A stretch of 64,000 nucleotides of DNA from an uncultured delta proteobacterium (lineage in GTDB: Bacteria; Desulfobacterota; Binatia; Binatales; Binataceae): assembly GCA_963711565.1 (NCBI GenBank), contig CAVQEQ010000004.1, positions 1,216,001 to 1,280,000 of the forward strand. The letters run 5' to 3'. The notes below the pieces were generated by a model, which saw only the letters and a list, made by a program, of their open reading frames with translations, had not been told where the DNA came from and ran no database searches. A program made the position numbers and the translations under genes. Shown in pieces: positions 1 to 64,000 of this stretch (positions are counted from its first letter, which is position 1; every line of letters starts with the position of its first letter).

Positions 1-263
1 CTGACGCCGAGGTCTTCGAGCAGCTTCATCCAGTAGCTCGCGTGGCGGACTTCGTCGGACCAGAACGCGGCGTACTCCGCTTTGTCTTCGGCTGTGGGAG
101 CCAGCGCGAGCGGTTTGATGAGCGTGCGCTCGGGCGCGAGCATGTATTCGGATTCGATGCGCGACTGAATCGACAGCATCCGGACGAGAAGATACTTGTA
201 GTCGGCGGGAAGATCGGTGGGGCCAGCGAAGCGGATTTCAGTCGCGGGTGATGGATTGCTCAT
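1..263 (-). CDS. Ferritin-like di-iron protein, PaaA/BoxB-like aromatic-CoA epoxidase subunit (N-terminal part, runs off window)
   Basis: Manual translation MSNPSPATEIRFAGPTDLPADYKYLLVRMLSIQSRIESEYMLAPERTLIKPLALAPTAEDKAEYAAFWSDEVRHASYWMKLLEDLGV; AP...DExxH iron-ligand motif as in PaaA; AGGA-type SD upstream; not in ORF track. Confidence 0.6.
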   Translation of the reverse strand, partial: MSNPSPATEIRFAGPTDLPADYKYLLVRMLSIQSRIESEYMLAPERTLIKPLALAPTAEDKAEYAAFWSDEVRHASYWMKLLEDLGV

Positions 264-328
264 TCGACTTTCCTATCCTGGCTGATGTTCTGAACGATAG
301 TTCAGATAACATCCAGAGGGACTTGCGG

Positions 329-1087
329 TCAACCCGCCATCGTCAGGCCGCCGCTTACGCTCAGCACCTGGCCGGTGATGAAGTCTGAATCGGATGAGGC
401 GAAGAATGCGACCGCGCCGGCGAGGTCGGCAGGTTGCCCGAGGCGGCGAAACGGGATGCCGCGCGCCATCGCGTCGAGAACTTTCTCGCGCCCCGCCATC
501 GCGGTCTTCAGCAGCGCGGTGTCGGTCGGCCCCGGGCATACGACGTTGACGTTGATGTGATTTGCGGCGAGTTCGCGCGCGAGTGTCTTCGAGAAACCGA
601 TGATGGCGGCTTTGCATCCGGCGTAAACCGCTTCACCGCTCGAGCCGACGCGGGCGGCGTCGGAAGAGATCGAGATGATTTTGCCCGCGCCACGAGATTG
701 CATTCGCGGCACCACGGCTTTGCAGCAATTGAGCATCCCGCGATAGTTGATGGCGATCACCTTGTCCCAAAAATCCGGGGTGGACTCGACGAACGGCATC
801 AGCACGTCCCAGCCGGCGTTGTTCACCAGGATGTCGATTGGGCCCAGTTCGCGCTCAACGCGATCGGCCGCCGCGATCGAGTCGTCAAGTTTGGTGACGT
901 CGAGCGCGACTGCTATTGCCGATGCGCCGCCGGCGCGAATTTCTCCCGCCGCGCGTTCCGCCGAATCGAACTGGATGTCGGCCAGCGCGACTTTCGCCCC
1001 TTCGTCGGCGAGGCGCGATGCGATCGCGCGCCCGATTCCTTGCGCAGCGCCGGTCACGATTGCGACTTTGCCGGTGAGGCGGTCCAC
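329..1087 (-). CDS. SDR oxidoreductase, BadH-like (2-hydroxycyclohexanecarboxyl-CoA dehydrogenase-like)
   Basis: TGAAQGIG, NNAGWD, SDAARVGSSGEAVY, YxxxK, VSGGLTM tail typical of BadH-like SDRs. Confidence 0.85.
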   Translation of the reverse strand: MDRLTGKVAIVTGAAQGIGRAIASRLADEGAKVALADIQFDSAERAAGEIRAGGASAIAVALDVTKLDDSIAAADRVERELGPIDILVNNAGWDVLMPFVESTPDFWDKVIAINYRGMLNCCKAVVPRMQSRGAGKIISISSDAARVGSSGEAVYAGCKAAIIGFSKTLARELAANHINVNVVCPGPTDTALLKTAMAGREKVLDAMARGIPFRRLGQPADLAGAVAFFASSDSDFITGQVLSVSGGLTMAG

Positions 1088-1115
1088 GGTTCTACTTCAA
1101 CTGGCGCACGTTACT

Positions 1116-1871
1116 TCAGCTGGCAATCCAGCCGCCGTCGATGATGAACGGCGCTCCGGTGGCGAACGGCGCCTCGTCGCTCGCCAGGAACAGCGCGGTA
1201 TGCGCGATTTCATCGGCGCTGCCGACGCGGCCCAGCACCGAGCTGCGCTGGATGAACTTTGGCTGCAGTCCGTCGGGTCCGGTGATTCGATCCACCATCG
1301 GCGTGTGGATTACCCCCGGGCAGATGCAGTTGACGCGAACGTTGTAGCGCCCGTACTCGAGCGCCGCGACGCGTGTCAGCGAAATCACGCCGGCCTTGGC
1401 CGCGCAGTATGCGGCCGCGCCCTTGAGCCCGACGATTCCCGCGACTGACGCCGTATTGATCACCGCGCCGCCGCCGCGCTCGACGATCCTTGGCAGTCCG
1501 TACTTCATTCCGAGCCACACGCCGCGCAGGTTGATGGCGATCACGCGGTCGAACGCCTCTTCGCTGAGCTGCGCGATGAAGCCGGACTCGCCTTCGATGC
1601 CCGCGTTGTTGTACAGCACGTCGAGTCCGCCGAATGCCCGCACAGTTTCTTCGACCATCGCGCGCGCGTCCTCGGAGTCGGAGACGTCGGCGCGGATCGA
1701 GATTGCATCTCCGCCGGACGCTTTGATCATGCGCGCAGTCTCGGCCGCGGACGCTTCGGTTACGTCGATAGCCGCGACTTTTGCGCCTTCGCGCGCGAAC
1801 AGCACCGAGGCCGCGCGCCCCATTCCAGAGCCGGCGCCGGTGATCAGCGCAACTTTCCCTTGAAGTCTCAT
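1116..1871 (-). CDS. SDR family oxidoreductase
   Basis: TGAGSGMG, NNAG, YCAAK motifs. Confidence 0.9.
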   Translation of the reverse strand: MRLQGKVALITGAGSGMGRAASVLFAREGAKVAAIDVTEASAAETARMIKASGGDAISIRADVSDSEDARAMVEETVRAFGGLDVLYNNAGIEGESGFIAQLSEEAFDRVIAINLRGVWLGMKYGLPRIVERGGGAVINTASVAGIVGLKGAAAYCAAKAGVISLTRVAALEYGRYNVRVNCICPGVIHTPMVDRITGPDGLQPKFIQRSSVLGRVGSADEIAHTALFLASDEAPFATGAPFIIDGGWIAS

Positions 1872-1975
1872 TAGCCTCTCCGACGACTTACCGTTCCGGA
1901 CGTTCGCCGCGCAGAGTAGCGCATTTCGACGCGATGCCGTTAGCGCGTTTTATGATCTATTGACGCTGTGCGATT

Positions 1976-2017
1976 TGCCGGACGGAGCCGCAGTGTTTAG
2001 CTACGACTCCGTCCGGC
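1976..2017. terminator. GC-rich hairpin, likely terminator downstream of the 2148-2606 gene
   Basis: Inverted repeat gccggacggag...ctccgtccggc. Confidence 0.45.
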
Positions 2018-2147
2018 GGGGAGGGGGAGGTTACTCAACCGGTTCCTGGACGCATGAATTTGAATCGCTGGAGGCGGCTCTCAGCTCGTTTGCGACGGTT
2101 GTGATCATCATCAGGTACCGCGTGTCCCGGCTGTGGTCAGATCCCGT

Positions 2148-2606
2148 TTACTCGCCGGCCGCGTCCCGGGCAGTTTGAAAGTAACCGTGAACCGTCTGCC
2201 GATTGTTCTGCAGATTGGTGTACAGAGTGTTAGCCGCACCCAACTGAGCCGGCGAAAGTGAGCCACAAACGTTCTGCGCGATTGCGTCCTCGTCCTGAAT
2301 CACCTTGAGCTGGGCCGCCGACAGTGCATTCTCGTCCGCGGTCAAAGAAGTACTCTTGGCAAGGATGGCCTGATCCAGGGCCTGCTTGGCCGTATGGACG
2401 GCTTGCCGGTCAGTGCGCAAGGAAGAGCTTTTGAATGTTGACCAGAGAGTGGTCTTTACCGATTTCGGCGCGGCAGCCAGACACGCAGACAGGGCCGGGG
2501 AACCGTGATGATGGCCGCCGTGACCACCGAAAGCCTGCGCATAGCCGGCCGCGGTAAGGAGTGCAGCGCCTGCTACGGTTGCGATGAAGGGTGAAAACTT
2601 TCTCAT
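2148..2606 (-). CDS. Secreted helical protein, possibly Spy/CpxP-like
   Basis: Signal peptide (AQA|F), Gly/His-rich linker, helical body with LSPAQ (LTxxQ-like) motif, two Cys, strong GGAGG SD. Confidence 0.6.
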   Translation of the reverse strand: MRKFSPFIATVAGAALLTAAGYAQAFGGHGGHHHGSPALSACLAAAPKSVKTTLWSTFKSSSLRTDRQAVHTAKQALDQAILAKSTSLTADENALSAAQLKVIQDEDAIAQNVCGSLSPAQLGAANTLYTNLQNNRQTVHGYFQTARDAAGE

Positions 2607-2804
2607 ATCTCTTCCTCCCGAAACGACGGCGTTAGTGTGCCGGCATATTTGCGGCCCACGACTACGGAAAACTTGGAAACCATAAACAACTCCTCAACTG
2701 CTGCCACCTTAATTGGCGGCTATTCGTCTATTCTAAATGTACGTTAATTGAAAAAACCGGTTACGCACCCGCCGGGAATGGCCGGTTTTGTGAGCTGTTG
2801 ATGA

Positions 2805-3652
2805 CTAAGTCCGGCGGGTCGCCATCAGCCGGTTCGCGTCGGCGTACGTGGTGGCGCCTTCGGACGTCAAGTCGTAGGTGCCCGCGCTCAACAATTCCGC
2901 GACCGTCTTCTTCAATGCCGTCATAGCGCCGAGAGTCAGCCGAGTGCCGACGCTCAGGCGAGCGACGCCGAGCTTTTCGAGTTCGGGGATGGTCGGAAGG
3001 CCCGGAAACGCGAGCAGATTCAACGGCCCGTCGAGGGCCGGGACGATTCGCTCGATGTCGGCGCAGCGGGTGACCGCCGGGATAAACAGACAATCGGCGC
3101 CGGCCTTACGGTAAGCGTTCGCGCGGCGGACAGCATTCTCGAAGCGCGTGTCGGGCTCGCCGATTCCGAGCAGGTACACGTCGGTGCGCGCGTTGATTAC
3201 GAGCGGGACGCCGGCGGAGTCTGCCGCTTCGCGTGCGGCGCGCACGCGCTCGACGGCGACCTCCAAATCGTAGGGGCGCGGGGTGCCGTCGTGGACCTGG
3301 TCTTCGAGGTTGATGCCAACCGCGCCGGCGTCGATGACGCGTCGAACGGTTTCGGCGACTTCGCGAGCATCGCGCGCAAAGCCGGACTCGATGTCCGCCG
3401 TGACCGGGATCGTGACGACGCGAGCGATGCGCGCGATCGCGGAAATCATCTCGTCGCGCGGAATCGCCTCGCCGTCGGGATAGCCGACGGAAAACGCGAC
3501 GCCGGCGCTAGTCGTGGCGATCGCTCGGGCGCCCGTATCCTCGATTACCCGCGCGCTCATAGCGTCCCATGCGTTGGCAGCACCAGGATTCGCGAGCGAT
3601 CGTGCATCGCTCGAAATTCTTCAGCTTTGGCTCGTTGAGTGTCGCGGCTCAC
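2805..3652 (-). CDS. Isocitrate lyase/PEP mutase family protein (1-bp deletion frameshift near 3576)
   Basis: Reconstructed start MSRDTQRAKAEEFRAMHDRSRILVLPNAWDAMSAR; ADIESG, INLED, NARTD motifs; GTG start at 3652. Confidence 0.85.
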
Positions 3653-3725
3653 GGTTGGCCTCCTTGTCTCGGCTGATTACATACAACACCGCATCGAGCG
3701 TTGTGTGAAATCGCGGCGATCGATC

Positions 3726-6700
3726 TCAATGAAAATCATGCGACGGCGGGACCACGCCGGGAATCTTGATCTCCTCGAAGCGCCGCGCGCGAATCGCGGT
3801 CACGCCGTCAACGCGTTGCAGCACGCCCTCGGCCAGCAGGATGCCCGCACTGCGCAGCAGCAGACGGTTTTGCTGAAAGAAGTCGGGCGTGACAATCAAA
3901 TTGGAAATCCCCGTTTCGTCCTCGAGCGTGATGAACAGAAAACCCTTCGCGGTGCCGGGACGTTGGCGCACGATGACGACGCCGGCGGTCTTCACCCACG
4001 ATTGATGCTTGGCGCGGGTGAGCGCGTCGGCGCTGAGAATCCCGCGCGCGGTCAAATCGTCGCGCAGATACGTCATCAGATGCGGCCCCGTCGTGAGGCC
4101 GGTCGCGGCATAGTCGGAGAGCGTCTCGTCGATCGGCGACATCGACGCGAGAGGAACCTCGCCATCGCGCGGTTTCACCCCCGCCAGCAGGCTCGCGGGA
4201 TCGCGCTCGACTGCCGCCGCATTCCACATCGCATCGCGACGCGCCAGGCCGAAGGACGCGAACGCACCCGCGTAGGCGAGCGCATCGATCTCGCGGCGGT
4301 TGGGTCCGACGCGCGCGGTAAGGTCGGCAATCGAATCGAACTGCCGGCGTGCACGCTCGCTTTCGATTCGAACTCCGACTTCCTCGCGGATGCCCGTGAC
4401 GTAGCGCAGACCCATCCGCGTAGCGGGTCGCCCATCCACAATTTCGATCGTGCATTTCCAGCTCGAGCGCGTCACGTCGATCGGGATCACGATGACGCCG
4501 TGACGCGCAGCATCCTTCACCAGCGTCGAGGGATGGTAGAAGCCGAGCGGGTAGCAATTCAGCATCGCGGCCAGGAACGCCGCCGGATGGTGGTACTTCA
4601 GGTACGCGGACGCGTACGCGATCAGCGCGAAGCTCGCGGCGTGCGATTCTGGAAATCCGTACAGCGCGAACGACGTGATCGAGCGCACGATATCGTCGGC
4701 GAGGTTGCCTTGCAGGCCGTTGCGCCGCATCCCGGCGCGCAAGCGTGCCTCGATTTTCTCCATCCTCTCCGCCGAGCGCTTGAAGCCCATCGCGCGGCGC
4801 AGTTCCTCGGCCTCGCCGCCGCTGAATCCCGCCACCGTCATCGCCATTCGCAGCAACTGCTCCTGGAAAAGCGGGACGCCCAGCGTGCGTTTCAGAATTG
4901 GTTCGAGCGACGGATGCGGATACTCGACGGGCGCGCGCTTGTTGCGGCGATCGAGATACGGATGCACCATTTTGCCGACGATTGGACCGGGGCGAATTAT
5001 CGCGACCTCGACTACCAGGTCGTAAAATCGCTCCGGCTTCATCCGCGGCAGCGTCGCCATCTGCGCGCGGCTCTCGATTTGGAAAACGCCGACCGTATCC
5101 GCGCGCCGCAGCATGGCGTACACGTCGGGATCGTCGGGCGGGATATGCGCGAGATCGATCTCGACGCCTTCGTGCGTGCGAATCAGCGGGATCGCCTCCT
5201 TCAGCGCGGCCAGCATCCCGAGTCCGAGCAGATCGATCTTGATGATGCCGAGGTCGGCGCAGTCGTCCTTGTCCCATTGAATCACCACGCGTCCGGGCAT
5301 CGACGCCGGCTTCGAGCGGCACGATCTCATCGAGTGGCTGTGCGGCGATCACCATGCCGCCGCTATGCTGCCCGAGATGGCGCGGCACGCTCTGAATCTT
5401 GCGCACCAGCTCGACCATCATCATGATTCGCGGCGCTTCCGCATCGACGCCGCCGCGCTTGAGCAGCGCCACCAGGTCGTCGTGATGGTCGCGGAACTCG
5501 TACACCTGGTTGAGCTTGGCCAGCCTGTCCACCTGCTCGGCCGAAAAGCCCAGCGTCTTACCGACCTCGCGCACCGCGCTCCTCGTGCGATAAGTGATCA
5601 CGTTCGCGGTCATCGCGGCGCCGCGGTCGCCGTAGCGGCGATAGACGTATTGAATCGCCTTCTCGCGATCGTCGCCGCTCGGCAGGTCGAGATCGATGTC
5701 GGGCCATTCGCCGCGCTCCTCGGACAGAAAGCGCTCGAACAGGAGTTCCATCTTGACCGCGTCCACTGCCGTGATTCCGAGCGCGTAACACACCGCGCTG
5801 TTGGCCGCGGAGCCGCGTCCCTGCACCATGATCCGATTCTCGCGGCAGAACTGCACGATGTCCCATACGATCAGAAAGTAACCGGCGAGCTTGAGCCGCT
5901 CGATAATTCCGAGCTCGTGTTCGAGCTGGTGGCGGGTGCGATCGTCCATCGTACCGCGCCATCGCTCGCGCGCACCCGCATAGGTGAGTATTCGCAAATA
6001 GCTGTCAGGCGTTTCGTTCGGCGGAATCGGATAGTCGGGAAAGCGATAGCCCATGTCGCAGAGTTGGAAATTGCATCGCTCGGCAATCGCGCGCGAGGCG
6101 GCGACGGCGCCCGGAATATCGCGAAACAGCGCACCCATCTCGGCCGGCGATTTCAGATGACGCTGGCTGTTGATCCACAGCGCGCGGCCCGCTTCTTCGA
6201 GTGTGGTCTTGAGGCGGATGCAGGTCAGCACGTCGAGCAGTCTACGATCCGCACCGCCGTGGCATACGTCGTTGGTCGCGACAATCGGGATTCGCGCCGC
6301 ACCCGCGAGCGCCGCGAGCTTGCGATTGAGGCGTTCCTCGCCCGCATCGAGATGACGCTGCAAATCGATGTAGAAATTCCCCGCGCCGAAAATCCCAGCG
6401 AGCCGCCGGCTTAGTTCGTGAGGATCATCGCCACGCACGAGCATCCGCGACAGCGGACTCATCACGCCTCCGGCAAGGCAGATAAGTCCGCGGCCATAGC
6501 GTTCGAGTTCGTCGAGCGTAATGCGGCTCTCGCCCTTCGAGGGATACATTGGCGCAGCGACGGAGCCGTCGCGAGCGAGCGCGCCGGGATTCAGCACGCG
6601 CATCTTCGAGTCGGTGATCATGCGGCAGAGATTCTGGTAGCGCTTTCGATCCGGCGCGAGGACGTAGAGCCGCGAGTCGTCGTCGAGCGTCAGCTCCGCG

Positions 6701-6897
6701 CCGACGATTTGCCGGATGCCGGCGGCCTTTGCAGCCTGGTAAAAGCGCGGCGCGCCGTAAACTCCGTCGCGATCGCCAAGCGCCATCGCGCCGTAGCCGA
6801 GTTCCGCCGCGCGCGCCGCGAGATCCTCAGGCGTGCTCGCGCCTTCAAGAAAACTGAACGCACTGCGCGCGCGCAGCTCGATGTAATCAGAGTTCAT
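3726..6897 (-). CDS. dnaE2: Error-prone DNA polymerase DnaE2 (ImuC); apparent +1 frameshift at about 5311
   Basis: PHP domain, GRGSAANS, PDIDLD, QWDKDD, KIDLLGLGML, FITLEDETG, C-terminal SHDFH tail; two ORFs join as ...EIVPLEPASMPGR... if one A is removed. Confidence 0.93.
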
Positions 6898-6954
6898 GGC
6901 GATTCGCCGCGAATAGTTATTGCTGAAAGAGCGAATCTCCGTCCTATGCGAGCG

Positions 6955-7248
6955 TCATTTGCCTGAGCGCTGAGCGCGTCCTTTTCCCGATCGAGGCTTC
7001 TTTGACTGCAGTGACGCTTCGAGGGTCTGCCGGATGTAACGCTGGTACGGGATGCCGCGCCGGTGCGCGACAGCGCGGACCGCGTTCAGGAGTTCCTCGG
7101 AGATTCGAAGATTGACCGACTTTTGTTTGGGCTTGAACTCGAACTGAAACGGCGCGAAGTTTTCGGCGCTGATATAGTCGGACAAATCTTGGTCGAGAAA
7201 TTTTTCAGCTTCTTTATCGCTTTTGAACGCGGGCAATTTCTTGCTCAT
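6955..7248 (-). CDS. brnA: BrnA/CopG-family RHH antitoxin
   Basis: LPxFKSDxEAExF...DLSDY and VNLRI...GIPYQRYIR RHH motif; overlaps the end of the toxin gene. Confidence 0.85.
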   Translation of the reverse strand: MSKKLPAFKSDKEAEKFLDQDLSDYISAENFAPFQFEFKPKQKSVNLRISEELLNAVRAVAHRRGIPYQRYIRQTLEASLQSKKPRSGKGRAQRSGK

Positions 7249-7534
7249 ATTTTTTGATCTCCTTCCTATGCATGTAGCGGGCGCTGATGGGTCGCAGAAG
7301 TATTCGGCCGCCGGTCTGCCGCGGCGTGAAAACGACGAAGGCATATCGTCCTTCTGCGGTTCTCCCAATCGCCAAAAACCGCGGCTCCGCGCGCGAATTC
7401 TTTAGGTCGGGCATAATCAGGGTCGCCGCATGTGCAAGAACATGCTCCACTTCGGCCACCGAAACGCCGTGTTCCTGGCACTTCGAGTAGTTGGCGTTGT
7501 CCCATGCGAATCCTGAAAAGGTGACCCTTTGCAT
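7214..7534 (-). CDS. brnT: BrnT-family ribonuclease toxin
   Basis: FxWD...HGVS...E, EPRFLAIG, VFT, RPISARYM motifs. Confidence 0.9.
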   Translation of the reverse strand: MQRVTFSGFAWDNANYSKCQEHGVSVAEVEHVLAHAATLIMPDLKNSRAEPRFLAIGRTAEGRYAFVVFTPRQTGGRILLRPISARYMHRKEIKKYEQEIARVQKR

Positions 7535-7544
7535 CCGCGATCCC

Positions 7545-7574
7545 AGTGTAGGCTAACGTCTATACAAACGCCAA
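7545..7574 (-). promoter_or_regulatory. Putative brnTA promoter with TGTA-N12-TACA palindromic operator
   Basis: TTGGCG-N18-TACACT on the minus strand, overlapping the TGTA...TACA inverted repeat at 7547-7566. Confidence 0.45.
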
Positions 7575-7583
7575 TGCATTTGC

Positions 7584-9296
7584 TCAGTCGTAGGCGCCGT
7601 CGAGGAACCATTTGTGTGAGTTCGCGTCGCGGAAGACGCGGTAAACACCGCCGTCTTCGAGTGCGAGTTCGTAGTAATCGCGGATGAAGCCGCATTTATC
7701 CGCGCCATTCATTTCCGGTTTCGCATCGCCATTAAGATGAGGGGTGGGCGAGGGCGCTGGCGTTAGCGAGGACAGCGCCTTCAGATTTTCCGCGGATACC
7801 TGGCGCGGATGCGCGCCGAACATGCGGCCGTCATGCAGCTCGAGGCCGTGCTTCGGTGCGGAATTTGTTTTGTCGGATGAATCCGCGTGCGTGTCCGCAT
7901 CCGCGATGCAGCCGAGCCACCATTCGCCGTCGCGCCGCCACGGCCCCGCGATCGAAATCACGCGCGCGCCAAGATTCTCACCGCGGACGAACTCTGGAAT
8001 CTCGCGCGTGCACATCACCTCGATCTCGCGCGCCGGACGAATCGCGCGTATCACGAGCTGTGTCACATTCTTCGCGGGCGCGTTTTCGGGAATAGGCGGC
8101 GGCGCTGGCGGTGCGAATGGATCGAGGCGCGTCGCTTCGGGCCGATGCGAATTCTCAGCACTCAGCATGCCGACGTTGCCGGGGCCGCATAGCGCCGCCA
8201 AGCGCGCGATCGTGGTCTGCAGCTTGTCCGGCGCGGGACAGGGCGGGATGAACATGTCGCTCTGCGCGGGCCGTGGGACACGCGGCGCAATTTCGATTCG
8301 AATCGATTCGACGGCGGCCTCGGGCGGCGCCGCCTCAAGGCTCAGATTGATAAGCGTGAGAATCGCGCGGACGTTGTTCGACGGCGCCGCCACTTCGACC
8401 CGCCGATTGAAACTGCGATGACCGCTCATCCCGAACGCGAGCGTGATATCGCCGGCCACCATGCCGCGAATCAAAAGCCGCTCGGTCAGCCGCTCGAGCA
8501 TCGCACGCATGACGAATCCCAGCGGCTCCAGGAGCTCAATGCCGTATTCGAGCTCGACACTCTCGACGAAAAACTCGGCGCGTCGGCGCGGCACAATCTG
8601 CGCGTGGCTGCCACCGCGCGCAAGGCGGACCAGCTCGACGCCGCGACGGCCGAGCCGCGTGCCGATCGCGTCGGGATTGAGGCGCGCGAGCTCGCCGAGC
8701 CGGCGCATCCCCCATCGCGCAAGCGTAGTTTCGAGGTCGTCGCCGCGATCCGATTTTCCGAGGTCGAGCATGTCGAGCGGCAGCCAGTTGAGGAATTCGC
8801 GCTCGCGCCCGGCTTCGATCACGCGCACGCCGCCGCATCGCGCGGCCAGATGCGCAATTTCCTTGTTGGCCGCGACGCCAGCGGCCGGCTCCATCCCGAC
8901 TCTGCGCACGCATCGCACGAGCTCGGCGGTAATTTCTTCTTCGCCATGGTAGATGCGATGCAGGCCCGCGAGATCGATCCACGCGCATCCCGGCGCGCCC
9001 GGCTCGACCACCGGCGAAACCGATTCGACCGCGTCGAGCAGGGCGGAATGCGCCGAGCTTTCCGCGGCGGGCGATCGATGAACTACGATTAGCTCCGAGG
9101 AGATCGCACGCGCCTGCGCGATCGTCATCCCGGAGCGGATTCCAAGTTCACGCGCGCGCACAGATACGGCGTCGAGCTCGGCGTGCGGCGCAAGGCTTTG
9201 CGCTATAGCCAGCACCTTGTCCGCGAGCGCGGGATTCGAGCGCACAATCGCCGCAATAGAAAAATCGGCGACCATGATGCACGCGATACGAGCCAT
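7584..9296 (-). CDS. imuB: ImuB, catalytically inactive Y-family polymerase scaffold
   Basis: GMTIAQARA, SPVVE, AWID, C-terminal GPWR..GEWW...RDYY...GAYD; lies between imuA and dnaE2. Confidence 0.9.
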   Translation of the reverse strand: MARIACIMVADFSIAAIVRSNPALADKVLAIAQSLAPHAELDAVSVRARELGIRSGMTIAQARAISSELIVVHRSPAAESSAHSALLDAVESVSPVVEPGAPGCAWIDLAGLHRIYHGEEEITAELVRCVRRVGMEPAAGVAANKEIAHLAARCGGVRVIEAGREREFLNWLPLDMLDLGKSDRGDDLETTLARWGMRRLGELARLNPDAIGTRLGRRGVELVRLARGGSHAQIVPRRRAEFFVESVELEYGIELLEPLGFVMRAMLERLTERLLIRGMVAGDITLAFGMSGHRSFNRRVEVAAPSNNVRAILTLINLSLEAAPPEAAVESIRIEIAPRVPRPAQSDMFIPPCPAPDKLQTTIARLAALCGPGNVGMLSAENSHRPEATRLDPFAPPAPPPIPENAPAKNVTQLVIRAIRPAREIEVMCTREIPEFVRGENLGARVISIAGPWRRDGEWWLGCIADADTHADSSDKTNSAPKHGLELHDGRMFGAHPRQVSAENLKALSSLTPAPSPTPHLNGDAKPEMNGADKCGFIRDYYELALEDGGVYRVFRDANSHKWFLDGAYD

Positions 9297-9308
9297 CGAG
9301 ACACCGTG

Positions 9309-10151
9309 CTAGCTGCTTGCGGAAATGCGAATCGGAAATTCTTTGCCGTCGCGATGCTGATGCACCTCGAACGGATTTGGAATCGGGTCAATGAGCGCGC
9401 GTACGCGAACGCGCCGCCCCGTCCCGCCCATCTTGTTCCGCGCGACCATCGCATCGACCGCGAGTCCGTCGAACATTACCGGCGCGCCGGGTGCGAGCCG
9501 GCTGAACGACGCCTCGGCGCGGCTGGCGGACAGGCTCAGCGCCGCGAACGTCCCGCACATCTGCCACGGCGCGATTGCGATTACGGCGGCGCCGCTGCGC
9601 TCGGCCGCGCGCGCGATTCTGAGCGATGACGCGTAAGTGAGTGCGCGGACTGCCTCGCCGAAATCGACGACGACCAGGCCGAAGCCGCCCGCCTCGAGCA
9701 CGAGTTCCGCCGCCTTGACAATCGACCTCGCCCCTAACCCCTCTCCCTTCTGGAGAGGGGAACAAAGATTCTTCGATCCGCTCCTCATCGATGCCCACAA
9801 CATCCGGCGCAGCTCTACTCCGGCAGCCGCCATGCTCTCAGGATCAAAGCTGCCCGAAGCGTCGAGCCATGCGGCGACCTCGCCGCGGCGGGTGGCGAAA
9901 CTGGCGAACGATGCGGCAATCGAGGTCTTGCCCGAACCGGCGCGCCCCGTGATTTCGCTGATCCGCCCGCGCGGAATTCCGCCGTCGATCAGAGCGTCGA
10001 GCGGTGCGATTCCGGAGCTTAGTCGCCAGTCCTTGCGAGTAAGCTCATGCCCACGAAAAACCCCTGAAAATTCAAGCTGTTGCGGCCGTTTGACGACCTG
10101 AATTTGGCCTGGAGGAGCGCTCCATGACAAAGGTTTCGGAAGAGCAGCCAC
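9309..10151 (-). CDS. imuA: ImuA/RecA-like accessory protein (start uncertain, GTG at 10151 preferred)
   Basis: SSGIAPLDALIDGGIPRGRISEITG, Walker A GRAGSGKT, GGFGLVVVD; first gene of the mutasome cassette. Confidence 0.85.
   Translation of the reverse strand: MAALPKPLSWSAPPGQIQVVKRPQQLEFSGVFRGHELTRKDWRLSSGIAPLDALIDGGIPRGRISEITGRAGSGKTSIAASFASFATRRGEVAAWLDASGSFDPESMAAAGVELRRMLWASMRSGSKNLCSPLQKGEGLGARSIVKAAELVLEAGGFGLVVVDFGEAVRALTYASSLRIARAAERSGAAVIAIAPWQMCGTFAALSLSASRAEASFSRLAPGAPVMFDGLAVDAMVARNKMGGTGRRVRVRALIDPIPNPFEVHQHRDGKEFPIRISASS
9725..9763. repeat. Palindromic repeat family A, copy inside the imuA coding sequence
   Basis: acctcgcccctaacccctctcccttctggagaggggaac; translated as CSPLQKGEGLGAR. 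Confidence 0.75.
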
Positions 10152-10161
10152 AAGATATGTT

Positions 10162-10187
10162 TTCGCTCTTTCTTCGCCGCATGTCAA
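10162..10187 (-). promoter_or_regulatory. imuA promoter -35 (TTGACA) with GCGAA-N6-GCGAA direct repeat, candidate DNA-damage operator
   Basis: Perfect TTGACA at 10182-10187; ttcgc-tctttc-ttcgc at 10162-10177; -10 is weak. Confidence 0.45.
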
Positions 10188-10291
10188 ACGATATATTAAT
10201 CCTGATCACTAAAGAACCGAAGGGTTTATCTTCGCCGCTTATAGAAATTGTTGAACACTAGAGTGCAGAATACTCGACTTAGTAGCGATAA

Positions 10292-11065
10292 ATGAACTAC
10301 AAGCGAAAGATGCCACGAGCACGCGAATACCGCTTCAAGATCGATGCATATACGCCCGACACGATCCCGATGGAGCGTTTGGGCGAGTACATGCAGGAAG
10401 TCGCGAAGCTCTTTGGCGAAACAGATAATGTTCACTTTATTCGTGTCGAGAAAGGTAGTTTGCAGATACTCCACAAAGTGGAGTTTGAAGCGGTCCCTAA
10501 AGTCGAGGAGCGCATAACCAAAGCGCGGCAGGATGAGGGGCCAGCCGAGCCCATCCAAGCCATCAAGACCATCAACCGAATGTTACGAGAGGACAATGGT
10601 ATCGGACTGCTTGCTCGCAAACGTGGCGCGACCATCATCAAGTTTCGCGGGCGCGAAGAAAAGCCAATTTCGCTTGGGTTGGTCTCTCAAGAAGGAAGCT
10701 TGGATGGTGTTGTGAACGTGGTAGGCGGTGATAGCGATCCTTGCCCAGTTCACCTCAAGTCGTCGGACGATGGACAAACTTATTTGTGCAACGCAAGTCG
10801 AGCGGTAGCCAAAGAATTGGCAAAGAACATGTTCGATGTTGAAATACGAGCGCAAGGCCTCGGCAGGTGGTTTCGCGATGACGAGGGAAAATGGGTTCTT
10901 GATCGTTTTCGGATCAGAAGTTTCGAGATTCTCAAAGACTTGCCACTAACCGCCGTTGTCGCTGACCTGCGTAGTGTACCTGGTAGCGAATGGCCGTTGC
11001 TTAAAGATCCATGGGGAGAACTTAATCGACTCCGAAGGGGGCCGGAGAGTAACGGACAGAAATAA
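10292..11065 (+). CDS. Uncharacterised protein, partner of the downstream PIN-domain gene
   Basis: 257-aa ORF in AT-richer DNA; stop directly abuts the PIN GTG start; no family recognised. Confidence 0.75.
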   Translation: MNYKRKMPRAREYRFKIDAYTPDTIPMERLGEYMQEVAKLFGETDNVHFIRVEKGSLQILHKVEFEAVPKVEERITKARQDEGPAEPIQAIKTINRMLREDNGIGLLARKRGATIIKFRGREEKPISLGLVSQEGSLDGVVNVVGGDSDPCPVHLKSSDDGQTYLCNASRAVAKELAKNMFDVEIRAQGLGRWFRDDEGKWVLDRFRIRSFEILKDLPLTAVVADLRSVPGSEWPLLKDPWGELNRLRRGPESNGQK

Positions 11066-11628
11066 GTGAGTGTAGCCTTCGATGCAACATTCCTGTTGCC
11101 GCTCTTTTTCTACGGATGTTCACGGTCCGATTGATCCAGCAACTAACAAGCCTCTGGAATTCATCAGGGAACGACTCGACCACTTAGTTGACGAGTTAGA
11201 GAATAACCGCACCAAGATCATCGTCCCAACGCCTGCCTTAAGCGAATTGCTAGTTCGCGCGGGCAAATGCTGGAATTGGATACCTCGATCGATTGCGACA
11301 AACACGCCCGTTTAAGATAGAGCCGTTCGACGAACGCGCGGCCTTGGAGGTCGCTCTCGCAATCCGAAAGAACATTGATCAGATGGGCAAAAAGCGGGGA
11401 GCCAAAGCGAGCGCGACGTGGGCCAAAGTCAAATTTGATCAGCAGATCGTCGCAATAGCGAAGGTTAACGGTGCTGCGATTCTCTATTCAGACGACGAGG
11501 ATTTGCGCGGTTTCGCAGCTCAGGTCCAGCTCACCGTTGTGCGATTGCGCGAACTCAAACTTCCGCCGAGAGAAGCACAGATGAATCTCGTCCTGCAGAC
11601 CACTCCCAAACCGATTCCCGAATCGTGA
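11066..11628 (+). CDS. PIN-domain nuclease (two +1 homopolymer frameshifts at about 11105-11109 and 11265-11267)
   Basis: Reconstructed 186 aa: VAFDATF, IVPTPALSELL, PFDERAA, KVKFDQQIVAIA, YSDDEDL, giving the PIN acidic tetrad. Confidence 0.8.
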
Positions 11629-11651
11629 GCCAAGCGCGGTGTCAGCTGCGA

Positions 11652-12851
11652 TTACTGCTCCATCACGACGCGGGTAACGCCGTTCAGGAACGGATCGAGG
11701 CGGCGGGCGAGGAAGCCGGAGAGGAACATTTTTGCGAACGCGATCAGAGGGGCGCTGAGGACGACACGGCTGAGCAGTGAATTAGACAGCAGGAGGCGCG
11801 GGCCGACTTGCTGCATGTCCTGGATCGTCACGACCTCGGGCCATCGCTCGGCCTGGACGTTGCGCGCGGCGAAATCGAGCGTGGCCTCGTCGGATCGCAT
11901 CATGAGTGCGCGCCCGAGATGGTTTGCCGTGACGACCGCGTCGCGCAGTGCGACGTTGATCCCCTGTCCGCCGACGGGCGACATCGGATGCGCCGCGTCG
12001 CCGATCAGCAACAGGCCCGGCGCGGTCCATTCCCGCAGCCGATCGCAAATGACGTCGAGCAGGAACGGATGCGCCATGCCGGACTTGTTGGCGACGAGAA
12101 AATTTCTTAAGTCAGGCGACACGTATGGCGCGAGCTTGCCGACCCATCCATCACCCATCTTTTTGATGTCGCCGAAGGTGCCCTTGTCTATTACCCATCC
12201 GATCTGCGTGTGGCCTTCGGGGGACGGATACATGATGAGCAGATGCCGGCTGCCGATGTAGCCGCGCGCCGTGCGAGCATCGGGAAATTGACCGGGGGCG
12301 TGTCCCCACACGACGTCGAAGCCTTGCATGATGCGGTCCTGCGGGAGCGCGGCACGTTTGCGAATCACCGATGCACGGCCGTCGCATGCGATGACGAAGT
12401 CGCCACGGAAATCGCGCGGACCTTCGAGCGTGTCGGCATGCACGCCCATCACGCGATCTTTTTCGTAGATGAGGTCGCGCACGGTTACGCCGCGCTCGAG
12501 CTTGAAGCCGGGGAATTTCGCGGCCTCGGCGACAATCATTTCGAGCATCGCGGGCTGCGGCACGACGCGCGGAGGCGTGGGCAGACCGGCGACTTGAACT
12601 GTGGCCACTCGACCCTCACCGCGAAAGAGCTCGACTGTTCCGATAGGTAGATTCGGCAAAGCGTCGAGCTGCTGGTGAAGGCCGGCCTCGCGGAGCGCCG
12701 CGATTCCCGACGGCATCAGGATCTCGCCGCGGAACTCGCGCGCGAAATCGGTCTGCCGTTCGAGCAGCGTCACCAGGACGCCGCGGCGCGCGAGCACGTA
12801 AGCGAGGAGGGTGCCTGCGGGTCCGGCGCCGACGACGATTGCATTCGGCAT
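11652..12851 (-). CDS. FAD-dependent oxidoreductase/monooxygenase (UbiH-like fold)
   Basis: GAGPAG, ACDG, GDAAHPMSPVGGQGIN fingerprints. Confidence 0.88.
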   Translation of the reverse strand: MPNAIVVGAGPAGTLLAYVLARRGVLVTLLERQTDFAREFRGEILMPSGIAALREAGLHQQLDALPNLPIGTVELFRGEGRVATVQVAGLPTPPRVVPQPAMLEMIVAEAAKFPGFKLERGVTVRDLIYEKDRVMGVHADTLEGPRDFRGDFVIACDGRASVIRKRAALPQDRIMQGFDVVWGHAPGQFPDARTARGYIGSRHLLIMYPSPEGHTQIGWVIDKGTFGDIKKMGDGWVGKLAPYVSPDLRNFLVANKSGMAHPFLLDVICDRLREWTAPGLLLIGDAAHPMSPVGGQGINVALRDAVVTANHLGRALMMRSDEATLDFAARNVQAERWPEVVTIQDMQQVGPRLLLSNSLLSRVVLSAPLIAFAKMFLSGFLARRLDPFLNGVTRVVMEQ

Positions 12852-12852
12852 T

Positions 12853-13863
12853 TTAGACTTCGCGGGAGGTTTGGTCGTCGATCAACGTTGCGAGGCCGTC
12901 GCGGTAGGGCGAGGGTTCGAGCTCGCCGACGATCGTGCGCGCAATTGCGACCTGCTCCGCGGCCAATTGGCGCGCGGCGGCGATGATCTTGGGATCGCGT
13001 AGCAGGTCGAGCGCGCGCTCGAACACCGCAGTGTCCATCATGCTCCCTTTCTGGAACAGCGCGCGCAGCTCGGCACTGCGCTCGACGCCAAGCACGACCG
13101 GCAGCGACGGGATGCCGGCGCGCAAGTCGGAGCCGACCGGCTTGCCGATTTTTTCCTCGGGCCCCAGGATGTCGAGCAGGTCGTCGACCATTTGGAACGC
13201 CAGGCCCATCGCGGTGCCGAGCTTCGCCATCGCGTCGATCGTCCGCTTCGATACGCCGGCCAACTCCGCCGCGAGCCTGCCACCGGCATAGAACAGCGAC
13301 GCGGTCTTGCGATCGATCACGTTGATATAGTCGGCCAGGGTCGCCGCCGCGTTGTGCCGGAACCTGCTCTCCATCACTTCGCCTTCGGTGAGCTGGATGC
13401 AGGCCTGGGCCGCCGTGCGAACGAGACGTTCGTCGAAGCGCCCGGAGACCTCGAACGCGCGGCAGAAAAGATAGTCGCCCGCGATTAGCGACGGGCCGAA
13501 TCCGTAGCGCGCGAAGGCCGACGGCTTGCCGCGGCGCAGCATGCCGCGATCGATGATGTCGTCGTGGAGCAGCGTCGCGGAATGGATCAACTCGAGCGCG
13601 ATCGACGCATCGATCGGTTCGTCGGCGCGCGCGTCGCTCCCGCCGCATGCGCGATACACCAGCATGATAAACGTCGGGCGCAACCGCTTGCCGCCGGCGT
13701 CGACGAGGTAATGGCAGATTTCCGCGATGATCGGTTCTTTCGAGTCGAGCAGGCGCGACAGTTTCGCTTCGACCGCGGCGAGGTCGGCTTCGACGAGGCG
13801 CGCGGGGTTCAACGCTTCAGGCGTCGATGCGGCAGCGAGTTGAGTGGCCTTGGCTCTTTTCAT
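12853..13863 (-). CDS. Polyprenyl diphosphate synthase
   Basis: GGKRLRP, HDDIID...RRG, KT, FQMVDDLLD (FARM/SARM). Confidence 0.92.
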   Translation of the reverse strand: MKRAKATQLAAASTPEALNPARLVEADLAAVEAKLSRLLDSKEPIIAEICHYLVDAGGKRLRPTFIMLVYRACGGSDARADEPIDASIALELIHSATLLHDDIIDRGMLRRGKPSAFARYGFGPSLIAGDYLFCRAFEVSGRFDERLVRTAAQACIQLTEGEVMESRFRHNAAATLADYINVIDRKTASLFYAGGRLAAELAGVSKRTIDAMAKLGTAMGLAFQMVDDLLDILGPEEKIGKPVGSDLRAGIPSLPVVLGVERSAELRALFQKGSMMDTAVFERALDLLRDPKIIAAARQLAAEQVAIARTIVGELEPSPYRDGLATLIDDQTSREV

Positions 13864-13890
13864 TTTGCAGTGAAATCGTACGCAATCGTC

Positions 13891-14643
13891 TCAGCGGAAT
13901 AAATCGGCCTCGGCCGGACGAATCAATATCTTCGCGCTGCCTTCGAATGGTTCGTATTGGTATCCGCGCACGACGACCGCCGGAATGGCGCCCGCTTTTT
14001 CCATGAGCAGTCCGGCGGCGGATGCGATCTCGTCGGCGATCGCGACGACGGTGTGATGCAATTCGCGGCCGCCCAAGTCAGTGGTGCCGCGCAAGTCGAG
14101 GATGGCATTCATGCCCGCGATGCCCAGGCAGATTTCCGTGAGGCCGTCGCGCCACGGACGTCCGAAGGTGTCGGTGATCAGCACGGCGACCGTGACGCCG
14201 AGGCGGCGGCGAATCTCGTCGCGCAAGCGGCGCGCCGACGCGTCGGGATCTTCGGGCAGCAGTATCGCGCGCTCGTCCTCGAGGCTGTTGGATTCATCGA
14301 CGCCGGCGTTGGCGCAGACCCACCCGGGTCCGGTCTCGACGATCATCACGCCGCGATCGTTGCGCACGATTCGGCTGGTCTGGCGCAGCACGATTTCGAT
14401 CGCGCGCGGGTCTTTCTCCCATCGCTTGGCGTAGGCCTTGGCGAATTCGGACGGCTCGAAATCCTTGAAGTTCACGACGCGGCCTTCCGCCTTCGAGACT
14501 ACCTTCTGGCATACGACGAGAATATCGCCGCCTGCGAGCTTGAAGCCGGTGTCGTCGAGTCCCTTGACGATCAGCGCGGCGAGATCGTCGCCCGCCTTGA
14601 TCATCGGGATGCCCTCGACCGCTGTGAGACTTATCGTGCGCAT
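13891..14643 (-). CDS. cofE: Coenzyme F420-0:L-glutamate ligase
   Basis: QKVVSKAEGR, CANAGVDESN, LLPEDPDASA, DTFGRPWR, ADEIASAA, DLFR; start moved to MRTISL. Confidence 0.93.
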   Translation of the reverse strand: MRTISLTAVEGIPMIKAGDDLAALIVKGLDDTGFKLAGGDILVVCQKVVSKAEGRVVNFKDFEPSEFAKAYAKRWEKDPRAIEIVLRQTSRIVRNDRGVMIVETGPGWVCANAGVDESNSLEDERAILLPEDPDASARRLRDEIRRRLGVTVAVLITDTFGRPWRDGLTEICLGIAGMNAILDLRGTTDLGGRELHHTVVAIADEIASAAGLLMEKAGAIPAVVVRGYQYEPFEGSAKILIRPAEADLFR

Positions 14644-14659
14644 CGGCGGCACCAGAGTA

Positions 14660-15625
14660 CTACACCTGTAGCCCTTGCAGAACCACTTTTGCCAGCGCTG
14701 CGGCACGCTCGGGAGTGGTCATGATCGTGTCGGTCGCAACCGCGCGCATCCCAAGTCGCTCGATCGGTTCGACGTAGCTGCTGTCGGCGTTGTCGAGAAC
14801 GAACAGCCCGACGATGTCGCGATACAGTCGCGCGACTCCGAGCGGCGAGACTTCCATCCCCAGGCCGCGCAGCATTTTGTCGGCGGGACCTTTGATCGTC
14901 TTGCCGCCGACAATCGGGCTGATGGCCGCGACGCGCGATTTCACTTTTCGCAAAGCCTCGCGCACGCCCTTCAATTGCAAAATCGGCCCGAGCGAGACGA
15001 ACGGATTCGACGGCGCGAGGATGACCGCGTCGGATTTGCGAATCGCGTCGAGCACCGCCGGAGTAGGGCGCGCATCGGCGATTCCGCGCAGCTCGATCTG
15101 CTCGACGCCGCCGCGCGCGCGTCCGCGCACGAAATATTCCTGGAACGGTATTGCTTGACGCCCGCGCAGTTTCACGAAAGTTCGCACTCGATCGTCGCTC
15201 ATCGGCAGGATCTTCGACTTGACTGCAAAGGCGTCCGCGATTTCCGCGGTGATTCGAGTGAGCGATGCGCCCTGACGCATCCGCTCGGTGCGATATAGAT
15301 GAGTGGCGAGGTCGCGATCGCCGAGTCCGAACCACGGCTTGCCGTAGAAGCGCTCGAGGGCCGGCAGCACGTTGAACGACTCGCCTTCGAGGCCCCAGCC
15401 CTGTGCGCGATTCACCGCGCCCGCGAGCGTGTAGGTGACGGTGTCGATATCGGGCGAGACGTGCAGCCCGTAAAATTCTTCGTCGTCGCCGGTGTTGACG
15501 ACGACCGTCAGCCGCGCGGGATCGATTCGCCGGACGAGTCCCCGGATGAACTTAGCCGCACCCACTCCCCCCGCTAGCGTGGTTATCTGCCGACGTGGGA
15601 GGGATCGCGATTGGCCGCGCGCCAT
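14660..15625 (-). CDS. cofD: 2-phospho-L-lactate transferase
   Basis: LAGGVGAAKF, VNTGDD, SPDIDTV, LGDRDLATH, FQEY, PSNPFVS, KGPADKM. Confidence 0.95.
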   Translation of the reverse strand: MARGQSRSLPRRQITTLAGGVGAAKFIRGLVRRIDPARLTVVVNTGDDEEFYGLHVSPDIDTVTYTLAGAVNRAQGWGLEGESFNVLPALERFYGKPWFGLGDRDLATHLYRTERMRQGASLTRITAEIADAFAVKSKILPMSDDRVRTFVKLRGRQAIPFQEYFVRGRARGGVEQIELRGIADARPTPAVLDAIRKSDAVILAPSNPFVSLGPILQLKGVREALRKVKSRVAAISPIVGGKTIKGPADKMLRGLGMEVSPLGVARLYRDIVGLFVLDNADSSYVEPIERLGMRAVATDTIMTTPERAAALAKVVLQGLQV

Positions 15626-16802
15626 TGGGTGCCTTTTTTCCGTAGAGCTTTTTGTAGAGCGTGCTGCGTTCGACCGCGACGCGGCCCATCTCGCGCGCCT
15701 TGTCCTCGAACACGTCGACCGGGATGAACTCGCCCGAGTCGCCGGCCTGCGCCGTGATGCTTTCCTCCATCAAGGTGCCCGACAGATCGTTGCATCCGGC
15801 CTTGAGCGTGAGCGCCGCGAGATCGATGCCGCACTTCACCCACGACGTTTGTATATTGTCGATCTGCCCGCGCAGGAACAGGCGCGAGACGGCGTACATC
15901 TGGAAATCAAGCTGCCCGCGATCGACCGGCGACACGAGTCCCTTGCGATAGAGCATCGTGTTCTGATGGATAAAGCGCAGCGGCACGAACTCGGTGAAGC
16001 CATGCGTCTGTTTCTGGATCGTGCGCAGCAGATCGAGATGATTCACTACATGCTGCGGACTCTCGACGTGGCCGTACATCACAGTTGAGGTCGTCGGTAC
16101 GCCGACCGCGTGCGCCGTAGTGATTATCTCGACCCACGCGGCGACGTTGACTTTCTTGTGACTCAGGATCTCGCGCACGCCGTCGTCGAGGATTTCCGCC
16201 GCCGTCCCCGGAATCGATCCGAGCCCGTGCTCCTTGAGCATCGTGATGTATTCCGGATAGTCCATCCGCACGCGCTTGGCGCCGTACATTATTTCCATCG
16301 GCGAGAACGCGTGGATGTGAATCTCGGGGAACGCGCGCTTCATCGCGTCGAGCAGGTCGCGATACTTGAACGGCGGCATGTCGGGGTTGATGCCGCCCTG
16401 CATGCAAATCTCCGTCGCTCCGCGCGCGACCGCGTCGGCAACTTTGCGCACGATCGTTTCGTCGGAATGGTCGTAAGCGTCGGCCTCCCAGCGCTGCCGC
16501 TTGAAGCCGCAGAACTGGCATCCCACGAAACAGATATTGGTGAAGTTGATATTGCGATTGACGACGTAGGTGACTTCGTCGCCGATATCCTCGGCGCGCG
16601 CGAGGTCCGCGCATTTCACCGTCGCGCGCAGGTCGTCGCCCTCCGACGTGTAGAGCAGCAGGCCTTCCTCGGGCGTCAGCTCTTTTTTCAGGAGAGCGTG
16701 TTCGAGCGCGGTGCGCACCGCGGGCGATGACCGGCCGAGCAAAGCCTCGACGGGGGTCGCCTCGATTTCATCGACGTAAGTGCGCCAGTACTCCAGGTTC
16801 AT
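15552..16802 (-). CDS. cofH: FO synthase subunit CofH (radical SAM)
   Basis: NRNINFTNIC...CQFC, HAFSPME, PGTAAEIL, FTEFVPL, NIQTSWVK, GTLMEE. Confidence 0.93.
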   Translation of the reverse strand: MNLEYWRTYVDEIEATPVEALLGRSSPAVRTALEHALLKKELTPEEGLLLYTSEGDDLRATVKCADLARAEDIGDEVTYVVNRNINFTNICFVGCQFCGFKRQRWEADAYDHSDETIVRKVADAVARGATEICMQGGINPDMPPFKYRDLLDAMKRAFPEIHIHAFSPMEIMYGAKRVRMDYPEYITMLKEHGLGSIPGTAAEILDDGVREILSHKKVNVAAWVEIITTAHAVGVPTTSTVMYGHVESPQHVVNHLDLLRTIQKQTHGFTEFVPLRFIHQNTMLYRKGLVSPVDRGQLDFQMYAVSRLFLRGQIDNIQTSWVKCGIDLAALTLKAGCNDLSGTLMEESITAQAGDSGEFIPVDVFEDKAREMGRVAVERSTLYKKLYGKKAPNGARPIAIPPTSADNHASGGSGCG

Positions 16803-18001
16803 GATTGGCCTCCGACAGGTCGATCCCATATCGCGCGCACTTTAGTCGCGACCGCCGGGTCGAGCCATTCATCATTGATGTATTCGTTGTAAATTGCGAG
16901 CCTTTCACCGAGCGTGAAACCGGCGCGCGCGCATTGCTCGCCGAGCCGATCGAGATGCGGCCACGGCGCTTCGGGATTCACGTAGTCCTTGCTGAGCGGC
17001 GAAATCCCGCCCCAGTCGTTGATTCCCGCATTCAGGAACAACTCGATCTGGCGCGGCGACAAGTTCGGCGGCGCCTGCACGTTCATCGACGGCCCGAGCA
17101 CGAGGCGCGCAGTCGCGATCGCGCGCGCCATGTCGTAGGCGTCGGGCTCCGGCGCGTCGGCCATCGCGATCTCAGGCTTGGCGCGAAAATTCTGGATAAT
17201 CACTTCCTGGATATGACCGTGACGCTCGTGCGTGTCGCGAATCGCCGTCAGGCTCAGCGCGCGTTCGGCCGGAGTCTCGCCGATACCGAGCAGGATTCCA
17301 GTCGTGAACGGAATCCGCAGCGCGCCGGCGTCATCTATCATCTTGATCCGCAGCGCGGGGTCTTTGTCGGGCGCCGCCTGATGCACTCCGCCGCGCGCAC
17401 GCAATCGCGGCGAGATATTTTCGAGCATCAGGCCCATGCTCGCGTTGAGCGGACGCAGCGCGCGCATTTCATCCGAGGTCATCAGCCCGGCATTAGTATG
17501 CGGCAGCAGTCCCTCGGCGAGCGCGATCTCGCACGCACGGCCGACGTATTCAATCGTCGTGCGGACGCCGAGCGTCGCTAGCGTGTCGCGATATGTTTTG
17601 AATGCGACCTCCGGCTTGTCGCCCAGGCACATCAGCGCCTCTTTGCATCCGAGCTCGGCGCCGCGCCGCGACCACAGCGCAATCTCGTCCGGCATCATCG
17701 TCCACGCACCGGGGTCGCCGGGATCCTTGCGAAACGTGCAGTAGGTGCACCGGTCGCGGCAGAGATTGGTGACGGGCAGGAAAACCTTGCGCGAGTATGT
17801 GACATCGCGCCCCTTGCCGCGATCGCGCAGCTCAGCCGCCGCCGAGAGCATCGCGTCGATGTCGCCGTCGGGACATTCGATCAGCGCGACCGCGTCCGCA
17901 TCGCTCAAACGCGCACCTGCCAGGGCTCGATCGAGGATATCGCGAATCGGCGCGCGGTCGCGCTGCTCCGAAGCGAGCGATGAATTTAGCGACGGCATCA
18001 A
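16799..18001 (-). CDS. cofG: FO synthase subunit CofG (radical SAM)
   Basis: YSRKVFLPVTNLCRDRCTYC, LPHTNAG, SMGLMLE, APDKDP, QAPPNL, DWGGISP, NPEAPWP. Confidence 0.95.
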   Translation of the reverse strand: MMPSLNSSLASEQRDRAPIRDILDRALAGARLSDADAVALIECPDGDIDAMLSAAAELRDRGKGRDVTYSRKVFLPVTNLCRDRCTYCTFRKDPGDPGAWTMMPDEIALWSRRGAELGCKEALMCLGDKPEVAFKTYRDTLATLGVRTTIEYVGRACEIALAEGLLPHTNAGLMTSDEMRALRPLNASMGLMLENISPRLRARGGVHQAAPDKDPALRIKMIDDAGALRIPFTTGILLGIGETPAERALSLTAIRDTHERHGHIQEVIIQNFRAKPEIAMADAPEPDAYDMARAIATARLVLGPSMNVQAPPNLSPRQIELFLNAGINDWGGISPLSKDYVNPEAPWPHLDRLGEQCARAGFTLGERLAIYNEYINDEWLDPAVATKVRAIWDRPVGGQS

Positions 18002-18111
18002 TCGCGTTTATAAGACATCAGGTTCGGGGAGGCAACCTAGTTGCAAAACAAAACTGGCATTCAAGGGTCCGGGGCTCGGCGCATGAATTTTTCGATTTTC
18101 TCAAAAAAAGT

Positions 18112-18137
18112 TGTAACCAAATTGCGCCGCGAACGTA
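18112..18137 (+). promoter_or_regulatory. ECF sigma-type promoter
   Basis: TGTAAC-N16-CGTA, matching the classic SigW/SigX-like ECF consensus; A/T tract upstream. Confidence 0.55.
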
Positions 18138-18143
18138 CAGATA

Positions 18144-18236
18144 GCGAGCTTGGCTGAGATTCTCTCCCCCCCGGGGTTTTTCCAGTCGGCTTCGGGCCAG
18201 CGATGGGGACCCCTCCTCGCTGGTCCGTTCTTTATT
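18144..18236 (+). ncRNA. Candidate two-hairpin sRNA with C-rich loops
   Basis: Follows the ECF promoter; hairpin 1 loop UCCCCCC; hairpin 2 gggccagcga/tcgctggtcc enclosing CCCUCC, then a U-rich tail. Confidence 0.45.
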
Positions 18237-18248
18237 GCCGTGGGGCCT

Positions 18249-18371
18249 CTAAATTCCGGAAAAGTAGATAAGAACGGCGGCCAGAACGGCCGCGACTATG
18301 AAGATCGGCACGTAGTGGCTCTCTTCGACCTTCGGCCACCACGGGAACCACGGAAACGGGTTCGTCTTCAC
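18249..18371 (-). CDS. Small 40-aa single-pass membrane protein
   Basis: GTG start; MKTNPFPWFPWWPKVEESHYVPIFIVAAVLAAVLIYFSGI; clean TM helix; purine-rich upstream. Confidence 0.5.
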   Translation of the reverse strand: MKTNPFPWFPWWPKVEESHYVPIFIVAAVLAAVLIYFSGI

Positions 18372-18423
18372 TCTTCAACCTTACTCTTCGACTGTTTGAT
18401 GCGCGAATTCCGGTGGCCATACT

Positions 18424-18499
18424 GTGGCACAGGCTTCAGCCTGTGATTTCTGGTCTGCAAAAATCCAGGCCGAGGACCACAGGCTAAAGCCTGTGCCAC
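18424..18499. repeat. REP-like inverted doublet (family B)
   Basis: GTGGCACAGGCTTCAGCCTGTG ... CACAGGCTAAAGCCTGTGCCAC. Confidence 0.8.
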
Positions 18500-18525
18500 T
18501 GGAGCACACATCATGATGCCGTCTT

Positions 18526-18615
18526 TGTGTCATTCAGAGCCGCTGCGGCGAAGAATCCCGGCGCAGTTGAAGCGAGCACCCATCGGGGATTCTTCGCTCC
18601 GCTCTGAATGACACA
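18526..18615. repeat. Palindromic element family C
   Basis: TGTGTCATTCAGAGC..GCGAAGAATCCC ... GGGATTCTTCGC..GCTCTGAATGACACA; partial copy at 63435-63474. Confidence 0.8.
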
Positions 18616-18669
18616 ATGGCGTAGGAACGCAATGATAAGATTTCGTGAGAAGGTGAAGGAGTCCCCCCG

Positions 18670-19596
18670 ATGACACCGACCGCCGATCCGCTCGTTCACA
18701 CCTACTCGATTGTCGCGCGCGACCCCGCCACCGGCCAGCTCGGCGTCGCCGTCCAGTCGCATTACTTCTCCGTCGGCTCGGTCGTCACGTGGGCGGAGGC
18801 GGGCGTTGGCGCGGTCGCATCGCAAGCGATGGCCGATCCTGCGTACGGCAAACTCGGGCTCGATCTGATGCGCGCCCGGAAGAGCGCGCCTGACGCGCTC
18901 GCCGGTCTGCTCGCCGCCGATCCTATGAGAGAAGTTCGGCAGGTCGCGATGGTCGATCCGCTGGGCCGAGTCGCCGCTCACACCGGCTCGTCGACGATTC
19001 CCGAAGCTGGACACATCGTCGGCGACGGATTTTCCGTGCAGGCCAACATGATGCTCAAGAACATGGTCTGGCCCGCGATGGCCGAGGCGTACCGCAGTGC
19101 GAAAGGCGATCTCGTCGATCGATTCCTCGCGGCACTCGATGCGGCCGAAGCTGAAGGAGGCGATATTCGCGGGCGTCAATCGGCCGCCATCTTGATCGTC
19201 AACGCGAAGAGCACCGGCCGTCCGTGGATCGACACCATCTTCGATCTTCGCGTTAACGACGCACCCGAGCCGCTGGTCGAGATTCGCCGCCTCGTGGCAG
19301 TCCGCCGCGCCTTCATTCACATGCGCCTCGGCAACGAAGCTGCGGGACGGGGCGATCTGGAAGCCGCCGAGCGCGAGTTCACCGCCGCCGAGCGGCTTAT
19401 CGGTGACAATCTCGAAATGCGCTACTGGCACGGGATAGCGTTGCTAGGTCTCGGCAAGATAGACGATGGCCTCGCAATACTGCGCGAGGTCGGTAGTCGC
19501 GATCGCAACTGGATCGAGCTCACCTTGCGGCTGCCCAGCACGCTGTTCGGGAGCGACGCATCATTGAAAGACCGCGTCGCGAAACTGCTGGGATGA
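18670..19596 (+). CDS. DUF1028 (Ntn-hydrolase-like) protein with C-terminal TPR-like helices
   Basis: HTYSIVARD...GVAVQS, GVGAVASQA, QANMM, GGDIRGRQSAA, DLRV. Confidence 0.88.
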   Translation: MTPTADPLVHTYSIVARDPATGQLGVAVQSHYFSVGSVVTWAEAGVGAVASQAMADPAYGKLGLDLMRARKSAPDALAGLLAADPMREVRQVAMVDPLGRVAAHTGSSTIPEAGHIVGDGFSVQANMMLKNMVWPAMAEAYRSAKGDLVDRFLAALDAAEAEGGDIRGRQSAAILIVNAKSTGRPWIDTIFDLRVNDAPEPLVEIRRLVAVRRAFIHMRLGNEAAGRGDLEAAEREFTAAERLIGDNLEMRYWHGIALLGLGKIDDGLAILREVGSRDRNWIELTLRLPSTLFGSDASLKDRVAKLLG

Positions 19597-19683
19597 CTGT
19601 CGCATTGGAGACAAAACCGTTTTGCCCCGTTCGTCCGCAGGGACTAATCTGAGCGGGATAGGCGAACCCGGAGTACACCCAAG

Positions 19684-20727
19684 ATGCCCGAAACCAATGT
19701 TGCGCGCGACGCCGCCGAACCCGCTCCGCGCGTCGAGTACGAGCTGCAACTCTACTACTGGATGAAGCTGATTCGCGCGTTCGAGGAGCGCGTCTCGCGG
19801 CTGCATCGCCAGAACAAAATCTTCGGCGGCGTTTACTCCGGCGCCGGCCAGGAGGCGATCGTCACCGGCATCTGCGCGCCCCTGCACGACGGCGACTTCG
19901 TTGCGCCGCTCCATCGCGACCTGGGCGTGTTCATCATGCGCGGCGTCGATCCGGGCCGCCTGATGGCGCAGTTGATGGGCAAGGAGACCGGGCTCTCGCG
20001 CGGCAAGGATTCGTTCCTGCACGGCGGCGATTTGGAGCACGGGGTGTTCGGCTCGACCTCGATGCTTGGTTCGTCGCTGCCAGTCGCGGTCGGCGCGGCG
20101 CTCAAATTCAAAATGAAAAAGAATCCCAACGTCGCGGTCGCCTTCTTCGGCGAGGGCGCGTCCTCGCGCGGCGACGTGCACGAGGCGATGAACTTTGCCG
20201 GCGTGCGCAAGCTGCCCGTGGTCTTCGTCTGCGAGAACAACCGCTACGCCTATTCGACCCCGCTCGAAAAGCAGATGGCGATCGAGGACGTCGCCGACCG
20301 CGCGGTGGCCTACGGCTTCAAGGGCCACGTGTGCTCGGGCAACGATCTGCTCGCGGTGCTCGAGTTGAGCGAGCGCATGATCGCAAAGACGCGCGCCGGC
20401 GAGGGTCCGGTGCTGATCGAATGCAAGACCTATCGCTACCGCGGCCACAGCGAGCACGACGCGGCGCTCTACCGCGACCAGGAAGAGCTGATCGAATGGC
20501 AGAGCCGCGACCCGATTCCCCGTTTCGAGTTCTATCTCGAAAAGAAAGGCCACGACATCAAGCGCATCCGCGAGCAGATCGACGAGCGCGTCAACAAGAC
20601 CGTCCAGGCCGCGGTGGATTTCGGCGAAAGCAGTCCGCTGCCAGAACCTCAAGAAGCACTTGAAGATATTTACGCACCCTCCGGCGCGCCGGCTTCCACC
20701 AATTCCTCGTCGAACGGCAACCGCTGA
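19684..20727 (+). CDS. 2-oxoacid dehydrogenase E1 alpha subunit (TPP-dependent)
   Basis: GQEA, FGEGA...ENN TPP motif, TYRYRGHS, DPI. Confidence 0.92.
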   Translation: MPETNVARDAAEPAPRVEYELQLYYWMKLIRAFEERVSRLHRQNKIFGGVYSGAGQEAIVTGICAPLHDGDFVAPLHRDLGVFIMRGVDPGRLMAQLMGKETGLSRGKDSFLHGGDLEHGVFGSTSMLGSSLPVAVGAALKFKMKKNPNVAVAFFGEGASSRGDVHEAMNFAGVRKLPVVFVCENNRYAYSTPLEKQMAIEDVADRAVAYGFKGHVCSGNDLLAVLELSERMIAKTRAGEGPVLIECKTYRYRGHSEHDAALYRDQEELIEWQSRDPIPRFEFYLEKKGHDIKRIREQIDERVNKTVQAAVDFGESSPLPEPQEALEDIYAPSGAPASTNSSSNGNR

Positions 20728-21707
20728 TGGAAGTCACTTACATCAAGGCGATAAATTCCGCCCTGCATGAAGAGATGCGCCGCGACGACAATGTCTTCGT
20801 CATGGGCGAGGACGTCGCCGACCTGGGCGGCGCGTTCAAGGCGACCGAAGGACTCCTCGACGCGTTCGGCGAGGAGCGCGTCATCGACACGCCTATCTCC
20901 GAGGCGCTGATCGTCGGCGCGGGCATCGGCGCGGCGATCCTCGGGATGCGTCCCGTAGTCGAGATGCAGTTCGCCGATTTCATTTCGTGCGGCTTCGATC
21001 AGATCGTCAACACCGCGGCGACGTTACGCTACCGCCACGGCGGCAAGGCCTCGTGTCCGCTGGTGATTCGCGCGCCGTCGGGCGCGGGCGTTCATGGCGC
21101 GCTGTTCCATTCGCAAAATCCCGAAGCGTGGTTCACCCGAGTGCCCGGCCTCAAGGTGGTCGCGCCGGCGACGCCCTACGACGCGAAGGGAATTTTGAAG
21201 AGCGCGATTCGCGACGGCAACCCGGTCGTGTACTTCGAGCACAAGCGGCTCTACCGCAGTATCAAGGAAGACCTGCCCGAGGGCGATTTCACCGTGCCGA
21301 TCGGCGTCGCGGAAATTCGCAAGGAAGGGGGCGACCTGTCGATCATCACCTACGGCGGCACGCTCGGGCAGTCGCTCGACGCCGCGCGAATCGTGGAGAA
21401 GGAGGACGGGCTCGCAGTCGAGGTGCTCGACTTGCGCACTCTCCTGCCGCTCGATCGCGAGGCGATACTCACCACCGCGCGCAAGACCGGCAAGGTGCTG
21501 GTGGTGCACGAGGATCGTCTCACCGGCGGAATCGGCGGCGAGGTTTCCGCGATCATCATGGAGAACGCGTTCGAATTTCTCGACGGCCCCGTGCGCCGCA
21601 TCGCGGCCGCCGACTCGCACGTCGCCTTCAGCACGCCGCTCGAGGACTTCATCCTGCCGAGCACCAACAAAATCGTGGACGCGATCCGCAGCCTGGCGGC
21701 CTACTGA
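20727..21707 (+). CDS. 2-oxoacid dehydrogenase E1 beta subunit
   Basis: GEDV...GGAFKAT, DTPISE, EMQFADF, HSQ, FEHK; TGATG translational coupling. Confidence 0.93.
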
Positions 21708-21708
21708 A

Positions 21709-23095
21709 ATGGCGATCGACGTAACGATGCCGCAGATGGGCGAGAGTGTCGTTGAAGGCACGATCGCGAAGTGGCTGGTCAAGGAAGGCGACGTCGTCGT
21801 CGAAGATCAGCCGCTCGTTGAAATCTCAACCGACAAGGTCGATACCGAGATTCCGTCGCCGGGCGCCGGGCGTATCGCGAAGATTGTCGCGGCGGAAGGA
21901 CAGACGTTGCCGGTCGGCGCGACGCTCGCGGTGATCGAGCCGGCGCGCCGAGGCCCCTGCGAAGCTAAAGGTCGTCGCGCCGAAAGCAGGGCCGAAGCCG
22001 GAGCCTGCGCCAGTGCAGGTAAAGCCGGTCGCACCGCCGCTGCAGCCCGCGCCGTCGCCTCAGCTTCTACAAGCGGCGGGGGCCGGACTCCGTGAAGCTG
22101 AACCCGACGCGGGCGGTCCGCGACGATTTTCTCCCGTCGTGCTGAAGATCGCCGCGGAAGAGGGCATCGATCTGAGTCGCGTCCCCGGAACGGGAATCGG
22201 CGGACGCGTCAGCAAGCGCGACCTGCAACGCTATCTCGATACGCTGCGCAAGGGCGGAGCGCCTGCCGCAGCGCCGCCTGCCACAAACGGAGTCGCGCAG
22301 AGCAGTTCACGTCCTGCGACGACTGCTGCCGCGACCGCGCCAGCGCCGGCGCAATCGGGTCTGGGTTTCAAGCCGCCCCTCTATCAGCCCGTCGCGGGCG
22401 ACATCGTCGAGCCGTTCACGCGCCGGCGCAAGCTCATCGCCGAGCACATGGTGTACTCGAAGACGCATTCGCCGCACGTCGGCACCGTCGCGGAAGTTGA
22501 CCTCACCAATGCGATGCGGCTGCGCGAGAAACATAAAGACGAGTTCGCCCGCCGCGAAGGATTCAATCTCACGTTCCTGCCGCTCGCAGCCGCCGCGACA
22601 GTTCGCGCGCTCAAGGAGTTCCCGCGGATGAACGCGTCTGTCGTCGGCGACTCCGTCGTGACGCGCCGCGAAATCAATCTCGGCATCGCGATGGATACCG
22701 ACGAGGGCCTGCTGGTCCCGGTGATCAAGGCGGCCGAGGGCATGTCGGTGGTCGGGATTGCGCGCGCGATCGAAACTCTGCGCCGCAAAGTCGCCGAGAA
22801 GAAAATCACCGCCGACGATCTCGCGGGTGGCAGCTTCACGCTCTCGAATCCCGGACGCGAGGGCAATCTCTACGGCTTCGCGATCATCAATCAGCCGCAA
22901 GTCGGCATCCTGCGGATGGGCGAGGTGAAGAAGCGGCCGGTGGTCGTCGAAGTTGACGGCGCCGACGCGCTCGCGATCCGCACCATGATGTACCTGGCGC
23001 TCTCCTACGACCATCGCGTCGTCAACGGCGTGCTGGGCAACAGCTTCCTCTACCGCACCGCCCGCATCCTCGAAGAATCCGACTTCGAGTTGTAG
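21709..23095 (+). CDS. Dihydrolipoamide acyltransferase E2 (frameshift at about 21946 in the linker)
   Basis: Lipoyl domain STDKV, E3-binding GTGIGGRV, catalytic SYDHRVVNG; two ORFs join in the Ala/Pro linker. Confidence 0.9.
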
Positions 23096-23330
23096 AAGAA
23101 AAGCGCGGTGGCCCGGAATCCATTCGCAGCCATGCACCTCTCAACTCCGTCCCGCGACTTCCGAATGGCCGTTTAGAATAGACTAAAGCGCGATATCAGC
23201 AGCGTGTATCGTTGATGCGTGTTGACCACTTGTTGTACGCTTCGGGGCGTCGGTCGCCGCCAAAGAGAACTTCTGTGGGGATTGAGGGCGCTTGAATGTT
23301 GCTGACGAGGGCGCACAAATGGAGATGGCA

Positions 23331-24533
23331 ATGAAGGGCTCCCGCCCCACGAGGAAGATATTCATAGGAAGTGCACGCGAGAGCCTCGCCGAAGCGAAAA
23401 AGGTCGCCTACTGGATAGAAGGTTGGAGCAAAACTAATAAAGCGCATCTCGTAGTTAACAGGTGGGATGCCCCCGGGACTTTTGTCCCTGGCCAATCTGT
23501 ATGGCACCAACTCTACCAAAGGACTAAGGAGTCATTTGCAGCGGTCATCATATTTGGGAGGGACGACAAGGTTTGGTCAAGGGGTAAGGACTATAAGCAA
23601 CCCCGAGACAACGCATTGATTGAATTTGGGCTCTTTGCTGGGGGCCTTCACCCCGACAGAGTGGTCTTCTGCGTAACAGGAAATCCTAAGATTCCAAGCG
23701 ATCTGGAAGGGCTCGTTCGTATCGATATGTCGAGTGAGTTCATCAACCGTGCGGAAGTCGAAATCGAAGTATGGTTGGGGAAAATTCTCGAGATTCCAGG
23801 CGTCTTTCCTGCTGATCAAAGCAAAGTAAGTACCATGGCTAGTTCGTTAGCGGTGCGCGATCAGGCGGGCAAAAAAAGAGACATCGAAGATGGGTCCGAC
23901 CGCTTGTTGGAAGCTTTGCGCGAGGAACTCCAGTCTCTGCTCAGAAGTAAGCCCTCCTCCTACCCGAGGATCGTAAAGCGATCCACGACCCTAGTGATAC
24001 AGAAAAACGGGGACGGTCTATGCACAACCGAGGAGAGCTTTTCCTCGCCACGAAGAGATATGCAGGTCAGGCTCTTCACAATGGGGAGCGATGCACCGGC
24101 GGAATTCGACTCGCTTGATTTAAAGGTGGAGTGCGGGACTCCCGGATTCGAAGCGTCGTTTAGAAAGGGAGAAGACGATCCCAAGCGGAAGACAATTTTT
24201 ATATTCTTTCGCCCGTTCGTACCGAGAGGGCAGGAAGTCATGTACAAGGTGTCTTGGAAGTGGCCAAAGATGTGGACGATACTCTGCAAGGGGAAGCCCG
24301 ACTTTTGGCGTCAGGAAGTGCGATCAGCCACCGTTGTTGCACAGATTCGGACCGAGTTTCGCCTGCACAAGTCCCTTCGACCGGTGACCATCGAAAATCG
24401 AGGGAAGGGGGGAGGAAAACTTGAATCTCCGCCCAAAATAGGAGACTATCGTAGGTATGTCTGGGTCGTTAGAGATCTTCATCAAAATCAGGATGCTGAT
24501 CTCTGGCTGGTGCCAGAACCGAGAGGAAGGTGA
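23331..24533 (+). CDS. CAP12/Pycsar-type TIR domain fused to an uncharacterised beta-rich C-terminal domain
   Basis: KIFIGS, RW...F, DD..SRG...PRDNALIEFGLF, KIPSDLEG are typical of the nucleotide-binding TIR-like family; start after GGAG SD; AT-richer DNA. Confidence 0.82.
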   Translation: MKGSRPTRKIFIGSARESLAEAKKVAYWIEGWSKTNKAHLVVNRWDAPGTFVPGQSVWHQLYQRTKESFAAVIIFGRDDKVWSRGKDYKQPRDNALIEFGLFAGGLHPDRVVFCVTGNPKIPSDLEGLVRIDMSSEFINRAEVEIEVWLGKILEIPGVFPADQSKVSTMASSLAVRDQAGKKRDIEDGSDRLLEALREELQSLLRSKPSSYPRIVKRSTTLVIQKNGDGLCTTEESFSSPRRDMQVRLFTMGSDAPAEFDSLDLKVECGTPGFEASFRKGEDDPKRKTIFIFFRPFVPRGQEVMYKVSWKWPKMWTILCKGKPDFWRQEVRSATVVAQIRTEFRLHKSLRPVTIENRGKGGGKLESPPKIGDYRRYVWVVRDLHQNQDADLWLVPEPRGR

Positions 24534-24540
24534 AGTTGTT

Positions 24541-24636
24541 ATGAGATCGATCAGACAAGAAAAGTTTTCCAACTCTCGCGGGTTCGAGACTTCTCTTCAC
24601 TTCGGAGGAAGTGGAGCTGGCGCAGGGGTAGCCTGA
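24541..24636 (+). CDS. Putative 31-aa peptide downstream of the TIR gene
   Basis: MRSIRQEKFSNSRGFETSLHFGGSGAGAGVA; strong SD (AGGAAGGTGA) 7 nt before ATG, overlapping the TIR stop. Confidence 0.45.
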   Translation: MRSIRQEKFSNSRGFETSLHFGGSGAGAGVA

Positions 24637-24722
24637 TTTATCGACCGAACAGGCCTTCGCCCGACATTTATCCGCGCTCCCTTTTGGCGCTCTCCTCGGA
24701 CTCCCGCTGTAGAACACTTACC

Positions 24723-25382
24723 TCAGCTCGAATGCGCACCCTGCTGCGAGCGCAACTGATGCAGCATGTTTGCGATCTGCCCGCTTAGGTCTCCGATTGT
24801 CCGGCTTAGAGCGGCGGCGGCGTCGGTCGTGTCGCCGGGCTTCGAGGGTTGCGTCAGGTTGGACTCAACCGTGTACAGAATGTTCTTGCCGGTCGAGTCG
24901 AGGATCGTCCACTTCGCAGATAGCGTCGCTGTCCCATTGCTGTCGGTCTCGAAGCGGTACACGTCGATCTGCACCTGCATGTCGATGTGCACGGTGTTGT
25001 ACCATGGGAAATCGATCACCGCGGCGCCCGTCTCCGCGGCGAGGTTCCGGTCCATCGCGCTGGTGAAACCGTTCTGGACAGACTCACCCCATCGATCTTC
25101 TTTCGATAGTTCGAGACGATTGGGGGCGGCGCGCGTCACCACTTCGGGGCGATCGAGATACGGCGGCAGTTTGATCGGTCCCAGGCCGAGCGTGAAAGCG
25201 CCGCTCGTGTTCGACGCGGTCCCGGTCGCGGGCGCGGCGGTGTCCGCGCTCGGCGTCAGCAGATAGAACTTCGAGATATCTTTCTGCGGAGCGAGGATCG
25301 CCTTCGCGAGGTACGAGCATCCCGCCATGGACGCCGCAAGCGCGCCCGCGAGAAAAATTCTTAAAAACCTGGTCAAGGTCAT
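24723..25382 (-). CDS. PqiC-family ABC transport auxiliary lipoprotein
   Basis: Lipobox MAGC, LPPYLDRPEVV, DRWGE. Confidence 0.85.
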   Translation of the reverse strand: MTLTRFLRIFLAGALAASMAGCSYLAKAILAPQKDISKFYLLTPSADTAAPATGTASNTSGAFTLGLGPIKLPPYLDRPEVVTRAAPNRLELSKEDRWGESVQNGFTSAMDRNLAAETGAAVIDFPWYNTVHIDMQVQIDVYRFETDSNGTATLSAKWTILDSTGKNILYTVESNLTQPSKPGDTTDAAAALSRTIGDLSGQIANMLHQLRSQQGAHSS

Positions 25383-25385
25383 CGC

Positions 25386-26363
25386 TTAATCCTGGCTGAA
25401 GTCGCGGCCGCGCACGATTGCGCTCGGGTTGCGTTGCAGGTAGTCCGCCAACTCCTTGACCGAGTGCGCGGCGGCGGAGACGTCCTGCAGCGTCTGCAGC
25501 GCCTGGTAGTTGATCGGCGAGTTGGGCTCGATCGTCGTCTGCACGGTGCCGAGCGTCAGCGTTGCCTGCTTCGCCGCGGCGTCCGCCGAGGTCGAGGTTC
25601 TCTGCAGCGAGACCGACAGCGGCGGCACCTGGCTGTTCACCGTGCTCAGCGTCTGCTGCGCGCCGGCGAGAGTATGGTCCAGTTGCTCGCGCGTCTTCTC
25701 GGAGTTGTTGATCGCTGCCCGGAGCCCGGGCGAGGTCGTGATCTGCCTGATCGAATCGAGCATCCCGGTCATCTGCGTGAAGACCGCGTTGAAGTCAACC
25801 TTGTCGAGCCGTTCGAAAATCCGCACCGCGACCTTTTGCGCCTGCTCCAGCGTGTTTGGAATCGCGGGAATTTCCTGCAGCGGAGAACCCGGCGGCGCGA
25901 CCATCTGAATCGGCGTGTCCGGCTCGATATCCAGCGCGACGTACATCAGGCCGGTGACGAAGCTGTCCGAACCCAGTTGCGCGCGCAACCCTTCGCGGAT
26001 CAGGTTGGGAACCGTATGCGGGTCGCTCAAGTCGATCGCGGTGCCGCCATGGGAAACAATCTTGTCTTCATCGAGCTGGATGATCACCGGGATGCGCACC
26101 TCGGCGTTCAGCTTGCCGCTCTGGAAATTAATCTGCTGCTCGAGGCGCAGCTTGATCTTGTTGACCTGGCCGATTTCGACGCCCTTGAACTTGACCGGCG
26201 CGCCGACCCGCAGGCCGTTGATGTCGCCGCCGAAGTAGATCACAAATTCGTGGGTCTTGCGGAAGAGGTTGCCCGATCCGAAGACCACGACCGCGGCCAG
26301 GATCAAACCTATCGCGCCCAGCACGAACGCGCCCACAGTAGCCGGATTGATTCGCTTACCCAT
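25386..26363 (-). CDS. MCE/MlaD-family protein
   Basis: N-terminal TM, GLRVGAPVKFKGVEIGQV, GLRAQL...VTG, helical tail ending YLQRNPSAIVRG. Confidence 0.9.
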   Translation of the reverse strand: MGKRINPATVGAFVLGAIGLILAAVVVFGSGNLFRKTHEFVIYFGGDINGLRVGAPVKFKGVEIGQVNKIKLRLEQQINFQSGKLNAEVRIPVIIQLDEDKIVSHGGTAIDLSDPHTVPNLIREGLRAQLGSDSFVTGLMYVALDIEPDTPIQMVAPPGSPLQEIPAIPNTLEQAQKVAVRIFERLDKVDFNAVFTQMTGMLDSIRQITTSPGLRAAINNSEKTREQLDHTLAGAQQTLSTVNSQVPPLSVSLQRTSTSADAAAKQATLTLGTVQTTIEPNSPINYQALQTLQDVSAAAHSVKELADYLQRNPSAIVRGRDFSQD

Positions 26364-27210
26364 GGTCCCTCTCTGATTTGTCCGTTTTGTCGTCTTCGCC
26401 GCCGCGGGTGAGGAAAGTCTGCACCCGGTGATCGGTGGAATGCGCCAGCAGCTCTTTGGGGTCGCCGTGCGCGATCATCGTGCGGCTCTCCGCGTCGAGA
26501 AAGATGCTGTTGTTGCCGATTGCAAAAATGCTCGCCAGCTCGTGGGTGACGACCACCACCGTCGCGCCGAGGTTGTCGCGCAGCTCGAGGATCAAGTCGT
26601 CGAGCAGGCGCGAACTTATCGGATCGAGGCCCGCCGACGGCTCGTCGAAGAAAAGTATTTCCGGATCGAGCGCGATCGCGCGCGCGAGTCCCGCCCGCTT
26701 TTGCATCCCGCCGCTGATCTGGCTCGGATAGTAACCCTCGAAGCCCTTGAGCCCGACCAGCGCCAGCTTCAGCGCCGCAACGTCGCGAATTTCCCTCTGC
26801 GTCAGATCGGTGAATTCGCCGAGCGGCAACCCCACGTTCTCCGCCAGCGTCATCGAGCTCCACAGCGCGCCGCCCTGGTACAGCACGCCGAAGTGCCGCA
26901 GCATCTCCTCGCGCTGTTCCGGCTCGCCCCTGGTGAAGTTGAAGTCGCCGTACCAGACCTCGCCCTTGGCCGGCTCGATCAGCCCGAGCATATGGCGCAG
27001 CAGGGTGCTCTTGCCGCTGCCGCTGCCGCCCATGATGACGAAGATGTCGCCGTGGTTGACGGTGAAGTTGATGTCCTTCATCAGCACGAAGGTCCCATAC
27101 GCCATCGTGAGATTCTTGACGGTAATCGGCGGCGGGCCGTCCTTCGAGAACGTCGTAACGTCCGCGTGCTTGCCGTCAGTACTCTTGACCGATGGATGTG
27201 TGATGGCCAT
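26356..27210 (-). CDS. MlaF-like ABC ATPase
   Basis: GGSGSGKST, ISGGMQKR, FFDEPSAGLDP, VVTH. Confidence 0.92.
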   Translation of the reverse strand: MAITHPSVKSTDGKHADVTTFSKDGPPPITVKNLTMAYGTFVLMKDINFTVNHGDIFVIMGGSGSGKSTLLRHMLGLIEPAKGEVWYGDFNFTRGEPEQREEMLRHFGVLYQGGALWSSMTLAENVGLPLGEFTDLTQREIRDVAALKLALVGLKGFEGYYPSQISGGMQKRAGLARAIALDPEILFFDEPSAGLDPISSRLLDDLILELRDNLGATVVVVTHELASIFAIGNNSIFLDAESRTMIAHGDPKELLAHSTDHRVQTFLTRGGEDDKTDKSERDHG

Positions 27211-28362
27211 CTAGATTCCGAGAACGTTGAAGATGAAAGCGAAGATGCCGCACGCGACGATTACATAGACGATTCCCGTGACCACCGCCTCGGTCGCCGC
27301 ATCGCCGACCGCCGACGAACTGTCGCCGCACTGAAACCCGCGCAGGCATCCGGCGGTCGCGATGATTATGCCGTAAACCGCCGCCTTGAAGACGCCGCCG
27401 AAGATGTCGGTGAGTGTCACCGCCGCCTTGGTTTCGCGCAGATACATGCCGAGCGGGATATGCAGCATCGTCGCGCTGACGAACGCTCCTCCCGCCACTC
27501 CAAGGCAATCGGCGTAGATGCAGAGCAGCGGGATCATCAGGAACAGCGCGAGCACGCGCGGCAGCACCAGGAATTCGAGCGGCGAGACTCCCATCGTGGT
27601 CAGCGCGTCGATTTCCTGCGTCACCTTCATCGAGCCGAGCTGCGCGGCAAACGCGGCGCCGGTGCGGCCGGCCATGATGATCGCGGTCATCATCGCGCCC
27701 ATGTCGCGGGTCATCGAAATCCCAACCAGGTCGGCGACGAAGATTGACGCGCCGAACTGTTGCAACTGCACCGCGCCCTCGAACGCGAGAATTATACCGA
27801 CCAGGAAGGTGACCAGCGTGACGATACCGAATGCGCTGGCGCCGCAATCCTGGATCACGATCATCAGATCGACCCGCCGAAAGCGCGCCTTGCCCACCGC
27901 CAGCCTGGCGAACGAGATCGCCACTTCGCCAACGAAGCGCAGAAAATCGTCGAGGCCCTTCGCATACGAAATCGCTTCGTGGCCAAGCTCTTCGATGAAC
28001 GAGGTATGCGAGACTTCGGCACGCGCGCCGGTCTTCTCCGGCACCGCCTCGGCGAGCTGGATCAGGCTGCGCACGCCTTCGGGCAGCGGGCTCCAGTCGG
28101 CGGGTAACTTGCGCTTGTGGCAGAGCTCGCTGACGCCGATCAGAAATGTGAGCAGGCCGCTGTCCCAGTCGCGCAGGTCGGCAGCGTCGAAGGTCAGCTT
28201 GGCCGGTCTCGGATCGGTATCGAGTTGTTTGGCTACGAGGTCAGACGACGGCAAGCCGTGACGAAGATGCCAATCGCCGGCCAGCCGGACGACCAGCGTC
28301 GAGTTAGCGGCGCGCTTGAACGTGAGTTCGTTGTTCGGTTGGGTTTGTCGATGCGCCTGCAT
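27211..28362 (-). CDS. MlaE-like permease with N-terminal STAS-like domain
   Basis: WDSG STAS-like motif; AGRTGAAFAAQLGSMKVTQEIDAL, VGDAAT. Confidence 0.92.
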   Translation of the reverse strand: MQAHRQTQPNNELTFKRAANSTLVVRLAGDWHLRHGLPSSDLVAKQLDTDPRPAKLTFDAADLRDWDSGLLTFLIGVSELCHKRKLPADWSPLPEGVRSLIQLAEAVPEKTGARAEVSHTSFIEELGHEAISYAKGLDDFLRFVGEVAISFARLAVGKARFRRVDLMIVIQDCGASAFGIVTLVTFLVGIILAFEGAVQLQQFGASIFVADLVGISMTRDMGAMMTAIIMAGRTGAAFAAQLGSMKVTQEIDALTTMGVSPLEFLVLPRVLALFLMIPLLCIYADCLGVAGGAFVSATMLHIPLGMYLRETKAAVTLTDIFGGVFKAAVYGIIIATAGCLRGFQCGDSSSAVGDAATEAVVTGIVYVIVACGIFAFIFNVLGI

Positions 28363-28473
28363 TCGTGCGGCTCAATAGCACGCCGGTAAAAGGTAGCACA
28401 ATTCTTTGCTTTTCGATGGCATATGGGGCGCTTTCGCAAGCCAACGGCGAGCGCATTTAATATGATATTCAGT

Positions 28474-29475
28474 ATGAAAGCGATGGTGGTCGATAAGCCC
28501 GCGCCGATCGAATCGGACCCGCTCCACGCGTTCGACGCGCCGATGCCCGAGCCGGGTCCCGGTGAAATTCGGGTGCGCGTGAGCACCTGCGGCGTGTGCC
28601 GCACGGATCTTCACGTCGCCGAGGGCGACCTGCCGCCGCGTCATCCGCGAATCATCCCGGGCCACGAAGTGGTGGGCGTCGTGGACAAGCGCGGCGTCGG
28701 CGCGGCGCGTTTCAAGCAAGGCGATCGAGTCGGCATCGCATGGCTGCGCGAGACTTGCGGAGTGTGCGTCTATTGCCGTCGCGGCCGCGAGAACCTATGC
28801 CCCAACGCGCGCTTCACCGGCTACGACCATGACGGCGGCTACTGCGAATACGCCGTCGTCCGCGAGGACTTCGCCTACGCACTGCCCGATTCGCTCGGCG
28901 ATGAAGAAGCGGCGCCGCTGCTATGCGCGGGGATAATTGGATTTCGCGCAATCAAGCGCGCCGACATCACGCCGGGCGCGACGGTCGGCCTCTACGGCTT
29001 CGGTGGCTCGGCGCATCTGGCGATACAGGTGCTGCGGCATTGGGGATGCCGCGTGTTCGTGATGAGCCGTGGCGGACCGCATCGCGACCTGGCGAAGGAC
29101 CTTGGCGCCGAGTGGATCGGCGACGCCGAAGATTCGCCACCCGCGCCGCTCGACGCGGCGATCCTGTTCGCGCCGGCGGGAAATCTCGTGCCGCCGGCTC
29201 TGGAAGCGCTCGACCGCGGCGGGATACTCGCGGTCGCAGGAATCTACTTGAGCCCTATTCCAATCTTGGACTATGAGAAACACCTCTTTGACGAAAAAGA
29301 ACTCCGGAGCGTGACCGCCAACACGCGCGCCGACGGCGAAGAGTTCCTGAAGCTCGCGGCCGAGATTCCTATCCGCATCAGCACGATGGCCTTCGGCCTC
29401 GCCGAAGCAAACGTCGCGCTCAAGATGCTCAAGCACGACGAAATCAAGGGCGCCGGCGTCCTGCGAATCTCGTAG
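28474..29475 (+). CDS. Zinc-dependent alcohol dehydrogenase family protein
   Basis: CGVCRTDLH, GHE, CGVCVYC...C, GFGGSAH. Confidence 0.92.
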   Translation: MKAMVVDKPAPIESDPLHAFDAPMPEPGPGEIRVRVSTCGVCRTDLHVAEGDLPPRHPRIIPGHEVVGVVDKRGVGAARFKQGDRVGIAWLRETCGVCVYCRRGRENLCPNARFTGYDHDGGYCEYAVVREDFAYALPDSLGDEEAAPLLCAGIIGFRAIKRADITPGATVGLYGFGGSAHLAIQVLRHWGCRVFVMSRGGPHRDLAKDLGAEWIGDAEDSPPAPLDAAILFAPAGNLVPPALEALDRGGILAVAGIYLSPIPILDYEKHLFDEKELRSVTANTRADGEEFLKLAAEIPIRISTMAFGLAEANVALKMLKHDEIKGAGVLRIS

Positions 29476-29477
29476 CC

Positions 29478-30359
29478 CTACGGCAGAATCGCGAACGCGC
29501 GCGCCGGGAAGCCGAGGCCATCCTGCGGCTTCGGCCAACTTACGACGATCAGCGCGCCGGTAGCCGGCACCTTGTCCAGGTTTGCCATCACCTCGATCTG
29601 CCAGTGGCCGTGCTTGAGCAACCACGTCTCGGACTCGAGAGAGGGCGTCGTGTCTGTATCCATCGACTCGTGGCCGTTCGCCACGATGCCGCGCTGCTCG
29701 TACAGGAATCGGATCGCCGCCAGCGACCATGCAGGGAATGGATAGCGCTCGAAGCGCCGCGGATTCTTGGCCCAGTCCTTGTACATGTCGGTGCGCAGCG
29801 CGGCGAAGGCGCCTGCCGGGACGCGGCCGTGCATCTGCTCCCAGGCTTTGATGTCGTCAACGGTGAGAAGGTGGTTGGGATCGCGCTTGAGCATCGGAGT
29901 CACGTCGAAAACCACCAGCGGCAAGATCATCTGCTTGACCGGAATCTTGTCCAGCGTTGCGCCCGCCGGGTCGAAGTGCGCGGGCGGATCGACGTGCGTG
30001 CCGTACTGCCCGACCATCGCGAAGAATTGGGCGCGAAATCCGTCGCGGTCGATAGTGTAGGGACGGCCGGTCGCGGGATCCGCGGCCGCGGAGAAGGTTG
30101 CAGGGCCGAAGCCTCGCCATACCGGCGTCAACGGGCTGAAGGAATGTGTCAGATCGACGAACTCTTTGGATGCGATTATCTGGTACGCGTCCGCAAGCGA
30201 TCGCGCCTGGGCCAATGCGATCGCCGGTGCGCCGACGATGAACGCGAGGCTCAAGAGTACGAACAATGCGGAGGTGACCAGCCGGGCCGGCTTCCTGTCC
30301 ATGCGCGACCTCCTCGTCGATGATTCAGAGTCTTCTCGGCTGCGCAAGTTTTGCTTCAC
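29478..30359 (-). CDS. Cyclase (kynurenine formamidase-like) family metallohydrolase with signal peptide; start may be at 30303
   Basis: VDLTH, QYGTHVDPPAH, GHESMDTD, QIEVMANL, GFPARA. Confidence 0.85.
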   Translation of the reverse strand: MKQNLRSREDSESSTRRSRMDRKPARLVTSALFVLLSLAFIVGAPAIALAQARSLADAYQIIASKEFVDLTHSFSPLTPVWRGFGPATFSAAADPATGRPYTIDRDGFRAQFFAMVGQYGTHVDPPAHFDPAGATLDKIPVKQMILPLVVFDVTPMLKRDPNHLLTVDDIKAWEQMHGRVPAGAFAALRTDMYKDWAKNPRRFERYPFPAWSLAAIRFLYEQRGIVANGHESMDTDTTPSLESETWLLKHGHWQIEVMANLDKVPATGALIVVSWPKPQDGLGFPARAFAILP

Positions 30360-30461
30360 TCAGAGCCCCCGCTTCATTAGACTTCGTTGACGCGCTGACG
30401 CGATGCTTGCTAGCCTTCAACTGTAGCGATTTAACGTATATATCAAGCGCCAGAGGCTTCA

Positions 30462-30995
30462 ATGGCATTAGTTAAAAGCGGGCTCGAGTCGGCCAAGGGC
30501 GACGAGATTCTGCTCGGCGATACTGCGGTCCTGACCCGGCTCGACAAGGCGCTCGGCTGGGCGCGGAAATTTTCGATCTTCCCGTATCCCTTCGCGACCG
30601 CGTGCTGCGCGATGGAATATATGTCGCTCTCGATGTCGCCCTACGACATCGACCGCTTCGGCGCGCTGCTGCCGCGCTTCACTCCGCGGCAGGCCGACCT
30701 GCTGATGGTGATCGGCACCGTGACCGTTCGCCAGGGCCCGATTCTGCGCCGCGTTTACGAACAGATGGCGGAGCCGAAATGGGTGATGGCGTTTGGCGCG
30801 TGCGCCTCGACCGGCGGCTTCTACGACAACTACGCGACGCTGCCCGGCATCGACAGGATCGTCCCGGTTGACGTGTATGTTCCCGGATGTCCGCCGCGGC
30901 CCGAGGGCGTGCTCGACGCGCTGATGGCGTTGCAGCGGAAAATCCAGGGGCAGAAACAGAAGCTGATGGCGCTCAGCGAAAAGCATCCCGCCTGA
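30462..30995 (+). CDS. nuoB: NADH-quinone oxidoreductase subunit B
   Basis: ACCAME, PRQADL, EPKWV, GAC, PGCPPRPE. Confidence 0.93.
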   Translation: MALVKSGLESAKGDEILLGDTAVLTRLDKALGWARKFSIFPYPFATACCAMEYMSLSMSPYDIDRFGALLPRFTPRQADLLMVIGTVTVRQGPILRRVYEQMAEPKWVMAFGACASTGGFYDNYATLPGIDRIVPVDVYVPGCPPRPEGVLDALMALQRKIQGQKQKLMALSEKHPA

Positions 30996-31022
30996 AACAC
31001 ACAACTAGCACACGGGATTCAC

Positions 31023-32312
31023 ATGGAACGGATACTGACTCGCTGGCTGGATATCCCTGACCTTCGCAAGCTCGACGTGTACCTTGCCAATAACGGCTAC
31101 AAGGCCGCGCGCAAGGCATACTTCGAGATGTCGACCGACGACATTATCAACGAGATCAAGAATTCGAACCTGCGCGGACGAGGCGGCGCTGCATTTCCGA
31201 CCGGCGTCAAGTGGAGCTTTATTCCGAAGGAGTCGAAGAAGCCGGTTTACGTCTGCGTCAACGGCGATGAGAGCGAGCCGGGCACCTTCGCCAATCGCTA
31301 CCAGTTCGAAAACGATCCGCACGGCATTATCGAGGGGATACTGATTGCGTGCCGCGCGGTCGGGTCGCATAACGCGTACATCTACATGCGCGGCGAATTC
31401 ACCGTGCAGCAGCGCAGCATGGATGCGGCCCTGGCTGAGGCGCGCGCCGCGGGCTACGTCGGCAAGGACGTGATGGGCTCCGGCTACGGCGTGGATATCT
31501 GGACCCATAAGGGCGCGGGCGCGTACATCTGCGGCGAGGAAAGCGCGCTGCTGGAATCGCTCGAAGGCAAGCGCGGCTACCCGCGCAACCGGCCGCCATT
31601 CCCTGCGATCGTCGGCGCCTTCGGATGCCCGACCGTGGTCAACAACATAGAGACCTTGTCGAACGTGCCGCACATCATCAATCGCGGCGCCGCCTGGTAC
31701 AAGGCCATCGGTCCCGAGAAGAGCCCCGGCACCAAGCTGGTGTGCGTCTCCGGCCACGTCAACAAGCCTGGGCTGTACGAATTGCCGATGGGCACGCCGC
31801 TGAAGGACATCATCTACGACATCGGCGGCGGCATCCTCGGCGGCAAGACGCTCAAGGGCGTCATCCCGGGCGGCTCGTCATTCCCGGTCCTCAACAAGGA
31901 GGAGAGCGAGCGCGCGATTTTCGATTTCGACTCGATGCGCACGATTGGCTCGGCGATGGGCTCCGGGGTCGTCATCGTGATGGACAACGATACGTGCATG
32001 ATCGATATGCTGCTGGCGACCGCGCACTTTTATCATCACGAATCGTGCGGGCAATGCACGCCGTGCCGTGAAGGATGCGGCTGGATCGAAAAGATCATGA
32101 CCGAGATGGAGGCAGGGCAGGGCAAGATAGAGCAGCTCGAGCTGCTCAACAACATCTCCGACAACATGGTCGGCAATACGATCTGCGTGCTCGCCGACAG
32201 TATCGCGATGCCGGTCAAAAGCTACGTCACCAAGTTTCGCGACGAGTTTGAAGAGCACATCAGGCTCGGGCGCTGTCCGTTCAAAACTGCGTCCGCACAG
32301 CAGGCTGCCTGA
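31023..32312 (+). CDS. nuoF: NADH-quinone oxidoreductase subunit F
   Basis: LRGRGGAAFPTG, DESEPGTF, GAGAYICGEE, ESCGQCTPCREG. Confidence 0.95.
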   Translation: MERILTRWLDIPDLRKLDVYLANNGYKAARKAYFEMSTDDIINEIKNSNLRGRGGAAFPTGVKWSFIPKESKKPVYVCVNGDESEPGTFANRYQFENDPHGIIEGILIACRAVGSHNAYIYMRGEFTVQQRSMDAALAEARAAGYVGKDVMGSGYGVDIWTHKGAGAYICGEESALLESLEGKRGYPRNRPPFPAIVGAFGCPTVVNNIETLSNVPHIINRGAAWYKAIGPEKSPGTKLVCVSGHVNKPGLYELPMGTPLKDIIYDIGGGILGGKTLKGVIPGGSSFPVLNKEESERAIFDFDSMRTIGSAMGSGVVIVMDNDTCMIDMLLATAHFYHHESCGQCTPCREGCGWIEKIMTEMEAGQGKIEQLELLNNISDNMVGNTICVLADSIAMPVKSYVTKFRDEFEEHIRLGRCPFKTASAQQAA

Positions 32313-32313
32313 C

Positions 32314-33900
32314 ATGCCCAAGCTCACCATTGACGGCAAGGAAGTTGACGCTGACGCCAACTTGAATGTGATCCAGGCGGCCGAACTCGCTGGCATCGAG
32401 ATTCCACACTATTGCTACCATCCCGGATTGTCGATCCCCGGCAACTGCCGCATGTGCCTGGTTGAAGTCGAGAAAGCACCCAAGCTGCAAATAGCGTGCA
32501 ACACGCGCGTCGCCGAAGGGATGGTTGTTCACACCGAAAGCGCCAAGGCCAAGACCGCGCAAAAGGCGGTGCTCGAATTCCTGCTGATCAACCATCCGAT
32601 CGATTGTCCGGTTTGCGATCAGGCCGGCGAGTGCAAGCTGCAAGACTACTACATGGATTACGATCAGCAGCCGTCGCGCTTTCCGCTGCCCGAGAAAAAT
32701 CACAAGGGCAAGGCGATCGACATCGGCTCGGGAGTGATGCTCGATCAGGAGCGATGCATCCTGTGCGCGCGATGCACGCGCTTCTTCGACGAAGTGACGA
32801 AGACTTCGGAGCTCGCGATTTTTGGGCGCGGCGATCACAACGTCATCGACATCAATCCCGGCCAGCCGGTCAACAACAAGTACGCCGGCAACGTCGTCAA
32901 CATCTGCCCGGTGGGCGCGCTCACCGAAAAAGAATTCCGCTTCCGCATGCGCGTCTGGTACCTGCATCGCACGGCGTCGGTGTGCGGCGGATGCGAGCGC
33001 GGCTGCACGATCGACATCCATCACCATCGCGGCCGCATCTACCGCTTCAAGCCGCGCTACAATCCAGGCGTCAACAGCTACTGGATGTGCGACGAGGGCC
33101 GTCACAGTTTTCCCGCGCTGCAAAACGAGACGCGGCTCACGTCGCCGCTCGTGCAGGCCAAGGATCAGCTCGTGGTCCAGCCGTGGGGCGAAGGCGTCAG
33201 GCGGGCAGCGTCGATAATCGCGGATTACAAGCGCAGCTACGGCCCCAACTCGATTGCGGCGGTCGTCGATGCAACGTCCACCAACGAGGAAGCCTTCGCG
33301 CTCAAGCAGTTCATGAAGACCGCGATCGGCTCCGACCGAATCGCGACACTCAGCTGGTCGCCGCCGGGCGTCAGCGGCGACGACGAGTTGCTGATCCGCG
33401 CCAACAAGAATCCCAACACGCGCGGACTCGCGGCGCTCGGGCTCTCCGCCGACGGACTCGACGGCCTCGCGACTGCGGTGGCGTCGGGTGAACTCAAGAT
33501 GCTGATCGCGTTTCGCGCCGACCCGGTTCATGCGCTCGGCGAAGAGGAATTCGTCAGGCGCTTCGGCGCGCTCGACTACATGCTGGTGCTATCGACCGAC
33601 GCCAACGAGACTTGCCAGATGGCCAACCAGGTGTGGCCGATCGCGGCGTATCCCGAAATCGACGGCAGCTTTACGAACTTCCAGGGCCGCGTGCAGCGAA
33701 TCAACGCGGCGTTCCCGCCGCCGGGTAACTCAATCGCGGGCGTCGAGGCAATTGCTCGGCTCGGTCACGCGCTCGACGGCGTCGATCGTCCGCATACGGC
33801 CGACGCGATCTTCGCCGCGATGGCATCCGCGGAGCCCGCCTTCAAGGGTCTCAGCCTCGCGACGCTTGGCGAGCACGGCGCCGATCTCGCATCGACCTGA
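32314..33900 (+). CDS. nuoG: NADH-quinone oxidoreductase subunit G (short form, about 528 aa)
   Basis: HYCYHP...GNCRMC, NHPIDCPVCDQAGECKLQD, CILCARC, CxxCxxGC; start MPKLTIDG. Confidence 0.9.
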   Translation: MPKLTIDGKEVDADANLNVIQAAELAGIEIPHYCYHPGLSIPGNCRMCLVEVEKAPKLQIACNTRVAEGMVVHTESAKAKTAQKAVLEFLLINHPIDCPVCDQAGECKLQDYYMDYDQQPSRFPLPEKNHKGKAIDIGSGVMLDQERCILCARCTRFFDEVTKTSELAIFGRGDHNVIDINPGQPVNNKYAGNVVNICPVGALTEKEFRFRMRVWYLHRTASVCGGCERGCTIDIHHHRGRIYRFKPRYNPGVNSYWMCDEGRHSFPALQNETRLTSPLVQAKDQLVVQPWGEGVRRAASIIADYKRSYGPNSIAAVVDATSTNEEAFALKQFMKTAIGSDRIATLSWSPPGVSGDDELLIRANKNPNTRGLAALGLSADGLDGLATAVASGELKMLIAFRADPVHALGEEEFVRRFGALDYMLVLSTDANETCQMANQVWPIAAYPEIDGSFTNFQGRVQRINAAFPPPGNSIAGVEAIARLGHALDGVDRPHTADAIFAAMASAEPAFKGLSLATLGEHGADLAST

Positions 33901-33913
33901 AACCACATTTGCG

Positions 33914-34801
33914 ATGCCGATGAAGACGCTGCGCATCGAGACACGCAACGGGGTCGGCGCGATCACTCTCACCCGCGCCTCCGAGTACAACACGATCACG
34001 CCCGAATTGCGCGACGAGCTGGCCGCCGCAATCGACCACGCCGACGCGGACCGCGACGTTCGCGTGATCCTGCTGCGCGCCGAGGGCCCGGCGTTTTGCG
34101 CAGGCTACGCACTCGCTGGATCGACACGCGCGCAAGCCGGTGAAGGTTCGCGCAAGCGCGTGTGGGACTCGGTCGCCGACTACGGGATGATCTCGCAGTA
34201 CGTCAACGTGTACATGAAGCTCTGGTACGCGAAGAAACCGACGATCGCAGCAGTCCACGGATGGTGTATCGGCGGCGGCACCGACATGGTGCTATGCGCC
34301 GACTTGATAATCGCGGCCGAGTCCGCGTCGTTCGGCTATCCGCCGTCGCGCGTGTGGGGCACGCCGACCACCGCGATGTGGGTCTATCGGATGGGCCTCG
34401 AACGGGCCAAGCGTTACCTGCTGACGGGCGACGAAATTCCCGCCGTCGAGGCCGCACGCATCGGACTTATCCTCGAGACGGTCCCCGACTCCGAACTCGA
34501 GGCGCGCGCGACCGCGCTGGCCGAGCGGATGGCTCAGGTCCCGACGAATCAACTCCAGATGCTCAAACTGCTCTGCAATCACACGGCCGAGAACATGGGG
34601 TTGGCGACGTCGCGGCTGGTGGGCTCGCTGTTCGACGGCATCGCGCGGCATACGCAGGAAGGTCTCGATTTCGTCGCGCGCGCGCAAGCGGCAGGCTTTC
34701 GGCAAGCAGTCCGCGAGCGCGACGATCCATTCGGCGACTACGGCTCCGGCCCGCGCTCGAAGAATCGCGCCGCGAAAAAAGCGGGGAAGAAGAAAACTTG
34801 A
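33914..34801 (+). CDS. Crotonase/enoyl-CoA hydratase family protein
   Basis: AFCAGY, HGWCIGGG, LLTGD; start MPMKTL. Confidence 0.88.
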   Translation: MPMKTLRIETRNGVGAITLTRASEYNTITPELRDELAAAIDHADADRDVRVILLRAEGPAFCAGYALAGSTRAQAGEGSRKRVWDSVADYGMISQYVNVYMKLWYAKKPTIAAVHGWCIGGGTDMVLCADLIIAAESASFGYPPSRVWGTPTTAMWVYRMGLERAKRYLLTGDEIPAVEAARIGLILETVPDSELEARATALAERMAQVPTNQLQMLKLLCNHTAENMGLATSRLVGSLFDGIARHTQEGLDFVARAQAAGFRQAVRERDDPFGDYGSGPRSKNRAAKKAGKKKT

Positions 34802-34808
34802 TTTAAAC

Positions 34809-34861
34809 TGAAACCCGCGGTGGGTTTCACGCTTCCTTCGGCAGGGGTGACCCCCGCACCC
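34809..34861. repeat. Double-hairpin repeat family D
   Basis: Near-identical inverted copy at 63527-63580. Confidence 0.8.
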
Positions 34862-34914
34862 GGTATCAATCGCAAAGTTGCAAGCAGCGCGCTACTTTGC
34901 TCTCGGTCAGCATA

Positions 34915-34959
34915 AATCCGGTTCCCCTTCCCTCGAGGGAAGGGGTTAGGGGTTAGGTT
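34915..34959. repeat. Palindromic repeat family A
   Basis: gttccccttccctcgagggaaggggttaggggttaggtt, 39 bp identical to 53735-53773. Confidence 0.85.
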
Positions 34960-35032
34960 CTTCGGGCGTGCGCGCGATCAGATCGCCCTCAACCCTTTCG
35001 TCAGATCTATCGCTCAGATAATAGTCAGCGCT

Positions 35033-35638
35033 ATGGCAAAGCCGCTCACCTCACAGGATGTTGCCGCGCGGATTCCGCCGGGACAAATCCTGACTGACAA
35101 ATTCCCCGTTCTCACTTATGGACCGACGCCGCGCTTCGATCCAAAGACGTGGGATTTCAAAGTCGTCGGCCTGGTCGAGAAGCAGCTTCGATTTTCCTAC
35201 GAGGAATTCCGCGCGTTGCCGCAATCGCGCGAGGTCGCCGACTTCCATTGCGTGACGACGTGGTCGCGGCTCGATAACGCGTGGGAAGGCGTTCGAGTTG
35301 CGGACCTGATGAAGCTGGTGAAGCTTAGTCCCGAGGTGCGCCACGTGATCGTCCATTGCGACGGCGATTACACCAGTAACCTGCCGCTGAGCGAGTTTAT
35401 TGACGACGATGTGATACTGGCGCATCGCCATGATGGGCGCGACCTCGAGCCGGATCACGGATTTCCGCTGCGGCTGATCGTGCCGAAGCTCTACGGATGG
35501 AAGAGCGCGAAGTGGGTGCGCGCGATCGAGTTTGCCGATATCGACCGGCGCGGATTCTGGGAAGTGCGTGGCTATCACAACCATGCCGACCCGTGGACCG
35601 AGGAGCGCTACTCGTTCCAGGAAGATCCCGAAGACTGA
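35033..35638 (+). CDS. Sulfite oxidase-like molybdopterin oxidoreductase (YuiH-like)
   Basis: RIPPGQ, DFHCVTTWS, HGFPLRL, YGWKSAKW, GFWE.RGYH. Confidence 0.9.
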   Translation: MAKPLTSQDVAARIPPGQILTDKFPVLTYGPTPRFDPKTWDFKVVGLVEKQLRFSYEEFRALPQSREVADFHCVTTWSRLDNAWEGVRVADLMKLVKLSPEVRHVIVHCDGDYTSNLPLSEFIDDDVILAHRHDGRDLEPDHGFPLRLIVPKLYGWKSAKWVRAIEFADIDRRGFWEVRGYHNHADPWTEERYSFQEDPED

Positions 35639-35650
35639 CGGTCGGATGCG

Positions 35651-37276
35651 TTGGCCTCGACTCTGAATCGTCAAAAGAGTCTCGCGCGATTTCGCGACGA
35701 GGAATTCGATCTCGCGGTAATCGGCGCGGGTATTAACGGCGCGGCGGTCGCGCGCGACGCGTCGATGCGGAGCTTAAAGGTCGCGCTGATTGACCGCGGC
35801 GATTTCGCGGGCGCTACGTCGTCGCGATCCTCGAAGCTGATTCACGGCGGCTTCCGCTATCTCCCGCAAGGGCAGTTCAAGCTCGTGTACGAAGCATTGC
35901 GCGAGCGCGAGCGCTTGCGGCATCGCACGGCGCCGCATCTGGTGCATCCGATTCAATTTCTGTTCCCCGTCTATCGACGGCGCGGCTTCAATCGTTTCAC
36001 GATGGCGATGGGGCTGACGCTCTATGACCTGTTCGCGCGGATGCCGTTCAAAGAGTGGCATTCGAGTCTGAATGCGTCAGAAGTGCGCGAGACTGAACCG
36101 GCGCTCAGCCGCGAGCGGCTGACGGGCGGCGCGATGTACTTCGACGCATGGGCTGACGACGCGCGCGTCACGTTCGAGAATGTGCTCGACGCGGATCTGC
36201 ACGGCGCAGCGGTAGCGAATTACACGGCGGTCGAGAACTTCGGAATCGCTGACGGCAAGATCGCATCTGTCAGCGTGCGCGATTTGCTCGGCGGCATTCC
36301 CTGCGAAGTTCGCGCGAAGAAATTTCTGAATGCGGCCGGCCCGTGGGTTGACGACATTCGGCGGATGGACGATCCGGCGTCGAAGCCGTGCGTCCGATTG
36401 ACCAAGGGCGTGCATCTGGTGTTCGCGCGGACGGTGTTGCCGGTGCGCGAATCGTTGGTGCTCGCCGACGAGCGCGGGCGAATCGTGTTCGTCATGCCGC
36501 ATGACCGCTACGTACTGGTGGGCACGACAGACACCGACTTCACCGGCGATCCGGCGAGTGTCAGAACGGACATCGGCGACCTCGAATATCTGCTTGCGGT
36601 GCTGGCCGAGAGTCTGCCGGGAATCAAGCTCACGAGTGCCGACGTGGCGACCAGCTTTGCGGGCCTGCGTGCGCTGATTCGGGAAGAGAAAGCGGCGCCG
36701 TCGTCGGTGCCGCGCGAGGAAGTGATACTCGAGAGCGCCTCGGGACTGATCACGGTGGCCGGCGGCAAGTTCACGACACATCGCGAGATTGCGCAAAAGC
36801 TCGTCAACCTCGTGATGAAGCGGCTGGGGCGGTCGCCGGGAATTTGCCCGACGCTTACGACTCCGTTTCCGGGAGCGCGGCCGCTGGAAGCGGGGGACGA
36901 ATCGGGGAGCGGCGGCGCGATGCGAACTATCCCGGGCACGGCGGCGGAAATTCTCAAGGCGCGTTACGGGACGCGCGCGCCGATTGTCGCGCTGATCGCG
37001 GCACGGCGGCCGGAGCTGGCGGAGCCGCTGTCGCGCGGATGTCCTGCGATTGGCGCGGAGGTCGTCAACGCGGTCAGCAACGAGATGGCGCATTCGGTCG
37101 GCGACTTCCTGATTCGGCGCACATCGTTGTCGTGGCGATCGCCGGTCGAGGCGGAAGCGGCGGCGGCTGCCGTCGCGCGAATCATGGCGGCCGAGCTCGG
37201 ATGGGACCGCGCGCGCGAGGACGCCGAGGCCGCAAGCTTCACGCATGAGCAGCAGAGCCGGCGCGTCGTCGCGTGA
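35651..37276 (+). CDS. glpD: FAD-dependent glycerol-3-phosphate dehydrogenase
   Basis: GAGING, TSSRSSKLIHGG, NAAGPW, KGVH, GTTD, GGKFTT. Confidence 0.9.
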   Translation: MASTLNRQKSLARFRDEEFDLAVIGAGINGAAVARDASMRSLKVALIDRGDFAGATSSRSSKLIHGGFRYLPQGQFKLVYEALRERERLRHRTAPHLVHPIQFLFPVYRRRGFNRFTMAMGLTLYDLFARMPFKEWHSSLNASEVRETEPALSRERLTGGAMYFDAWADDARVTFENVLDADLHGAAVANYTAVENFGIADGKIASVSVRDLLGGIPCEVRAKKFLNAAGPWVDDIRRMDDPASKPCVRLTKGVHLVFARTVLPVRESLVLADERGRIVFVMPHDRYVLVGTTDTDFTGDPASVRTDIGDLEYLLAVLAESLPGIKLTSADVATSFAGLRALIREEKAAPSSVPREEVILESASGLITVAGGKFTTHREIAQKLVNLVMKRLGRSPGICPTLTTPFPGARPLEAGDESGSGGAMRTIPGTAAEILKARYGTRAPIVALIAARRPELAEPLSRGCPAIGAEVVNAVSNEMAHSVGDFLIRRTSLSWRSPVEAEAAAAAVARIMAAELGWDRAREDAEAASFTHEQQSRRVVA

Positions 37277-37282
37277 ACTGTC

Positions 37283-37966
37283 ATGGTGGCGCGCGAATCG
37301 ACCGCGGAGGTGAAGAAGCGCGCGGGTAGAGTCTCGCGCGCGCTCGCGAAGCTGTACCCGACGGCGCGCATCAGCCTTGATTTCGAAACGCCGTGGCAAT
37401 GTCTGGCGGCGACGATTCTCTCAGCGCAATCCACCGACGCTGGAGTCAATCGCGTGACGCCGCAACTGTTCAAGGAGTATCCGGACGCGCGCGCGATGGC
37501 GGCGGCGGATCCTCGGCACGTCGAAGAGCTAATCGTAAAGACCGGATTCTTCCGGCAGAAAACGCGCTCGCTGATGGGCGCGGCGAAGAAGATCGTCGAG
37601 GACTACGGCGGCGAGGTTCCCTCCTTGATGGAAGACCTCGTGAAAATCCCGGGCGTCGGGCGCAAGACCGCGAACGTGATTCTCGGGCATATCTTCGGCA
37701 AGCCCGGCTTTGTCGTGGACACGCACGTGCGGCGGCTGACGTATCGACTGGGGTTCACGAAGAACACCGATCCCGCGAAGATTGAGATCGACATGCAGAA
37801 GATTCTGGCGGCGGAGGATTGGACGCCATTCTCGATGCGGCTGATTCTACACGGCCGACAGATTTGTATCGCGAGGAAGCCGCAGTGCGAGATTTGCGCA
37901 ATCGCGAACGATTGCCCGAGAATTGGCGTCGGGAAGTCGGTGCGTCGCAAGGAACCTAACCCCTAA
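37283..37966 (+). CDS. nth: Endonuclease III
   Basis: ILSAQSTD, HhH PGVGRKTAN, VDTHV, CxARKPxCxxCxxxxxC 4Fe-4S motif. Confidence 0.95.
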   Translation: MVARESTAEVKKRAGRVSRALAKLYPTARISLDFETPWQCLAATILSAQSTDAGVNRVTPQLFKEYPDARAMAAADPRHVEELIVKTGFFRQKTRSLMGAAKKIVEDYGGEVPSLMEDLVKIPGVGRKTANVILGHIFGKPGFVVDTHVRRLTYRLGFTKNTDPAKIEIDMQKILAAEDWTPFSMRLILHGRQICIARKPQCEICAIANDCPRIGVGKSVRRKEPNP

Positions 37967-37997
37967 CCCCTTCCCGCGCGGGAAGGGGAACCGGATT
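37953..37997. repeat. Palindromic repeat family A, supplies the nth stop codon
   Basis: aacctaacccctaaccccttcccgcgcgggaaggggaaccggatt. Confidence 0.85.
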
Positions 37998-38008
37998 TTT
38001 GGAGTAGG

Positions 38009-39265
38009 TCAGTCAGTAGAACTCAGCGTGTTCGCGCGGGCGATGTCCCCGAGCCATTTTGCGCTAGGCTTAGTGGTTCGCGCCTGCGTAGCGCGATCGA
38101 CCGCGACCAAACCGAAGGTTGGGCGGTAGCCGGAGTTCCATTCGAAGTTGTCGAGCAGCGACCAGTAGCAATAACCGCGGACGTCGATACCGTCGCGGAT
38201 GCATCGCGCGACGCCGTTCAGCGCGCGGCGCACGTACTCGATGCGGCGATCGTCCTTGTCGGTGCCGATGCCGTTTTCGGTCACGATCACCGGCACCTTG
38301 GCGATTGCGCTGGCTTGCCGGATTGTTGCTTCGAGCGCTTCGGGCCAGAACTCGTAGCGCATCATCGTGGTCTCGACGCCGGGCTCCGGGGGAAGCGTGC
38401 CGTCGGCGCTGATGCGGTTGCGCGTGTAGGTCTGGACGCCGATGAAGTCGTCGCCGCGCGCCGCTTCGTAGAAGATGTCCTGGCATTCGGCCTTGATATG
38501 ATCGCGACGAGCCTCGCCGCCCGGCACGGCCTGGAGGTCGCCTAGCGCGAGGCAGATGCCGACAGGAAATTTGCCGCGCGATGATTTCAACGCGACGGCG
38601 GCGAGTCGATGCGCCTCGAGCATCACGTCCCGCGCCTTCATCTGATCGCACATCAGGAAGGGTGCGAACCGATTCGGATCGGCGCCGATACGGCGCGCCG
38701 CGTCGGTGAGCCACGGCAAGCGCGACGGGTCGAGCTTCAGCGGCAGCGAACCGACTAGATACTGGTAGGCGCCGAGGTTGGCCTCGTTGAGAGTGCATGC
38801 GACGCCAATGAGGTCGCCGAGATGCGCGGCCGTCCGCTCGCAGTATCGCGCGAAGCGCTCGGCGGTCTTTTGATTTTCCCATCCGCCGTCGCCCGCAACC
38901 CATCGCGGGGACGTGAAATGATGAAAGGTTACGACCGGCGTTATCTTGTGCTCGTGACAGCATGCGAGCACGCGGCGGTAATGGTCGAGTGCGGCGCGCG
39001 AGAACTCGCCGGGCTCGGGCTCGACGCGCGCCCATTCGATCGAGAAGCGGTAGGCGTTGAAGCCGAGCCGCGCGAGCATCGCGATGTCGTCGGCGTACCG
39101 ATGGTACTGGTCGCAGGCGTCGCCCGACGGCTCGACGAACGGCGAACCGGGCGTGTGCTCGAGCACCCAGTAGTCGCAGTTGACGTTGCCGCCCTCAACC
39201 TGGTGCGCGGCAGTGGCGGTACCCCAAAGAAAGTTGGCGGGAAAAGTGAAACGCTCAGTGGCCAT
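38009..39265 (-). CDS. Glycoside hydrolase family 1 (beta-glucosidase-like)
   Basis: FLWGTATAAHQVEG, YRFSIEW, TLNE, VTENG, WSLLDNFEW. Confidence 0.93.
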   Translation of the reverse strand: MATERFTFPANFLWGTATAAHQVEGGNVNCDYWVLEHTPGSPFVEPSGDACDQYHRYADDIAMLARLGFNAYRFSIEWARVEPEPGEFSRAALDHYRRVLACCHEHKITPVVTFHHFTSPRWVAGDGGWENQKTAERFARYCERTAAHLGDLIGVACTLNEANLGAYQYLVGSLPLKLDPSRLPWLTDAARRIGADPNRFAPFLMCDQMKARDVMLEAHRLAAVALKSSRGKFPVGICLALGDLQAVPGGEARRDHIKAECQDIFYEAARGDDFIGVQTYTRNRISADGTLPPEPGVETTMMRYEFWPEALEATIRQASAIAKVPVIVTENGIGTDKDDRRIEYVRRALNGVARCIRDGIDVRGYCYWSLLDNFEWNSGYRPTFGLVAVDRATQARTTKPSAKWLGDIARANTLSSTD

Positions 39266-39418
39266 CGCGGACCTACCTCAAGGACGAAAGATTTCCGACG
39301 CTACAGCGAAAGCGGCTGGTGCGCCAACCGGGATATTTGAACATCGCGCGCGAAATGCAATAATTCTCGTTCCACTAATCCCGTCCAGGGCGCTGCGTGA
39401 GCCCGTGAAAATTGAAAG

Positions 39419-39952
39419 GTGAAAATCCGAATCGAGGACATAACGGCGGACGCCAAAGAGCTGGTGTTTGCCGAGCCGGAGAATGAAATCAACCGTATCC
39501 TGGGTGAGGGACCGATCCGCGAATATCATTTGGAAGGGCCGGTCGAGGTGTCGGTGTCGTTCTATCGGGCGGGAACGGAACTGTTTTTCGCGGGCAAGCT
39601 GAAGACGCGGACCGGCGCGTTGTGCGCGCGATGCGCCGAGGATTTCGATGCGGCCGGCGACCGGCCGTTTCGCTTTGTGCTGTCGCCGAAGTCGATCGGC
39701 TACGACGACGACAACCTGCGCGCGGAGGATTTGGAATTTTCGCTGTACGAGGGCGACGAGGTGGACTTGAGCCCGCTGATTCGAGAGCAAGTCCTGCTCG
39801 CGCTGCCGACGCGCCCGCTATGCCAGGAGGACTGCCGCGGCCTGTGTCCGCATTGCGGATTGAATCTAAATCGCAGCACCTGCGAATGCCGCGTGGAAAC
39901 GGTCGATCCGCGACTTGAGGCGCTGCGGTCGCTTAAACTGCCGCGCACCTGA
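39419..39952 (+). CDS. yceD: YceD/DUF177 family protein
   Basis: CARC, LC.EDCRGLCPHCG.NLN, DPR; upstream of rpmF. Confidence 0.9.
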   Translation: MKIRIEDITADAKELVFAEPENEINRILGEGPIREYHLEGPVEVSVSFYRAGTELFFAGKLKTRTGALCARCAEDFDAAGDRPFRFVLSPKSIGYDDDNLRAEDLEFSLYEGDEVDLSPLIREQVLLALPTRPLCQEDCRGLCPHCGLNLNRSTCECRVETVDPRLEALRSLKLPRT

Positions 39953-39986
39953 TAAACTCAACCTCAACATTAGGAAGTGATTCGTC

Positions 39987-40166
39987 ATGCAAGCACCCAA
40001 ACGCCGAAGTTCGCACTCGAAAAAGAACATGCGCCGCGCACATGATGCGCTGCGCGCCGTCAACCCCGGCTCGTGTGCCTCGTGCGGCGAGCCTGTGATG
40101 CCACATCGCATCTGCCGCCATTGTGGATCCTACCGCGGCCGCCAACTGGCCGAGATCAAGGAATAG
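39987..40166 (+). CDS. rpmF: 50S ribosomal protein L32 (Zn-binding form)
   Basis: Manual translation MQAPKRRSSHSKKNMRRAHDALRAVNPGSCASCGEPVMPHRICRHCGSYRGRQLAEIKE; below the ORF-track cutoff. Confidence 0.95.
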   Translation: MQAPKRRSSHSKKNMRRAHDALRAVNPGSCASCGEPVMPHRICRHCGSYRGRQLAEIKE

Positions 40167-40184
40167 GCGCGGCGGAGTACGACC

Positions 40185-41597
40185 GTGAAAATCGCGCTCG
40201 ACGCGATGGGAGGCGATCTCGCTCCCAAGGCGACTGTTGAGGGCGCCGTCCTCGCAGCCCGCGACTTCGGTATCGAGGTCGTGATGGTCGGTGACGGCGA
40301 GATCCTTGCGCGCGAACTCGCCGACCACGACGCCGCCAACCTGCCGATCCGGATCGAGCATGCGCCCGAAGTCGTGCTGATGGACGACTCGCCGCTCGAA
40401 TCCGTCCTGTCCAAGCCGCGCTCGTCGATTCACGTTGGGTTGGATCTTGTGAAGCGCGGCGACGCCAGCGCATTTGTCAGTGCCGGAAATTCCGGCGCGG
40501 TGATGACGGCGTCGATGATGATTTTGGGTAATCTCACGCACGTCGATCGGCCGGCGATCGCGTCGCTGGTGCCGACCAGCGAGGGATTCAGCCTGCTGAT
40601 CGACGCGGGTGCGAATACCGAGGTGAAACCGATTAACCTCGTGCAGTTCGCCGTGATGGGAAGCGTGTACTGGCGGCACGTGCGCAACGTATCGCGCCCG
40701 CGCGTCGGGATTCTCTCGAATGGCGAAGAGGCCTCGAAAGGCAACGACAACACGCGCGCGGCCGCGGCAATGCTAGAGCAGATGCCGACCTACGTGCATT
40801 ACATCGGGTACGTCGAGGGCCGCGATATCAACCGCGCCAAGGCAGATATCGTCGTTACCGACGGATTCACCGGCAACGTCGCGCTCAAGACGATGGAAGG
40901 GTTCTCGTCGTTCCTGCTCGGCAGCCTGCGCGGCGTGTTCGGCGGGAACTGGCGCACGCGGCTGGCGTATCTGCTGGTGCGGAAGAATCTCACCGCGATG
41001 CGCGAGCGGCTGGATCCGTCGGAATACGGCGGTGCGCCGCTGCTCGGCGTCAGCGGCGTGTCGATAATCGCGCACGGTTCGTCGAATCCCAAGGCGATAC
41101 GCAACGCGATTCGCGCGGCGGCAAACGAGCAACTCGTGCATCACGTTAACGCCGAGATCCTGGAAATCCTTGCAAAGATTCAACCGGTTGGAACGATCAA
41201 GCCTCCGGCCGGCAAGGGGATCCGGGCACTGTTCGGCAAAATGCGCGAGCGGCTGCACCGCCGCGAGAAGGAAGCTGAGGCGGCCAAGCAGGAAGAGTCG
41301 CAGCCTGCGCCTGAAGCAGCGACGACGCACGAGCCGCCGCCGGAGCACGCCGCGGAGAATCATGTCGATCCCAAAATCGAGCGGGCCAACTACGAATCGA
41401 CGCACTCGCGGGCGCGCGGCAGCGGTTCGCTTAAGAATGAAGCGCGGATCGAGACTGCGGACGTAGCCGCGGCGCCGGCGTCAACCAACGGCACGGCGGC
41501 GAGCGCCGACAAGTCGCACAAGTCGGGCGAGCTGCATACGCAGAATGAACCGGAAGCGGACGCGCATTTGCCCGAGCGTCCAAAGAGCGATTCTTGA
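40185..41597 (+). CDS. plsX: Phosphate acyltransferase PlsX with long C-terminal extension
   Basis: IALDAMGGD, SAGNSGA, DAGAN, GEE..KG, DGFTGNV, YGGAPLLG, HGSS. Confidence 0.93.
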   Translation: MKIALDAMGGDLAPKATVEGAVLAARDFGIEVVMVGDGEILARELADHDAANLPIRIEHAPEVVLMDDSPLESVLSKPRSSIHVGLDLVKRGDASAFVSAGNSGAVMTASMMILGNLTHVDRPAIASLVPTSEGFSLLIDAGANTEVKPINLVQFAVMGSVYWRHVRNVSRPRVGILSNGEEASKGNDNTRAAAAMLEQMPTYVHYIGYVEGRDINRAKADIVVTDGFTGNVALKTMEGFSSFLLGSLRGVFGGNWRTRLAYLLVRKNLTAMRERLDPSEYGGAPLLGVSGVSIIAHGSSNPKAIRNAIRAAANEQLVHHVNAEILEILAKIQPVGTIKPPAGKGIRALFGKMRERLHRREKEAEAAKQEESQPAPEAATTHEPPPEHAAENHVDPKIERANYESTHSRARGSGSLKNEARIETADVAAAPASTNGTAASADKSHKSGELHTQNEPEADAHLPERPKSDS

Positions 41598-41611
41598 GGC
41601 GCAGGCGTTAG

Positions 41612-42559
41612 ATGAAGCTGGCGTTTCTTTTTCCCGGGCAGGGATCGCAGCGGGTCGGGATGGGCAAGGAGCTTGCGGATAACTTTCCGGCCGCGCGCGA
41701 CACCTTCGAAGAAGCCGACGATGCACTGGGGTTCTCGCTGTCGAAACTATGCTTCGAAGGGCCGGAAGATGAGCTGCGGCTGACGGCCAACACTCAACCG
41801 GCGATGGTGACGGCGTCGATAGCGGCGCTGCGCGTCTATCGCAAGGAAATCGGCGGCGAGCCGGAAATCGCGGCGGGTCACAGCCTTGGCGAATACAGCG
41901 CTCTGGTCGCTGCCGGCGCGATCGAGTTTCCCGACGCGGTCCGCGCAGTGCGCGAGCGCGGGCGCCTGATGCAGGAAGCCGTGCCGCCGGGGCAGGGCGC
42001 GATGGCGGCGCTGATAGGCCTCGAGCTGCAACAAGTGCAGGAAATCTGCGCGGAGGTCACGCGCGACGGCAAGATCGCGGTGCCCGCCAATCTAAATGCG
42101 CCCGGCCAGGTCGCAATCGCCGGACATGCGGCGCCGGTGCGCAAAGCGCTGGAGATTGCCAAGGAGCGGGGCGCGTCGATGTCGGTGGAATTGAAGGTCA
42201 GCGCACCGTTTCACTGTCCGCTGATGCAACCGGCGCGCGACGGAATGGAGCCGGTGCTGCGGGCGCTGAAGGTCGGCGCATTCAAGTTTGGCGTGATCGC
42301 GAACGTCACCGCGGAAGTGAATCGCGATCCTGCCCGCGTGGTGCCGTTGCTACTTGAGCAGATTACGGCGCCGGTGAGATGGGAGGAATCGATGGGCGTG
42401 GTCGCGCGCAGCGGCGTCACCGACGCGATCGAATTCGGTTGCGGCCGGGTGCTGATGGGCCTGATGCGACGGACGTACCGGACGATTCGCGTCCGCCCGC
42501 TCGAGGATCTCGCGTCGTTGAAGGCGGTCGCGGAGCCGGCAACCGCCGCCAAGACCTGA
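41612..42559 (+). CDS. fabD: Malonyl-CoA:ACP transacylase
   Basis: FPGQGSQ, GHSLGEY, VSAPFH. Confidence 0.95.
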   Translation: MKLAFLFPGQGSQRVGMGKELADNFPAARDTFEEADDALGFSLSKLCFEGPEDELRLTANTQPAMVTASIAALRVYRKEIGGEPEIAAGHSLGEYSALVAAGAIEFPDAVRAVRERGRLMQEAVPPGQGAMAALIGLELQQVQEICAEVTRDGKIAVPANLNAPGQVAIAGHAAPVRKALEIAKERGASMSVELKVSAPFHCPLMQPARDGMEPVLRALKVGAFKFGVIANVTAEVNRDPARVVPLLLEQITAPVRWEESMGVVARSGVTDAIEFGCGRVLMGLMRRTYRTIRVRPLEDLASLKAVAEPATAAKT

Positions 42560-42717
42560 CCGGCACCTTGCGTCCGCGCCTTTCAGTCCTTATGCTCCCC
42601 TGATAATTTAATCCCGACCCCTCGCCCGTTACCTCTGGTCTTCGCGGCAGTGGGATAGTGTTAGAATATTGATTAGCGGCCTAACGACGGCTCGCTGCCA
42701 GGAGGAACGACAGCACG

Positions 42718-42957
42718 ATGGCTCAAGACATCGAAACCAAGGTTCGCGAGAAGATAAGCGAGCAACTGGGCGTGGCCGCGGACGAAGTAACTCCGGAGGC
42801 CTCGTTTATCGAGGACCTGGGCGCCGACTCACTCGACATCGTCGAGCTGGTGATGGCGCTGGAAGAGGAGTTCAACATCGAAATCTCCGACGAGGACGCC
42901 GAGAAGATTCGCACCGTCAAGGACGTCGTCACCTATATCGAGGCTCACAAGAGCTGA
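42718..42957 (+). CDS. acpP: Acyl carrier protein
   Basis: [20 protein letters not shown]. Confidence 0.97.
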
Positions 42958-43034
42958 AGCCACGCGCCGCAAAACTCGCTCGTTACAAGTCGCCGGCCCC
43001 TCGGCGACGCGCCGGAAGGATCCGGAGCTAGGTC

Positions 43035-43544
43035 ATGCGGTGCCCATTCTGCCGCAATCGGAAGAACCGTGTGGTCGATTCGCGGATGTCGAACGACGGC
43101 ATGATGATACGGCGCCGTCGCTCGTGCGGGGCATGCAAGCGGCGCTTCACTACTTACGAACGGGTCGAAGAAGCGGCGCCGATGGTCGTCAAGAAGGACG
43201 GTCGCCGCGAACCGTTCGACCGCGCGAAGATAATCGCCGGCCTCACGCGCGCGTGCGAGAAGCGGCCGGTCTCGATGGAAACGATCGAGCAGATCGCCGG
43301 CAGCATCGAGACCACGATGGCGGAGCAGGGCGATCGCGAGGTTGCAAGCAACGCGATCGGAGCAGCGGTGATGAACGAGCTGCACAAGATCGACCAGGTC
43401 GCGTACGTGCGCTTCGCGTCGGTGTATCGCTCATTCAAGGATATCGACGAGTTCATGCACGAGCTCGAAGACCTCATCAATCAACGCAAGCATGCGCCCG
43501 CATCGCGCGCCGCCGGTGAAAAGAAAGGCAGCGGTTCCTCCTGA
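43035..43544 (+). CDS. nrdR: Transcriptional repressor NrdR
   Basis: MRCPFC, RRRRSC, RFTTYE, ATP cone, AYVRFASVY. Confidence 0.96.
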
Positions 43545-44658
43545 TTCGGCCAAGATTCGGGACGCGCGCTTCATGCGCGAGGCGCTCGCGCTGGCGCAGG
43601 ACCGGCTCGGGCTCACCACTCCCAATCCCGCGGTAGGATGCGTGATCGTGCGCGGCGACAAGGTCGTCGGGCGCGGCGTCACCGGTATTGGCGGGCGTCC
43701 GCACGGCGAGACGCAGGCGCTCGCCGTCGCGGGCGCGCTCGCGCGCGGCGCGACGGCGTACGTCTCATTCGAGCCGTGCGCGCATTTCGGGCAGACGCCA
43801 CCATGCGCGAACGGGCTGGTGGCGGCGGGCGTCAAGCGCGTCGTCATCGGGTGCGGCGATCCCGACCCGCGCGTCAGCGGGCGCGGGATCGCAATCCTCA
43901 AGCGGGCGAGGATCAAGGTCACTGCTGGAGTGCTCGAAGACGAAGCGCGGCGGCTGAACGAAGGGTTCATCACGCGGCTGAGGCTTGGGCGGCCGCTGGG
44001 GATACTGAAGCTGGCGATGTCGATAGACGGGCGAATCGCCGCGGCGAGCGGCGATTCGCGCTGGATCAGTTCGCGCGAATCGCGCGAACTGGTGCATCGA
44101 TGGCGGCGCGAATGCGACGCCGTGATGGTCGGCGCGGGCACTGTGATTGCGGACAATCCGCGGCTGACCTGCAGAATCGCGGGCGGGCGCGATCCGGTGC
44201 GCGTCATCGTCAACGCGCGGCTACGCACGTCGCCGACGGCGCGCGTGTATCGGCAGCGGTCGAGCGCGGCCACCGTACTGGTGACCACGCCTGCGAACCT
44301 CGCTCGCGCGCGAGACAAGTATGAGAGCAGCCGCGTTGAAGTGCTCGCGGTGGCGGCATCCGACGGCACGATCGAGCTGGATCGGCTGATGTTTGAATTT
44401 GGGCATCGCGGATGGTGTCGCGTGTTGATCGAAGGGGGCGCCAATCTCGCCGGTTCGGCGCTGAGCGCGGGCATCGTGGATCGAGTGGCATTCTTTGTGG
44501 CGCCGAAAATCATCGGCGCGGGTTTGTCCGCGATCGGTGGAATGAAGGCGCGCGAGGTCCGCGATTCCGTGCAGCTTGAAAATCTGTCGGCGCGCGCGGT
44601 CGGCGACGATTGGCTGCTAGAGGGCCGCATCATCGCCCGAAAGGGCCGCACTGGTTAG
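43516..44658 (+). CDS. ribD: Bifunctional riboflavin deaminase/reductase RibD (start uncertain)
   Basis: [39 protein letters not shown]. Confidence 0.93.
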
Positions 44659-44702
44659 GTCGTCTGGCCGGTGATAATATCGCCATCGTTGAACTGAATC
44701 AG

Positions 44703-45914
44703 ATGGCATCGGCTTCTTTAGAAGAAATTTTCTCCACCCTGCGCGACGGAAAGATGGTCGTGATGGTTGCGGAGGAGCGCGAGGACGCTGAGGGCGACCT
44801 CGTGATGGCGGCCGAAAAAATCACGCCCGACGACATCAATTTCATGGCGCGCGAAGCCCGCGGCGTGATCTCCGTCGCGATTCCCGAGAAGCGCTTCCGC
44901 GCGCTGGGGATCCCGCTCCAGCCTTCAACCGACAACGGCGATTCCAACGAGCAGGCCGGCGTGCTGATTGACGCGCGCGAAGGCGCGACAACCGGCATTT
45001 CGGCCGGCGACCGCGCGCGCGTGATTTCGGTGGTCGCGTTCGAGGAATCGCGCCACGACGACATCGTCATGCCCGGACACATCCTGCCGTTGATGGCACT
45101 GAGCGGGGGCGTGATGGTGCGAATCGGGCGCGCAGAGGGCGCGGTCGATCTGATGCGCTCGGCGGGGATGGGCCCGGTCGCCGCGCTATGCACGATATTG
45201 CGGGAAGACGGCGAGGCGGCGCGGCTCGGGGAACTGCGCGAGTTCGCGGCGCGGCATTCGATTCCGATAGTTTACGTCAAGGAACTCGTTTCGCACCGCT
45301 TGACGAATGAAGTTCTGGTTAAGCGCGTTTCCGAGGAGCCGTTTCCAATCGAGGGCGGTATGCTGAATGCCGTCGTGTTCCGTAACGTCGTCAACGGCCG
45401 CGAGCATCTTGCGCTGATCAAGGGGCATGTCGGCGGCGGACGCACGGCACTGGTGCGGCTTCATTCGGAGTGCCTGACCGGCGACGTGTTTGCGTCGGCG
45501 CGATGCGACTGCGGCGAGCAGTTGCAGGAGGCGCTCGAGCGCATCATGGCGGCCGAGCGCGGCGTCGTGATTTATCTGCATCAAGAGGGGCGCGGAATCG
45601 GGCTCGGGAACAAGATTCGTGCGTACGCCCTGCAGGACAACGGGATGGACACGGTCGAAGCGAACCTGCATCTCGGCTTCGACGAGGACCTGCGCGATTA
45701 CGGCATCGGCGCGCAAATACTGCGCGATCTCGGCGTCGGCGAGGTGCAGTTGCTGACCAACAATCCGCACAAGATCGAAAGCCTGCGCCGTTACGGGGTG
45801 AACGTTTCGCGCGTGCCGATCGAAGTCACGCCGCATGCGGGAAATATCGGATACCTGAAAACCAAGAAGGAAAAACTCGGCCACCTGTTTTCTGAGCTGA
45901 AGCTGATCACTTGA
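44703..45914 (+). CDS. ribA: RibBA-type protein: degenerate DHBP-synthase domain plus intact GTP cyclohydrolase II
   Basis: GCHII motifs [32 protein letters not shown] are intact; RibB motifs are substituted. Confidence 0.88.
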
Positions 45915-45960
45915 GAGAGCAAGCCGGCGCGTCTGCGCCGTCCGCGACTGTGGAATTGCA

Positions 45961-46407
45961 ATGGGACTAAGACATCAGGGGCGCGAGCTTGCGCTCAAGG
46001 CCCTGTACCGGATCGATATCTGCGGCGGCGCCAGCAGCGACGACCTGACCGCGCTGTTCGAGAGTTTCCCGGTCGAGGATGACGCGCGCAGGTTTGCCGT
46101 CCAATTGATGGAAGGGGTGCGGCGCGAGCAGCCGGCGCTCGACAAGCATCTGGCGGACGCGCTGGAACATTGGTCGGTCAAGCGGCTGTCGCGCGTCGAT
46201 CATAACGTGATGCGAATCGCGCTCTACGAATTGATCAGGATGGAGGACATTCCGGCGCGCGTGACGATCGACGAAGCGATCGAGCTGGCGAAGTGCTACG
46301 GCGACATCGAGTCGGGCCGCTTCGTCAACGGTGTGCTGGACGAAATTGCGGGACGGTTGGGGCTCAAGCAGAAGGGCGAGGATGTCACGCTACCCAAGGC
46401 CGAGTAG
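45961..46407 (+). CDS. nusB: Transcription antitermination factor NusB
   Basis: RELAL..LY, WS..RL..VD, IDEAIELAK, FVNGVLD. Confidence 0.93.
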   Translation: MGLRHQGRELALKALYRIDICGGASSDDLTALFESFPVEDDARRFAVQLMEGVRREQPALDKHLADALEHWSVKRLSRVDHNVMRIALYELIRMEDIPARVTIDEAIELAKCYGDIESGRFVNGVLDEIAGRLGLKQKGEDVTLPKAE

Positions 46408-46987
46408 GCTGCTCGGCTTCGCGATTGCCGCCGGGCTCTTTTTGTCCGGGTGCGGCTATCACTTCGCGGCTTCCGGCGATGTGCTGCCGAAAAACGCCCA
46501 GACGATTTACGTCGCGAGATTCGGTAATGGCACGCGCATAACCGGAGTCAACGACGAGTTGATGCGGTATATTAAAGACGAAATTGCATCCCATGACCGG
46601 CTAACGATCGTGGACAGTCGGGACGCGGCCGACTTGCAGCTGTCGGGTGAAGTCAGGGTCAGCATCGATGCGCCGATAAACTTCAACACGGCGCTCGAGC
46701 CGACGAGTTACCGCAACAGCCTGATAGTCTCGGCGACACTCAAAGATCTGCATGCGGGAAAAGTGATCTGGAGCAGCCGCAGTATCACCAGCTCGCAACA
46801 TGCTTCGGCCGTCGCGCAAACGATCGTGAGCACCACGCCGACTTTTCTGCAGCAGAACCTGCGCGGCGGCGACCTCTCGCAGATGTCCGATCTCCAGGTG
46901 GCGCAATCGCAGACCGCGTTCGCGCGCGACCAGATGATGCAGAGGCTCGCGGCGAACCTCTACACCGAGATGGCGGAAGGCTTCTAG
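46382..46987 (+). CDS. lptE: LptE-family lipoprotein
   Basis: Lipobox LSGCGYH; position upstream of holA. Confidence 0.75.
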   Translation: MSRYPRPSRLLGFAIAAGLFLSGCGYHFAASGDVLPKNAQTIYVARFGNGTRITGVNDELMRYIKDEIASHDRLTIVDSRDAADLQLSGEVRVSIDAPINFNTALEPTSYRNSLIVSATLKDLHAGKVIWSSRSITSSQHASAVAQTIVSTTPTFLQQNLRGGDLSQMSDLQVAQSQTAFARDQMMQRLAANLYTEMAEGF

Positions 46988-47017
46988 CCGGGGCGCGCGC
47001 TGAGGATCTTTTGCCGT

Positions 47018-48091
47018 ATGCCGCTTGAAACCGCGCTCGCGTACATTCGAGCAGCGGGCGGGGAGCAGCAAAAGCGAATCCCGCCGGTGGTGGTGATTTT
47101 CGGCCCGCACGCATTTCTGCGCGAATACGTTCTCGATTCGATTGTTCGCAAGCTCGTCGGCGACGGATGCCAGTATCGCAGCTTTCAGATCGGTGCCGGT
47201 GATGACTACGGCGCGGCGCTGAACGAGCTGAGCGCGCCCGATTTGTTCGCACCCCGGCGCGCGATCGCATGCCGAATTCTGAAATCGCGCCGGGACAAGG
47301 CGGAGACTGCGGGCGATGTTGACGCCGGCGACACGCGCGCGTCGGGCAGCTCAGGGTCTGAGGCAGCCCTGGTGGCGGCAATCGAGTCGGCGCGCGGCCC
47401 GGGCAGCCTCATCCTGCTCTACGAAAAGGACAATGCGCCGGCCAAGGTGCGGCGCGCAGCGGAAAAGTCGGCGCTGCTCGTGAATTGCATGCGTCCGTTC
47501 GACAACCAGATCGAGCAATACGTCAACGCGTTCGCGAATTCGCTGGGATTGAAACTGTCGCCGGCTGCGATCGACCTGGTTATTTCACGGCATGGCGGAG
47601 ATTTGGCGGCTGTCGCCAATACGCTCGGCAAAGTGACGATCTTCGCCGAACCGGGCAAGGCAGTGCAGCCGGGCGATCTCGATGAGGGCGCGCGGCGGAT
47701 GCCGGAAGCATTCGAGTTGGCGGAGAGCGTCGCGCGCGGCCGGGCCACGGCAGCGCTGGCGCAGTTGGGGCGCGCGCTTGCGCTCGGGCGCGAGGTGTTC
47801 GAGATCCTGGCAGTCGAGATAATCCCGATGATGCGCCGGATGACGATCGCGGCCTCGATGATGTCGTCGCGAAGGAGTCCGGGTGACGTGGCCGTGGCGC
47901 TGGGATTGCCGCCGCAAAGCGGGTTGGCGACGCGCGCAATCGAAGGGGCGCGGCGCTTCGGGCCGGCGCGGCTGGAACGCGCCTACTGGCGCGCGTGCGC
48001 GATGGATGCGGGATTCAAGGACGGTACGATCAAGGAGCGCGAGGAAGCGCTTGCGGGATTGATCCTCGATCTGATGGGCGCGCCCGACTAG
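47018..48091 (+). CDS. holA: DNA polymerase III delta subunit
   Basis: Position between lptE and convergent rpsT; LF..RR, FELAE, D..FK.G C-terminal pattern; divergent sequence. Confidence 0.75.
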   Translation: MPLETALAYIRAAGGEQQKRIPPVVVIFGPHAFLREYVLDSIVRKLVGDGCQYRSFQIGAGDDYGAALNELSAPDLFAPRRAIACRILKSRRDKAETAGDVDAGDTRASGSSGSEAALVAAIESARGPGSLILLYEKDNAPAKVRRAAEKSALLVNCMRPFDNQIEQYVNAFANSLGLKLSPAAIDLVISRHGGDLAAVANTLGKVTIFAEPGKAVQPGDLDEGARRMPEAFELAESVARGRATAALAQLGRALALGREVFEILAVEIIPMMRRMTIAASMMSSRRSPGDVAVALGLPPQSGLATRAIEGARRFGPARLERAYWRACAMDAGFKDGTIKEREEALAGLILDLMGAPD

Positions 48092-48115
48092 AAACCGCTC
48101 GCTCGAGCGGTCACC

Positions 48116-48403
48116 CTACGCTTTCTTGCCGAACTTGCGATGCAGGCTGGCGGACAGCCGCGCGACTTTGCGGCGCACCGTATTGCGATGCATCGTGCCG
48201 CTGCTGATCGCCTTGTACAGCACCTTGGTGGCCTGCTTGAGCGCTTCATTCGCCTTCGCCTGGTCGGTGCTCGTCGCGATAGTTTCCGCGGCGGTCTTGG
48301 CCAGCGTGCGGGCACGTGTGCGGACGACGCGGTTGCGCTCGGCGCGTTTAAGACTTTGCCGATGACGCTTCTCGGCCGATGGATGAATGGGAATATGAGG
48401 CAT
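48116..48403 (-). CDS. rpsT: 30S ribosomal protein S20
   Basis: SAEKRHRQS.KR..RN, HRNTVRRK.ARL. Confidence 0.93.
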   Translation of the reverse strand: MPHIPIHPSAEKRHRQSLKRAERNRVVRTRARTLAKTAAETIATSTDQAKANEALKQATKVLYKAISSGTMHRNTVRRKVARLSASLHRKFGKKA

Positions 48404-48473
48404 AACCAGTCACTTGTAACAGTGAGCGAGGGCGGGGGCAATACACGATCGAGTTATACCGGCATCAGAGCCG

Positions 48474-48746
48474 CTATTCCCGATTCTTCTTGAGGGCGTC
48501 CAGAATGAGATCGCGCCGCCGCATATCCGGTTCGTCCTTAAGACTGGACAGCGCCAATTCGTTTCTTTCGGCGGCAGGCAGGTTCAAGCACGGACGGCAC
48601 ACGCCATGGACGAGCAACGCTTGATTGGGGTCTATCCCGAAGTGTCGGCGGAGCATTTCCCGCGCCTCGGCGCTAAGCGGAAACTGATCGATCTTGGCTT
48701 CTCGCAACGTCCTGCCGCACAGCACGCATGTCATAAAACCTTCCAT
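48474..48746 (-). CDS. Small hypothetical protein with two CxxC motifs
   Basis: CVLC ... CRPC; protein-like composition. Confidence 0.55.
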   Translation of the reverse strand: MEGFMTCVLCGRTLREAKIDQFPLSAEAREMLRRHFGIDPNQALLVHGVCRPCLNLPAAERNELALSSLKDEPDMRRRDLILDALKKNRE

Positions 48747-48884
48747 GACCCGAGAAGATCACGCCATCTCTCAGTCCACGCTACCGTATCCGTCATGTCC
48801 GCCTCGACTGCAGGCGGGTGCCTGCAATTACCAAACCGGTCGTAATTCAGATTGGTTGGGAGGGTTACGCCGCTGACGTTAGAT

Positions 48885-49697
48885 TCAAGTCCGGCCGGTC
48901 GCGCGCAAAGCGGCTTTCGCCTCGTTCCACAGCGCGTCGATTTCAGCCGGGGTCATCGCTTTGGGATCGAGGCCTCGCGCGGCCGCGATTCTTGCGACCT
49001 CGTCGAAGCGCACGACGAACTTGTCGCAGGCGGCGCGCAGCGTCTGCTCGGCATCCATCCCGATGAAGCGAGGCGCGTTGGCAATCGCGAGCATCAGGTC
49101 GCCGATCTCCTCGGCAATGTGAGCGGTGTCACCGCGGTCGAGCGCCTGCTCGACCTCGTCGAGCTCCTCGCGCGCCTGCGCGATCACCTCGCGGATGTTG
49201 GCCCAATCCATGCCGGCACGGCGGGCTTTCTCGCCGAGCTTCTCCGCGCGCATCATCGAGGGCAATCCGCGGCCTACATGAGCGAGGCTCTTGGCGCCGT
49301 CCGGATTCTTGCTCGCGCGCTCCCGCAGTTTCATTCGCTCCCAGATTTCCTGAACTTGCTCGATCGACTCGGCGCGTTCGTCTCCGTAAACATGCGGATT
49401 GCGCCGGATGAGTTTTTCGGCGCTGTAACGCATGATCGTCGCAATGTTGGACTTTGAGTGCTCGCCGAGAATCAAGCTCGTGAACAGGCATTGAATCATC
49501 ACGTCGCCGAGCTCCTCGGCCGCTTCGGAAAGGTTGCCGCGGGCGATCGCCTCAGCCACCTCATACGCTTCCTCGATCAGCCGGTGCGGGGTATCGGCGA
49601 GCTTCTGTGCTCGATCCCACGGATCGCGCACACGCAGTTCGGCAATGACCTCGAGCAGTCTGGAGAATGCTTGCGCAGCGGTGTTGTCCTCGCTCAT
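48885..49697 (-). CDS. mazG: Nucleoside triphosphate pyrophosphohydrolase MazG
   Basis: PWD, EEAYEV, EELGD, KLIRRNPHVY, second EE..E...EEIGD domain. Confidence 0.9.
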   Translation of the reverse strand: MSEDNTAAQAFSRLLEVIAELRVRDPWDRAQKLADTPHRLIEEAYEVAEAIARGNLSEAAEELGDVMIQCLFTSLILGEHSKSNIATIMRYSAEKLIRRNPHVYGDERAESIEQVQEIWERMKLRERASKNPDGAKSLAHVGRGLPSMMRAEKLGEKARRAGMDWANIREVIAQAREELDEVEQALDRGDTAHIAEEIGDLMLAIANAPRFIGMDAEQTLRAACDKFVVRFDEVARIAAARGLDPKAMTPAEIDALWNEAKAALRATGRT

Positions 49698-49704
49698 GGC
49701 AGAG

Positions 49705-50367
49705 TTACGGTTTGACGATTGGGTCGAGGACCTTTTCGGTCAGGAAGTTCGACAGGTCTTGCAAGCCTTCGGCGGTTATCTCGTGGCCGCAATCGTACTC
49801 GCGATACGTGAGCGGCACCTTCAGCGCACGCAGCGATTCCACCGACGATCGCGCGCGTGTGATTTCGATCATCTCGTCAGCGCGGCCGTGCTGAACCAGC
49901 GTTGGCAGCGCTTCGAGAGCGGCTGGATCGTTGACCTGATCTTTCAGATCGGCTGGAAAGACCGTCGAGAGTGCGACCAGCGCCGCGAACTTCGACGGGT
50001 TTCGAATCGCGAGCCGGTAGGCCATCATGCCGCCCTGGCTGAAGCCGAGCACGACCAGCTTCTTTCGATCGACGGGGTATTTCTTCAGCGCCTCGTTGAG
50101 AAACTCGGTGACCATTTTGTTGGCGTCGTCGATTGCGGTGCGATCGGGCGACGCGCCCATCCGAATCGGAAACCATGCATAGCCGCGCGTCGGACCGATC
50201 GGCACTTCCATCGGACCCTGCGGGCAAATCACCATGAAGCGGCCGTCCGCGATGTACGGCGCGAGACCCAGCAGATCGAGCGCGCTGGCGCCGAACCCAT
50301 GCATCGCGATTAGCGTCGGATGCGGTCCCTCGCCGGCGGGCTCATAGACGGTATGGATCAGTCGCAT
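49705..50367 (-). CDS. Phospholipase/carboxylesterase alpha/beta hydrolase
   Basis: HGFG, GFSQG nucleophile, HG..D, GHEI. Confidence 0.9.
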   Translation of the reverse strand: MRLIHTVYEPAGEGPHPTLIAMHGFGASALDLLGLAPYIADGRFMVICPQGPMEVPIGPTRGYAWFPIRMGASPDRTAIDDANKMVTEFLNEALKKYPVDRKKLVVLGFSQGGMMAYRLAIRNPSKFAALVALSTVFPADLKDQVNDPAALEALPTLVQHGRADEMIEITRARSSVESLRALKVPLTYREYDCGHEITAEGLQDLSNFLTEKVLDPIVKP

Positions 50368-50469
50368 CGAGGCGTTCTCCTTGGCGGCGTTGCCGCATAA
50401 TAGACTGTGCGCGAGCGCCGCCGCCAGCGACCTGCGAGGTGTTCATCGCAGCGCCAATAACCGCTATCT

Positions 50470-53400
50470 TTGACGGCGCGCGATGTGGGCATTAGCGAGA
50501 TGAGCGAGCGTCTGAAGGTCGCGGGGGACAGACCTCGGCGGGGGATTACGTGGGCGCGGTTCTCGCGATGGGGCGCTGCCGCCTTGGCGATATTTTCGAT
50601 CGCGGCCGCATCGGATCCAACTACATCTTCCGGAAAATTCGTCGGATTCATCGCCGCCGCGATTATGATCGCGACCGTCGGCTACGCGTTTTATGACTAC
50701 CTGCGCCCACTGAAGGAAGATCCCGACTGCGGTCTCTTTACCGCGCTGCTGGTGCTCGTAGCGATCGCAATCCTGAAGCTCGTGCTGATGCCGTACTTTC
50801 CCGGCTTCGGCGTGGACGTTGGCGACTACCAGGCATGGGCGAGCCAGATCGCGACGTTCGGTCCCGCGCATTTCTACCAGCCAGGATTCTTCTGCGACTA
50901 TCCGCCCGGCTATCTGTACGCGCTGTGGGTCGTGGGATTCCTCGCGCATGGCGTCGGCGCGACGGGAGATTTTTACCGAATCATAATTCAGAGCCCCGCG
51001 ATCGTCGCCGACTTCGCGCTGGCGCTCCTGGTCTACGCGTTCGTGCGGCGCGGCGGCCTGCCCGAGATGGCTTTCATCGCGATGCTGATGGTCGCGCTGA
51101 ATCCGGCGCTACTGTTCGACACCGTCGTCTGGGGCCAAAGCGATTCGGTGATGACGCTCCTTATGCTGCTCAGCATCGTGGCGATTCTTGGCGAGCAGTA
51201 CGAAATCGCGTGGGGAGTGGCGGCGATCGCGGTGCTGGTCAAGCCGCAGGGCCTAATGCTGCTGCCGGTGCTCGGTTTCTGGACGATGTTCGAGACTCCC
51301 TTCGCGACGTGGATCAGGTCGGGCGTCGCGCTGATCACGGTCGCGATCATCGGCATCGTGCCGTTCCAGATAGGACAGGAGTGGGACTGGATTTTCAAGC
51401 TTTACACTTCCACCGCTGCCTACTACCACGAGACTTCGGTCAACGCGTTCAACCTGATGGCGTTGCTCGGCGGACTGCGCCAGGCCGATTCGGGAACTCT
51501 GGCGGGCATCCCGTTCCTCTGGATCGGCATGAGCCTGTTGCTTCCGCTGTACGCCTTCGTCGCGTGGATCTTGTGGCGCGGCCGGACGCCGACGCGGCTG
51601 CTACTAGCGTCGTTCATCACGATTTTTGGATTCTTTATGGTCGCACCGCGAATGCACGAGCGGTACCTCTATCCCGCGATCGCGCTCGTCGTGCCGTTGG
51701 CTCTGGAAGCACCCGAGATGCTCGCCGTGTTTGTAATTGTCACGATCACCTGCTTTATCAACCTCATCTACGTTCTGCACACGCTCAACACCGTGGTGTT
51801 CCTCGACTCGCGCGACCTGCTGGCGATGGCGACCTCGGCGCTCAACGTGGTCGCGCTCGCGCTGGCCGTTTACTGGGGCGCGACAGGGCTGCGGGACGCG
51901 AGCACGGAGACCGACGCGGTCCGCGACTTCTTCGCGAAATTCGCGATGCCGCGGCCGATCGAGGAATACGTCGAAGAACCGGCGTGCGCGCCGCCGTGGA
52001 TCGCGATCGATACGATCGTCATCGCGCTTCTGCTGATCGCTGCCGCAATCACGCGCTTCTGGAATCTGGGGCATCCGGCGGAGATCGTTTTCGATGAGGT
52101 CCATTTCGTCGCGCAAGGCCGCCATTACCTGCACGGCGAGTCGTTCCTCGATCCTCATCCGCCGCTTGCCAAGCTTGTAATCTCGCTCGGCATCCTCCTC
52201 TTCGGCGACGTTCCGTTTGGATGGCGGGTCGGCAACGCGACGATAGGCACGGCGCTGGTGGGAATCACGTATCTGCTGGGGCGCCGGCTGACGGGCTCGC
52301 GGCTGGTTGGTGCGATCGCCGGCGCGTGCATTCTTTGCGACGGACTGTACCTGGTCGATTCGCACTACGCCGTGATCGATATCGTCTATCTAACCTGCGC
52401 GGCGGTCGCATACCTGCTGTTTTTCAAATTCGCGGAGACGCCTGATGCGAACGCGCGCCGTCGCATCCTACCGTGGATCGGCCTGGCGCTGGGCTTGTGC
52501 CTGGCGAGCAAACTTTACATCCCGGCGATCACTTTCTTGTTGGTGGTCGGCTTTATCGTTTATGTGATCGCGAGAGATCGCCCGCAGGCCGCACCGCCTC
52601 CGCCGCCGGCCGCCGTGCCAGTCGAGTCAAAGAAGCCGATCGACTCCAAGGCGAAGAAGACAAAAGCGCCCGCGCCACTCTCACCGCCCTCAATCGACCT
52701 TTTCGATCAGACCTCGGCTATCTTCGTTGCGCTGATCTGTATTGTCCTCGGATTGCTCTTGTTCCTGAGCGGCGCTGACGCTGGATACATTCTGTTGACC
52801 GTTCTCGCAGTTCTGGCATTTCGCCTGGCAGAGATTTTCTGGCGCCGCCGCTCGACGCCATCCGCCGTCCAATCGATCCCGACACGGTCGCTGTCCACCT
52901 TTCTCGATCCGATGACCGTCGGCGCAGTGGTGCTCGTTGGATCGGTCGCCTCGATTACGTATCTGGCGGTGTTCTTGCCGCATTACTGGCGCGTATGGGG
53001 AGGGGGCGGCATCTCCGATCTGTTCAAGTACTACAGCGACGTGATCTGGTACGAGAAGAGCGTCGCCTCCGCCACGCATCCGTACTCTTCGCGATGGTGG
53101 AGTTGGCCGCTGATGCTGCGTCCGATCGCGTACTGGCAAAACTTTCCCAAGACGGGCGACGTGCAGACAGTCTGGGGTGGCGGCAATCCGCTGCTATGGT
53201 GGGGCGCGCTGACCGCGATTACGATCACCGCCGTGCAGGCGCTCGAGCGCCCCAGCCTGACGCGCTCGTTCCTCGTCATCGGCTATCTCAGCTACCTGTT
53301 GATATGGGCGTGGATTGGCCGCACGCTGTTCCTCTACCATTACATGGCGTCGGTTTATTTCGGCTACCTGGCGTTGGCGATTTTGCTGGCCGAATGCTTC

Positions 53401-53697
53401 AAGGACCGCGCCGAGCCGTGGGAGCATCTCGCGCTGTTGCTGACGATGACGCCGGTGTTTTTTCTCGGATTGCCGCCGACGTGGGCGTGGCTCACGTTCA
53501 TCGCGGTCGTCGGTGCGTACGGCTTTCTTCTGCTGCGGACTCCGTATGCGGGCCGGTACGTCGCCGGCGTGTTCGTAGTTACCGCGCTGATTCTGTTCGT
53601 GTACTACTTCCCGATTTGGGTCGGCATGCCGATCAGCCGCGAGGGATACTACGCGCGAATGTGGCTGCAATCCGGCGGGGTGCGCAATTGGATTTGA
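50470..53697 (+). CDS. Fused GT-C glycosyltransferase: N-terminal ALG6/GT87-like module plus C-terminal PMT (GT39-like) module; start uncertain
   Basis: DYPPGY, WGQSD, KPQG, MHERY in the N half; FDEVH, HPPLAK, HPYSS.WWSWP, GNP, FLYHY in the C half; many TM helices. Confidence 0.85.
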   Translation: MTARDVGISEMSERLKVAGDRPRRGITWARFSRWGAAALAIFSIAAASDPTTSSGKFVGFIAAAIMIATVGYAFYDYLRPLKEDPDCGLFTALLVLVAIAILKLVLMPYFPGFGVDVGDYQAWASQIATFGPAHFYQPGFFCDYPPGYLYALWVVGFLAHGVGATGDFYRIIIQSPAIVADFALALLVYAFVRRGGLPEMAFIAMLMVALNPALLFDTVVWGQSDSVMTLLMLLSIVAILGEQYEIAWGVAAIAVLVKPQGLMLLPVLGFWTMFETPFATWIRSGVALITVAIIGIVPFQIGQEWDWIFKLYTSTAAYYHETSVNAFNLMALLGGLRQADSGTLAGIPFLWIGMSLLLPLYAFVAWILWRGRTPTRLLLASFITIFGFFMVAPRMHERYLYPAIALVVPLALEAPEMLAVFVIVTITCFINLIYVLHTLNTVVFLDSRDLLAMATSALNVVALALAVYWGATGLRDASTETDAVRDFFAKFAMPRPIEEYVEEPACAPPWIAIDTIVIALLLIAAAITRFWNLGHPAEIVFDEVHFVAQGRHYLHGESFLDPHPPLAKLVISLGILLFGDVPFGWRVGNATIGTALVGITYLLGRRLTGSRLVGAIAGACILCDGLYLVDSHYAVIDIVYLTCAAVAYLLFFKFAETPDANARRRILPWIGLALGLCLASKLYIPAITFLLVVGFIVYVIARDRPQAAPPPPPAAVPVESKKPIDSKAKKTKAPAPLSPPSIDLFDQTSAIFVALICIVLGLLLFLSGADAGYILLTVLAVLAFRLAEIFWRRRSTPSAVQSIPTRSLSTFLDPMTVGAVVLVGSVASITYLAVFLPHYWRVWGGGGISDLFKYYSDVIWYEKSVASATHPYSSRWWSWPLMLRPIAYWQNFPKTGDVQTVWGGGNPLLWWGALTAITITAVQALERPSLTRSFLVIGYLSYLLIWAWIGRTLFLYHYMASVYFGYLALAILLAECFKDRAEPWEHLALLLTMTPVFFLGLPPTWAWLTFIAVVGAYGFLLLRTPYAGRYVAGVFVVTALILFVYYFPIWVGMPISREGYYARMWLQSGGVRNWI

Positions 53698-54512
53698 TCG
53701 CGCGCCCGCATTCGTATCGCGTCCTCGCGCGATTGTTCCCCTTCCCTCGAGGGAAGGGGTTAGGGGTTAGGTTGCTCTCCGCATTTTTTCTCTGCGCGAT
53801 GCTCGCCGTCATGTCCGCTCCTCGCCCGGCCGCCGCCGCCGATCAGAAAAACCTGCTGCTGAACGGCGACTTCGCCAAAGGCTCCGAGGATCAGCCGGAT
53901 TCGTGGCGCACCGAGGCCTGGATTAACAGTCCCGATGCGTTCCAGACTCATTGGCATCAGTACACCGACAGGCCCAGCGAGATGGAGGTCAACAACCTGC
54001 AGGCCAATGACGGGCGCTGGATGCAACCGCTGACCGTGCCGCCGGGATGGTATCAGCTCAGCGTCGATGTCCGCACCGAAAATGTCGGCGCCAAGGAATC
54101 CGGCGCGTCGATGTCGGTCATGGAAGACGGCATCATGTCCGCCGATATTCACGGCACCACCGACTGGCAGCGCGTGACGCTCTATCTGAAGGTCGGCGGG
54201 CACGGCGCCGACATCGACGTGGCGTTGCGAGTCGGCGGATTCGGCAGCCTGAACACGGGCAAGGCATTTTTCAGAAATGCGTCGATGGTCGCGATTGACG
54301 CGCCGCCGCCTAACGCGACTCCCACCTACGACTTGAACGCGATTCGGCAGCAGGGCGCGCCGGCGCCGATCGGCTCGCCAATCTCGCTGGTGGTCACCTT
54401 CCTGGCGCTGGCGGGAGTCGCATGGGCCGGCTGGCGCATCTACGGTGACGAAGACTTTCGCATCTTCAATACATTCCGTGCCGCCCTGTCGGGGCACCCG
54501 AACAAGCGATGA
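53694..54512 (+). CDS. Exported carbohydrate-binding-module-like protein with C-terminal TM anchor
   Basis: Signal peptide, NLLLNGDF, GTTDWQ.V, G.A.F (CBM4/9-like jelly roll), TM helix; TTG start overlaps the upstream stop. Confidence 0.7.
   Translation: MIARPHSYRVLARLFPFPRGKGLGVRLLSAFFLCAMLAVMSAPRPAAAADQKNLLLNGDFAKGSEDQPDSWRTEAWINSPDAFQTHWHQYTDRPSEMEVNNLQANDGRWMQPLTVPPGWYQLSVDVRTENVGAKESGASMSVMEDGIMSADIHGTTDWQRVTLYLKVGGHGADIDVALRVGGFGSLNTGKAFFRNASMVAIDAPPPNATPTYDLNAIRQQGAPAPIGSPISLVVTFLALAGVAWAGWRIYGDEDFRIFNTFRAALSGHPNKR
53735..53773. repeat. Palindromic repeat family A at the 5' end of the CBM gene
   Basis: Identical to 34921-34959; reads FPFPRGKGLGVR in frame. Confidence 0.85.
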
Positions 54513-56527
54513 CGTCGGGCGTGGCGAACTCCAGCCGCGCGATTGCGCCCGACGATCGCCACCGGCAACTCGAAGCCGCGGTCTTTCTGATCCCGTTCAT
54601 CACCTACGCCTACTTTTACCAGGGCGCTGACCAGAGCGTCGCGTGCCGCTTCGATCTGATGCGTTCGATCCTCGAGAAGGGCGCTCTATGGATCAACGAT
54701 TTCTGCGGCTTCAACACCGCCGACATCATCACGTTTCACGGCCACATCTACTCCGTGAAGGCGCCCGGCACATCCTACACCGCACTCGTCCCATGGTGGA
54801 TCTTCACACACCTGCTGAAGCCGATGATGGCGAATCACGAACCGCTCTACTGGGCGTTTGTAACCTACCTGACGACGGTGTTCACGACCGGCCTGCTGGT
54901 CGCGGTGATGTGCGTCGTCATGTTTCGCTTCGCGCGATTTCTCGGCGCGTCGGAGGGCCGCGCCGCCGGCATCGCACTGATTCTCGGTCTCGGGACGATC
55001 GCGTTTCCGTACGCGACCGAACTCACCGGCGAACCGGTCGCCGCAGTATGCGTTTTCACCGCGTTCTACTTGCTGGCGACGTTCGAGACGCGTCCGTCAT
55101 TGATGCGCGGGCTAGCCGCCGGCTTCCTGGCGGGATGGGCGGTGCTGAACGATTACCCGGTTTTTCTGGTCGCAGCGGCGATCGGCATCTACGCCTTGTT
55201 CAAGCTGCGCGACTGGAAACATTTGGGGGCGTTCTCCGTCGGCGCCGCGATCACCGTTGCGATCATGCTCGCCTACAACTGGGGCGCCTTCGGCCATCCA
55301 TTCTTTTTCAGCTACCAGGCGTTCAAGGCCGCGCCCGCCGAGAACCGTCAATTCCCGGAGCAAGCGGTCGGCTTCGTGGGCCTGACCTATCCGAAGATGC
55401 GGATTCTGTGGAACGTGCTGCTCGATCCGCAGCGCGGACTGCTCTTTTGCAACCCAGTCCTGTTGCTGTCAATCGTCGGCGTTTGTTATTTCGCGCGGCT
55501 GAAACAATGGCGCGCCGAGTTCGTCGTCACTGTTTATTCGTTCGTCGTGTTGATCCTGTTCAACGCCGCGTATGGCGAATCGATCGTATCGTGGGGAGGC
55601 GGCACCGCGACCGGTCCGCGTCAAATCGTTGCCTCGGTGCCGTTCATGGTCCTCGCGCTCGCGTTTCTCCCGGCCGCGTTCAACTGGCTGCTGGGCGCGA
55701 TCGGCGCGCTGTCGGTCGCAATCATGTTGATGGCGACCTCGACCAATCCGCACTTCCCCTATGAGTACGACAACCCGGTGCGCGACTTCGCCCTGCAGCA
55801 ATTCATGCGCGGCGAGTTCGCCGCCAACCGCGACGCCTTCTTTGGCGGCGGTGTGATCGTTCGCGATTCGGTCGCCTTCAACCTCGGCAAACTTGTAGGA
55901 CTGCCCGGCCCGTTTCAGCTATGGCCGCTCGCTGTGCTTTGGATCTTCGGCGCCTTCGATCTATCGGAAACGCTCGGCCTATGGGGCGAGGGCGCCTCGC
56001 GACGCTTGACGCAAATCGCCACGACCGTCGGAATCGCGGCGCTGTTCCTGCTTTCGATGAATCAACGAGTCATGCAGCGATTCGTACAGAGCGGCAAGCA
56101 TGGGCTGCTGGGCAGGTACTACGTCGGCGACCAATGCGGCGAGACCCCGCCGCATATCGTGCGCGTCGATCGGCAACTGGACTTCGATGAGATTTCCGAG
56201 ATGGGTGCGATGCCCTTTCCGTCGTGCGACATCTGGCGCGGCCAGCTAATCGCGCCAAAGACGGGAGACTACGAGTTCGCGATCGACGTTGACGACTCAG
56301 GATGGGTCACGGTGGACGGCACTCCGGTGATTCACGACCCGGGCCCGGTCAACAAGTCTCACGACGCCGGCACGATCCACCTTACCCAGGGCCCTCATCG
56401 CATCGAGGTAGGCGAGCGCAACCTCGGCGGCGGCTCATACCTGCACCTATACTGGAAACTACCTGACACGTCCGACCAGCAAATCATCCCCGCCGAAGCA
56501 CTAATCCCCGACCGCGCGGGTTCCTAA
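54509..56527 (+). CDS. Polytopic GT-C-like membrane protein with C-terminal PA14 domain
   Basis: YSVKAPG, YNW.AFG.P, RGLL, W.GG...GPR; PA14 motifs GLLGRYY, RVD, WRG.L..P.TG.Y.F...DD, L.W. Confidence 0.75.
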   Translation: MTSGVANSSRAIAPDDRHRQLEAAVFLIPFITYAYFYQGADQSVACRFDLMRSILEKGALWINDFCGFNTADIITFHGHIYSVKAPGTSYTALVPWWIFTHLLKPMMANHEPLYWAFVTYLTTVFTTGLLVAVMCVVMFRFARFLGASEGRAAGIALILGLGTIAFPYATELTGEPVAAVCVFTAFYLLATFETRPSLMRGLAAGFLAGWAVLNDYPVFLVAAAIGIYALFKLRDWKHLGAFSVGAAITVAIMLAYNWGAFGHPFFFSYQAFKAAPAENRQFPEQAVGFVGLTYPKMRILWNVLLDPQRGLLFCNPVLLLSIVGVCYFARLKQWRAEFVVTVYSFVVLILFNAAYGESIVSWGGGTATGPRQIVASVPFMVLALAFLPAAFNWLLGAIGALSVAIMLMATSTNPHFPYEYDNPVRDFALQQFMRGEFAANRDAFFGGGVIVRDSVAFNLGKLVGLPGPFQLWPLAVLWIFGAFDLSETLGLWGEGASRRLTQIATTVGIAALFLLSMNQRVMQRFVQSGKHGLLGRYYVGDQCGETPPHIVRVDRQLDFDEISEMGAMPFPSCDIWRGQLIAPKTGDYEFAIDVDDSGWVTVDGTPVIHDPGPVNKSHDAGTIHLTQGPHRIEVGERNLGGGSYLHLYWKLPDTSDQQIIPAEALIPDRAGS

Positions 56528-56529
56528 CT

Positions 56530-57612
56530 CTAATCCCGCTCGGGCAACAGTCCTGCGCGCGTGACTTCGCGGCGTTCGCTTTTGTCCAGGGCTTCCGCGG
56601 CGCGCGAGAGTGGGAATGTTGCGTCGCACATTTCTAGGTAGGGCAGGCGGTCGATGTTTGCGGCGAGGAAGTCCAGTGATTTTTTCAGGTAGTGCGGCGG
56701 GTAGGTCGCCACGCCGATAATTTCCAGCGACTTGAACGTGATCACTGACGGCGGTAGCTGGACCGTCAATCCGCCCGAGATGTTGCCGACTTCGATGACG
56801 CGGCCGCCGACGCGCACCATCCGGAGCGCTTCGCTGAATGCCTCGGGCACGCCGGCTACCTCCAGCACCACGTCAGGCTGCCCGCCGCATAGCTCGCGCA
56901 CCCGCTTGTCGCGAGCTTCGGAGTCGGCGTGGTCGCGCATATCGACGGTCTCGTCGGCGCCGAATCGGCGCGCCTCGCGCAGCCTTAAATCGACGCCATC
57001 GACTGCGATCACGCGCGCGCCGCGAGCTTTGGCGATCGCCATCGCATGCAGGCCGAGGCCTCCGGCGCCGAGGATCACGATCGTTTCGCCGTACGACAGC
57101 CGCGCTCGATCGAGACTCCAGAAGACTTGCGACATCGCGCAATTCGCCGACGACGCCACCAGGTCGGGCACGTTGTCAGGGACGCGATAGAAGTGTTGGT
57201 CCGGCTTTACGACGTAGTGAGTCGCGAAGGTTGCTGTGAAGTGCGGGGGCTCATCAGGATGCCGCGCGCCGACGACCTTCGCCGTGCACGCCGCATGATT
57301 CCCGCTGACGCAATTCACGCATCGATTGCAGACGGTGTAGTAAACCGGAGCGATTCGATCGCCTTCCCTGACTGGCACTCCCGCCCAGTCCGCGCGCACG
57401 CCCGCGCCGAGCGCCGCGATGCGCCCGCTCATCTCATGCCCCGGCATCACGCCGCGCCGCCCGAACTCGCCCTTCCACATATGGACTTCGGAACCGCATA
57501 CGTTGGTCTGCGTGACCGCCGCGACCAGACCGCCGGCTGCGGGCGGCGGCACGTCGTATTCGTGGAATTCGATTTTGTGTGCGGTGGGGATGTAGGCGAC
57601 GCGACCTTTCAT
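56530..57612 (-). CDS. Zinc-binding dehydrogenase (MDR family)
   Basis: CGSE.H, GHE, CxxCxxC...C, GAGGLG. Confidence 0.88.
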   Translation of the reverse strand: MKGRVAYIPTAHKIEFHEYDVPPPAAGGLVAAVTQTNVCGSEVHMWKGEFGRRGVMPGHEMSGRIAALGAGVRADWAGVPVREGDRIAPVYYTVCNRCVNCVSGNHAACTAKVVGARHPDEPPHFTATFATHYVVKPDQHFYRVPDNVPDLVASSANCAMSQVFWSLDRARLSYGETIVILGAGGLGLHAMAIAKARGARVIAVDGVDLRLREARRFGADETVDMRDHADSEARDKRVRELCGGQPDVVLEVAGVPEAFSEALRMVRVGGRVIEVGNISGGLTVQLPPSVITFKSLEIIGVATYPPHYLKKSLDFLAANIDRLPYLEMCDATFPLSRAAEALDKSERREVTRAGLLPERD

Positions 57613-57699
57613 GGCATGGCCTCCAGAGCGCAACGAAAAGGGATGATGGCCCCGGTTTCATCCCGGACGGAAAAAATGTCAAGCCGCGCGAATCTCCCC

Positions 57700-58380
57700 C
57701 TACTGCGGAGGAGGCGCCGGCAGATTGAGGTTGCCGCCAAGCGAAAATCCGTGCAGCGAAGTCGGCGCTTCGCGTTGCGCTGACGTTTTGTCTATCGAGG
57801 TCGGCGGCCTGCGCGGCGGCGCCGACGATTGTGCGGTCACCGGCGCAGCTGGCACTGGCGTGTTGGCGGGCTTTGCGAATACCGGGCGATGGGTCTTCTT
57901 CGCTTCGACCAGCACCTCGCGCAGCAGATTCGATTCCTGGATTCCGTGCGATACGCAATCGACATCGGTGGCCGGATGCAACGGGACCTTGACCGACGAG
58001 TTGAAGGTCGCGCGCACCTCGACGAGAGTCGCCTCCGTGCCGCGCGGCCGCACCAGGAAGTTGTACACCGACGATGAATCCAGCTCCGGCTCGGCGGTGT
58101 AGGAGCCCGCGACACTCCTTACCTTTCCGCAATCGGCGTCGTGAAGCGTGAAGCGCGGACCGGCGGCTTCGATGATTCCGTTGGTCATGTCCTGCGCCTG
58201 CACGTGGAACGAATTTTCGGTAACGACCGCATTCACCGCGTCCCACGCCAGATCGTACGGCAGCGGAATCACAACTTCCTGCTTCTCGTCAGGCGGCGGC
58301 TGCGTAACAGGAGGATAGAGGCATCCAACGGCAATCAGCGCCGCAACCAGCCCCAAAATCGAAATTCTCACCCCACGCAT
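57700..58380 (-). CDS. Uncharacterised lipoprotein
   Basis: Lipobox IAVGC; Cys pair DCG/DCVSHG; Pro-rich tail. Confidence 0.7.
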
Positions 58381-58566
58381 TGCCTATTCACCGTCGCGTC
58401 GCGGCCGCATGATAGTAGAAGCGGACTGCGGCGCGTCCAAGTTTTCCATACTCGCCCGTGCGGATGCCATCGCCTTCGCGCCATTCCCCCTTGCACGAAA
58501 CTTTATGATAATCTCGGCGTCGTTCGGGACCCGCCCGCCAAGGTGGCCCCGCGGAAGGTATTTGCC

Positions 58567-59319
58567 ATGTCGGGTCATTCGAAATGGAGTTCGATCAAGC
58601 ACAAGAAGGCGATCACCGACTCCAAACGCGGCCGCGTCTTCACCAAGATGATCAAGGAAATCACGATCGCGGCGCGGCTCGGCGGCGGAGACATCAATTC
58701 CAACCCGCGCCTGCGCACGGCGGTGACCGTCGCCAAGAAGCAATCGATGCCCAACGATAATATCGATCGCGCGATCAAGAAGGGCACCGGCGAAATCGCG
58801 GGCGCGTCGCTCGAGGAGATCACCTACGAAGGCTACGGCCCCGGCGGTGTCGCGATAATGGTCGATGTGCTGTCGGACAATCGAAATCGCACTGTCGCGG
58901 AGTTGCGCTTCGTCTTCTCGCGGCGCGGCGGGAACCTGGGTGAAGTCGGATGCGTGGGCTGGATGTTCAAAAAGCGCGGCGTGATTGGAATCGAGAAATC
59001 CGCCATCGAGGAGGACAAGCTGCTCGAACTCGCGCTCGATGCCGGCGCCGACGACGTGACCAGCGACGGCGAGACTTTCCAGGTCCTCACTTCACCTGAC
59101 AAGCTCAACGCGGTGCGCGACGCGCTCGAAAAAGCAGGCCTCGCGATCGCGCATTCGGAACAGACGCGGATTCCTGAAAATACGGTGGCGGTTTCCGGCC
59201 ATGCGGCCGAGCAGGTGCTGAAGCTGATGGAAGAACTCGAGGATCACGACGACGTGCAGAACGTCGCCGCCAACTTCGATATCAGCGACGAAGAGATGGC
59301 GCAGTTCTCGGCGGCGTAA
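58567..59319 (+). CDS. yebC: YebC/PmpR family protein
   Basis: [32 protein letters not shown]. Confidence 0.96.
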
Positions 59320-59350
59320 CGTCGCGCGGGCACTGCCGCGGAGGTGGGGT

Positions 59351-59899
59351 ATGCGGATACTCGGGGTGGATCCCGGGAGTGCGGTATGCGGTTACGGCGT
59401 CGTCGAAGGCCCGGACGGCGGCGGACGCTACGTGACGGCGGGCACTATTCGATGCGCTTCGCTCGCGCCGGGGCCGATGCGCCTCCGGCGGATTCACGAA
59501 AATCTCCTCGCCATCATCGACGAGTTCTCGCCCACAGCACTGAGCCTCGAGCGTCACTTCGTCGCCGCCAACGTGCAGAGTGCGTTTCGCCTCGGCGAGG
59601 CGCGCGCGATGGCAATGCTGGCGGCGGCGGAGCGTGGCCTCGCGATGTACGAATATCCGCCGAACGAAGTTAAGCTCTGCGTCGCCGGCCACGGACACGC
59701 CGACAAGGCGCAGGTGAAATACATGGTGCGCAAGACCTTGAAACTCGATCCGGCGATCGAACTCGCCGACGACGCAGCGGACGCGCTCGCGATTGCGCTG
59801 TGCCATCTCGGCCGCGGCCGCATGCCCAACCTGGTCGAGGCGATCGAGCGCATTCGCCCCGCTGTGTCGCGCCGCAAGCCCCGGATGGTGCCGCAATGA
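59351..59899 (+). CDS. ruvC: Holliday junction resolvase
   Basis: ILGVDPG, E, VK..V.G.G.ADK.QV, DAADALAIA. Confidence 0.95.
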   Translation: MRILGVDPGSAVCGYGVVEGPDGGGRYVTAGTIRCASLAPGPMRLRRIHENLLAIIDEFSPTALSLERHFVAANVQSAFRLGEARAMAMLAAAERGLAMYEYPPNEVKLCVAGHGHADKAQVKYMVRKTLKLDPAIELADDAADALAIALCHLGRGRMPNLVEAIERIRPAVSRRKPRMVPQ

Positions 59900-60537
59900 T
59901 CGCATCGCTGTCAGGGGCGCTGATTGTTCGCGACGCGGGGCGTATCGTCGTCGAGACGGGAGGCGTCGGCTACGAAGTGCTGATCCCGCTCAGCACCTAC
60001 TATCGATTGCCGCAACTCGGCGAGCGGGTAGCGCTCGAAATTCGGCAGGTCGTCCGCGAGGACGCGCTGATGCTTTACGGATTTTCCAGCGCGACCGAGA
60101 AACGCGCCTTCGACCTGCTGATGAGCGTGCAGCATGTCGGCCCGAAACTCGCGCTCGCGATCCTGTCGGTGCTCGCGCCCGAAGAGTTGGTCGCCGCAAT
60201 TGGGAAGGGCGACGTCGAGCGAATCGACGCAGTGCCCGGCGTCGGTCCCAAGGTCGCCGAGCGCGTCGTGCGCGAGCTGCGGGACAAAGTCGCCGACTTG
60301 AAGATGGCGGCGCCGTCAACCAGCGCGTCGAACGGTCATCTGCGCCCGGTGCCCGACGGCAACGGACGCCCCGCGGGTCCGGCCGACGAAGCAATTTCCG
60401 CGCTGGTGAATCTCGGCATGAAGCCGATCGAAGCGAAGCGCACGGTTGACGCGGTCATTGCGGCAGACGCGGGCGCCGCGGAAAATTCGGAAGTTCTGAT
60501 TCGCAAATCATTGGCGGTGCTGCTTGTTGAAAAGTAA
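59896..60537 (+). CDS. ruvA: Holliday junction branch migration protein A
   Basis: MIASLSG, GGVGY, VRED..LYGF, VGPK, PGVGPK. Confidence 0.95.
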
Positions 60538-61582
60538 GCCTGGCGAGAATTCTTATCCCGATCCCGCTTCCGCCGACGAAGGCCGACTCGCTTCGCGCAT
60601 CGGGCACGAGGATGAGCGCAGGCTGGATCTCGCGCTGCGTCCGCGCAAGCTCGACGAGTTCATCGGCCAGGTGCGTAACAAGAAAATTCTTGCCATGTCG
60701 ATCGATGCGGCCCGCGGGCGCGCCGAAGTGCTGGATCACGTGCTGTTCTCGGGACCACCCGGACTCGGCAAGACCTCGCTCGCACACATCATCGCGCGCG
60801 AGCTCGGCGTCAACCTCCATATCACCTCTGGCCCGGCGATCGAGCGCGCCGCCGACCTCGCCGCAATTGTGAACCATCTCGAAGAGCACGACGTGCTGTT
60901 CATCGACGAAATTCATCGTCTGCAACGTGCAATCGAAGAACGGCTTTATTCCGCAATGGAAGACTTCGAGTTTCACATCGTGATGGGCGAGGGGATGGGC
61001 GCGCGCACGATGAAGCTGTCGGTTAAACCGTTTACTCTGGTCGGCGCGACGACGCGTTCGGGCCTGCTGAGCTCGCCGCTGCGCGACCGCTTCGGCCAGC
61101 ATTTCCATCTGGACTTTTACGATCACGCCGAACTGAGCGAGATAGTGCGCCGCTCGGCAGCGCTGCTAAACGTCGCGATCGACGAAACAGGTGCAATGGA
61201 ACTGGCGTCGCGGTCGCGCGGGACGCCACGAATCGCCAACCGCTTGCTACGCCGCGTGCGCGACTTCGCGCAGGTCAACGAAGCGTCCATCGTCACGCGC
61301 GAGATCGCGCTCGCCGCGTTGGAACTGCTCGAAATCGACACGGCCGGCTTCGACAAGATGGACCGCGCGATTCTCGGCGCGATCATCGACAAGTTCGACG
61401 GCGGACCGGTCGGGGTCGAGAGCCTGGCCGCGGCGGTGGGCGAGGAATCCGACACTATCGAGGAAGTTTACGAGCCGTATCTGTTGCAAGAAGGATTTCT
61501 CGCGCGCACCTCGCGCGGCCGCGTCGCCACGCAGCGCGCCTACACGCATCTCGGACGCACGCGCCGCGGCACTTTGCTTTAA
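60524..61582 (+). CDS. ruvB: Holliday junction branch migration helicase B
   Basis: [43 protein letters not shown]. Confidence 0.97.
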
Positions 61583-61593
61583 CGATTACTTCA

Positions 61594-62307
61594 ATGGCGA
61601 AGATTTACGTTTTGCAGCATCACCCGGTCGAGAGTCTCGGCACTATCGCCGACGCGCTCGAAGGCGCCGCGCTCGCATGGCAGTACGTGCACGTCAACGA
61701 CGGCCAGCCTGTGCCGGCGAGCATGAAGGGCGCGGGCGGATTGATCGTGATGGGCGGGCCGATGGGCGTCCATCAGACCGACCGCTATCCGTGGCTGCGC
61801 GACGAGATGCGACTGATAGAGGACGCGACGAAGCTGAATCTCCCGGTGCTGGGCGTATGCCTCGGCGCCCAGATTCTCGCGGCGGCGCTCGGCGCGAAGG
61901 TCGATCGTAATCCCAACGGCAAAGAAATCGGATGGCATCCGATCCGGTTGCACGATTCGTCCAAGGACGATCGCCTGATGCGTGATTTGCCGGCGACGAT
62001 GACGCCGTTCCACTGGCACGGCGATATCTTCAATCTGCCACCGGGCGCGGTTTCGCTCGCGTCGTCAGACAAGACTCCATGCCAGGCATTCCGCCACGGC
62101 GACAAGGTCTATGGCTTCCAGTTTCATTTCGAGGTGACGCGGGAGAGCGTATCGGCGATGGCCGAGGCATTCGCGAAAGAGTTAGTGCGCGAGAGAATTC
62201 CGGCAGATCGAATGATTGCTCAAGCTGCGGACTTCATCGCGCCACTCGCGAAGCTTTCAGACACAGTCTTCTCGCGCTGGGCGTCCCCAATCCAAGGCAT
62301 GTCCTAA
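61594..62307 (+). CDS. Class I glutamine amidotransferase-like protein
   Basis: MGGPM, GVCLG, EIGW, WHGD, QFHFE (Cys-His-Glu triad). Confidence 0.88.
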   Translation: MAKIYVLQHHPVESLGTIADALEGAALAWQYVHVNDGQPVPASMKGAGGLIVMGGPMGVHQTDRYPWLRDEMRLIEDATKLNLPVLGVCLGAQILAAALGAKVDRNPNGKEIGWHPIRLHDSSKDDRLMRDLPATMTPFHWHGDIFNLPPGAVSLASSDKTPCQAFRHGDKVYGFQFHFEVTRESVSAMAEAFAKELVRERIPADRMIAQAADFIAPLAKLSDTVFSRWASPIQGMS

Positions 62308-62894
62308 GTCAAACTTAGCGGCTTACCGCTGCGCTCCATCTCCAACAACTTGCGCTTGCGATCAAGCCCCCATCGGTAGCCGCCTAGATGACCGGACGCG
62401 CGAATCGCGCGATGACAGGGAATGATAATCGACACCGGATTGGCGCCGTTGGCGGTGCCGACGGCGCGGATGGCGCGCGGCCGTCCGATTCGTCGCGCGA
62501 TTTCGGAATACGAGCGCGTTTCGCCAGCGGGAATCGCGCGAAGTTGGTCCCATACCGCAAACTGAAAGGGAGTCCCGCGGATGTCCATCGGCGGCGTGGG
62601 CATCTTCGAGCGGCCTGCTACGTAGTCCGCGAGCGCGTCGGCCCAAAGGCCGACGCGCGAGTCCTCGCGACGCTTCGGGTCAGCGACCCGAATCGTCGCG
62701 CGCGGGTAGTCGCCGCGCAGCGCGGCGACCAGCGTCCGATCTGCTTCGCCCATCGCGGCGAAGCAGATTCCGCTACGGGTGCCCGCTACCAGCAGGCGCC
62801 CGAGCGTCGAGGCGACAATCGCGTACGCGATTGTCGCCCCGTCACCACCGGAGCCGTACGAACAATCTTTGGTACTGTAATTTCGGGTTTTCAT
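62304..62894 (-). CDS. ogt: Methylated-DNA-[protein]-cysteine S-methyltransferase (Ada C-terminal-like)
   Basis: GTPFQ, RAVGTA..NP, IPCHR, GGYRWG. Confidence 0.9.
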   Translation of the reverse strand: MKTRNYSTKDCSYGSGGDGATIAYAIVASTLGRLLVAGTRSGICFAAMGEADRTLVAALRGDYPRATIRVADPKRREDSRVGLWADALADYVAGRSKMPTPPMDIRGTPFQFAVWDQLRAIPAGETRSYSEIARRIGRPRAIRAVGTANGANPVSIIIPCHRAIRASGHLGGYRWGLDRKRKLLEMERSGKPLSLT

Positions 62895-62939
62895 CCGGCA
62901 TCCTCGGAACATACAACCCCGCGTCCCGGTTAATGTGAT

Positions 62940-63434
62940 ATGAAACCGAATATCAAGGCGCTCGGAATTTCTGCTTCGATCGTCGCCAGCTTGATTTTCG
63001 CTATCGCACTAGCGGCGGAGGTCTCAGGGCCGCCTGCTACTGACCTGAAACTGGCGCCGGATCTTTCCTTCACCGACGATTCGAGCCCGAATTTCCCCAT
63101 CGCGGGGAAGAATCTTTCCGACGCTTCGGTCGCCGCCGACCATGCGACCGTTATCTTCTTTGGCACCGCCAACTGCTGGAACACCGCGCGCGAGGCCGAA
63201 CGCCTGGTGCAGCTCTATCCGCGATATAAGGACAAGATTCGCTTCGTCGTCGTCGATTTGCGAAGTCCGTCGATCGCGCAGCGCGCTTTGATCGCACGCT
63301 ACTACCAGGGTTACATCCCGACGATTGCCGTGATCGACAGCACCGGCAAGGTCCTTTACGACCGCGCGGGCGAGACGGCAAGCGAGCGGGGTGACACGAG
63401 CAATCTGCAGAAGCTGCTCGATTCCGCGCACTAG
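62940..63434 (+). CDS. Exported thioredoxin-fold protein (CxxT variant)
   Basis: Signal peptide, FFGTANCWNT, cis-Pro YIPT, ID..GKV. Confidence 0.7.
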   Translation: MKPNIKALGISASIVASLIFAIALAAEVSGPPATDLKLAPDLSFTDDSSPNFPIAGKNLSDASVAADHATVIFFGTANCWNTAREAERLVQLYPRYKDKIRFVVVDLRSPSIAQRALIARYYQGYIPTIAVIDSTGKVLYDRAGETASERGDTSNLQKLLDSAH

Positions 63435-63474
63435 GAAGAATCCGGAATTCTTCGATTCGCTCTAGAATGACACA
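63435..63474. repeat. Partial family C palindromic element
   Basis: GAAGAATCC..ATTCTTCG...GCTCTAGAATGACACA resembles the right arm of 18526-18615. Confidence 0.6.
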
Positions 63475-63526
63475 AGGAAGGAACTTGAGAGCGAAAGGTT
63501 GTCCTCAACATTTCGCGCTTATCATT

Positions 63527-63580
63527 GGGTGCAGGGGTCACCCCTGCCCAGGGAAGCGTGAAACCCACGGTGGGTTTCAC
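63527..63580. repeat. Double-hairpin repeat family D
   Basis: gggtgcaggggtcacccctgcc...gtgaaacccacggtgggtttcac; inverted copy of 34809-34861. Confidence 0.8.
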
Positions 63581-63601
63581 ATGCGATGACGTTCTTCGGT
63601 T

Positions 63602-64000
63602 CTACCCCTTCGGCAGCTTGAGGACTCGTTCGCCGATGATATTGTGCTGAATTTCGCTCGAGCCCGCCGCGATCGTCAGTCCGCGCGCCGCGAGCGTGCG
63701 ATGCATCCAGCGGCCGCCTTCGACTGCGCCCGCGCTGCCGCCTTCGACGTTGGCGAACGAACCGAGCATCTCGTCGGCGAACATCGCAACTCGCAGGTTG
63801 AGCTCGGTGGCGAACAGCTTGCCGAATGAACTTTCAGCGCCCGGCACTTTGCCTCTGAGCTGCGCCGACAGCGAGCGATAGCGCGACAAGCGCAGGCATC
63901 GCGCCTCGACTGCGAACTGCGCGAGCTTCTGCCGCACGTACGGATGCTTCCACGCGGGCCCGCCCTGGAAATCGACTTTCTTCGCGAGGTCCAGCAACTC
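63602..64000 (-). CDS. Acyl-CoA dehydrogenase family protein (C-terminal part)
   Basis: PGAESSFGK, TIAAGSSEIQHNIIGERVLKLP. Confidence 0.88.
   Translation of the reverse strand, partial: ELLDLAKKVDFQGGPAWKHPYVRQKLAQFAVEARCLRLSRYRSLSAQLRGKVPGAESSFGKLFATELNLRVAMFADEMLGSFANVEGGSAGAVEGGRWMHRTLAARGLTIAAGSSEIQHNIIGERVLKLPKG

Follow-up and report, generated by a model that had tools for sequence, protein, structure and literature searches.

An apparently mobile two-gene module in a soil bacterium: an effector protein with an unnamed beta-sandwich domain and a downstream micropeptide gene

Background

When examining a stretch of DNA from a soil bacterium (hereinafter the window, that is, the whole 64,000 nucleotides that were analysed), we were confronted with a gene for a TIR-domain protein that is followed by a very short open reading frame (ORF), and the question that this locus raises is what signal controls such an apparently orphan effector and whether the short ORF encodes it. 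Here we describe the insert that carries the two genes, trace the relatives of both, and weigh the explanations that are compatible with their distribution.

A low-GC insert at a variable site

23096..24722, no strand: low-GC insert (52.6% GC) flanked by the E2 and MCE lipoprotein genes, which converge on it

The first-pass annotation of this DNA had noted an AT-richer islet between the E2 gene and the MCE operon, and the base composition bears this out: the GC content of 52.6% in the islet compares with 61.0% genome-wide, and GC3 is 57% as against 85-86% in the two adjoining genes. The insert holds one long ORF, and a scan of the islet detected no consensus promoter and no meaningful repeat. 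Among 29 loci from the same genus, the gap between E2 and MCE is at most 250 nt long in 23 and contains unrelated inserts in the other six, and the profile of the C-terminal domain described below detected the gene in none of the 32 same-genus genomes searched (these tallies take in G018 and G023, two genomes flagged as unpublished, no locus from either of which is used here). The short gap or other inserts in the relatives, together with the absence of the gene from the same-genus genomes, point to an insert that is confined to one lineage and occupies a variable site.

Several features of the surroundings deserve mention in their own right. The empty E2-MCE site often carries a palindromic repeat element of 137-245 nt (L009, L010, L014, L019, L020, L023 and L032), and in other relatives the gap is occupied by a gene for a beta-lactamase-fold, TPR, GIY-YIG-like, membrane or secreted protein (named by eye). 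In the window, two ORFs make up the E2 gene (21709-23095), one for the lipoyl domain (21709-22095) and one for the catalytic part (22013-23095); both E2 motifs are found in a single ORF at 19 of the 29 relative loci, with some of the others clipped at the locus edge, and the split reflects a frameshift or an assembly error near 22010-22095. Upstream of the E1/E2 cluster, at 15552-18001, there are two radical-SAM genes, which we take to be similar to CofG and CofH of F420 precursor synthesis.

The effector gene and its TIR domain

23331..24533, + strand: effector-receptor gene of 400 aa (TIR, linker, beta-sandwich), from the ORF and near-identical copies in the protein collection
23355..23732, + strand: CAP12/Pycsar-type TIR domain, predicted NADase, from Pfam PF10137 and alignment to Cap12 structures
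23733..23960, + strand: linker, putatively helical or coiled-coil, from sequence inspection and weak coiled-coil Pfam matches in homologues
23961..24518, + strand: unnamed 15-strand beta-sandwich of the aminopeptidase-N-terminal/ribophorin-I fold, putative peptide receptor, from the model and relatives
24255..24308, + strand: family signature W-x-W-P-x-x-W-x8-D-x-W, in 21 of 59 aligned members

The 400-aa protein, for which alternative starts at 23319 or 23292 are possible, was originally described as having a CAP12/Pycsar-type TIR domain that keeps the catalytic Glu, and profile searches agree: amino acids 9-134 match Pfam CAP12-PCTIR_TIR (PF10137) with an E-value of 1.4e-20 and a score of 73.9 bits, compared with the curated cut-off of 24.7, and Glu98 (codon at 23622) lies within the motif RDNALIEFG. 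The domain aligns with the Cap12 and PycTIR structures (PDB 7un8, 9lmq, 8jsj), such that S14, R92, N94, E98 and D124 (codon at 23700) correspond to S10, R78, N80, E84 and D110 of SfSTING, with identical spacing for the last four, and the catalytic Glu is kept in all 15 TIR relatives identified below. In the part of the published account covered here, the SfSTING active site comprises S10, R78, N80 and the catalytic E84, plus D110 from the dimer mate, and the active site of this TIR class is completed by close packing (PMC9402430). Judging by its sequence, the TIR domain of the 400-aa protein is predicted to be an NADase.

Two further observations concern TIR proteins as such. The cluster of the present protein includes a 392-aa variant (P0008) that diverges past PPKIG and has a different tail, which suggests an insertion or a frameshift at the 3' end of the gene in one strain. 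A genome of the Acidobacteriota group encompasses four PF10137 TIR genes within ~21 kb (G1112:C3:64486-85438).

The beta-sandwich domain and its partners

The C-terminal domain had been characterised as rich in beta-strands and not recognisable as a known family, a description that stands. The C-terminal 227 aa have no match at E<=1 in Pfam, PADLOC or NCBIfam, and the alignment-based model, with a pLDDT of 94.9, consists of 15 strands (it was used in place of a single-sequence fold, which was discarded at pLDDT 33). In Foldseek and structure comparison, the best matches are ribophorin I (6s7o_E; Z 14.2, rmsd 3.8, 188 residues aligned), a DUF3857-type protein and domain I of M1 aminopeptidase; the fold held in common with ribophorin I and aminopeptidase-N is no evidence of function. 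STING, SAVED and cNMP-binding domains are not among the matches listed in the fold searches, and unlisted families may still match. The profile search against solved structures matched the TIR part alone, and the ESM Atlas returned unnamed clusters alone. The DUF3857 profile (PF12969) has no match in the 400-aa protein and matches weakly in four of its 62 relatives, in one of these barely above the cut-off.

These relatives emerged when 1.84 billion representatives were searched exhaustively, with 63 matches at E<=0.001, 62 of them besides the protein's own cluster. The domain is C-terminal or stand-alone, and its signature is found in 30 of the 59 aligned members if Phe is allowed at the third position. 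The N-terminal partners in the 62 relatives are TIR domains (15), transmembrane helices (28, by a hydropathy heuristic), caspases (6) and TPR (1), the remainder being other (3) or short or fragmentary (9); one of the three others is caspase-like, with His and Cys motifs as in the caspase fusions and without a Pfam match. A distant member has a patatin partner. The suggestion that the domain might swap effectors is thus borne out by the TIR, transmembrane, caspase and TPR partners, and one domain joined to swapped effectors is likely to be the regulatory part of the protein.

Scans for further loci had a low yield. A pattern scan of genomes, with 25 of 64 parts covered, gave three true loci in 120, a metagenome scan gave four in 13, and whole-genome searches were positive for 2 of 401, 1 of 251, 2 of 301, 2 of 151, 2 of 301 and 3 of 252 genomes, the centre genome being counted each time. 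Word-index protein searches, which are weak evidence on fusions, recovered only the protein's own cluster in one case, no protein of 561-2000 aa in another and 7 members in a third. Searches of viral contigs and of plasmid and phage collections recovered no member of the domain family. Among the distant relatives, both without a peptide ORF, the patatin fusion (L201:806-2422) comes from the host's own family, and another copy, which stands alone (L202:1073-3100), is directly followed by a metallophosphoesterase-like ORF.

The peptide ORF and its recurrence

24524..24533, + strand: strong Shine-Dalgarno (SD) sequence overlapping the TIR stop codon, anti-SD duplex -14.1 kcal/mol
24541..24636, + strand: 31-aa peptide ORF with the LHFGG motif at 24595-24609, putative antitoxin-like ligand, from positional homologues and RNA contigs

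The SD-led 31-aa ORF just past the TIR stop codon is exactly as the first-pass annotation reported it, with the SD overlapping the stop and a 7-nt spacer, and a duplex of this strength is reached by 2 of the 831 ATGs in the window. Comparable ORFs were sought with a peptide test that required an ATG between -5 and +50 nt of the stop codon, an anti-SD duplex of -7 kcal/mol or stronger and an ORF of 10-60 aa, thresholds that were set after the first eight loci had been seen. The DNA examined included ten homologue loci classed as core (154-201 bits against the domain profile; six TIR and four transmembrane) and three distant ones (54-86 bits), with no caspase fusion in the set. The test was passed at 10 of the 11 core loci, the window included, so the downstream micro-ORF that had been predicted to accompany homologues is present at nine of the ten besides the window; none of the three distant loci passed. 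By comparison, 76 of 2578 genes in the source genome and 20 of 444 from a mix of taxa pass (3-4.5%). The three loci found after the criteria had been fixed (L206-L208) all passed, with duplexes of -9.3 to -15.8 (binomial 9e-5). At L187, the duplex is exactly -7.0 and the ORF leaves the contig after 11 codons. With three sister pairs collapsed and the window left out, six of seven lineages pass, and the first eight loci are no more than 23-47% identical to one another in the domain. A chance ORF was rejected as an explanation, given that the recurrence at core loci is well above the background.

The peptide ORFs span 14-57 codons, mostly 14-31. A Gly-Gly or Gly-Ala motif is present in 9 of the 11 core loci (background, 12 of 2578 and 4 of 444), in the form of LHFGG in the window, VHFGG in L183, FTFGG in L207 and RGGR in L187 and L194; L206 and L207 have a terminal VGGG, and the C-terminus of L208 is GVG. 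The HFGG common to the window and L183 is encoded with three synonymous codon differences. Beyond the glycines, the peptides have little in common: similarity is significant in the two closest sister pairs (p 0.024 and 0.010, uncorrected), and across 45 pairs it showed no correlation with domain identity (Spearman -0.13, p 0.40). L185, an intact TIR fusion on the nearest branch to the window, has no peptide ORF within the tested stretch, which is at odds with a strictly needed antitoxin, unless a peptide gene is located elsewhere.

At yet another locus, L205, attC-like repeats bracket the TIR gene together with the first 34 codons of the peptide, with 61 of 80 aligned positions identical to another repeat in the array, and this arrangement implies that gene and peptide start would move as one cassette. 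The array (L205:7756-12771, in a Thermoanaerobaculia genome) contains same-strand genes of unnamed function, and the same genome encodes two different TIR-domain fusions of the beta-sandwich family. Taken at the level of sequence, the two-gene module of this soil bacterium appears to be real, rare and mobile, and recurs beyond the source genome.

Expression signals

24421..24449, + strand: weak candidate internal peptide promoter, 7/12 consensus matches, below the promoter-scan threshold, suggested mainly by homologues
24471..24504, + strand: stem-loop, from an inverted repeat and fold, at which three RNA contigs begin

A strict TTG-17-TAnnnT pattern, which was spotted in these sequences prior to testing, occurs 20-60 nt before the peptide start, at the effector stop codon, in five of ten loci, compared with 8 of 2579 and 1 of 405 gene ends in the background; eight of the ten loci reach 8 of 12 promoter consensus matches (background, 94 of 2579 and 51 of 405). 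In those five loci, the peptide gene apparently has its own canonical sigma-70 promoter. Six RNA runs, selected because they include part of the islet, provided strandless contigs that overlap the peptide ORF in five of the six (four of five studies) and span 24473-24756; in three of four runs, the peptide-ORF contig is the sole one within 20 kb, and the starts at the stem-loop are 24473, 24477 and 24477. These contigs are a hint of peptide expression rather than a measurement, since they might also derive from the 3' end of the MCE transcript on the other strand, and the missing cover on the TIR body is not read as silence. A hairpin follows several of the peptides, at L206 with a U-run.

Genomic neighbourhood

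The window was said to lack a CD-NTase or cyclase, and searches with PF18144 (CD-NTase) and PF00211 (class III cyclase) found no match in it. The same holds for cyclases linked to homologues: among 131 ORFs of at least 130 aa at 10 loci (seven core, three distant), there is no CD-NTase, cyclase or second TIR, and none was seen by eye over 1.5 kb at L206-L208 (L187, without flanks, lies outside the neighbour scan). No homologue locus belongs to a defence island, the neighbours being mostly housekeeping genes, so it is from the effector domains alone that a role in defence is deduced. A CD-NTase is present in three of five genomes checked, namely, the source genome and two others; in the source genome it is located on contig C2, in a separate operon with its own effector, and there are seven class III cyclase matches elsewhere. 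The genome G209 has the module and no SMODS match. The C2 operon (G000:C2:6450-10810) is type III CBASS-like and has conjugation genes and a long ORF of low GC as neighbours; judging by eye from its motifs, it presumably encodes an AAA ATPase, two HORMA-like proteins, the CD-NTase and a nuclease-like effector.

Possible function of the module

As the only conserved partner of the domain, endowed with its own expression signals, the peptide is the candidate ligand. A constantly made ligand is not a simple activator, so it would either repress, for which we see even chances, or need alteration in order to activate, which is unlikely; the peptide's own promoter and the RNA contigs favour an antitoxin over an activating ligand. 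We therefore propose, with a probability of roughly 0.5, that the peptide, produced constitutively, is an antitoxin-like ligand that holds an interchangeable cell-death effector in check and, hence, represses rather than activates. Conceivably, the separately expressed glycine-motif peptide would bind the beta-sandwich domain and keep the TIR inactive; phage shut-off, cleavage or sequestration would remove the peptide, which may be unstable or targeted by phage proteins, and free the domain; the freed protein would oligomerise, NAD+ would be destroyed, and infection, if phage is indeed the trigger, would be aborted by cell death.

A Gly-Gly-like site resembles a site of cleavage or conjugation, and the peptide could, instead, be an inert bait that is constantly present and is altered at Gly-Gly by a phage protease or modifying enzyme, the product then activating the effector. 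The Gly-Gly-like site is the one common feature of the peptides (internal in seven, terminal in three), a peptide-less locus such as L185 would do no harm, and constant expression is equally compatible with such a role; however, the motif is found at widely differing positions and amid widely differing residues, the scanned loci have no linked processing enzyme, and the scheme names no trigger, so we regard it as unlikely. Patchy, solitary loci amid housekeeping genes, one copy within an attC-like array and the lack of copies in the plasmid and phage collections searched would also be expected of an addiction or stress toxin-antitoxin in which the peptide restrains a toxin that maintains itself or the cassette array and has no anti-phage role. 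The effectors, however, are the set used by anti-phage signalling systems, and a dedicated, swappable receptor domain would seem to exceed the needs of addiction, which leaves this option distinctly improbable.

About as improbable is direct sensing of a phage protein or metabolite by the domain, with an RNA or a dispensable modulator as the downstream unit. It would accommodate the absence of the peptide from L185 and three distant members, as well as an abundant short RNA, often with a terminal hairpin, but SD, ATG and glycine motif persist at 23-47% domain identity and through synonymous codon changes, and the RNA of the window folds no better than shuffled sequences (z -0.81). Finally, the CD-NTases and the class III cyclase matches enumerated above, along with a TIR type and effector swapping that are reminiscent of CBASS, might be taken to mean that the domain senses a cyclic nucleotide supplied in trans by an unlinked enzyme. 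We find this very hard to accept: the source CD-NTase is on another contig with its own nuclease-like effector (read by eye), G209 has the module without a SMODS match, the best fold matches are to aminopeptidase-N and ribophorin I, and the peptide would be left unexplained.

Returning to the restraining peptide, we suggest more tentatively that the module represents a new class of bacterial immune signalling, with a ribosomally made micropeptide in place of a nucleotide second messenger. A dedicated beta-sandwich receptor, portable between TIR, caspase and membrane effectors, would sense whether a decoy peptide is present or has been processed and would thereby protect against shut-off by phage or against phage proteases. 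If true, a peptide-reading receptor would be a new type of input for bacterial immunity and would account for TIR, caspase and membrane effectors that, as a class, look like orphans. Partner genes of mostly 14-31 codons fall under the usual gene-calling limits and so would be overlooked by operon-based defence mining. A peptide-gated effector is also potentially useful as a switch.

Relationship to known systems

The effector-swapping immune receptors STING, SAVED, cNMP-binding and 2TM-beta have nucleotide ligands. The present protein resembles Cap12 of CBASS and PycTIR in the TIR family, in the active-site residues and in the placement of the effector N-terminal to the regulatory domain, and, by analogy, activation by oligomerisation may be expected. 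Unlike these proteins, it has an aminopeptidase-N-type beta-sandwich in the model and a micropeptide gene in place of a linked cyclase; the Cap12 models score 50.1 and 46.7 bits, compared with a cut-off of 450, and cover aa 9-132 only. The linked CD-NTase or cyclase that would define CBASS or Pycsar is absent from the window and the loci scanned, as are the second TIR or separate effector gene of Thoeris beside the homologues scanned. The TIR, transmembrane, caspase and patatin parts joined to the beta-sandwich domain are the types that CBASS, Pycsar and Thoeris use as effectors. With domain I of M1 aminopeptidase, the luminal domain of ribophorin I and DUF3857, the domain aligns at Z 10-14 and rmsd 3.3-4.2 over 150-188 residues; it differs from these in that identity is 4-13% and in being a stand-alone terminal domain without a peptidase module.

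The module is described nowhere in the literature searched, a scope that most subscription papers and supplements fall outside, nor in the parts covered here of PMC13069673, 10.1101/2025.09.30.679545, 10.64898/2025.12.03.692087 and PMC7159879; members may appear in the candidate tables that supplement the two bioRxiv preprints. The closest parallels in logic come from two systems, each in the part of its account covered here. In PanDA, which is Panoptes-like, a constitutive cyclic dinucleotide keeps a toxic effector repressed, and the effector becomes active when phage causes the ligand to be lost (PMC13640721). Repression by a constant ligand would be the logic of both systems, and both include transmembrane effectors, but the ligand of PanDA is an enzyme-made cyclic dinucleotide that is read by a 2TM-beta receptor (PMC13640721), whereas the module has a peptide made by the ribosome as its candidate ligand. 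In the anti-phage Rpn system, a small antitoxin is transcribed from an internal promoter, has a ribosome site to itself and is more highly expressed than the toxin (PMC10327210). The long and short Rpn proteins thus provide the precedent of a small downstream partner with its own expression signals, although RpnS is the in-frame C-terminal domain of the toxin (PMC10327210), whereas here the partner is a separate ORF of 14-57 codons and the effector is interchangeable. An adjacent small gene, as in type II toxin-antitoxin systems, is found at 10 of the 11 core loci, with L185 intact in the absence of the peptide, and, by analogy, the module may work like a type II toxin-antitoxin or a guard system. 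The two-gene module is, then, real and undescribed, and it would be categorically new if the peptide is a signal that is read by a portable receptor.
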